Assembly (NCBI GenBank): GCA_043764315.1
Contig: JAYUKQ010000099.1
Coordinates: forward strand, 1-35,719
DNA length: 35,719 bases
Direction: 5' to 3'
Source of the DNA: a bacterium
GTDB lineage: Bacteria; Patescibacteriota; JACMRA01
The notes beneath the pieces were generated by a model, which saw only the letters and a list, made by a program, of their open reading frames with translations, did not search any database and was not told the DNA's origin. Below, one piece after another: positions 1-35,719 of this stretch. Position numbers and translations under genes: made by a program. The number at the start of each line of letters is the position of its first letter. Within the stretch, counting starts at the first letter, position 1.

Positions 1-170
1 CATCCTTCACAATTTGATTAATATTTTTAGGTTTGCGTACACAAAATCCTTGCCATATATTAATATCATTTTGCTCCAGAAGATTCGTGGCATGTTGATA
101 CAAACTTCGCCCTCTTTGAGATTGCCCATTGACTATCAAGGCAATTTTTTTGGTGTTAATATCAATACTT

Positions 171-806
171 TTAGACATAGTAGTACTTTGAATGGAAATA
201 ATAAAACACACAAGTTGCCGACAAACCTACCATCGTTCCAGCTACCACGTCGGTAAAATAATGCACACCCAGATAAACACGACTAAATGCTACCAAAAAA
301 GCAAAAATAAGCAAAGTGATTATTAACAAATATTTTGAAATACGTGATATCTTGGTGCTAAAATATACAACAATCGCTAGTATGGGAAAAGCAGCAAAAG
401 CTGTAGTAGTGTGACCAGATGGAAAACTAAAACCATACTCAACCACCAATCTACTTGTAAGCTCTGGTCTATTCCTGGCAATAAGCAACTTAACCAGCTC
501 GACAGTCAACGCAGATCCTATAGCTGCAACCAAAAGTCCAAACATCAACTGTATCTTTTTATAAAAAAACAAGTAAGTTGCAATAAATCCAATAACAAAA
601 ACTCCACCAATCATACCAATATTAGAAATAATTTTCATTACCGCAGTCAAAATAGGATTACGTAGACTTATTACCCAAGTATTTATAGCCAAATCCAGTT
701 GGTAAATTTTATTTTCTATCATTTCTCTGGCAAGATATATCGAGACAAACAGCACAATTAGTGTTATTATATACGAGTAATATGGTTTTATAATTGTGAT
801 AGTCAT
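171..806 (-). CDS. PAP2 family membrane phosphatase
   Basis: KLLIARNRP, SFPSGH and SRVYLGVHYFTDV match the three PAP2 motifs; multiple TM helices. ATG at 806 preferred to GTG at 851. Confidence 0.9.
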   Translation of the reverse strand: MTITIIKPYYSYIITLIVLFVSIYLAREMIENKIYQLDLAINTWVISLRNPILTAVMKIISNIGMIGGVFVIGFIATYLFFYKKIQLMFGLLVAAIGSALTVELVKLLIARNRPELTSRLVVEYGFSFPSGHTTTAFAAFPILAIVVYFSTKISRISKYLLIITLLIFAFLVAFSRVYLGVHYFTDVVAGTMVGLSATCVFYYFHSKYYYV

Positions 807-883
807 AACCAAATATTTGGAATTAAGATTATAATTGTATACTCCTTTCACAAAAAATAAAGACTACTATTTAATCACAAAAT

Positions 884-974
884 GAACCCCAGTCAGTCTT
901 TAGACTGCCAGCCCCTTAACAAGGGGCAATTTGGTGCGAATTCACTTTGAACTGTAATTAGTAAAACAGATATA
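884..974 (+). repeat. REP-like palindromic element, long copy (near-copy at 35632-35719)
   Basis: aaccccagtcagtctttagactgccagccccttaacaaggggcaatttggtgcgaattcactttgaactgtaattagt closely matches aacccagtcaacttcgctgccagccccttaacaagaggcaatttggtgtgaattaattttgaactgtaattagt. Confidence 0.85.
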
Positions 975-998
975 ATGTTTGCAAACTTCATACTTCGC

Positions 999-1859
999 CT
1001 AAACCCCAGTCAACTCCTTACATTTTTTAGCAAGTTGGTTGGCTAATTCCATGTTCAAAGACAACTCCGACGATTGAACTACTTTGCAGTTTGACCAATA
1101 TTTGCCAGTAATCTGACCAGCTTCTTGAGATAAAGCTAAATGAATTGAAGTCTTAGCTCCTTCACTAGCGGGTTTTGTAAAAATATAAAAAATATGTAAC
1201 AGAACTTTCCATAATTTGTTTTGGGTTTGTGATCCAAGATTAGTTCGAATAATTCCAGGATGAAGGCAATTAACTGTAACATTAGTGTCAGCAAGCTCTT
1301 TGGCCAATCTAAAAGTGAGGAGATTGCGATACAAATTACTATTGCTATATAACCCAACTCCAATTAAAACTTTGTTGGTTTGAGCTTGAATACTATCTAA
1401 TTCAAATTTGGCATTTTGGTGTGCCATTGAAGAAAGGTTGATTATTCTACCAGCCGAGCTTGCAACAACTAAAGGTGTAAGAATAGTGTTAAAAATGTAC
1501 TGGGACAAAACATTAACTTGAAAATGTGCCTCAATATTATCATCAGTTAGCCTATAATCAGGTTCCATTATACCAGCATTATTGATAATGGTATCGATAA
1601 TTCGGTACTTTCCCAGAATCAAATTAGCAGATGACTTAATAGATTCAATAAATTCCAGATCGCATTGAAACAAATCAATTTGGCAGGAAGGATTAATAGC
1701 CTCAAGCTCTTTTTTGAGTTCTTCGCCTTTGATCATATTTCGCACTGGCAAAATTAAAATCGAAGCATGTTTGACAAGTTCTTGAACTGTAGCTCTACCA
1801 ATTCCTGATGTTGATCCTGTAATTAGTACGATTTTTGAGGTTTTGGTTATGTTAGACAT
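999..1859 (-). CDS. SDR family NAD(P)-dependent oxidoreductase (retinol dehydrogenase/WWOX-like)
   Basis: ITGSTSGIG Rossmann motif, INNAG, NLSS, HPG; the catalytic YxxxK reads YSNSN. Confidence 0.9.
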   Translation of the reverse strand: MSNITKTSKIVLITGSTSGIGRATVQELVKHASILILPVRNMIKGEELKKELEAINPSCQIDLFQCDLEFIESIKSSANLILGKYRIIDTIINNAGIMEPDYRLTDDNIEAHFQVNVLSQYIFNTILTPLVVASSAGRIINLSSMAHQNAKFELDSIQAQTNKVLIGVGLYSNSNLYRNLLTFRLAKELADTNVTVNCLHPGIIRTNLGSQTQNKLWKVLLHIFYIFTKPASEGAKTSIHLALSQEAGQITGKYWSNCKVVQSSELSLNMELANQLAKKCKELTGV

Positions 1860-1916
1860 ATTATTTAAAGATTATGAATTGTTATTACTAATAATTGTTT
1901 GATAGTAGTGCAGTTT

Positions 1917-2270
1917 TTATTGAACAAAGTTTTTTTGCCATTCACTTTCTACAAATCCAAGTAGCAATTCATCATCATTCATTTCCACAATCGGTCTTTT
2001 GATACTAGTTGGAGTTTTGAGCATAAACTCGATTGCAGTTACTTGATCAACAACTTTTTCTTTTTCCGATTCCAAAGCTTTTTTCCACATCATTCCTGCG
2101 CGGTTGAGTACCTTTTCCCAGCCAAGTTCCTGACACCATGTTTGCAAATGATCTATATCTATTCCTTGTTTTTTGTAATCCCAAAAAGTATATTCAATTT
2201 GGTTTTGTTCAAGGCATTTTTTAGCTTTAATAACAGTTTGGCAGTTAGTTATTCCATATAGTGTGATCAT
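1917..2270 (-). CDS. ArsC/Spx/YffB family protein
   Basis: TLYGITNCQTVIKAKK...DYKKQG...IKRPIVE...LLGF pattern of YffB/ArsC-like proteins. Confidence 0.88.
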   Translation of the reverse strand: MITLYGITNCQTVIKAKKCLEQNQIEYTFWDYKKQGIDIDHLQTWCQELGWEKVLNRAGMMWKKALESEKEKVVDQVTAIEFMLKTPTSIKRPIVEMNDDELLLGFVESEWQKNFVQ

Positions 2271-2368
2271 AGCAAAATTAAAGTTGGCATTAGATTATTG
2301 GTCAATAAGAGTTAATGAAATAATCCAAATTAGTAACTTTACTGCTTATATTTAGAACTAAATAAAAA

Positions 2369-2588
2369 TAAAAAATTCCCACTTGTAAAGGGGGTGGCGA
2401 CGAAGTCGACGGGGGTTAGTTTACTATCTTGCCCGAAAGCAAAATATGTTTAACGTAAACTAATAACCCCACCGCTTTGCGGAGCCCCTTGTTAAAGGGC
2501 AAAAACCAAATCCCCAACGTAATAATGTTTTAGTGTAAAAAATTCCCACTTGTAAAGGGGGTGGCGACGAAGTCGACGGGGGTTAGTT
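2369..2588. repeat. Cluster of REP-like elements: two identical 53-bp copies (2369-2421, 2536-2588) flanking an oppositely oriented related copy (~2464-2504)
   Basis: taaaaaattcccacttgtaaagggggtggcgacgaagtcgacgggggttagtt occurs twice; the middle element aaccccaccgctttgcggagccccttgttaaagggc has the same double-hairpin layout. Confidence 0.9.
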
Positions 2589-2637
2589 GTTTTGCAATTA
2601 GTGTTCAAAATGGAGATTAACAAATTTGATAAGGCAA

Positions 2638-3873
2638 CTAATCATATCTAAGAGCGTCAACTACTGAAAGTTTGCCAGCTTTGTAGGCTGGATAGATTCC
2701 AAAACCAACTCCAATCAAACAAGATAACACAAAAGCAATGTACACACCAAACCAAGAATATTCGCTAACCAAAGCCAAATCTGGATTGATATAATTAGCA
2801 CCTTTGACTATTAGAATTACAAAATACTGGGCTAACATTGCGCCGAATAATCCTGACAGTGCAGTCAAAGTTATGGATTCTGAAAGGAACAAAATCAAAA
2901 TATCTCTGTTTTTAGCACCGAAAGCTTTGCGAATACCAATTTCTTTAATTCTTTGAGCAACTGCCATAAGCATTACATTAAGTACACCAATTCCACCAAC
3001 TACCAATGATATAACTGCAACCAAAGCCAAAAAAGCCTGAAAAGCAACTATAACACCATTAATTGTTTCCAAGGCTGACTTAGACGAAGCTGTAGACAAC
3101 TTACGAGCAAAATCACCCGAAAAAGTTGAAGCTCTGTACACGTTAATTTCTTCCAACAAGGCTTTACTTACATAATCAATTTGATCTTCAGTCTGAACTG
3201 CGTATAAAATTTGTTGGATATTTTGTTCTTTGGCACCTCGTAATTTCCATAGCGAAGGTAAAGGAATAATAACTTCTTTTTCGTTGCCTGTAAGTGAAGT
3301 TTCACCTTCATACTCACCAATTACCTTGAACGAAGTTTTGTTGAATTCGATCCGCTCACCAAGAAGTGAAGTTTTACCTTTAACCTCTTTGGCAAATTGT
3401 TTGGTAACCAAAGCCACATTCTCGCCAGATTCGTATTCAGGTTGGTTGAAAAATCTACCTTCTACTGTTTGAATATTCTTATTTCCTGCAATTTGTTGAA
3501 AGTTAATACCAACACCGCGGACTTGTTGATTAATAGTTTCATCAAAAATATTTTTGGTTTGAGCTTGGTAACCAGCAACTGGACTTTCAGACTCAATTGG
3601 ATACTTAGACTTGATTGACTGAAAAAACTTATAATCGGCATTAGCAATTTTGGCAGTGTCAGCACGTGAATTAAAGTCGGCATTAATCGTAATTGTGGTT
3701 GGTTTTCCAATGGATTTGGTTAAGTAACCTGAAATGTAACTTTGAGCCACTTGTCCAGTAGAAAAGATTAGAGAGACAGACATGACACCAATGGCAATTC
3801 CAAGAGCTGTTAAGATTGTACGACCTTTGTTGGCGGTAAGTTCAGCCAAAGCTGATTTGATTGTTTCAAACAT
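2638..3873 (-). CDS. MacB/FtsX-family ABC transporter permease
   Basis: RTILTALGIAIGV, GGIGVLNVMLMAVAQRIKEIGIRKAFGAK, FGIYPAYKAGKLSVVDALRYD. Confidence 0.93.
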   Translation of the reverse strand: MFETIKSALAELTANKGRTILTALGIAIGVMSVSLIFSTGQVAQSYISGYLTKSIGKPTTITINADFNSRADTAKIANADYKFFQSIKSKYPIESESPVAGYQAQTKNIFDETINQQVRGVGINFQQIAGNKNIQTVEGRFFNQPEYESGENVALVTKQFAKEVKGKTSLLGERIEFNKTSFKVIGEYEGETSLTGNEKEVIIPLPSLWKLRGAKEQNIQQILYAVQTEDQIDYVSKALLEEINVYRASTFSGDFARKLSTASSKSALETINGVIVAFQAFLALVAVISLVVGGIGVLNVMLMAVAQRIKEIGIRKAFGAKNRDILILFLSESITLTALSGLFGAMLAQYFVILIVKGANYINPDLALVSEYSWFGVYIAFVLSCLIGVGFGIYPAYKAGKLSVVDALRYD

Positions 3874-3890
3874 AACGATTTAGGATTGGA

Positions 3891-5240
3891 TTATTTAGTG
3901 TTTACAAAATAGTTAATAATAGAACCAAATATTTTTATCAATTCATTTTTGTACTCTTCTTTAACACCGTAATTATTTTCTTGAAATAAATATTGAACTT
4001 CATTAGTTGGACTCACAAAAACACCATTTGGTAATTCACTCTTTGCTTTGTTAATGTTAGCTTGAACTTCTGTGTTTAGGTTACCATCTTTTTTGATTGG
4101 TTTGTCAAATATACATGCAACATTTAGGTTTATCTCTTTTAATATTGGAATAAATTTTAGCATATCAGCATCGCTACCACAGCCGTAACCCAAAAATTCA
4201 AAATTGATATTATCAAATTCACTGCTCACAAAATCATGATATCGAACTGGATCAGTTTGCCCTTCACACAGAACAATATTCTCTGCAAAAAATAATTCTT
4301 TACCAATGTTATCAAGAACAAAGGGTCTATTTTTGTTACCTGCGATTCTAACTATTTCTTTTTTACTTTTGGCAGTAAACCAATTAGCTTTGCAATCAGT
4401 GTCATATGGTTTTGACACTCTAATTACCTGACCACCATTCTTGATAGACTTCCAATCAATAAAATTAGGTGAGTGAGTTATTATTATAATCTGTGAATTA
4501 GCTGAATATTCTGAATAGATTTTTACTAATTCTTTTTGAGCTTGTGGATGCAATGACAATTCTGGTTCATCTATTACAAGGACTCTATTTTGTAAGTTAA
4601 TTAATGGCAAAAGTAATTTGAAAATTCCAATCACCCCTTCACCAAGTGTTCCAGCTTTGTGTCCTATGTTGTTGCCTGTTGTGTATTCAACATATGCTTG
4701 ATTGTTACTAAAATTAACACTGTATCCACTAAAATTAGGTACAACTCGCTTAATAAGATTAACAAATTTAGTTTTTTCAAGCTTGCCTTCAAGACTCTGC
4801 AAAACCATTACAAATTGAGAATCTAAAGTGTATTTGTGAATTTGATAATCAAAAATATTTGTTTTTCCAACTGAACCAGTGTCAGACCATAATTTGTTAG
4901 TTCCAATCTTATATGCCCTATCTTCAAAAAACCAATTAGAATCCGTGTTATCAATTATTCCTCCGCCATCAATAGCTTTCAAAGTGTGCTTTATCCCATC
5001 GCAATCCGTCAATTCCAATAAGAAGTTATTACGAGTGGATTTTTGAACCTCTTCATCATTGATTATGGAATTAAAGCGACCAAATTTGCCAATCGCGTCA
5101 AAAATTGTACTTTTACCTGAATTATTGGATCCAACAATTATATTGAGACCAGAACCATATTTACCACAAGGTAAACTAAACTCTATAATAGTTTTACTTT
5201 GAAATCCTTTATAATTTTGGATAATTAATTTTTGGAGCAT
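3891..5240 (-). CDS. OLD-family ATP-dependent nuclease (ABC ATPase + TOPRIM)
   Basis: Walker A GSNNSGKST, Walker B/D-loop VIDEPELSLHPQAQ, H-loop ITHSP, then TOPRIM start LFFAENIVLCEGQTD and CIFD. Confidence 0.82.
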   Translation of the reverse strand: MLQKLIIQNYKGFQSKTIIEFSLPCGKYGSGLNIIVGSNNSGKSTIFDAIGKFGRFNSIINDEEVQKSTRNNFLLELTDCDGIKHTLKAIDGGGIIDNTDSNWFFEDRAYKIGTNKLWSDTGSVGKTNIFDYQIHKYTLDSQFVMVLQSLEGKLEKTKFVNLIKRVVPNFSGYSVNFSNNQAYVEYTTGNNIGHKAGTLGEGVIGIFKLLLPLINLQNRVLVIDEPELSLHPQAQKELVKIYSEYSANSQIIIITHSPNFIDWKSIKNGGQVIRVSKPYDTDCKANWFTAKSKKEIVRIAGNKNRPFVLDNIGKELFFAENIVLCEGQTDPVRYHDFVSSEFDNINFEFLGYGCGSDADMLKFIPILKEINLNVACIFDKPIKKDGNLNTEVQANINKAKSELPNGVFVSPTNEVQYLFQENNYGVKEEYKNELIKIFGSIINYFVNTK

Positions 5241-5334
5241 ATTGTTGGTTTGTGTTAAAAAAAATCTACTGCCTGATTTGTTAATCTTTTATTTGGATAA
5301 AATATTTTTGAGCATAATCCAGATAGTTTTATTT

Positions 5335-6021
5335 TTACTCATCCACAACTAATCCGTCTTTGAGTCTAATTACCCGATTAAAATGAGAAGCCAAATCATC
5401 GTCATGAGTTACAAAAATTACAGTTTTGCCAAATTCTGAATTGAGTCTAAAAATCTCTGCCATAACCTGATCAGTTGTCTTGGAATCCAGTGCTCCTGTA
5501 GGTTCATCACCAATAATAATATCAGGATCATTGACTAGACTTCTAGCCATAGCTACACGTTGTTGTTGCCCACCTGAAAGTAACTTGGGTAGTTTTTTGG
5601 CTTGATCAACTATATCAAATTTTTCTAATAATTCCATAGCAATCGTGTTACGGTTATGCCACTTAGAGCGATCAGAACTGTAGTATAATGGAGCTGTAAC
5701 ATTATCAATTACATTAAGCTTAGGTAAAAGATTAAACTGTTGAAAAATAAAACCAAAAGTCTTATTGCGAGTAATTGCTCTTTCTCTGTCTGAAAGCTTA
5801 GCAACATCTTTGCCGTTTAGAAAATACTGACCAGCCGTCGGAAAATCCAAAAGTCCCAATATATTAAGAAGCGTGGATTTGCCGGAGCCAGACTTACCAA
5901 GAAGTGCCATTGTTTCACCACGTGCAATCTCCAGATCGATACCTTTGATTACTAGTTGTTGCTGTTTTTCCACTTGATAGAACTTCTGGATTCCGTGAAA
6001 TGTAATTATATTATCAGTCAT
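5335..6021 (-). CDS. ABC transporter ATP-binding protein (LolD/MacB type)
   Basis: [45 protein letters not shown]. Confidence 0.95.
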
Positions 6022-6023
6022 AA

Positions 6024-8102
6024 TTATTTAACCAAATTTGCATCTTGTAGTTCTTGTTTATCTTTTTCAACTTTAGGAAATATACTAAAAACAAAATCAC
6101 CTTCGTTAATACCAGATTTGATTTCGACGTTTCGACCATCATCAAGTCCAGCTTCTACATTAATTGCTTTGATAGATTTGAATTTGTAAGTTTTGATCAT
6201 TTCGGATGCTTGATTATTACTGTTTTGACCAAGAGAACGAGTATTAATTCTAGGAACTCCGTTTCGACCAAGACTAACTGGACCGCGACCTTGTTGCTGC
6301 GAAGCTTGACCTTGTTGCTCTACTGGATCAATGCCAACATAAATTTGACCATCAAATAAACTACTTGTTGGCACGATTAGAACTTGCTTTTGTTCGCCAA
6401 GAATTACGTCAACGTTGGACGTCTCACCGCTAGAGAATTGATACTTGTCAGTCTGTAGAAGATTAACAAAAACATCATATTCTAGCGCTGTAACAGTTGC
6501 TGTCGTTGGATTGGGTGCAAGATTCAATTCACTAATTGTCAGATTATCAAGTTCTGGATACTTGTCCACTTTGACATTTTGACCAATTTTGACCTTGGAG
6601 CGATTATCAGCAGAAACCACGAATCTAAGACGATATTCACCAGAGACAACCTTAATTACATTCTCACGAGAAGCAGCCACTAATCCTTGTTGCTTATAAA
6701 CTCTTGCTACAACACCAGATTTTTTGGCAGAGATAGATTTATTTTTATCTTGTTTGGTGACATCTTCTTGAGTATCAGCTAATGATTTTTGGGCATTATT
6801 AAGGCTTACTTTGGCAGCGGCATTTTTTTGATCTGTTCCAGAAGCGGTTTGGTCAAGTTGAGATTTGGTTACACCTTGTTGAGTTTCTAGGTCACGAATT
6901 ACTTTTTCTTTGGCGAGAATTTGTTCATCGTAAGTTTTGACTTCTTGACTGTCATCAATCTGTTTGATCCAAGTTTTGCGACTAGTTATATCAGACTTAT
7001 ATTCTTGTTTTTGAGTATCCAAACGAGTATTTTTGGCTTGATCTGTAATATTAGTGTTAATGTCAGCTAGAACTGGTCGTTGATAAAAACTACTATTCTT
7101 GAGACGGTCAATCTTGGCTTGCAAGTCGTTAATCTGTGAACTCAAATCGCTAGAATTAGATGTAGCTTGATTGTTGGCATTATTAGCTTGTTGTTGAGTC
7201 AAAGCCAAGTTGTCGCTGGCTGTTTTGAACTGTGAATAAAGAGCGTTACAGTTAACTACACTGAATTGTGAAGCAGCGGAAGAAGTGCTAGATAATGGAA
7301 TTGGATTACCATTTGGACATTGAGTTGTGAATTGAGTGGAAAGTGAATCAACTTGTTGTCGCTGGGTGTTAGCTTGTACTTGAGCTGCAAGAGGTTGGTT
7401 ACTTGGAGTGGTAGAATCTCTCTGTCGACGCAAAACATCAATTTTGTCTTGATATTGCCTAATCGCATCGTTGACATCTCGAGTGTTTTCAATTTCGGCG
7501 TATTGTTTTTCTAATTCAGTTTTTTCAATTTCATATTTAGTTTTTTTGTCGGCTAATTCTTTGGCTTTGTCTTCACGGCGTTGAATTAATTCATTGTATT
7601 CAGTATATCTATTCTTTAGATTAGTACTCATTTGAGACATATTAGCTTCAGTAACTTTTCTAGTATCGCCCAGAGATCGGTTGTTATTAACAATTTCTTG
7701 ATTAATAGTTTTGATTTGGTTTTCGACTGTTGTCGTTCTAACTTTGGCAGTTTCGTTAACAAAATCTAATTTGGCTAGAATTTGACCTTCACTAACTTTA
7801 TCACCAACTTTGACTGATATTTCTTTTAGTTCAGAATCTTGATACACTGGTAGATCATAATCGTAAGTATATTCAGCCGTGGCTTGAACCGAAATCTTCT
7901 TGGAAACGTCGCCTTTAATAACTGCAACAGCTTGAGATTGTTGAGAGGATTTTTTGGCAGAAGGAAAATAAGTCAAAAAAATTGGAACTAAAAGTAAAGC
8001 TAACAATAATAAAGGAATTGTAATTTTCCAGATCCAGCTAATTATGAATTTGATCCAACTCCAGATTTTGGCAAGAATTGAAGTTGAGTTGTTTTTGAAC
8101 AT
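6024..8102 (-). CDS. MacA/HlyD-like periplasmic adaptor with very long coiled-coil hairpin
   Basis: N-terminal TM; lipoyl half-motifs ISVKVGDKVSEGQILAKLD and ISAKKSGVVARV; C-terminal VLIVPTSSL...VEAGLDDGRNVEIKSGINEGDFV; about 340 aa Q/K/E/N-rich helical insert. Confidence 0.85.
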   Translation of the reverse strand: MFKNNSTSILAKIWSWIKFIISWIWKITIPLLLLALLLVPIFLTYFPSAKKSSQQSQAVAVIKGDVSKKISVQATAEYTYDYDLPVYQDSELKEISVKVGDKVSEGQILAKLDFVNETAKVRTTTVENQIKTINQEIVNNNRSLGDTRKVTEANMSQMSTNLKNRYTEYNELIQRREDKAKELADKKTKYEIEKTELEKQYAEIENTRDVNDAIRQYQDKIDVLRRQRDSTTPSNQPLAAQVQANTQRQQVDSLSTQFTTQCPNGNPIPLSSTSSAASQFSVVNCNALYSQFKTASDNLALTQQQANNANNQATSNSSDLSSQINDLQAKIDRLKNSSFYQRPVLADINTNITDQAKNTRLDTQKQEYKSDITSRKTWIKQIDDSQEVKTYDEQILAKEKVIRDLETQQGVTKSQLDQTASGTDQKNAAAKVSLNNAQKSLADTQEDVTKQDKNKSISAKKSGVVARVYKQQGLVAASRENVIKVVSGEYRLRFVVSADNRSKVKIGQNVKVDKYPELDNLTISELNLAPNPTTATVTALEYDVFVNLLQTDKYQFSSGETSNVDVILGEQKQVLIVPTSSLFDGQIYVGIDPVEQQGQASQQQGRGPVSLGRNGVPRINTRSLGQNSNNQASEMIKTYKFKSIKAINVEAGLDDGRNVEIKSGINEGDFVFSIFPKVEKDKQELQDANLVK

Positions 8103-8153
8103 ATTTGGGAATAAATTAGTTTTGAAGTTAAGTTAAAATTATAGAATTAAATC

Positions 8154-8182
8154 TGTCATCGTGAACATTGATTTTGGGATCC
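8154..8182 (+). repeat. Degenerate REP-like element (GTCATCCTGAAC...GGATCT family)
   Basis: tgtcatcgtgaacattgattttgggatcc; 20 bp identical to 34667-34686. Confidence 0.6.
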
Positions 8183-8200
8183 AAAAAAACTATAAAGGTT

Positions 8201-8629
8201 TTAAACTCTAATTCTGTTGAGAATAATTAGCAGTTGACTAAGCTCTAATTCAGATAATGATTCATACATTTCTGCCATAGTTGTATCGTGTTCTTTTTTC
8301 ATTTTTTGATGCATTGTCTGTCCGAATTCGGAAAGTTCTATATACACAGTTCGCCTATCGGTAGGATTATAACGCCTAACAACTATTTTATGCTCAACCA
8401 GCTTATCGACTAATTGAGTTGCGCCAGCAGCTTTGAGGTTCATTGTCGTTGACAAATCAGACATTTTAATAGATTTGAATTTACCGATTATAAGGTAAGC
8501 TTCGAGCTGCAAAATGGTAAGATCAGTAACTATATTCTTACCTTTGGACATCAGTTTATGGTGAAAAGAATCACGTAAAACATCCATCTGATCAATAATC
8601 TGTTGAGTTAATTCAAGTTTGGAATTCAT
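8201..8629 (-). CDS. MarR family transcriptional regulator
   Basis: LTILQLEAY...ATQLVDKLVEHKIVVRRYNPTDRRTVYIELSEFG winged helix with DRR motif; heads the exporter operon. Confidence 0.92.
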   Translation of the reverse strand: MNSKLELTQQIIDQMDVLRDSFHHKLMSKGKNIVTDLTILQLEAYLIIGKFKSIKMSDLSTTMNLKAAGATQLVDKLVEHKIVVRRYNPTDRRTVYIELSEFGQTMHQKMKKEHDTTMAEMYESLSELELSQLLIILNRIRV

Positions 8630-8640
8630 ACATACAACTA

Positions 8641-8661
8641 ATAGTTAATGTTATTAAGTAT
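8641..8661. promoter_or_regulatory. Probable MarR operator overlapping the marR promoter (-35 TTGACA at 8680-8685, minus strand)
   Basis: Imperfect palindrome atagttaat-gtt-attaagtat between the predicted -10 region and the marR start. Confidence 0.6.
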
Positions 8662-8781
8662 CTATAAGATTAACCCTGTTGTCAACAATAGCTAATGAAT
8701 AATAGTAATTATACTAATAATACTACCCTTCTTCCACAAAAACAACTCTACGATGACTGAAGATGATAGTTTTTTGGGTAT

Positions 8782-8827
8782 AAAAATTCCCTCTTTTGGA
8801 GGGGTGAAACGAGGTGTCAGGAGGTAT
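8782..8827 (-). repeat. Degenerate REP-like element
   Basis: aaaaattccctcttttggaggggtgaaacgaggtgtcaggagg resembles the 2369-2421 element. Confidence 0.55.
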
Positions 8828-8885
8828 CTGAATAATTACTAATTTTTTGGATTCTAGGTCACAATTACAAGTATAAACAAAATAA

Positions 8886-9584
8886 CTACACTAAGCCAAG
8901 TTGAAGTTTGAGGTTCTCTGGGGCAAAAGACATTGCAAGTTTTTGGGCAATATCTTGATTGAGTATATCTTTTTTGAATATAAGTTGTATTCCACTTGGA
9001 CAAGATTCATCTTCTAAAATCACAAAAGCAATTTTGCCGCTAGTTCTAATAGTTTTGACTCTACCTGCAACTGTAATATTCTGCTTTGGACGGATTGATA
9101 AGTCTACGCTTTCGCCAGTATTTTCTTCACCATTTAGTTCAGCTTTGTCTACAACCAGTGAATAGAATAAGTCTTCTTTTTCAGCTTTATTCTTATCTTG
9201 AAGACTAGGAAGTAAAGCTCGAATTTCCTGCACCAAGTTCTCATCGTAATTGACATCAGTTGTGTCTATATCTTTGTCTGGATCCATACCCATTTGGCGG
9301 ACTGTATGACGCATTTGGATTTTTTCTTCAAAGGTTTCTACAAGTGTCGGTGGAAACATAGCTTGGTACAGATAATGCTCGAGAAGAAAATTAGTCTCAT
9401 CAGACTGTAACTTAGTAAGGTCAAACTTGTGAATGAAATCAAACCAGAATTTGACGAATCCAAGTTCAAAATCACGATGACTTACAACTGGAAAAGGATC
9501 AAAATTGTTTGCTTTTAGTTCATCCATTTTTTGGAGACGAATACTACGTTGAGCTTGAATATTGGAAGTATTGGAATTGGACAT
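8886..9584 (-). CDS. lysS: Lysyl-tRNA synthetase N-terminal subunit (N-helix plus first half of anticodon-binding OB fold)
   Basis: RSIRLQKMDELKANNFDPFP corresponds to the LysRS N-terminal helix; ITVAGRVKTIRTSGKIAFVILEDES..GIQLIFKKD corresponds to OB strands 1-3; about 130 aa insertion; ends in TAG. Confidence 0.85.
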   Translation of the reverse strand: MSNSNTSNIQAQRSIRLQKMDELKANNFDPFPVVSHRDFELGFVKFWFDFIHKFDLTKLQSDETNFLLEHYLYQAMFPPTLVETFEEKIQMRHTVRQMGMDPDKDIDTTDVNYDENLVQEIRALLPSLQDKNKAEKEDLFYSLVVDKAELNGEENTGESVDLSIRPKQNITVAGRVKTIRTSGKIAFVILEDESCPSGIQLIFKKDILNQDIAQKLAMSFAPENLKLQLGLV

Positions 9585-9635
9585 TTGGATTGGAGATTAT
9601 TAAAATTTGATTGGAGGTTTGATCAATTTGGGTTA

Positions 9636-9680
9636 GTACCCCTTCTAAGGGGTCAAAGCGATAGCTTTGGGGGTTTAGGT
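9636..9680 (-). repeat. REP-like double hairpin between the two lysS pieces
   Basis: accccttctaaggggt followed by caaagcgatagctttg and ggggtt; same architecture as the 884 and 2369 elements. Confidence 0.65.
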
Positions 9681-9719
9681 TAAGTCTGACATCTTTACGC
9701 AATATTAAACCAAAAAATA

Positions 9720-12119
9720 CTATTCACCCATTTCGTAAGCAACTTTGATTGTTCCTTTTTTGGATTGGATTTTGCGGATTTTGATAGAATTGAGTTCACG
9801 AGTATTGTTGATATGAGTTCCACCACAACCACATTGTAAAGTTTTGAAATAGGTGTTATCTTGACCTTGAATAACGATTTTGCGAGATACTTCCACACCT
9901 GATTGTTTGACTTTGGTATCTTGGGAGTACATTGGAACAAAATCTAATTCTTGTAATCGCAGCTCATTAACTTTGTCTTCAATCTTAGTTATAAGCTCTG
10001 TAGTCACATCGACTTCGCCGTAATATTGAACGTACGGACCAGCTGGAAATGAATAACCTTTGTCTGATTCCCAAGTCAAACCTAATTCACTAATAGCAAA
10101 ATCAATCAAGTGAGCCGCGGAATGTAATTGAATATTTTGGATTCTAGCTTCCGAATTGACTTTGAGATTAACTTCATTGCCACAATTAATATCGGAGTTT
10201 AGTTCGTTTTCAAAATATCCAAAATGCTTTACAATCCCTTCTTCTTTAATGCACTTAGTAACAACAAAATAGTCATTTGGGTTCAAAAACACTTTTCCAG
10301 TATCGCTTGGTTGACCTCCACCTTGAGGATAAAATATTGTTTTATCAAGCATAATATATGTCCCAATTTCATTAACGATAATATCGGTAACTTTGGCGGT
10401 AGATTCGTACCTATAACTATCTTGCCAGTATTCCAATATAGTTCCACCGTGCCAGTTGATTTGGTCAAAAGTAATTGTTTCAATAGCGGTTTCAACTGTA
10501 AATTCAGGTTCGGATTCCGAATTTGTTTTATTCTCTAAAGCTTTTTTTTCTGTTTCCTGAATATTACTCACTCCCAAAGCCTCTAGCTCTTTTGAATACT
10601 TTAGAATTTGATCCTGTAAATATTTGATTTTAGACTCTTTGATTGTTTTGGAATTGTTTATTTCTTGTCTAATATGTGGAAAAGTGACACATTCACGAAT
10701 ATGTTTACCAAGTAGAAACGATACAACTCGCTCTGAAGTTCCAAAGCCAGACATTGGCGGCATACCATATTCCATAGCTTTGACATAGTTCATATCCATG
10801 AATTGAGCCTCTTCATTGCCAGCGTCTCTGGCTTCTTGTTGTTTCTCAAAACGACCAAATTGATCAATCGGATCATTAAGCTCACTAAAAGCTTTGCCCA
10901 GTTCAGCTCCGCCCGCAACTACTTGCCATCGTTGAGTCAATTCGGGATTACTCGGATCACGCTTTGCTAGTGGCTCTAATTCGACAGGAGGCAAAACCAA
11001 AAAGAAAGGATTAGTTGTATTCACACGAGATTTTTTCCAGAGTTTGTCCATGAGTGTACCTCTTCCATCTTCTATTCTTACATCGTTGATATCATTAGAC
11101 TTACACATTGCCAGCAATTCTTCATCAGTCTTATTCTCGGTATCAATTCCCCCACCAGAAAAATAACGCACAGCTTCAAAGTATGGAATCTTAGGCCAGC
11201 CAGCTAAACCATCTTTGATAGTTGCAATTAGCTCCCAATTCATTTTTTTGGCTTCTGAAAGGCTACACCATTCTCCCCAATTAATATCGGCACCGTTATA
11301 AGCAACTTGATTCATTTTGCCAAGTATTTCTTCAACAACTCGTTGATACACTCTCTTTACAAACTTAGCTGCCCAGTCGTAATCAGTGTAAGCACAATAC
11401 CATTCAATCTGTGTATATTCTTGAAGATGCTGCGGACTCGATCCTTCGTTACGAAAAATTCTACCAATCTCAAAAACCCTTTCAAAACCTCCAGCTACAA
11501 GCTTCTTAAGAGGTAATTCAAGCGATATTCTAAGATACATTTCTTGATCTAACTCGTTATAAAAGGTTGTAAAAGGCTTAGCTTCTGCTCCACCTGGAAC
11601 CGATTCAAAAACTGGACACTCGACTTCAAGAAACCCTTCACTTTCCATTTCTTCACGCCATATCTGCCAATATTTGGCTTTGTAACGTACAATGTCACGG
11701 ATAGCTAAGCCATTCTCATCTTTGGTGTTCATTTTAAAATCAGCTACACGATCAAGATAACGAGATTCTATGTTCGTATAATCCATTATTTCTGGTAAAG
11801 GTCTAAGCGACTTAGCCAAAACCTTGTAATCATTAACAAAAATTGAAGCTTCTCCAGTTTGTGAATAATCCATCATACCAGTTACTTGAAGATAATCTCC
11901 TTCATCGATAAGATTCTTAAAATGATCAAAAGTTAGTGAGATTAATTGAGTATCATCCAGAGCTTTGGTTAGCAAATCATTGAGCATCTTAGAACCGTCC
12001 TGTGGCAAATAAAAACCTTTGTGAATACCTTTTAAAACGTCTTCAAGAGCTGTAGTTAAACCGATTGTGTTAGACCACTCTAATTGTTGAGGAGATAAGA
12101 ATTTGGAAACTAATGACAT
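9720..12119 (-). CDS. lysS: Lysyl-tRNA synthetase class II C-terminal subunit (second half of OB fold plus catalytic domain) fused to an AlaX editing domain
   Basis: IDEGDYLQVTG..SQTGEAS..LAKSLRPLPE, GGAEAKPF, YLRISLEL, motif 2 FRNEG, SELNDP, motif 3 YGMPPMSGFGTSER; C-terminal TIFYPQGGGQPSDTG, HSAAH, CGGTH. Confidence 0.93.
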   Translation of the reverse strand: MSLVSKFLSPQQLEWSNTIGLTTALEDVLKGIHKGFYLPQDGSKMLNDLLTKALDDTQLISLTFDHFKNLIDEGDYLQVTGMMDYSQTGEASIFVNDYKVLAKSLRPLPEIMDYTNIESRYLDRVADFKMNTKDENGLAIRDIVRYKAKYWQIWREEMESEGFLEVECPVFESVPGGAEAKPFTTFYNELDQEMYLRISLELPLKKLVAGGFERVFEIGRIFRNEGSSPQHLQEYTQIEWYCAYTDYDWAAKFVKRVYQRVVEEILGKMNQVAYNGADINWGEWCSLSEAKKMNWELIATIKDGLAGWPKIPYFEAVRYFSGGGIDTENKTDEELLAMCKSNDINDVRIEDGRGTLMDKLWKKSRVNTTNPFFLVLPPVELEPLAKRDPSNPELTQRWQVVAGGAELGKAFSELNDPIDQFGRFEKQQEARDAGNEEAQFMDMNYVKAMEYGMPPMSGFGTSERVVSFLLGKHIRECVTFPHIRQEINNSKTIKESKIKYLQDQILKYSKELEALGVSNIQETEKKALENKTNSESEPEFTVETAIETITFDQINWHGGTILEYWQDSYRYESTAKVTDIIVNEIGTYIMLDKTIFYPQGGGQPSDTGKVFLNPNDYFVVTKCIKEEGIVKHFGYFENELNSDINCGNEVNLKVNSEARIQNIQLHSAAHLIDFAISELGLTWESDKGYSFPAGPYVQYYGEVDVTTELITKIEDKVNELRLQELDFVPMYSQDTKVKQSGVEVSRKIVIQGQDNTYFKTLQCGCGGTHINNTRELNSIKIRKIQSKKGTIKVAYEMGE

Positions 12120-12256
12120 ATTTGTACAGCTTGAGTAAATCTTACTCTTTGGTCAAACAACTCAAATGCAAACATTTTTAAAATCAATCAATTGCTCAAA
12201 ACAAAAACTTACCTTAGACTTGTATTAATTAGCAAAAATAAAAATTCAAAAATAAA

Positions 12257-13024
12257 ATGATTACACAAAAATTACAACGAAAATATATAAGGGGGGTAGA
12301 AACAGCAATTGAAAATGAAGCGAATTTACAAACTTCAGATGAATTATCAAGGACTAAAAGAGTTTTATCTAAATTCTTCACCGCACGAAATGCTTTGATT
12401 AGCGGAGGAGGACTTATAGCACTTTTGAATTTTGCACAACCAGCATTTTCTCAAGTAGCGGTAGAGGCAGAAGATTCGATACCTGTACCAATAGAACAAC
12501 AATCAAATTTACCAGCAGCAACAAAAGATAATGTTGAAATACCAAATCTTCCCCATCTTCCACCAAGAGTAAAACCAATAAGTTCCAATGAAAGACCAAT
12601 AGTTAGACCTCCAAGTGCAGATGAATTAAATTTAGATCGCCAACCCTTAACAGTGAATCAAGAAGGTTACAATAACACGTTTAACAACAACCGACCATCC
12701 ACATTATTCAACGGAAGCACTAGAACAGGAGATAAAAGTGGTATCAAATTCGAAGTTAAAAGCAATAATGGAAGAGTAGAAGCTGGTGCAAGTCTCACTT
12801 ACATTTTTGGAGAAGGTGCAGATCGCGCAGTTGAAAAAGATAGAGTAAGAAGTCAATTAGAGAGTTTACAAGTACAAACTAATGGAGCAACAGCAATTGA
12901 AGGAATTAAAGGATGTACGGAAATTGCAAAAAGTATACCAACCTCTGAAAGAGGTGAATTCTATTTAAATTGTATGAAAGCGGCTACGGAAGGAACAGTT
13001 GCTCTACCAATTCCAAAAAAATAA
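12257..13024 (+). CDS. Hypothetical secreted protein
   Basis: 255 aa ORF; hydrophobic segment ending AQPAFS/Q after a ~45 aa charged N-terminal region; Pro-rich linker; C-terminal Cys pair. Confidence 0.7.
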   Translation: MITQKLQRKYIRGVETAIENEANLQTSDELSRTKRVLSKFFTARNALISGGGLIALLNFAQPAFSQVAVEAEDSIPVPIEQQSNLPAATKDNVEIPNLPHLPPRVKPISSNERPIVRPPSADELNLDRQPLTVNQEGYNNTFNNNRPSTLFNGSTRTGDKSGIKFEVKSNNGRVEAGASLTYIFGEGADRAVEKDRVRSQLESLQVQTNGATAIEGIKGCTEIAKSIPTSERGEFYLNCMKAATEGTVALPIPKK

Positions 13025-13041
13025 ATCTCAAAAAACTCAAC

Positions 13042-14196
13042 TTACTTCAAGCTTCTCAAAAAACTCATTAACTTGGGTTTCTTTTTGTGTTGAATTGTAA
13101 TGTACTTCATGGCTTCGTCAAAATAATCTGAATAACCCAAAATTCTCCATTTGGTCATAGTTTTTTCTAGTTCGGAATAATCTCCAACAGGCAAAAAATC
13201 CGACCACATTTTGACTTGATTCAAGATTCTAATTTCAATTGACTCTCGTTGCTCTGGAATAAGATGGCAAATATCAAGTAACAATTCACAATCAAAATAC
13301 TGCAAGTTACCCTCCAAAAAACTAGTGTACACAGACGACAACACAAAGTCTAACCAAATTTCGCTTTGACCTTCAAAATCTTCCTTAAGCCTTGCTAGAA
13401 TTTCACCTTTATCTGAATCTTCCAAGCTTTTTACTGTAGAATTAATCAGGTGATCAAAAGGTTTGGTGAGTACTGCAAAACGCAATTTCCAAACTTCTGA
13501 CCAAAAAGACAGTCGCTGCCTATCAATAAAATTTGGCAATAGATCCAAACAAAATTGCCACCAACGAGTTCCATCTAACTTAAGAGCAGTAAGAATCAAA
13601 TACAAAGCTTTTTTTTCGTTTTCATACTGGCGAAGCTGTGAAGTGAAGTAAGTTGAGATTTGGTTTTGGAAGTCGGTATAATCAACTTGGTTTTTTTGGA
13701 AATCAAAGATGAATTGTTCCCACCAAAAAATATTCTGTTGCCGAGATTGGCTAAAGTACGTATCCAAATGACCTAGAAGTTTGCGTTGTTTGGATTGCTG
13801 TTCTACCGCAAAGATTGAACCTAAAATTGAATCTTCCACTTTTTGATCCAGTTTTTGCTTGCCTTGAATATCAAAAAACTCTTTTTCCAAATCGTGACAA
13901 ACAGCTACAATATGCTTACATAAGCCAAATTCTGAAAAGTAAGGACAAGTACAACTAACGAATTGATTAATAGCTTCATCGGCTTGAGCGAACTTCGATC
14001 TAGGAAGTAAAAAGTGCAACAAAGGCATTCTAACTATGTACACTTCAGTCCCAAGAACCTTATATTCTCGCCAATTATCTAAGAGCAAATTCTTGTGAGA
14101 CAATACTCCACCTTCAAGATATAATCTAACTCCACGATCAAAAATACTCTTGGGAACTTGGTTTTGAACTAATTGTAGATAACTAAAAATTGACAT
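13042..14196 (-). CDS. SWIM zinc finger domain protein
   Basis: IFDRGVRLY and SCTCPYFSEFGLCKHIVAV (CxC...CxH). Start moved to ATG 14196, behind TTGACC-17-CAAAAT. Confidence 0.85.
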   Translation of the reverse strand: MSIFSYLQLVQNQVPKSIFDRGVRLYLEGGVLSHKNLLLDNWREYKVLGTEVYIVRMPLLHFLLPRSKFAQADEAINQFVSCTCPYFSEFGLCKHIVAVCHDLEKEFFDIQGKQKLDQKVEDSILGSIFAVEQQSKQRKLLGHLDTYFSQSRQQNIFWWEQFIFDFQKNQVDYTDFQNQISTYFTSQLRQYENEKKALYLILTALKLDGTRWWQFCLDLLPNFIDRQRLSFWSEVWKLRFAVLTKPFDHLINSTVKSLEDSDKGEILARLKEDFEGQSEIWLDFVLSSVYTSFLEGNLQYFDCELLLDICHLIPEQRESIEIRILNQVKMWSDFLPVGDYSELEKTMTKWRILGYSDYFDEAMKYITIQHKKKPKLMSFLRSLK

Positions 14197-14304
14197 TATA
14201 AAAGCATTTTGAGACCAGTGAACCTTTTGGTCAAGGAAAATCTTTGGAAATAAAAACCTCAAATCTAAAGGATTAACCCTTTGGAAAGTAATTTTTAAAA
14301 CAAT

Positions 14305-14352
14305 TTTAAATTGACTCGCTTGAGGGGCTTGCACGAAGCGACTGGGGTTTTT
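14305..14352 (-). repeat. REP-like element
   Basis: Reverse complement aaaaccccagtcgcttcgtgcaagcccctcaagcgagtcaattt matches the 884/35632 family. Confidence 0.65.
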
Positions 14353-14382
14353 GTAAGTTTTGGTGGGTGATTAGAAGTCTAT

Positions 14383-14411
14383 TTGCAAAAACAATTTTTG
14401 TACTGTATAAT
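14383..14411 (+). promoter_or_regulatory. Sigma70-type promoter
   Basis: TTGCAA-17 bp-TATAAT. Confidence 0.7.
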
Positions 14412-14418
14412 ACTTCTT

Positions 14419-14477
14419 AAAGCCAAAGCCAAAGCCAAAGCCAAAGCCAAAATAAATATAAATATAAATATAAATAT
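14419..14477 (+). repeat. Adjacent microsatellites (AAAGCC)5 and (AAATAT)4
   Basis: Seen directly at 14419-14448 and 14454-14477. Confidence 0.95.
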
Positions 14478-15183
14478 GGTTACAAAAAAATTGACAAAAA
14501 TTTGGTTAAAAGAAAATGAAAGTGGAAATAATCAATCAATGGAAAACACAAATCCAAATAGTATTGAATTTGTCTTTGTTCCAAAGAATAGTGAAAGAAC
14601 TAAAACTGAAATCAATGATATAAGAAATCAAGGTAATGTAGCATTAGGTTTCCTTAAGTCAAAATTAAAACACAAAGCGAATAACTCATCAGAAGTTGTT
14701 GAACAAATTCCAAATAATACAAGTGCAGAAGTATTATCAGAACAAAGTATCGATACCAACGAAGTAGAGGCCCCAACAGAGGTAACTAGTCCAACCCTAG
14801 AAGAATTACAAGATCGTTCAACACAACTTCAACAATTAGAAATTAGATTTAGATATGGTTTGATAAGCCAATTAGATTATGCATCAAAAAAATATAATAT
14901 TGAACATAACGTTGAAGAAAATAATAATCTAACATTAGCACCAAAAGAATCCAGAAAAGAAAGAGAATTAAAATATTTAAAAAGTGACTTAAGGTTATTG
15001 GAGGCTAGAAGATATAGTATGGATGCTAATACTTACAACAGATTGAAATATGAAATTAATGCAAAAATTAATGCAATAAATACAGCTCAAAATATATCTG
15101 ATGGTACAAATGAAAGAACAAATCTAACTCTTATACAAGGTGGTAAAAGCGATTCAACAGCTTATCAGCGACGATCAGCATAA
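14476..15183 (+). CDS. Hypothetical protein with two SHOCT-like helical segments
   Basis: LQQLEIRFRYGLISQLDYASKKYNI is SHOCT-like. Start is ATG 14476 or 14539, not TTG 14383, which is the -35 box. Confidence 0.65.
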   Translation: MVTKKLTKIWLKENESGNNQSMENTNPNSIEFVFVPKNSERTKTEINDIRNQGNVALGFLKSKLKHKANNSSEVVEQIPNNTSAEVLSEQSIDTNEVEAPTEVTSPTLEELQDRSTQLQQLEIRFRYGLISQLDYASKKYNIEHNVEENNNLTLAPKESRKERELKYLKSDLRLLEARRYSMDANTYNRLKYEINAKINAINTAQNISDGTNERTNLTLIQGGKSDSTAYQRRSA

Positions 15184-15186
15184 ACA

Positions 15187-15788
15187 TTAGTCTAATTGAT
15201 CAATCATCTTGTTAATCATTGTAATTTGATTGGTAACTTGAGCATGAGGTTGCAATTGTAGCAAAACCAAAAACTTGTTATTAACTGTCTTGGAGCCAAC
15301 GAGTCCAATTGGCAAGTATCGATTGAGAATTACACTAACCCAAAGTGTATAATCCCAATAGCAGTAACTCGAGATTATCGGAACAGTCGTATTGAATTGA
15401 GTTAGTCGAGAAGTGTCACCTTGGAGTAGAATAATCTTGCGAACTGAACTTGGAAGTAAATTAGTTTGTAGATAATTAGCCAAGAATTGACAACCCATCG
15501 AATGGCACATCACAATCTCGGGATTATTGTGGCTAAAAAATTCCTTAAGTTTCAAAATATATTCGATATCTTGAATTTGCTTTTGTTCATGAAAATAGTT
15601 GATAATATAAGCAAATGGATTGAGAGATTCTAATATTCCAAATTGTCTATCATCTCCCCTACTAGCTGCAAGCAGCCTCGATAAGGTAAAAACTGCCAGT
15701 CTTCAGCTCGAATTTGATACAAACCAAAGTTACAAGTGAGATTGTTAGCATTACCAGGGGTAATTGCAATTTTTGGCTTGAGTAGCAT
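15187..15788 (-). pseudogene. Frameshifted alpha/beta-hydrolase-like gene
   Basis: The frame from ATG 15788 (MLLKPKIAITPG...) stops after 52 aa; an overlapping frame carries ...QFGILESLNPFAY...CHSMGCQFL (nucleophile-elbow-like) to 15187. Confidence 0.5.
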
Positions 15789-15884
15789 TCAAAATTAAGT
15801 ATTTGATTAATTAATATCTACCAAAACTGATTGATTCAATTCACATTGTAACTAGTCTCCAATACTTTGGTATTTACAGATAAT

Positions 15885-16748
15885 CTATTTAATTTTAACC
15901 AAAAAACCAGAGGGCAAACCAACACCAGATTCACATTGTTGAACTAATTCTTCAGCTACAACCTTCTTTTCAGGGAATAGTTTGGAAACTAAAATTTGCA
16001 ACAAAGCTGGGGTGAATCTAGGAGAATGTAGTGTAACTATCATCATACCATTTTTGGACAAAAGTTGATAAGAAGTCTTAAGCAATTTGACCAAATCATC
16101 TTCGATCTTAAAAACTTCACCTTTGGTTCCACGCCCATAACTTGGAGCGTCAAGCATAATTGCAGGATATTTGGCTTCACGGCGAACTTCACGAGCGATG
16201 AATTTGTATACATCTTCAAGTATGAATCTTTGACCTTGGCGATCAACTCCGTTATTGTCTAAGTTTTCGGTGTATCGATCCATGGAAGCTCGAGAAGAAT
16301 CTACTGCAGTAATTTTGTAACCTTCCGTCGCTAGCGAAACACAACTCGAACCAGAGTAAGTGAATAGGTTAAGAATTTTGCAGTTAGGTACGAATTCATC
16401 TTTGAGAGCTGGACCATACAGCCAGTGTTCCGCAAAAACACCAATGTTGCCGTATTCATTCGGTTCTATAATCCACTTAACACCGTCACTGGACTCAAGT
16501 TCAAATTCCATTGGAATACCAATTCCCTGCTTGTTACGCTTAGTATCTGGATCTAATTTTAGATTTTTCCATCTACCTTTTTCACCTTCCACAAGTGCAA
16601 ATTCAGCGTCAGCATCTTGCCAATACTTGGTCAAAGAATCTTCATCAATATCCCAGAGAGCTTGAGGACAAGGTCTAATCACTTTAAAATCTCCAAGCAT
16701 TTCTACTTTTTTTTGGTTGCCACAATCTAACAAACGGTATAAAGACAT
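15885..16748 (-). CDS. Class I SAM-dependent methyltransferase (RlmI/RlmK-like)
   Basis: YRLLDCGNQKKVE, RPCPQALW, IGVFAEH, ILNLFTYSGS, MLDAPSYGRG. Confidence 0.87.
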   Translation of the reverse strand: MSLYRLLDCGNQKKVEMLGDFKVIRPCPQALWDIDEDSLTKYWQDADAEFALVEGEKGRWKNLKLDPDTKRNKQGIGIPMEFELESSDGVKWIIEPNEYGNIGVFAEHWLYGPALKDEFVPNCKILNLFTYSGSSCVSLATEGYKITAVDSSRASMDRYTENLDNNGVDRQGQRFILEDVYKFIAREVRREAKYPAIMLDAPSYGRGTKGEVFKIEDDLVKLLKTSYQLLSKNGMMIVTLHSPRFTPALLQILVSKLFPEKKVVAEELVQQCESGVGLPSGFLVKIK

Positions 16749-16950
16749 ATTGCTAAAGGTTGCTAGACAAAGCCTTTTTTGTCAATGAACTAAACTTATT
16801 CAAACTACTGCCATTGTGAGCAAAACCAAAGATAACCCAACATAGCTCAATAATCAAAAATAATTATTTACAAAATCAATAGCCAAATTATCCTCAAAAA
16901 CAAATTCTTTTTTTGAAAAACCCAAATAAGCCGTGCAAAAATAAAAGTAT

Positions 16951-16999
16951 ATCCAATATATAGTATATTAGATTAAAGTTATAACACTATATATAGATT
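16951..16999 (+). promoter_or_regulatory. Tandem NrdR boxes
   Basis: atccaatatatagtat (16951-16966) and acactatatatagatt (16984-16999) fit the consensus acaCwAtATaTwGtgt, 33 bp apart, upstream of nrdB. Confidence 0.8.
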
Positions 17000-17167
17000 A
17001 TATTTATTATCAAAACAACAAAAACCCTTTGATAATCAACAACTTGTCAAAGTAAGTCTTTTTTGTTACTGTTAAATTCGTGATCTACAAGGGAATTAGA
17101 ATACAATAGACAAATACAACTATCAGAAAATTAACCAAACTTGAACAGATTAATTCAAAACAACATT

Positions 17168-18226
17168 ATGCAAATCGATACCAACACCACCAAAAATACT
17201 CGTCAGTTAATCAGCGAACGCAAAATTATCAATGGTCACCCAAGTGGAATGCTTCAATTGTTACCATACAAATATTCCTTCGCTGATAGTTTTTTTGACA
17301 AAATGTACTCCAATAGTTGGCACCCTGCGGAAGTCAACCTAAATGAAGATGTAGCTATGTGGAAGTCAAACCACTTAACCGAAACCGAAAAAGAGGTTTT
17401 TGCTAGATCTTTGTCTTTCGTTTCTAATCTTGATACTGTCCAAACTTACTCTCTCACCCATGCCGTATCTAGACAGATAACTGCGCCTGAAATTCAACTT
17501 TTGATGGTTAGACAGGTTTTTGAAGAAACTATTCATGTTCTCTCTTATAACAGAATGATTGAAATCTTAGGAATGAGTCCAGATGATACTTATGGTCGAT
17601 ATCGTCACGATCAAGAACTCAAAGCCAAACTAGACAATATATGTGAATCCATTAATCAAATCATGGACAAAGATTTCAAAACGGGTTTTGCCGAAACTGA
17701 CGCAATTTACGCTGAAGCTCTGGTTAATAATATTTTGTTGGAAGGTCTGTTTTTCTATTCTTCTTTCTTAATGTTCTATTCCTTAGCAAGAGTTAACAAA
17801 ATGCCTAATTCTTCACGTATGATCGGCCTAATTAATCGTGATGAAGCTACTCATAGAGATCTAATTATTCAAGTATTTAATCTATTGATGCAAGAAAATC
17901 CACAAATCTGGACAGTCGCTTTCCAAAATCAGATGATTAATAAAGTCAAAAAAGCGGTGGAATTAGAACAACAATGGGGCAAATCAATTATTGGTGACGG
18001 ATTTTTGGGTATTAATCCAGAGAATCTAGATCAATATACTCAATTCTTAGGTGATATAATTCTTACTGGGATTGGATTACCAAAACAGTGGAACGTTACT
18101 AATCCATTTGGTTGGATAGATGAATTCACTCAAATTAATCAAGAACTTGGAGCTTTTTTTGAAACTAATGTTAACCGTTATTCTCAAGCCGTGCCAACTT
18201 TTGAAGAGGCAAGTATCGATTGGTAG
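17168..18226 (+). CDS. nrdB: Ribonucleoside-diphosphate reductase class I beta (R2) subunit
   Basis: SNLDTVQ, EETIHVLSY (ExxH plus radical Tyr), LEGLFFYSSF, NRDEATH, C-terminal FFETNVNRY. Confidence 0.93.
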   Translation: MQIDTNTTKNTRQLISERKIINGHPSGMLQLLPYKYSFADSFFDKMYSNSWHPAEVNLNEDVAMWKSNHLTETEKEVFARSLSFVSNLDTVQTYSLTHAVSRQITAPEIQLLMVRQVFEETIHVLSYNRMIEILGMSPDDTYGRYRHDQELKAKLDNICESINQIMDKDFKTGFAETDAIYAEALVNNILLEGLFFYSSFLMFYSLARVNKMPNSSRMIGLINRDEATHRDLIIQVFNLLMQENPQIWTVAFQNQMINKVKKAVELEQQWGKSIIGDGFLGINPENLDQYTQFLGDIILTGIGLPKQWNVTNPFGWIDEFTQINQELGAFFETNVNRYSQAVPTFEEASIDW

Positions 18227-18254
18227 AGTCAACTTAAAATTAAAAAACCGAATT

Positions 18255-18280
18255 AACCCTACAGTAAAGGGTTTTTTATT
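18255..18280 (+). terminator. Rho-independent terminator after nrdB
   Basis: aaccct-acagtaa-agggtt followed by a T tract. Confidence 0.65.
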
Positions 18281-18449
18281 ACGCTTTAGAATTACATATC
18301 CAAATGTATGTGAACTATGACTGAACTATGATTAACTTTTATTCAAAAAATAACTTACTAATTAGGATTAGTTACTTATCAAAAAAGTTGCTTTGTAAAA
18401 AAGAAAGGTAATAGTATTATACTAGGTGTAACCTTATGAAGTCAAAGAA

Positions 18450-19235
18450 TTAAATTCCAACAAATTCTAAGCAGTAAGCTAGCCACACGAGGCTAAACCA
18501 CGCCACAGCCACGCCAGTTGCCGATTGAGTCAAAAACTTCTGTGGACAATTATGAAATTCCGAACAATCTTTTTGAGTTGATTGAAGCCAAGATTCTAAT
18601 TTGTCTAATTTGCTTTTTGGTAGTGAAATTTGTAACTTATGCATTATATCACTTCTAAAAACTTGCCTATTCGTTTCAAAAACTTTTTTTAATTCATTAT
18701 TATCGGCATAAACTTGAGCCAAACGACAGTTAACCACACTTATACAATCAGGAACACTACCGTGAAGATGGTGATGATCAGTAATAATTAGGTCACAGTT
18801 GGTTTTTTTGATAATATCAGCTTCTTGAGTTGAATTAATTCCACAATCAACAGACACTATGAGGTCAAATTTTTGAGATAACATGTAAGCCGCATCGGTA
18901 TTCATACCATAACCTTCAGTGAATCTATCAGGAGCATAAAATTCAATATTCTTAGGTTCGAAGCCAAGATCCAACAATCCATGATACATTGTAGCAGTTG
19001 CTGTTACAGCATCAGTGTCATAATCAGAATAAATACAAATTTTTTCTTTGAGTAAATAAGCTTGAATGAATCGCAGACAACAATTCTCAATCCCAGCCAA
19101 ATAAGGCAAATCCTCAAAATGAGTTTGAACATCCAGATTGGTAAAAAAAGTTTCAAATTTTGGCTTAATAAGATTAGTTGGTTGGAACCTCTTACAGTAC
19201 TCAACTAACACTGGATTCAAAGTTGTGTTCGACAT
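18450..19235 (-). CDS. recJ: RecJ exonuclease N-terminal (DHH domain) half
   Basis: IYSDYDTDAVTA, PDRFTEGYGMN, VSVDCGI, IITDHH, SATGVAVAW, then TAA; no GTIAD or DHHA1 region. Start at ATG 19235. Confidence 0.85.
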   Translation of the reverse strand: MSNTTLNPVLVEYCKRFQPTNLIKPKFETFFTNLDVQTHFEDLPYLAGIENCCLRFIQAYLLKEKICIYSDYDTDAVTATATMYHGLLDLGFEPKNIEFYAPDRFTEGYGMNTDAAYMLSQKFDLIVSVDCGINSTQEADIIKKTNCDLIITDHHHLHGSVPDCISVVNCRLAQVYADNNELKKVFETNRQVFRSDIMHKLQISLPKSKLDKLESWLQSTQKDCSEFHNCPQKFLTQSATGVAVAWFSLVWLAYCLEFVGI

Positions 19236-19403
19236 GAACCAAATGTGATTATTAGAAAGGTTATTGTCAAAGGTTATTGATCTTAACAAAACTTGAACGA
19301 TTTGCAAACTATTTGCCCAAATTTTTTTTATGGTTTAAAATTACTTCAATTGTGTTTTTCACAAAAAATAAAGATCACTTTTTTTAATATAACTATATAA
19401 TAT

Positions 19404-19778
19404 ATGTCCGACATTCAAAACTCCAATAATCAAAACCTAAACGTTGTAGATCCAAATTCTCAATATGATGAATTCACTCAAAACTTAGTAACGGCAATGT
19501 TAGGTGTACAGATCACTATGATCAAAATGGAAAAGCAAGACGAAATGGTTGACAAGTGCAAACAAATTTTCAAAGATTTTATCTATGGATACTTTTCAGA
19601 AAACTTTACTCAAATTGATTTGATTAGATTAAAAGCAGCTCAAGCTCAAGAAGGAATGTTCGACAAATTCCCAGATTTGGTACCAAAATTCGAGACAGCT
19701 TACACAGAGTTTCTCAAACAATTAGAAATTTCTTGGTTAGATGAACCAGCAAAAGACGAAACCAAAGTTGAAGCTTAG
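19404..19778 (+). CDS. Hypothetical helical protein
   Basis: 124 aa ORF with host-like codon usage, followed by the hairpin tcccataaaggga and a T tract. Confidence 0.75.
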   Translation: MSDIQNSNNQNLNVVDPNSQYDEFTQNLVTAMLGVQITMIKMEKQDEMVDKCKQIFKDFIYGYFSENFTQIDLIRLKAAQAQEGMFDKFPDLVPKFETAYTEFLKQLEISWLDEPAKDETKVEA

Positions 19779-19932
19779 TTTTGGTTTTACAAACACTTAT
19801 CAATAAAATATATCCCATAAAGGGAATTTTTTTTGGACTCAAATTTGGTGTTGGTTTTGAATTTGGTTTTAAAATCACTTAGCTTGACACAAATTCCAAA
19901 ACTGGTGTATTTTTGGTTAAGTGTAACTGATT

Positions 19933-21297
19933 ATGACAAAACAACAAATATACTTCGTGTTTGTAGCTACAATCCTGTCAGTGAATTTTCTCTTATTTAC
20001 TCCATTAACCTTAATTACCCAAGCTCAATCAAGTAGTACATCGCAATCCAAATCTCAACTTCCACCCCAAAATATTAATTTAGCAATTAGTAAAGTGGTA
20101 AAAGACGGCAAAGATATAGCAACTACTCAATTAGGTAAAAAAGATTGGAGTTTTAAAGAAGTTCTAAACAGTGGAGATAGCATCAAATATCAATGGGATA
20201 ATACCAAAATCGGTGTATATTTTGAACGAAATCCAGCTTTATGTTGCGGTTTCCTAAGGGTATACAAGGAAGACGAAAGCAAGGAAGAAAACTACTTAAC
20301 CACAACAGGTTCAGATGATTACCCACTCAAACTTTCCAAATTTGCTGACAAGCTCAAACCTGGCAAAAACACATTAATTTTCGTATTTTTTGATCATACT
20401 AACAAGCCAACAGCCAATAAGTCAACACTAACAATAGACTTTGCCAGCCAAGCTCCAAAATCAAAAATAAACGTAATCAAACCAGCTTCAGCAACAGTGT
20501 TTGCCAAAGATATTTCATCCAATATTGTCTTAGAACTAGAGAACTTTAAGTTAACAACTCTTAGTGATTCCAAAGAATCTAACACTGGTAAGCTCAATAT
20601 TTACGGTAATACCACCGAAAATCTACTTGGAAGTGTCACTAGCGGCACCGAAGTAGCAGAAGGCAAAATTAGAGTTGATATTAAGCCAGAAGCGTGGCAG
20701 AATTTTGAAAAACTACCAGACAACAAAAGCACCAAATTAATCTTTCAACTTGTCTCTCCAACTGAAAAACAACCCTTAGCTGAAGAAAAATTTGAAATTA
20801 TAACTAATTTTGGTGGATCAATAGATGTTGGTTTGGCTAAAGTTTCAATTCTAGACCCAGTCAAAACTTCCAACAATTTGCAAGTCAATCCCGATACAAT
20901 TTTCAAATTAAAAGTAGAAAACTTTGAGATTTTAACCAAAGCTCCTCTTAATAATTCAGTTGCTCCCGACAATAAAAAAGGATTCTTGCAGATATTCGTA
21001 GATAACAAGCCTTTACAAACTACTTGGGGTAAAACAGAATTTACTCTCAAAGAAATAGGTTTTTTGAGCACTGAATCAGGTGAAAAAGAAGTCAAAATTC
21101 AATTAGTTAACCAAAATTACGAAAAACTCTCACCAGAAGCAATAGACAAAATCAAGATTCAATACATAGCCCCTACACTAACCAATTTGCAAACTACAAC
21201 GCAAAATCCACAAACGAGCAATTGGAAAATTATCATCATAGCCTTAACTGTAATACTAATTGTCGGTGGTATATTAATCTCAATAACCAAAAGCTAA
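19933..21297 (+). CDS. Surface protein with signal peptide, repeated beta-sandwich-like domains and C-terminal TM anchor
   Basis: N-terminal hydrophobic helix ending TQAQ; repeated xENFxx...GxLxI/V motifs; C-terminal WKIIIIALTVILIVGGILISI. Confidence 0.75.
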   Translation: MTKQQIYFVFVATILSVNFLLFTPLTLITQAQSSSTSQSKSQLPPQNINLAISKVVKDGKDIATTQLGKKDWSFKEVLNSGDSIKYQWDNTKIGVYFERNPALCCGFLRVYKEDESKEENYLTTTGSDDYPLKLSKFADKLKPGKNTLIFVFFDHTNKPTANKSTLTIDFASQAPKSKINVIKPASATVFAKDISSNIVLELENFKLTTLSDSKESNTGKLNIYGNTTENLLGSVTSGTEVAEGKIRVDIKPEAWQNFEKLPDNKSTKLIFQLVSPTEKQPLAEEKFEIITNFGGSIDVGLAKVSILDPVKTSNNLQVNPDTIFKLKVENFEILTKAPLNNSVAPDNKKGFLQIFVDNKPLQTTWGKTEFTLKEIGFLSTESGEKEVKIQLVNQNYEKLSPEAIDKIKIQYIAPTLTNLQTTTQNPQTSNWKIIIIALTVILIVGGILISITKS

Positions 21298-21334
21298 ACT
21301 TCACATATTACAAACATTACATTAACTTCACATT

Positions 21335-21733
21335 ATGCCTCAAGTATCAATGGATCAAAACTCCACTCAGCCAATTAACAACATTAGTTGGAAACCAGAA
21401 GAAGTACCTCAATTAACAGTTGACGTATATCGCAAAGGCGAATCAATCTATGTAACTTCTACAGTAAGCGGTATTAGCCACACTGATCTAGATATCACAA
21501 TCGAAAACAATACTTTATCAATTAAAGGTTTCCGTAAAAAGCCTTATAAGAGTGAAGAAGTTGAAGTTCTACTCGAAGAATGTGTCTGGGGAGAATTCTA
21601 CAGAGAACTCACAATTAATGAGAACTTGGATGTAGACAAAATCAAAGCTACAATCAATCAAGGAATTCTAACAATTGAAATTCCAATTCTAAAGATAGTT
21701 GCTCACCGAAGAATCTCAGTTGAATTAGTCTAA
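21335..21733 (+). CDS. Hsp20/alpha-crystallin family small heat shock protein
   Basis: LTVDVY, LDITIENNTLSIKGFR, ECVWGEFYREL, IKATINQGILTIEIP. Confidence 0.92.
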   Translation: MPQVSMDQNSTQPINNISWKPEEVPQLTVDVYRKGESIYVTSTVSGISHTDLDITIENNTLSIKGFRKKPYKSEEVEVLLEECVWGEFYRELTINENLDVDKIKATINQGILTIEIPILKIVAHRRISVELV

Positions 21734-21794
21734 GTTTAACTTCAATCTAGGAATTAATTAAAACTATACATTGTCAACCGTAACTCCAACCCAC

Positions 21795-21818
21795 CATCCT
21801 GAACTCGATTCAGGATCT
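21795..21818 (+). repeat. REP-like palindrome CATCCTGAACTCGATTCAGGATCT
   Basis: Hairpin atcctgaa-ctcga-ttcaggat; near-identical copy at 24314-24340. Confidence 0.8.
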
Positions 21819-21867
21819 AAAAAGTAAGTAAAACCCAAAAGGGTTATTTTTTATGTCTAAAAAAGCG

Positions 21868-21897
21868 TTGACATTTGTGTGGGTGTGTGTTATTAAT
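21868..21897 (+). promoter_or_regulatory. TTGACA-TTT(GT)n promoter, copy 1
   Basis: ttgacatttgtgtgggtgtgtgttattaat, preceded by the terminator-like aacccaaaagggttatttttt. Confidence 0.75.
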
Positions 21898-21928
21898 AAG
21901 TAAGTTATTTTACTTTTAACGACTATAT

Positions 21929-22324
21929 ATAAAACTATTTAATCCAAATTTACTTCCAGTTTTAGGTCTAGCAACAGTGTTAGGTTTAACCGCACCAGGT
22001 TGTAGTAGTACACCAACAGCAGAAAATCTTAGTAAGATAAGATACCAAATAATTGATGATTGCAAAGACAAACCTCTAGCAGTTTCATACGAATCACCTT
22101 CAGTAGATTTACAAGCTAGCAACATTGTATTCCCACTAGGTAATAATACATCAACAAACTTTTCCAACTTATATCCAGAAGTTGATGGTATAAATTTTTG
22201 TTTAACAAAAGGTGAATTAACACCTGATCCAGATAATCAAAAAAGGCATAACGTAATTGGTGAACTATATAATCCACTCTTTGACCTTCGCGATCAAATG
22301 GAAACTAAACCAACTCAATTATAA
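21929..22324 (+). CDS. Putative lipoprotein (orphan); full signal peptide begins at an ATA codon
   Basis: The frame upstream of GTG 21977 reads (I)KLFNPNLLPVLGLATVLGLTAPG-C, a lipoprotein-like signal; terminator at 22329-22350. Confidence 0.6.
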   Translation: MKLFNPNLLPVLGLATVLGLTAPGCSSTPTAENLSKIRYQIIDDCKDKPLAVSYESPSVDLQASNIVFPLGNNTSTNFSNLYPEVDGINFCLTKGELTPDPDNQKRHNVIGELYNPLFDLRDQMETKPTQL

Positions 22325-22399
22325 TCTCAACCCATAAAGGGTATTTTTTTGTGCCAATAACTAGACAACAAATTCAAAAGCTTCTTAAATGTTAGGACT

Positions 22400-22645
22400 A
22401 TGAAAACTACCTTTAAACCCAACTGGCTATTCTTAATTGATCTTTTTAGGAATCCCAAAACTCGCTGGCTAGCATTAGCTGCAACTGCTTTTTATATAAT
22501 TTCACCTATTGATATTGTTCCAGATTTTATACCAATTCTTGGTTGGTTAGACGATGCAACCCTTATATCAGCTGTAATAGTTATCTTTAACAAGATCTCA
22601 GAAATCAAAAACATGAGGAATCTCAAAAACCCAAACAAACAGTAA
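22400..22645 (+). CDS. YkvA/DUF1232 family membrane protein
   Basis: YIISPIDIVPDFIPILGWLDD. Confidence 0.92.
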   Translation: MKTTFKPNWLFLIDLFRNPKTRWLALAATAFYIISPIDIVPDFIPILGWLDDATLISAVIVIFNKISEIKNMRNLKNPNKQ

Positions 22646-22783
22646 ACAGATAATCGGACTTTTCAAAAGCCTGTATATCTTACAATTATTTTGTACTTCT
22701 GGGTTGATGTTAACTTCAATTGACAGTACAATTTAATTATGCTAAGCTTCCGATAATTTGAACACAATTAATTAATATTTATT

Positions 22784-23053
22784 ATGGAATGCGAAGCGTT
22801 AGCAATTGAAACAAACTTACAAGATAGATTTGATCTAGTAGAAAAAAGATTACAAGGACTTTTAGACCTCATTAGAACTACACCATTATTTACACATTTT
22901 TTTGAATCAAAAAATACACAACCTGGTAGAGGTGGTGGAAATCAAAAACCTAGAGATGAATCCTACGGCAATGGTGAGCCTGGTGAGCCTTACGATAGAA
23001 GAGGTACTGACGCTCCAGGACATACTCAAACTCCAAAATCAAAGCCAAAATAG
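22784..23053 (+). CDS. Hypothetical protein with low-complexity G/P-rich tail
   Basis: Preceded by TTGACA-17-TAAGCT (22720-22748) and followed by the terminator aacctc-aactta-gaggtt plus T tract (23067-23089). Confidence 0.6.
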   Translation: MECEALAIETNLQDRFDLVEKRLQGLLDLIRTTPLFTHFFESKNTQPGRGGGNQKPRDESYGNGEPGEPYDRRGTDAPGHTQTPKSKPK

Positions 23054-23147
23054 TAGATCGTATACCAACCTCAACTTAGAGGTTTTTTTGTTGGAATAAA
23101 AATTCACTACTTGACTTAAATTGGATACAAAAGCAAATTAAATAGGT

Positions 23148-24281
23148 ATGAATATTCACCTTTCCCAAATCAAAAACTCTATAGTTCTAGTAAGAACCAA
23201 CTACGATTTGCCAGATTTGAACCATTTGGTTCGCATTGATGACAGCCTTCCAACCATTAGACAACTCTTAGACCAAAATAACAAAGTGGTTATCTGCACT
23301 CACTGGGGACGACCAGTTGATAACGATCCAACCAAATCCACCAATCAATTAGACGAAATACTTGAATCCAAGTTGCGAGAAAATGTCTTAGCAATCAATC
23401 AATACGATTCATTCTCGAACGCTCAAGGTGAAATCAAGGACACTAATGCCAAAGTGATACTACTTGAAAATACTCGCTACAACAAAGGTGAAAAATCCAA
23501 AGATGAAAGTGTAAGAAAAGAATTAGCTGCTCAATATGCAAGTTTGGCAAGTTATTTTGTAGATGAAGCATTTGCTGTTAGTCACCGCCAAGAAGCAACC
23601 AATTACGATATCAAGAATCTGCTACCTTGGACTTTTGGATTATCACATCAAGCTGAATTAAACAACTTAAACCAACTCAAAGACAATCCCAAAAAGCCAT
23701 TTATAGCCATTATGGGCGGAGCCAAACTCGAAACCAAATTAGCTTTGATTAAGAACTTATTACCCAAAGTTGATCAGATTATATTAGGTGGAATGTTGAG
23801 TTATACTTTTTTGGCAGCAATTGAAGAGTTACAAAAAGAATCTAATTGTCCAAAAGAAATTCAAGAATTCCAAGTTGCACCTTATTATTTTTCACTTGTA
23901 GAAAAAAGTTTTGTACCTGTTGCCAAAGACCTTTTGCTCAAGAATTGGAATAAAATTGTCTTACCTGTAGACTTCGTATATGGAGAATTGGAAGCTGGCA
24001 AAACTGTAGCTCTCGACATAGGATTGGAATCGGTGCTTAAATTCCAACAAATCACCAATAACGCTCGAACTATCTTTTGGAATGGACCAATGGGATTCTA
24101 CGAAAAACAGCCTTATCATATGGGAACTCTCAAACTCGGTGAACACCTTGCAAGCCTCCACAACTGTCACATTGTCATCGGTGGTGGCGACGTAGGTTCA
24201 GCATTACCAGAACAAGTATTGAGCCAATTCTCGTGGGTCTCGATGGGTGGAGGTGCGACATTAGAATACTTGAGTAAATAA
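23148..24281 (+). CDS. pgk: Phosphoglycerate kinase
   Basis: THWGRP, LLENTRY, EAFAVSHR, MGGAKLETK, FWNGPMGFYE, GGGDVGSA, VSMGGGATLEYL. Confidence 0.93.
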   Translation: MNIHLSQIKNSIVLVRTNYDLPDLNHLVRIDDSLPTIRQLLDQNNKVVICTHWGRPVDNDPTKSTNQLDEILESKLRENVLAINQYDSFSNAQGEIKDTNAKVILLENTRYNKGEKSKDESVRKELAAQYASLASYFVDEAFAVSHRQEATNYDIKNLLPWTFGLSHQAELNNLNQLKDNPKKPFIAIMGGAKLETKLALIKNLLPKVDQIILGGMLSYTFLAAIEELQKESNCPKEIQEFQVAPYYFSLVEKSFVPVAKDLLLKNWNKIVLPVDFVYGELEAGKTVALDIGLESVLKFQQITNNARTIFWNGPMGFYEKQPYHMGTLKLGEHLASLHNCHIVIGGGDVGSALPEQVLSQFSWVSMGGGATLEYLSK

Positions 24282-24313
24282 TACAGTTAAAAAAACCTTA
24301 AAAATTCTACACC

Positions 24314-24340
24314 TGTCATCCTGGACTCGATTCAGGATCT
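24314..24340 (+). repeat. REP-like palindrome TGTCATCCTGGACTCGATTCAGGATCT
   Basis: One mismatch to 21795-21818 over the shared span. Confidence 0.8.
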
Positions 24341-24447
24341 AAAAACTTTCCACAACTTGTCATCTTGATTGAAAAGAAACATTCCCTGCGGAATAATTAG
24401 AAATTAATCAAACCTGAAAGGGTTATCTTTTGGTGTATTTTTTGGTT

Positions 24448-24474
24448 TTGACATTTGTGTGTGTAGGCTAAAAT
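24448..24474 (+). promoter_or_regulatory. TTGACA-TTT(GT)n promoter, copy 2
   Basis: ttgacatttgtgtgtgtaggctaaaat. Confidence 0.75.
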
Positions 24475-24511
24475 TTGGTCACGCAGCGATTTTAAAAAAT
24501 AAAAGTAAAAA

Positions 24512-24985
24512 ATGAGTACAGAACAACTAAATAAAAATAAAAATTATTACGAAACATTAGGAGTTAACTCAAATGCCACGACAGAAGAAATAAAAGTAGC
24601 ATACAGAAATCTTGCTAAGCAATGGCACCCTGACATAAACAAAAATCAAGAAGCTGAAGAAATGTTTAAAAGCATAGCTGCGGCATACGAAATTTTGTCA
24701 AATGAAAACTTAAAGCAACAATACGATAATAGAAGTGAAGAATATCCAAATAACTATAATTCAGTTGAGGTAAGATATAGTAAAAATACTTATGAAGATG
24801 ATGAAGATAAAGCCGATGAAATTATTTGCAAATTACTAACCATTGGAACTGTCTCTACAATAAGCGTAATACCAACAATATATTCACCTTTTAGTAGAGA
24901 TTTAAAAATGAGCGCTGCAGGAATAGAAATGTTAGTGGCTGTAAGTGCAATAGTAGCCGCACGGTGGATGAATTCCAAAAGATAA
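24512..24985 (+). CDS. J-domain protein with C-terminal hydrophobic segments
   Basis: NYYETLGV...EIKVAYRNLAKQWHPDINK...AEEMFKSIAAAYEILS with HPD motif; lacks the DnaJ zinc finger and C-terminal domains. Confidence 0.88.
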   Translation: MSTEQLNKNKNYYETLGVNSNATTEEIKVAYRNLAKQWHPDINKNQEAEEMFKSIAAAYEILSNENLKQQYDNRSEEYPNNYNSVEVRYSKNTYEDDEDKADEIICKLLTIGTVSTISVIPTIYSPFSRDLKMSAAGIEMLVAVSAIVAARWMNSKR

Positions 24986-25054
24986 ACTCGTAGATAATGA
25001 AACTTGCATTCTTATCACTTTACATTATTTGATTCGTGGTGTTAGATTATTATC

Positions 25055-25594
25055 ATGTTCTTAGCCGATAACGAAATTCTACAAGCTGTTAATAATAACA
25101 CAGTTCACATTAGAGATTTTGACCCAAGTCGATTGCAAGTTGCAAGTTACGACGTATTGCTAGGTAACAAATTCATCATTACCGAAAAACATTCAACCAA
25201 GATTGTAGATCCAGTCAACAAAATCTTTGCAACCACGAGAGAAATTACAGTTCCAAACGGTGAAGAATTCGTACTTCATCCTAACGAAACTGTCCTTGGT
25301 GAAATATATGATTTTGTTGGTTCCGACGATTATCTCATTCAGATCGGTGGCAAATCCTCCCTAGCTAGAATTGGCTTGATAGTTCACAATACAGCAGGAG
25401 TAGTCAATCCCGGACACTACCTTAATATCGTTCTAGAGCTTGCTAACTTGTCACCAATTCCGATTATCCTAAGACCACGAATGGAGATTGCCCAACTATT
25501 GTTCTCACAATTAACCTCCAAACCATCAAAGTCTTACAGCCAAATCGGTCGTTACGCTAATCACAATTGGGACAACTTCCAAGCTAAAAAATAG
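25055..25594 (+). CDS. dcd: dCTP deaminase
   Basis: LQVASYDVLLG, GKSSLARIGLIVHNTAGVVNPG, LELANL, EIAQLLF. Confidence 0.92.
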   Translation: MFLADNEILQAVNNNTVHIRDFDPSRLQVASYDVLLGNKFIITEKHSTKIVDPVNKIFATTREITVPNGEEFVLHPNETVLGEIYDFVGSDDYLIQIGGKSSLARIGLIVHNTAGVVNPGHYLNIVLELANLSPIPIILRPRMEIAQLLFSQLTSKPSKSYSQIGRYANHNWDNFQAKK

Positions 25595-25721
25595 GTTTTG
25601 GACAAATCAAACATTATTACATTCTGTCAGGAGATTTTTCGCTTTGCTAAAGACGACAATTTTGGGGTTTTTAATCCAAATAAAGTAATCAAAAAATAAA
25701 TTAAATTAATTGTTTTAACTA

Positions 25722-26528
25722 ATGTTCACCAACTTACCACAACTTCTAGGTCGTCATTATAAATGGTTATATATCGTAGACTTTTATCGACGGCGAGAAT
25801 TGACCTACATTGCCAATAATATTCTTTGGTCAATAAGTTTAATGTGTCACCTGGGAAGTATAATATTTGTGTATTTTTTTGCTAATCCGAGTATTTTTGG
25901 CGAAGTAATCGAATACATGTTTTGGACTCATGTTATATTCCTAATAACCAATAGCTGGGTTACACTTGAACTATCCGCAAGAATCTTTGAAGGTAAAATT
26001 ACTTCCAACCTGATTGTACCAACCAATTTATATTGGAAAAACTTTTGGACTTTCGTTGGTAAGAGTTTGTGTGCATATGCCATTATATCATTACCAGCAT
26101 TATTTGTTTTTTGGTTGTTTGCCAAGTCATATTTGATTTCAACCATTACAATTCAGTCTATAATAATGTGTATTCCTTTGTTAATCCTAGGCTATTGGTT
26201 GTACTTTTCAATTGGTTATATCTCCGCCTCGGTTACTTTTTGGGTTCTTCGACCTGATGCTGTCAATGATTTTTTTTATGTTATTAGGAATTTGTTCAGA
26301 GGTGATTTGATTCAATTATCGAGATTGGCTAGTATTTACCCACTGGTAATCTGGCAACCTTTTGCTTTTGTGGGTTATCATACTTACAACACTTTATTAA
26401 ATAAATACTCAACGCAAGATTATCTGATCTTCTTATGCGGATCAATATTTTGGGCAATAATACTTTTTTTATTAGCCAGAATAATCTTCAAAATGGGACT
26501 CAAAAAAAATGAAGCTGTCGGACTTTAG
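25722..26528 (+). CDS. ABC-2 family transporter permease
   Basis: Six TM segments, RIFEGKITSNLIVP, C-terminal GLKKNEAVGL; no cognate ATPase adjacent. Confidence 0.75.
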   Translation: MFTNLPQLLGRHYKWLYIVDFYRRRELTYIANNILWSISLMCHLGSIIFVYFFANPSIFGEVIEYMFWTHVIFLITNSWVTLELSARIFEGKITSNLIVPTNLYWKNFWTFVGKSLCAYAIISLPALFVFWLFAKSYLISTITIQSIIMCIPLLILGYWLYFSIGYISASVTFWVLRPDAVNDFFYVIRNLFRGDLIQLSRLASIYPLVIWQPFAFVGYHTYNTLLNKYSTQDYLIFLCGSIFWAIILFLLARIIFKMGLKKNEAVGL

Positions 26529-26624
26529 ATTTACAAAAGGACAACTATCATGTGACTTGAAATAAACAAAGCGAAAGCGAGTCAAACTTATTTTTGGTTT
26601 ATTTTTTGGTTTTAATTGCCAGAA

Positions 26625-27353
26625 CTACAGAACTACTTCGGTGTTAACCGCTCCAAAATCTTCACTATTTTTTAACTTTTCTAGAGCTTGAATTGCACAT
26701 TCTGTTTCGGCTTCTTGCTTTGATTTGCCTGAACCTTCTCCATATTTGGTTTCGTCCAAAAAAACAGCTACAAAAAAAGTTTTGTTGTGATCCTTGCCTT
26801 CTGTAGCTAATATTTCGTATCTTGGAGCAAGCTTTAGTTGTTTTTGAGTTAACTCTTGCAGTTCAGTTTTGGCATCTATAAAAGATTGAGATTGAATAAT
26901 ATCTTCCAACTTACTTAATATAAAAACGTGAACAAAACTTTCAGCCTGTTGATAACCGCCATCAAGATATATTGCACCAATCACAGCTTCCATAGCATCA
27001 GCCACAATAGTCAAACGAGCTTTGCCGAGTTCTGCTTTTTCTCCTGGACTAAGAAGGATAATCTCATCCAAACCCAGATCAATACCAATTTGACCTATGA
27101 TTTTGTAATTCACGAGTGAAGATCGAAGTGCCGTCATAACACCTTCTGATAGTTCTTTGTGAGTATAAAGATAATCAGTGACAATTAGCTCAAGCACAGC
27201 ATCGCCAAGAAATTCTAGTCTTTCGTTGTGTTCTTTGGCAGTTTTTTCACGCTTTCTGAAGGTCAAATAAGACTTGTGGGTAAGAGCTACTTTGAGTAGT
27301 CTAATATCTGCAAAGGTGTAATTAATATTTTGTTGAACTAATTCTAATTCCAT
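26625..27353 (-). CDS. rnc: Ribonuclease III
   Basis: ALTHKSY, HNERLEFLGDAVLEL, ADAMEAVIGAIYLDGG, dsRBD DAKTELQE...GSGKSKQEAE. Start at ATG 27353. Confidence 0.96.
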   Translation of the reverse strand: MELELVQQNINYTFADIRLLKVALTHKSYLTFRKREKTAKEHNERLEFLGDAVLELIVTDYLYTHKELSEGVMTALRSSLVNYKIIGQIGIDLGLDEIILLSPGEKAELGKARLTIVADAMEAVIGAIYLDGGYQQAESFVHVFILSKLEDIIQSQSFIDAKTELQELTQKQLKLAPRYEILATEGKDHNKTFFVAVFLDETKYGEGSGKSKQEAETECAIQALEKLKNSEDFGAVNTEVVL

Positions 27354-27534
27354 ATATATGATTAAACAATAAAAAACATTTGAAGTAAAAATATAGTGTA
27401 TTTTGTTTGATTTGTTTGCCAAAAATATTGCGACTTAAGTAAATTTAAATTATTTTAAAAATAAAATTTAACGCTGAATTTATTTATACTTACTTAAATA
27501 GCAAATCTAATTATACACTGTAATAAACTAATTT

Positions 27535-27611
27535 TGGTGGTCTCCGCGAGAGTCGAACTCACAACCTTTTCCTTAGGACGGAACTGCTCTATCCAATTGA
27601 GCTAGGAAACC
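27535..27611 (-). tRNA. tRNA-Arg (anticodon CCT)
   Basis: Reverse complement GGTTTCCTAGCTCAATTGGATAGAGCAGTTCCGTCCTAAGGAAAAGGTTGTGAGTTCGACTCTCGCGGAGACCACCA folds as a cloverleaf with encoded CCA. Confidence 0.93.
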
Positions 27612-27729
27612 AAAATATCTAAACGACACTTTCATTAGTGTTCAAAAACTAACTTCTTTTGTCAAATTATAAACAAAGAAAAAACCCATTAATATTTGGG
27701 TTGTCGAGTGTATTATCGAATAATGATTA

Positions 27730-28290
27730 CTAATTACGAAAGTCGTATACAAATAATTCTTTTTGGAAGCTAAATCCTGGTAAAGTATACTTTTCAGTTG
27801 GTTCAACACCAGTAAGTGGGAACTCTAGGCAAACAACAAGATTATTGTCGAATTGTCCTTTTTCTTTTAGTTTGTCAAGAACTTCAGTTCCAAGGAAACA
27901 GTAAACCATAGATTTGGTAGGAATCTTGTAAGCAAAAATATCTTTTTGAATAATTTCAATATTAGATCTATTGGCTAAGAATTTGGCAATATAATTAGTT
28001 ACAAAATCTAGTTCAACTCCAACTATTTTTTTGAAATTAAAATTATTAGACAAGAATCTAAGAACGTTGCCAGTTCCACAACCAAGTTCCACAACTGTTG
28101 TTTGTTCAGTATTAGCAATATATTTGGGAACGATTGTTAGTAATGATTTGTCAATTTTTTTGATTGAAGTAGGTAAAAACATTATTCTGTCAGTGCGAAT
28201 TCCATAATATAGTTGGTGAATCCAAACCACCATTAAAGTACTTATGAATAGAAAGAAGATGAGAACGAATAAGAATCCAAAGATAGCCAT
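27730..28290 (-). CDS. Membrane-anchored class I SAM-dependent methyltransferase
   Basis: N-terminal TM, FLPTS, VVELGCGTGNVL, IVGVELD, KDIF. Confidence 0.85.
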   Translation of the reverse strand: MAIFGFLFVLIFFLFISTLMVVWIHQLYYGIRTDRIMFLPTSIKKIDKSLLTIVPKYIANTEQTTVVELGCGTGNVLRFLSNNFNFKKIVGVELDFVTNYIAKFLANRSNIEIIQKDIFAYKIPTKSMVYCFLGTEVLDKLKEKGQFDNNLVVCLEFPLTGVEPTEKYTLPGFSFQKELFVYDFRN

Positions 28291-28426
28291 GTAATTTTTT
28301 TATTTTTTATTTTGGGAAGTAATATTAGTATAAGTTAGGTTTTTGCTTTTGTAAAATACACATTTGAGTTCAATTGTTAATTAATTTTTGACACCGTTAG
28401 TAGATTGTGTTAAATTGCATACTAAT

Positions 28427-28873
28427 ATGGCTGAAAATTATTTGAATAAATTAACCAGAGATCATAGTAAGCCGCTAGGTCATGATTTTTTTCAGTTCAA
28501 AAGCCCACGCAAAGCACTTAGTTATTTAAACAAACAACTTGTAGAATTATTTAACAAAAATAACCAAACTCAAGGTGGAAATAGCAAAGGCTTTGATCAT
28601 GCATTAGATCCACTACGCAACATGATGGGATCGTCAGATAATCGACCTTCTCCGCTAAGCCCAATGTTAGCAGAATCAACTCGATCACAAGCTTCTAATA
28701 ATACATTTACTTCACCGCGAAATATTCAAACGAACAACTCAACTCAACTTGCCGCTCAACAAAAAATGATGCAAGATATACAATCTCAAAGACAACAAGC
28801 TACCCAACAGCCTCAATCAACTCAACAACAAACATTGAATCAGAGACAAATTGAACAAAGAGCAAGTTTTTAA
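28427..28873 (+). CDS. Hypothetical Q/N/S-rich protein
   Basis: ATG 28427 lies behind TTGACA(28388)-17-TAAATT; low-complexity C-terminus. Confidence 0.65.
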   Translation: MAENYLNKLTRDHSKPLGHDFFQFKSPRKALSYLNKQLVELFNKNNQTQGGNSKGFDHALDPLRNMMGSSDNRPSPLSPMLAESTRSQASNNTFTSPRNIQTNNSTQLAAQQKMMQDIQSQRQQATQQPQSTQQQTLNQRQIEQRASF

Positions 28874-28897
28874 AGTATTCTGATTTTAAAAAATAAT

Positions 28898-29350
28898 ATG
28901 CCAAACAAACAAGAACAAGAGCCAATTTTTGCTCAAGATCTGGAAAATCCAATTGAACTCTCCACCAAAGTTACAGGTCGAGTCTGGGAATGGCTCAAGA
29001 ACCCTAACCTAAATTCAATCTGGAATTCTTTTAAATCTACAATCGAATTAGTAACTAGCGGCAAAGAAGAATCAGAAACTGATGGAGTAATAATTAAAAC
29101 ACCAAAAAAAGTAAAACTAGAAGTTGACCTAGAACATGGTACAATTACCCACAAAAAAGAAAATAAAAATTCTAAACTATCTTCCAGACTAAGAAACCAA
29201 ATTCAATCTTTGATCAAAAAATTCTCCAGTCAATCTAACAATTATACTGACTTCACCAGACAAAGTTCAACCAACAACCCAAAACCAACTCAACCAACTC
29301 ACACCGCTAATTTGATCAACTCTTTACAATCCAGTAGAAAAGATAGATAA
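28898..29350 (+). CDS. Hypothetical protein
   Basis: 150 aa ORF tightly spaced between the previous gene and uvrC. Confidence 0.65.
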   Translation: MPNKQEQEPIFAQDLENPIELSTKVTGRVWEWLKNPNLNSIWNSFKSTIELVTSGKEESETDGVIIKTPKKVKLEVDLEHGTITHKKENKNSKLSSRLRNQIQSLIKKFSSQSNNYTDFTRQSSTNNPKPTQPTHTANLINSLQSSRKDR

Positions 29351-29359
29351 ATCTAGAAC

Positions 29360-30367
29360 ATGACTCCAGGACAAATTCAAAACATTCTCAAGAACCTACC
29401 TCAACAATCTGGGGTTTATCGCTTTTATGGAATGGCGGACAATCTACTATATATAGGAAAAGCCAAAAATCTCAAAAATCGAGTTAGTTCTTACTTCCAA
29501 ATTAGTCGACATGAAGACAATATTCGCTTACAGAATATGGTTAGCCAAATCGAAAGAGTCGATTACACAGTGGTCAAAAATGAAAAAGAATCACTAATCC
29601 TCGAAGCTAACTTAATTCACAATCTTCAGCCTAAATATAACATCCAACTCAAAGATGACAAAAGTTATCTGTATGTAAGAATTAGTAATCAAGGCAGCTG
29701 GCCAAACATTACATTAACTCGTCGTCGATACGATTCCAAAAGCCAATACTTCGGACCATATACTAAAAAATATGGAATTAGTAATTTACTTCGAGTGTTA
29801 AGAATAATTTTTCCTTACTGTGACAAATGTGCAATTGACGGCAAACCATGTAATTACGTCCAACTCAAACAATGTGATGGTATCTGCTGTAATCAAGAAA
29901 GCCTAAATGATTATAAGACCAAAATTAACCAAATTAGCAAAGTTCTTAGCGGACAAACCAAAGAAGTGGAATCATGGTTGAATCAAAAAATGCGAGACGC
30001 TATTAATATTAATAACTTTGAATTGGCTGGATTGTGGCGAGATCGAGTCAGATTACTGGATGAAGTTATTAATGACCAAAAAATTATCCTGCCACACGAA
30101 CAGGATTTGGATATTGTAACTATAGTGATCAAAATTGATTCCAAAAATGACTCAAAAGTTGATTCAACCAGTAATCTCACAGTCGCCGCTGCTTTTGTCC
30201 AAAATATCCGAGCTGGCAAAATGATTAACCTAAGTAACTTCATTCTGTCGGGTCAAGATTATTTTGAAACTGATAATAGTCGATTAGTACAAAGATTCAT
30301 GATCGATTATTACGCCAACAAATCTAATCCAGTGGAAGTTCTTCTCAATGTCTGGGAGGATAGATAA
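29360..30367 (+). CDS. uvrC: Excinuclease ABC subunit C, N-terminal half (GIY-YIG, Cys cluster, UVR)
   Basis: LPQQSGVYRF..LLYIGKAKNLKNRVSSYF, PKYNIQLKDDKSY, YFGPY, Cys cluster, FELAGLWRDRV; stops at 335 aa without the C-terminal endonuclease or HhH domains. Confidence 0.88.
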   Translation: MTPGQIQNILKNLPQQSGVYRFYGMADNLLYIGKAKNLKNRVSSYFQISRHEDNIRLQNMVSQIERVDYTVVKNEKESLILEANLIHNLQPKYNIQLKDDKSYLYVRISNQGSWPNITLTRRRYDSKSQYFGPYTKKYGISNLLRVLRIIFPYCDKCAIDGKPCNYVQLKQCDGICCNQESLNDYKTKINQISKVLSGQTKEVESWLNQKMRDAININNFELAGLWRDRVRLLDEVINDQKIILPHEQDLDIVTIVIKIDSKNDSKVDSTSNLTVAAAFVQNIRAGKMINLSNFILSGQDYFETDNSRLVQRFMIDYYANKSNPVEVLLNVWEDR

Positions 30368-30399
30368 AAAATTGAAGCAATCTTTTTGGTTTTAAATTT

Positions 30400-31764
30400 T
30401 TATTTGATAACAACTGTCTTGATATTCATGAAAGCTTTGACACCATAATGAGACAGCTCTCTACCGAAGCCAGAGTTTTTGATTCCACCGTAAGGTAATT
30501 TGGGATCACTAGTAAGCATTGTGTTGACAAATACGTTTCCAGCTTCTAATTGATTGATCAGATCATCCGCCAAATTAATATCTCGTGTCCACAAACTTGC
30601 ACCAAGTCCATACTCGGTATCGTTAGCAACTTCAATTGCTTCAGACACAGTATCAACTTCAATAATTGAGGCAACTGGACCAAAAACTTCCTCCCGATAC
30701 ACTGGCATATCCTTAGTAATATTAGTCAAAACCGTAGGCAAATAAACCAAAGGTCGACCTTCTTGAACTTGACCACCAACCAAGACTTTGGCACCCATAG
30801 CTACAGAATCATTAACTTGAGACGATATTTCTATAACTGCTGTTGCACTAACAACTGGACCAATATCGGAAGTTGGATCGATGGGATCGAGAATTTTCAT
30901 AGCTTGAACAGCTTCAACCAAAAGACGAGTGAAATCACTGGCAATTTCTTTTTGAACAATGAATCTCTTGGCAGCATTACAGCTTTGACCAGCGTTGCGA
31001 AACCGTGACAAAATAGCCGCAGGAATAACTTTGGTCAGGTCGGCATCATTGAGAACGATGAATGGATCAGAACCGCCAAGTTCCATAACACAAGGTTTTA
31101 CATTTTGACCACACAGAGCCGCTACACTTCTACCAACATTTGTTGAACCAGTTAGGCTAACTCCAGCTACACGTGGGTCAGTTACAATCTGTTCAGAATC
31201 TGCACCCGAAACCAAAAAATTGGTAAACACTCCTTCAGCAAAACCAGCTTTAAGGAAGCAATTAGCCAGTGCAGTAGAACATTGAGGTACATTACTCGCA
31301 TGTTTGATCGCATATACATTACCAGAAAGAATTACAGGAGTAGCAACACGCATAACCTGCCAAAACGGAAAATTCCAAGGCATAATACTAAAAATCAAAC
31401 CAAGTGGAGCAACTCGGACTTCGCTTTTTTGACCTGGAATGTCGACTACTTCAGGCTTCAATATATTAGCCATCTCTGAACTGTAATGATTGATTCCTGA
31501 TATACATTTGTCGATTTGACCGAGAGCTTGCTTAATTGGCACACCAACTTCTAGAGTTATTAATTTGGCTAAGTTTTCTTTTTCGGCTTTGAGGACTTCA
31601 ATCAGATTAGCAAAAAGTTGAATTCTAATTTCAAGTGGAGTTTTTTTCCAAGATTGGTAAGTGGTTATTGCTTGGTCTAACTTAGAATTAATAACGGTAG
31701 AATCATCAGCTACAAAGTCTTTGAGGACTTCTTGTGTATAAGGATTATAAGATTGAATTGGCAT
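30400..31764 (-). CDS. NAD(P)-dependent succinate-semialdehyde dehydrogenase-like aldehyde dehydrogenase
   Basis: IMPWNFPFWQV, KHASNVP, LTGS, MELGGSDPF, NAGQSCNAAKRF, EEVFGPVA, PYGGIKNSGFGRELS. Start at ATG 31764. Confidence 0.92.
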   Translation of the reverse strand: MPIQSYNPYTQEVLKDFVADDSTVINSKLDQAITTYQSWKKTPLEIRIQLFANLIEVLKAEKENLAKLITLEVGVPIKQALGQIDKCISGINHYSSEMANILKPEVVDIPGQKSEVRVAPLGLIFSIMPWNFPFWQVMRVATPVILSGNVYAIKHASNVPQCSTALANCFLKAGFAEGVFTNFLVSGADSEQIVTDPRVAGVSLTGSTNVGRSVAALCGQNVKPCVMELGGSDPFIVLNDADLTKVIPAAILSRFRNAGQSCNAAKRFIVQKEIASDFTRLLVEAVQAMKILDPIDPTSDIGPVVSATAVIEISSQVNDSVAMGAKVLVGGQVQEGRPLVYLPTVLTNITKDMPVYREEVFGPVASIIEVDTVSEAIEVANDTEYGLGASLWTRDINLADDLINQLEAGNVFVNTMLTSDPKLPYGGIKNSGFGRELSHYGVKAFMNIKTVVIK

Positions 31765-31822
31765 GTTCAAAGGTAAAGTAAGATTAGGTTGATTGTCAAT
31801 CATGAGCTATAATAAAAAACCG

Positions 31823-31849
31823 TTGACATTTGTGTGTGTGTGTTAGGTT
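31823..31849 (+). promoter_or_regulatory. TTGACA-TTT(GT)n promoter, copy 3
   Basis: ttgacatttgtgtgtgtgtgttaggtt. Confidence 0.72.
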
Positions 31850-31878
31850 TACAACTGAATTTTAATCAATTTTTATTT

Positions 31879-32286
31879 ATGAAACTTTTAAGAAGAATAG
31901 TACCGCTCGTAGGATTAGTTGGATTAGTTAATGTAGGCTGCTCACCAACAGTAGAAACAACAGAGCCAGTTTCAATAACACAAGAAACAAAACCAGTTGA
32001 ACGAACAGCTAAAGACAAATCAAAAGATTTAGAAATATTAAGAGCAAACACCCAAGAGCAAATTACACAACTAACTGCAGCAAAAAAACTTAAAACATGC
32101 GTAATAACCGAAAAACTTCCTGTTTGCAAAAGTCGAATTCCGTTTTCAACAACTGCGGAAAAAAATATTGTCTTAGACATATCAGATTCCGCAACACCAG
32201 CTCAATTACAATTACAAATCAAATCTTTACAAAAAGAATTGGATAAAACGTTAAATGCAATTAGCAACGAATCGCAAAGTAACTAA
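31879..32286 (+). CDS. Putative lipoprotein (orphan)
   Basis: MKLLRRIVPLVGLVGLVNVG-C signal with lipobox-like Cys; coiled-coil segments. Confidence 0.7.
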   Translation: MKLLRRIVPLVGLVGLVNVGCSPTVETTEPVSITQETKPVERTAKDKSKDLEILRANTQEQITQLTAAKKLKTCVITEKLPVCKSRIPFSTTAEKNIVLDISDSATPAQLQLQIKSLQKELDKTLNAISNESQSN

Positions 32287-32365
32287 TCAAATTACAAACA
32301 AGTTATATATAACAACAAAAACCACCAATTACGGTGGAATATTTTTTGTATCTAAAATCTAATCA

Positions 32366-33505
32366 CTAATCGATTTCTGGTAGTTCTTCCGTGCTAGGAA
32401 TAGCGGAACCTTCGAGTTGATCGTTAGTATCACCTTCAATTTTGGCTATAGTTGAAGCAGCTTTGAATTTGGTAAGAATTTGAGCTTTGGCAAGTTCCAT
32501 TTTGGCTGGCATTTGATAAAGAGTTTCTTTGGCTTTTTCACGACCTACACCAAGTTTGATTTCTTCTTCTCCATCCAGCGTAAGAGTGTAAGTATTACCA
32601 TTTTTGGTTACAACTCCATAGTTCGGACCAAAGTCGATAATTTCGCCAGCGAGTGAGAATACTCCAGGTTCGTCAAACATCATATCAGCTTCAGCAATCT
32701 TAAAAGGAGCGGCAAGCTTGTTCTTAACTACTTTGACTTTGATTCTAATTCCTACATCTTGAGTTCCGTTCTTGAGATTACCAGATTTGCGAATATCGAA
32801 CCTTTGTGAAGCGTAGAACTTAAGAGCTTGTCCACCAGTTGTAGTTTCAGGATTACCGAACATTACACCAATCTTGAGACGAATCTGATTAATAAAAATA
32901 ACTACAGTTTTGGATTTGCTAATTGCACCAGTGATTTTGCGAAGAGCTTGGGACATAAGACGAGCTTGTACACCCATTTGACTATCTCCCATATTGCCTT
33001 CAATTTCGGAGCGAGGTACAAGAGCTGCTACAGAGTCAATTACAATAATATCAAAAGCGTTAGAACGAACCAAATTGTCGACAATCTCCAGAGCTTCTTC
33101 ACCGCAGTTAGGTTGAGAAATGTATAGATTATCCAAGTCAACGCCAAATTTGGCAGCCCAAGTTGGATCAAATGCATGTTCAGCATCAATCATTGCCGCA
33201 ATTCCACCAGCTTTTTGGGCTTGAGCAATAGCTGACAAACAAAGTGAAGTTTTTCCACTAGATTCTGGACCATAGATTTCGACAATTCTACCTTTTGGCA
33301 CTCCACCTACACCAGTTGCAAGATCGACCGCAAGTGATCCAGTTGAGATAATTTCTACTGAATTATTGGCAATTTCATTCATTTTCATAATTGAACCTTG
33401 ACCAAAGGAAGAACGAATCTGGGACACGATCATGTCTGCCATTTTTCTTTTTTCGCCGTAGTCTGCTGGCATCGGATTAGTTGTTATTTCAGTTTTTTTG
33501 GCCAT
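32366..33505 (-). CDS. recA: Recombinase RecA
   Basis: [59 protein letters not shown]. Confidence 0.98.
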
Positions 33506-33665
33506 AAAAATTTAAGTTAATTTAGCAATCCAAAATGGACAATGCTAACACCTGTGAGCCTATCAAACAGAACTTGGTATTGTCAAGGATAATCCATTTT
33601 TATCAAAACAAGCTTTGACAGTTTATCAAAACTGCTGCAAATTTTGGTAGCTTAATTTTTTGTTT

Positions 33666-34625
33666 ATGCCCCAAATTGTATCTCAACCAAACAGCATAAT
33701 CTTGGCAGGATCGAATTCACGTCGCCTCGCTTACTCTATTGGTAATACTTTTAATCTACCAGTATTGCAACACAAAATAACTCATTTTATCAACTCTGAA
33801 ATGAAAATAACTTTACCTTTTCGTTTGGATCTGGATACCAAAGTTTGGCTTGTGCAATCGACTTCTAATCCTGCCAACGATAATTTGATGGAGTTGATGC
33901 TTATGGTCGACACTCTAAGACTGGAAGGTATTACTGATATTAACGTTGTAATTCCATATTTTGGCTATTCGCGTCAAGACAAGCAGCATCTGTCTGGTGA
34001 GTGTCTGTCGATGAAGATGATTACTAACATTCTAATGAACCTTGGAGTCCAACAAATTGTAACTTGTGACATTCACAACACTGGAATACTTGAAGGGCTT
34101 AACCTTAAAGTCATAGACCAAAGTACTCTTGGAGTTATGGCAACTCAAATCTACAAAGACTTGAAGCTCAATTCAGAAACTGAAAAAAACTTTATTATTG
34201 CTTCTCCAGATCAAGGCGGAGTTTTTAGATGTGACTACTTTGCCAAGCATTTTTATTCAGATCAGGCTAATGTCAAAATGGTCTCCATCAAAAAAGAAAG
34301 AGAATTAACAACAGCTCATTACTCCAGTGCTGTTGAGCTTTATGGTGAAATTGATAGATCAAGTATAATCTTAATTGACGATGTATCAACTAGTGGAGGA
34401 ACGATTCTAAACGCTATTGAGCTGTGCAAATCCAACCATGTCACCAATGTATATGTAGTTATAGTTCACGCTGATTTTGCCAAAGGTGTCGTCGAAAAGT
34501 TCGAGAATCATGATTTGATCAAAAAAATCTATACTAGTAATACTATAGAAAAACCGGTTGAAGACTTAGATTGGTTCCACAAAGTCAAAATTATAGACAT
34601 TGCCGCCAGCCTAGATTTGAATTAA
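33666..34625 (+). CDS. prs: Ribose-phosphate pyrophosphokinase
   Basis: QSTSNPANDNLMELM, PYFGYSRQDK, DIH, SPDQGG, LIDDVSTSGGT. Confidence 0.93.
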   Translation: MPQIVSQPNSIILAGSNSRRLAYSIGNTFNLPVLQHKITHFINSEMKITLPFRLDLDTKVWLVQSTSNPANDNLMELMLMVDTLRLEGITDINVVIPYFGYSRQDKQHLSGECLSMKMITNILMNLGVQQIVTCDIHNTGILEGLNLKVIDQSTLGVMATQIYKDLKLNSETEKNFIIASPDQGGVFRCDYFAKHFYSDQANVKMVSIKKERELTTAHYSSAVELYGEIDRSSIILIDDVSTSGGTILNAIELCKSNHVTNVYVVIVHADFAKGVVEKFENHDLIKKIYTSNTIEKPVEDLDWFHKVKIIDIAASLDLN

Positions 34626-34748
34626 ACCGAATAAACTTAACATAGATAAAAAAAACACTATAATTCTGAACATTGATTTTGGGATCTAAAATGGAATCTA
34701 AAAACTACAAAACCCAAAACGGGTCTTTTTTTGTATTCTAAGAAAGTG

Positions 34749-34775
34749 TTGACATTTGTGTGTGTGTAGTAAAAT
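34749..34775 (+). promoter_or_regulatory. TTGACA-TTT(GT)n promoter, copy 4
   Basis: ttgacatttgtgtgtgtgtagtaaaat, preceded by aacccaaaacgggtcttttttt and a degenerate REP at 34661-34687. Confidence 0.75.
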
Positions 34776-34825
34776 TACTAAGCAAATCAATTTTTGCGTT
34801 AATTTTTACAAAATACTACGAGTTT

Positions 34826-35056
34826 ATGAAACCAAAAGAAGGTGATAGAGTTGCTATAACGGAAGATCTCAAAATTGGTCCAAATGTAGAAAGCCAAAAG
34901 GGAACTGTCACAAAAGGAACAGAAGGAACACTCGAAGAAGATGGAATGGATATAATGTTGGATAGAGTAAGATTAGACACACCTCTTGTTACCCCAAGTG
35001 GTCACAGATATGAAACAATACCAGTTTCAAAAAGTAAAATATCCAAAGTAGATTAA
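34826..35056 (+). CDS. Small hypothetical protein (possible SH3-like barrel)
   Basis: MKPKEGDRVAITEDL...KGTEGTL...VRLD; terminator aactcct-gaattat-aggagtt at 35067-35093. Confidence 0.65.
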   Translation: MKPKEGDRVAITEDLKIGPNVESQKGTVTKGTEGTLEEDGMDIMLDRVRLDTPLVTPSGHRYETIPVSKSKISKVD

Positions 35057-35102
35057 AATGTAACTAAACTCCTGAATTATAGGAGTTATTTTTAAGTTCA
35101 AA

Positions 35103-35393
35103 TCAAAACTCCACAGTTTTACTAGCTTTGGTGAATCTTGGCATTGTACAGCCTTCCACTTTAACCATTCCCACGAACTCTTCCAGCGGTCGAATATAAC
35201 AACTTATTCCAAACTTAGCCAAATGATCATTGTTGTTCTCCACATTTTGCGGGGCATAAACCACCCAGCGATCTGAATAGTTATCGTCGTGAGCATTACC
35301 AGCCAAACCTACGACTTTGTATACATAATGTGAATTTTTTTGAACAAAATACTTATAATGATAAAAAATATCACCAATGTGTGGAATAGTCAT
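35103..35393 (-). CDS. DUF1653 domain protein
   Basis: FYHYK...YKVVGLA...VVYAP...YIRPLEEF...PRF. Start at ATG 35393. Confidence 0.8.
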   Translation of the reverse strand: MTIPHIGDIFYHYKYFVQKNSHYVYKVVGLAGNAHDDNYSDRWVVYAPQNVENNNDHLAKFGISCYIRPLEEFVGMVKVEGCTMPRFTKASKTVEF

Positions 35394-35631
35394 AATCAAA
35401 GACAACTTCCAGCTTAAAGCTTTGTCAAATATCAATTTCGTTCAAATTATGAGAAAAAGAAAAACCTCACTGTGGCAAACCAGTCCCATTAGAAAAACCC
35501 ACTTAAAATCAATTAGGTGGGTATTCTTTTTTGTATATTTGGGTAAATATTTTGATTTGAGATAATATTGTTATACTCCTTTCACTAAATACAATACTTG
35601 TACAATTCCTAACTCCAAAAAAAACCTCAAA

Positions 35632-35719
35632 GAAACCCAGTCAACTTCGCTGCCAGCCCCTTAACAAGAGGCAATTTGGTGTGAATTAATTTTGAACTGT
35701 AATTAGTGAAATGAGTATA
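35632..35719 (+). repeat. REP-like element, long copy (near-copy of 884-974)
   Basis: See 884-974; runs to the window end. Confidence 0.85.

What the first reader, a model, noticed from the sequence alone, without database searches (positions are those of the whole stretch)
8886..12119. Split, gene-order-permuted lysyl-tRNA synthetase: anticodon-binding OB fold divided between two genes
Seen: the 232 aa ORF carries the LysRS N-terminal helix and OB strands 1-3 (VAGRVKTIRTSGKIAFVILED..GIQLIFKKD) and then ends with a ~25 aa tail. The 799 aa ORF has a novel ~60 aa N-terminal extension and resumes exactly where the other stops (FKNLIDEGDYLQVTG..TGEAS..LAKSLRPLPE). The pieces are complementary and non-overlapping. 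The C-terminal piece is transcribed first, so a frameshift or single sequencing error cannot explain the split. Each piece has its own candidate -35 box (TTGACC 12151-12156; TTGATC 9621-9626). Known: class II LysRS is normally one polypeptide; split aaRS genes exist (AlaRS in Nanoarchaeum, LeuRS in Aquifex). Inference: a heteromeric LysRS whose OB barrel assembles in trans, with the new tails and the ~130 aa insertion acting as docking surfaces.
Basis: partly seen in the sequence, partly recalled or inferred. Interest (0 to 1): 0.88.

Follow-up and report, generated by a model that had tools for sequence, protein, structure and literature searches.

The report
Naturally split lysyl-tRNA synthetase genes
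The only lysyl-tRNA synthetase of this small-genome uncultured bacterium is encoded as two separate genes that cut its tRNA-anticodon-binding barrel in half, a conserved arrangement in its relatives that most likely gives a two-subunit enzyme.

Summary
ORF 8886-9584(-) (232 aa) matches the lysine--tRNA ligase profile at positions 40-99 of 496. ORF 9720-12119(-) (799 aa) matches positions 97-494 and then carries an AlaX-like editing domain.

- **Not an artefact or a decaying gene.** All 5 genomes of the genus and 1 genome of a second genus have the same two pieces, on different contigs in the five other genomes. None has an intact class II or class I LysRS.
- **Widespread.** Protein databases hold 22 full-length stand-alone N-pieces, in at least 7 clusters at 50% identity.
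- **Break point.** It lies in a length-variable loop between OB strand 3 and the OB helix.
- **Assembly.** A complex prediction pairs strand 1 with 4 and strand 3 with 5 across the chains. Score 0.84 against a best control of 0.00. This may partly reflect likeness to solved LysRS structures.
The C-before-N gene order is peculiar to this genome, and the ~130-aa insertion predates the split.

Verdict: a true, conserved, intradomain gene fission of LysRS. It is a new variant of the known kind "split aaRS". Binding and activity are not shown experimentally.

The parts
9720..12119 (-). LysRS-C gene (799 aa): N-extension, second half of the OB fold, class II catalytic domain, linker, AlaX-like domain
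   Evidence: ORF. NF001756 365.9 bits at profile positions 93-488 of 488. 34 solved LysRS chains match at E<=1e-40.
11946..12119 (-). N-terminal extension of the C-piece (residues 1-58). It is predicted helical and has no counterpart in intact relatives.
   Evidence: Alignments (invariant L3, L21, L29, L49). Helices 3-7, 10-18, 22-33 and 39-57 at pLDDT 68-81 in an otherwise poor model. Residues 3-54 are in the predicted interface. Homologous in register to the extension in genus g12.
11799..11945 (-). OB helix and OB strands 4 and 5 (residues 59-107)
   Evidence: Pfam OB profile positions 29-75 of 75. Helix 64-73 and strands 76-84 and 92-101. Residues 73-81 and 92-95 touch N-piece residues 170-176 and 200-203.
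10662..11702 (-). Class II catalytic domain (residues 140-486)
   Evidence: Pfam tRNA-synt_2 184.7 bits at residues 140-483. Aligned to solved LysRS chains.
9759..10430 (-). AlaX-like (alanyl-tRNA editing type) C-terminal domain (residues 564-787)
   Evidence: NCBIfam AlaXM 92.9 bits (below its cut-off of 300), Pfam tRNA-synt_2c C-terminal part and tRNA_SAD. An HxxxH and a CxxxH pattern are visible in the translation; the meaning of these patterns is recalled, not tested.
9585..9719 (.). 135-nt spacer between the two genes. It holds the hexamer TTGATC (9626-9621) and a short GC hairpin (about 9639-9652). No terminator-like site was found.
8886..9584 (-). LysRS-N gene (232 aa): N-terminal helix, all-alpha insertion, OB strands 1-3, tail
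   Evidence: ORF. TIGR00499 profile positions 40-99. 22 full-length stand-alone homologues.
9090..9464 (-). About 125-aa all-alpha insertion (residues 41-165) between the N-terminal helix and the OB fold. It predates the split.
   Evidence: Present in intact relatives. Helices 41-53, 66-76, 81-97, 115-123, 126-130 and 133-143. No fold match at E<=0.001.
8967..9089 (-). OB strands 1-3 (residues 166-206)
   Evidence: Pfam OB profile positions 1-36 of 75. Strands 175-182, 185-192 and 195-204.
8889..8966 (-). 26-aa tail (residues 207-232), two short predicted helices, F220 invariant
   Evidence: Residues 207-231 are in the predicted interface.
8789..8803 (-). Terminator-like hairpin downstream of the N-piece gene
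   Evidence: It is a consensus match only: 3 such sites were found against 2.5 expected.

Best explanation
The housekeeping class II lysyl-tRNA synthetase of this lineage has undergone a gene fission inside its anticodon-binding OB domain and now works as two polypeptides.

- **LysRS-N (232 aa)** supplies the N-terminal helix, a lineage-specific all-alpha insertion, OB strands 1-3 and a two-helix tail.
- **LysRS-C (799 aa)** supplies a four-helix N-terminal extension, the OB helix, OB strands 4-5, the catalytic domain and an AlaX-like domain.
- **Assembly (predicted).** The chains associate so that strand 1 pairs with strand 4 and strand 3 with strand 5, closing the barrel in trans. The tail and the extension add extra interface.
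- **Stoichiometry (inferred).** Class II LysRS dimerises through its catalytic domain, so the holoenzyme is probably N2C2.
- **Transcription (inferred).** In this genome the two genes are probably co-transcribed, C first. In congeners they are unlinked, so the order is not part of the mechanism.

Shown here: the complementary break, its conservation, and that no intact copy was found in six genomes that are 64-78% complete. Predicted only: binding. Not tested: aminoacylation.
For: 1. Complementary profile coverage: positions 40-99 against 97-494 of 496.
2. The same two-piece form occurs in all 5 genomes of genus g1 and in G015 of genus g12, which is 6 of the 26 genomes of the family. Identity of the g1 genomes to G000 is 41-53% for the N-piece (39% for G015) and 58-76% for the C-piece. 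There are no internal stops.
3. In all six genomes the only strong LysRS match starts at profile position 90-97. Every other match scores <=97.9 bits and looks Asp/AsnRS-like. No class I LysRS passes its cut-off.
4. tRNA-Lys(UUU) and tRNA-Lys(CUU) genes are present.
5. 23 short homologues were found among 187 candidates. 22 of them are 226-256 aa and come from JGI, ENA and Logan assemblies, some on contigs of up to 808 kb.
6. Of the 13 library representatives at E<=1e-30, 8 are <=297 aa. The 7 that I read all stop 19-63 residues after strand 3.
7. The tail and the extension are conserved.
8. Complex prediction: ipSAE 0.86, 0.84 and 0.84, best of 3 controls 0.00, runs agree in >=97% of contacts, partner pLDDT >=79. 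That mark was reached by 58 of 80 solved complexes and 2 of 110 mismatched pairs; these counts hold only roughly here because my own alignments were used. The closest pairs are C 73-81 with N 170-176 and C 92-95 with N 200-203.
Against: - No experiment supports it, and no RNA run was listed for the locus.
- All six genomes are incomplete (64-78%), so a missing intact gene cannot be formally excluded in any one of them.
- The complex pass may come from the model's memory of solved one-chain LysRS structures. It shows that the halves fit that fold, not that they bind.
- The AF2 models are mediocre to poor: N-piece alone pLDDT 67.8, C-piece alone pLDDT 51.8 with only 7 sequences.
- The catalytic-core tree does not group the split forms, so their history is not simple.
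Confidence: 0.8

Rival explanations
1. The C-piece alone is the working LysRS, with a reduced anticodon-binding module. The N-piece has drifted to a separate role, for example a free tRNA-binding or chaperone-like protein, and does not form a stable complex.
For: The genes are unlinked in five other genomes. The N-piece carries a large extra helical domain of unknown fold. Known LysRS paralogues of the EpmA/GenX type work without any OB domain (recalled).
Against: The C-piece keeps exactly strands 4-5 and the OB helix, which cannot fold as a barrel alone. N-piece strands 1-3 hold many of the N-piece's invariant columns (G174, R175, G183, K184, I185, F187, D192, Q200, K204, D206). The predicted contacts close the barrel. 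In all 6 split genomes both pieces were found.
Confidence: 0.09
2. It is an artefact or decay: a misassembly, or a broken lysS pseudogene, while the true LysRS lies in unassembled parts of the genome.
For: The genome is 73% complete in 130 contigs. The only sequencing run that holds the locus may be the source sample itself.
Against: The same break is seen in 6 genomes and in 22 full-length database proteins from several sources. Frames are open at 39-53% (N-piece) and 38-76% (C-piece) identity. No intact LysRS of either class was found in any of the six genomes. Residues in the new tail and extension are conserved.
Confidence: 0.03
3. The two products are rejoined after synthesis, by a split intein (protein trans-splicing) or by RNA trans-splicing, to give a normal one-chain LysRS.
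For: Both pieces carry extra sequence exactly at the break, as split-intein halves would.
Against: There is no intein or Hint family hit in Pfam at E<=0.01. The extension's invariant residues are leucines and the tail's is a phenylalanine. There is no conserved Cys/Ser at the start of the tail, and no conserved His-Asn followed by a nucleophile at the end of the extension (the intein requirements are recalled). The tail (19-63 aa) is far shorter than natural N-inteins (recalled). No RNA family was found in the window other than one tRNA.
Confidence: 0.03

Closest known systems
Canonical bacterial class II LysRS (E. coli LysS/LysU, Geobacillus LysRS; PDB 1bbu, 1e1o/1lyl, 3a74/3e9h)
   Same: Same catalytic domain and same OB anticodon-binding fold. 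C-piece residues 63-486 align to these chains at E 1e-72 to 1e-78. N-piece strands 1-3 superpose on LysU over 48 columns at rmsd 3.3 (a weak E-value of 0.43).
   Different: Those enzymes are one polypeptide. Here the chain is cut between OB strand 3 and the OB helix (about LysS residues 100-110 by the alignment). Also added are about 125 aa in the N-terminal region, a 26-aa tail, a 58-aa extension and a C-terminal AlaX-like domain.
Naturally split or 'fissed' aaRS (AlaRS, PheRS and PylRS isoforms; Nanoarchaeum AlaRS, Aquifex LeuRS, bacterial PylSn/PylSc)
   Same: An essential synthetase is encoded by two genes whose products must assemble. The genes need not be adjacent.
   Different: LysRS is not among the fissed forms listed in the passage of PMC11580382 that I read. 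The other examples are recalled. In the recalled cases the break is usually described as lying between domains or at insertion modules. Here it runs through a single small beta-barrel domain, and both new ends have gained conserved helical extensions.
Engineered split aaRS and fragment complementation
   Same: Synthetases cut at surface loops can reassemble non-covalently.
   Different: Those are laboratory constructs. For PMC9974479 I saw only the search listing and the start of the abstract. This is a natural, conserved case.
EpmA/GenX (PoxA), the LysRS paralogue without an anticodon-binding domain
   Same: A LysRS-type catalytic core that lacks a complete OB domain in the same chain.
   Different: The C-piece scores 341-366 bits on the LysRS models against 131 bits on genX (cut-off 286.9). 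It keeps half an OB fold and is the only LysRS-like enzyme found in the genome.

Membership tests
Class II lysyl-tRNA synthetase (LysRS-II) | Class II catalytic core of the D/K/N subclass that scores best as LysRS | tested here: met
   Pfam tRNA-synt_2 184.7 bits. NF001756 365.9 bits and TIGR00499 341.2 bits, against Asp/AsnRS models at <=88 bits. 34 solved LysRS chains match at E<=1e-40. The scores are below the full-length cut-offs (468 and 427.6) because the first ~95 profile positions are on the other gene.
Class II lysyl-tRNA synthetase (LysRS-II) | Complete N-terminal OB anticodon-binding domain | tested here: met
   Met only by the two genes together: OB profile positions 1-36 on the N-piece and 29-75 on the C-piece. 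The intact relative G012 has positions 1-75 in one chain.
Class II lysyl-tRNA synthetase (LysRS-II) | One polypeptide per protomer | tested here: not met
   Two ORFs in this window, and separate contigs in five other genomes.
Class II lysyl-tRNA synthetase (LysRS-II) | Charges tRNA-Lys with lysine | not testable with these tools
   Only indirect evidence: it is the sole LysRS-like gene set found, and tRNA-Lys UUU and CUU genes are present.
Naturally split (heteromeric) aaRS | Two complementary, conserved ORFs and no intact copy in the genome | tested here: met
   The genomes are 64-78% complete.
Naturally split (heteromeric) aaRS | The two products bind and are both needed for activity | tested here: inconclusive
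   Prediction only: score 0.84 against a best control of 0.00. The pass may rest on likeness to solved one-chain LysRS.
Split intein (protein trans-splicing) | Hint-fold halves with a conserved nucleophile at the N-junction and His-Asn plus a nucleophile at the C-junction | tested here: not met
   No Hint or intein family hit. The invariant residues of the tail and extension are F and L only. The motif requirements are recalled.
EpmA/GenX | Passes the genX model and acts beside a separate full LysRS | tested here: not met
   genX 131.3 bits, below its cut-off of 286.9. No other LysRS was found.
AlaX trans-editing domain (C-terminal part of the C-piece) | AlaX/AlaRS editing-domain homology with zinc-binding patterns | tested here: inconclusive
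   AlaXM 92.9 bits, below its cut-off of 300. tRNA_SAD 24.8 bits against a cut-off of 24. HxxxH and CxxxH patterns are visible. Activity and substrate are unknown.

The most novel reading that the evidence does not exclude
The fission happened once and created a portable docking pair: the N-piece tail plus the four-helix extension of the C-piece. This pair uncouples the anticodon-reading half from the catalytic half.

Since then the two halves have had separate histories. Catalytic cores of two deep types (A and B) have been swapped behind the same extension by recombination between lineages, and the N-piece gene moves freely around the genome. The N-piece could thus act as a separately dosed specificity or regulatory subunit of an essential synthetase.
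Probability: 0.2. Interest if true: 0.8.

Novelty: new variant of a known kind. Interest (0 to 1): 0.62.

Why it matters
Split synthetases are rare natural experiments on how modular these ancient enzymes are. This one cuts through a single five-stranded barrel, not between domains, and yet it is kept in an essential, single-copy enzyme across a whole clade.

If both chains are needed, three things follow:
- It gives a natural model for assembly of an OB fold in trans.
- It gives a natural pair of docking helices that could be reused for engineered split synthetases.
- It is a clear case of gene fission in a reduced-genome uncultured bacterium, comparable to the split genes of Nanoarchaeum.

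It also warns annotators. Both pieces are labelled 'lysyl-tRNA synthetase class II' in source databases, and both fall below the curated full-length cut-offs.

Tried and rejected
**Tail as a duplicated copy.** I tested whether the N-piece tail is a duplicate of the OB helix or of the start of the C-piece extension, as an overlap left by a duplication. Column-shuffle tests gave observed scores reached by 620 of 2000 shuffles (helix) and 1586 of 2000 shuffles (extension), so neither is above chance. hhalign of the extension profile against the N-piece profile gave probability 0.1-0.2%. BLASTP of the 60-aa extension against those of G015 and G002 gave nothing. The profile test did detect the G015 similarity.

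**Fold of the N-piece.** Foldseek against the PDB found no match at E<=0.001. Only the three strands hit LysRS/AspRS OB domains, and weakly.

**Metagenome and genome contig scans.** Each returned only 5 loci. The 5 metagenome loci are all intact one-chain LysRS of 780-833 aa. The 5 genome loci were genomes I already had through the genome search, with uninformative titles.

**Expression.** No RNA holder was listed. The two sediment runs of the same study hold next to none of the words, which is no proof of absence.

**dN/dS.** Not computed. DNA was available only for genomes at about 40-53% N-piece identity, where synonymous sites are saturated.

**Adjacency in the closest relatives.** P0002 with P0025, and P0003 with P0026, each list the same longest-contig length.

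**Taxonomy.** Record titles say only 'bacterium'. 'CPR/Patescibacteria-like' is my inference from genome sizes of 0.7-1.6 Mb in the same phylum.

**Literature.** Six searches found no natural split LysRS. I read passages of three papers. Supplements were closed and were not asked for.
Full report
**What is there.** On the minus strand the window has a 799-aa ORF (9720-12119), a 135-nt spacer, and then a 232-aa ORF (8886-9584).

- The small ORF matches the OB anticodon-binding profile only at positions 1-36 of 75. It matches the bacterial LysRS models only at positions 40-99 of 496 (TIGR00499) and 49-96 of 488 (NF001756).
- The large ORF matches the OB profile at positions 29-75 and the LysRS models at positions 97-494 and 93-488. 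It then carries an AlaX-like domain at residues 564-787.
- An intact relative has the whole OB profile 1-75 in one chain.

The pieces are complementary, they overlap by about three profile positions at most, and the C-terminal piece is encoded first.

**Is it real?** The window is contig 99 of a 1.15-Mb genome in 130 contigs, 73% complete.

- A Logan contig from run X1 spans 8700-12300 in one piece with two substitutions and no indel. That run may be the source sample, so it is not independent.
- The stronger evidence is comparative. In 41 genomes searched, counting G000, the N-piece matched in 27. In G000-G004 (all five genomes of the genus) and in G015 (another genus) it lies in a 235-250-aa frame that ends just after strand 3. 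In the other matching genomes it lies inside frames of 498-1049 aa.
- Within the family, 14 of 26 genomes match at E<=1e-15. Six of those are the short form and eight are frames of 799-1049 aa.
- In the five other split genomes the C-piece is on a different contig from the N-piece. It starts with a homologous extension in G001, G002, G004 and G015. In G003 it is cut by the contig end.
- The 5.8-billion-protein collection holds 23 short homologues among 187 candidates. Of these, 22 are 226-256 aa and one is a 137-aa fragment, which I left out of alignment A1.
- A profile search of 1.84 billion representatives gave 347 hits at E<=0.001 and 13 at E<=1e-30. Eight of the 13 are <=297 aa and five are 546-802 aa. 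The seven short ones that I read all stop 19-63 residues after strand 3.

**Is it the working enzyme?**

- In G000 the LysRS model finds only the two pieces plus two weaker matches. One is an 81-bit match (profile positions 45-325) that I take to be Asp/AsnRS without checking. The other is a contig-end fragment that reads to me like an AspRS C-terminus. The class I model finds nothing.
- In G001-G004 and G015 the best match again starts at profile position 90-97, and nothing else exceeds 97.9 bits. The only class I hit is 17.7 bits.
- Six incomplete genomes (64-78%) all lack an intact copy, which is hard to ascribe to chance. No single one of them proves absence.
- tRNA-Lys(UUU) and tRNA-Lys(CUU) genes are present.
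- The catalytic part aligns to 34 solved LysRS chains at E<=1e-40.

**Anatomy of the break.** Aligned with 14 intact relatives, the cut falls in the linker between OB strand 3 and the OB helix that precedes strand 4. That linker varies from about 12 to about 60 residues in the intact proteins.

- The split forms have extra sequence on both new ends. One is a 26-aa tail with two predicted short helices and F220 invariant in 22 sequences. The other is a 58-aa extension, predicted as four helices, with L3, L21, L29 and L49 invariant in 7 sequences.
- Neither shows homology to the other, to the OB helix or to the rest of the N-piece.
- The ~125-aa all-alpha insertion in the N-piece (residues 41-165) also occurs in intact relatives (G006, G008, G009, G012, G014, G017, G018, G023, G025). 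It therefore predates the fission. It has no fold match.

**Assembly.** The complex prediction used N-piece alignment A1 against residues 1-495 of C-piece alignment A2.

- It scored 0.86, 0.84 and 0.84 against 0.00 for all three controls. The runs agreed in >=97% of contacts, and partner pLDDT was >=79.
- That mark was reached by 58 of 80 solved complexes and 2 of 110 mismatched pairs. These counts hold only roughly here because my own alignments were used.
- The most certain contacts are C 73-81 with N 170-176 and C 92-95 with N 200-203. These are strand 4 on strand 1 and strand 5 on strand 3, which I recall as the pairings that close an OB barrel.
- Extension residues 3-54 and tail residues 207-231 are also listed in the interface. 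The insertion contributes only residues 44-45, 48-49, 52 and 132.
- Halves of a split gene tend to pass by likeness to solved one-chain structures. This shows that the halves fit the LysRS fold. It does not show that they bind.

**Expression and gene order.**

- No terminator-like site lies between the two genes, and one lies after the N-piece (8803-8789). Co-transcription is therefore plausible but only inferred.
- The C-then-N order is not conserved. In congeners the C-piece keeps some of the window's neighbours: the homologue of 6024-8102 in G001 and of 15885-16748 in G003. The N-piece sits elsewhere.

**History.**

- On a tree of the catalytic core (33 rows) the family's LysRS falls into two deep types. 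The g1 C-pieces lie in a 12-row clade of type A, mixed with intact genes. G015 is sister to the intact G006 in type B.
- AU tests reject all six split cores as one clade (p 0.000175). They also reject the five g1 cores as one clade (p 0.0035). Both groups were tested after I had seen the tree.
- Yet the G015 extension matches the g1 extensions in register and without gaps (z 5.8; 0 of 5000 shuffles).
- The tree of the N-terminal region does not rule out one origin. It has 41 rows; 13 of 54 rows lacking the insertion were dropped.
- Congeneric genomes carry different core types: G005 against G022, and G008 against G023. G008 and G023 are sisters in the N-terminal tree.
- I read this as one fission followed by replacement of catalytic cores by recombination. 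Repeated fission of an ancestor that already had the helical insert is not excluded. This part is inference.

**Comparison with what is known.**

- A review passage lists fused and fissed isoforms for GlyRS, AlaRS, PheRS and PylRS, but not LysRS (PMC11580382, passages).
- Six full-text searches found no natural split LysRS.
- PMC5370408 (passages) notes Microgenomates LysRS with an added C-terminal OB-like domain, so odd LysRS architectures in such bacteria are on record.
- The Nanoarchaeum AlaRS, Aquifex LeuRS and PylSn/PylSc cases are recalled from memory.

I file this as a new variant of a known kind: a conserved, intradomain fission of LysRS-II with newly acquired docking ends.

**Limits.** There is no experiment, no expression data and no closed genome.

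Noticed in passing
window 9759-10430 (-); relatives: An AlaX-like editing-type domain is fused to the C-terminus of a LysRS. Relatives have it fused (G004, G013, G008, G023) or free-standing (G002 C83, G012 C39, G017 C2, G029 C34). An AlaX-like appendage on a non-alanine synthetase appears, from a search listing only, to be reported for Plasmodium TrpRS (PMC3680381).
   Followed up: partly
L045 (G012), L020 (G002), L039 (G008), P0026; absent at window about 10560-10650: Most LysRS genes of this family carry a C-terminal DUF2000 (PF09391) domain, and some carry DUF2000 plus AlaX. The window's C-piece has lost DUF2000 but kept AlaX (gap in alignment A2).
   Followed up: partly
loci of G005/G022 and G008/G023: Two deeply diverged LysRS catalytic-core types coexist in one family, and even within one genus. 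The N-terminal regions of G008 and G023 are sisters. This suggests mosaic genes made by recombination or replacement.
   Followed up: partly
window 2638-8102 (-): There is a MacB-type efflux set: a MacB_PCD/FtsX permease at 2638-3873, an ABC ATPase at 5335-6021, and a 692-aa protein without a Pfam hit at 6024-8102. It is interrupted by an AAA_15/AAA_21 ATPase ORF at 3891-5240. A MarR-family regulator at 8201-8629 lies just downstream of the N-piece.
   Followed up: no
window about 9639-9652 (-), in the spacer between the two LysRS genes: A short perfect GC-rich palindrome (6+6 bases around 2) with no T-run after it. It might be an RNA hairpin between the two cistrons.
   Followed up: no
window 13042-14334 (-) and 12257-13024 (+): A 430-aa SWIM zinc-finger protein, and a 255-aa ORF with no family hit, flank the C-piece upstream. 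A homologue of the SWIM protein also lies beside the LysRS gene in G010 (L026, similar N-terminal sequence).
   Followed up: no
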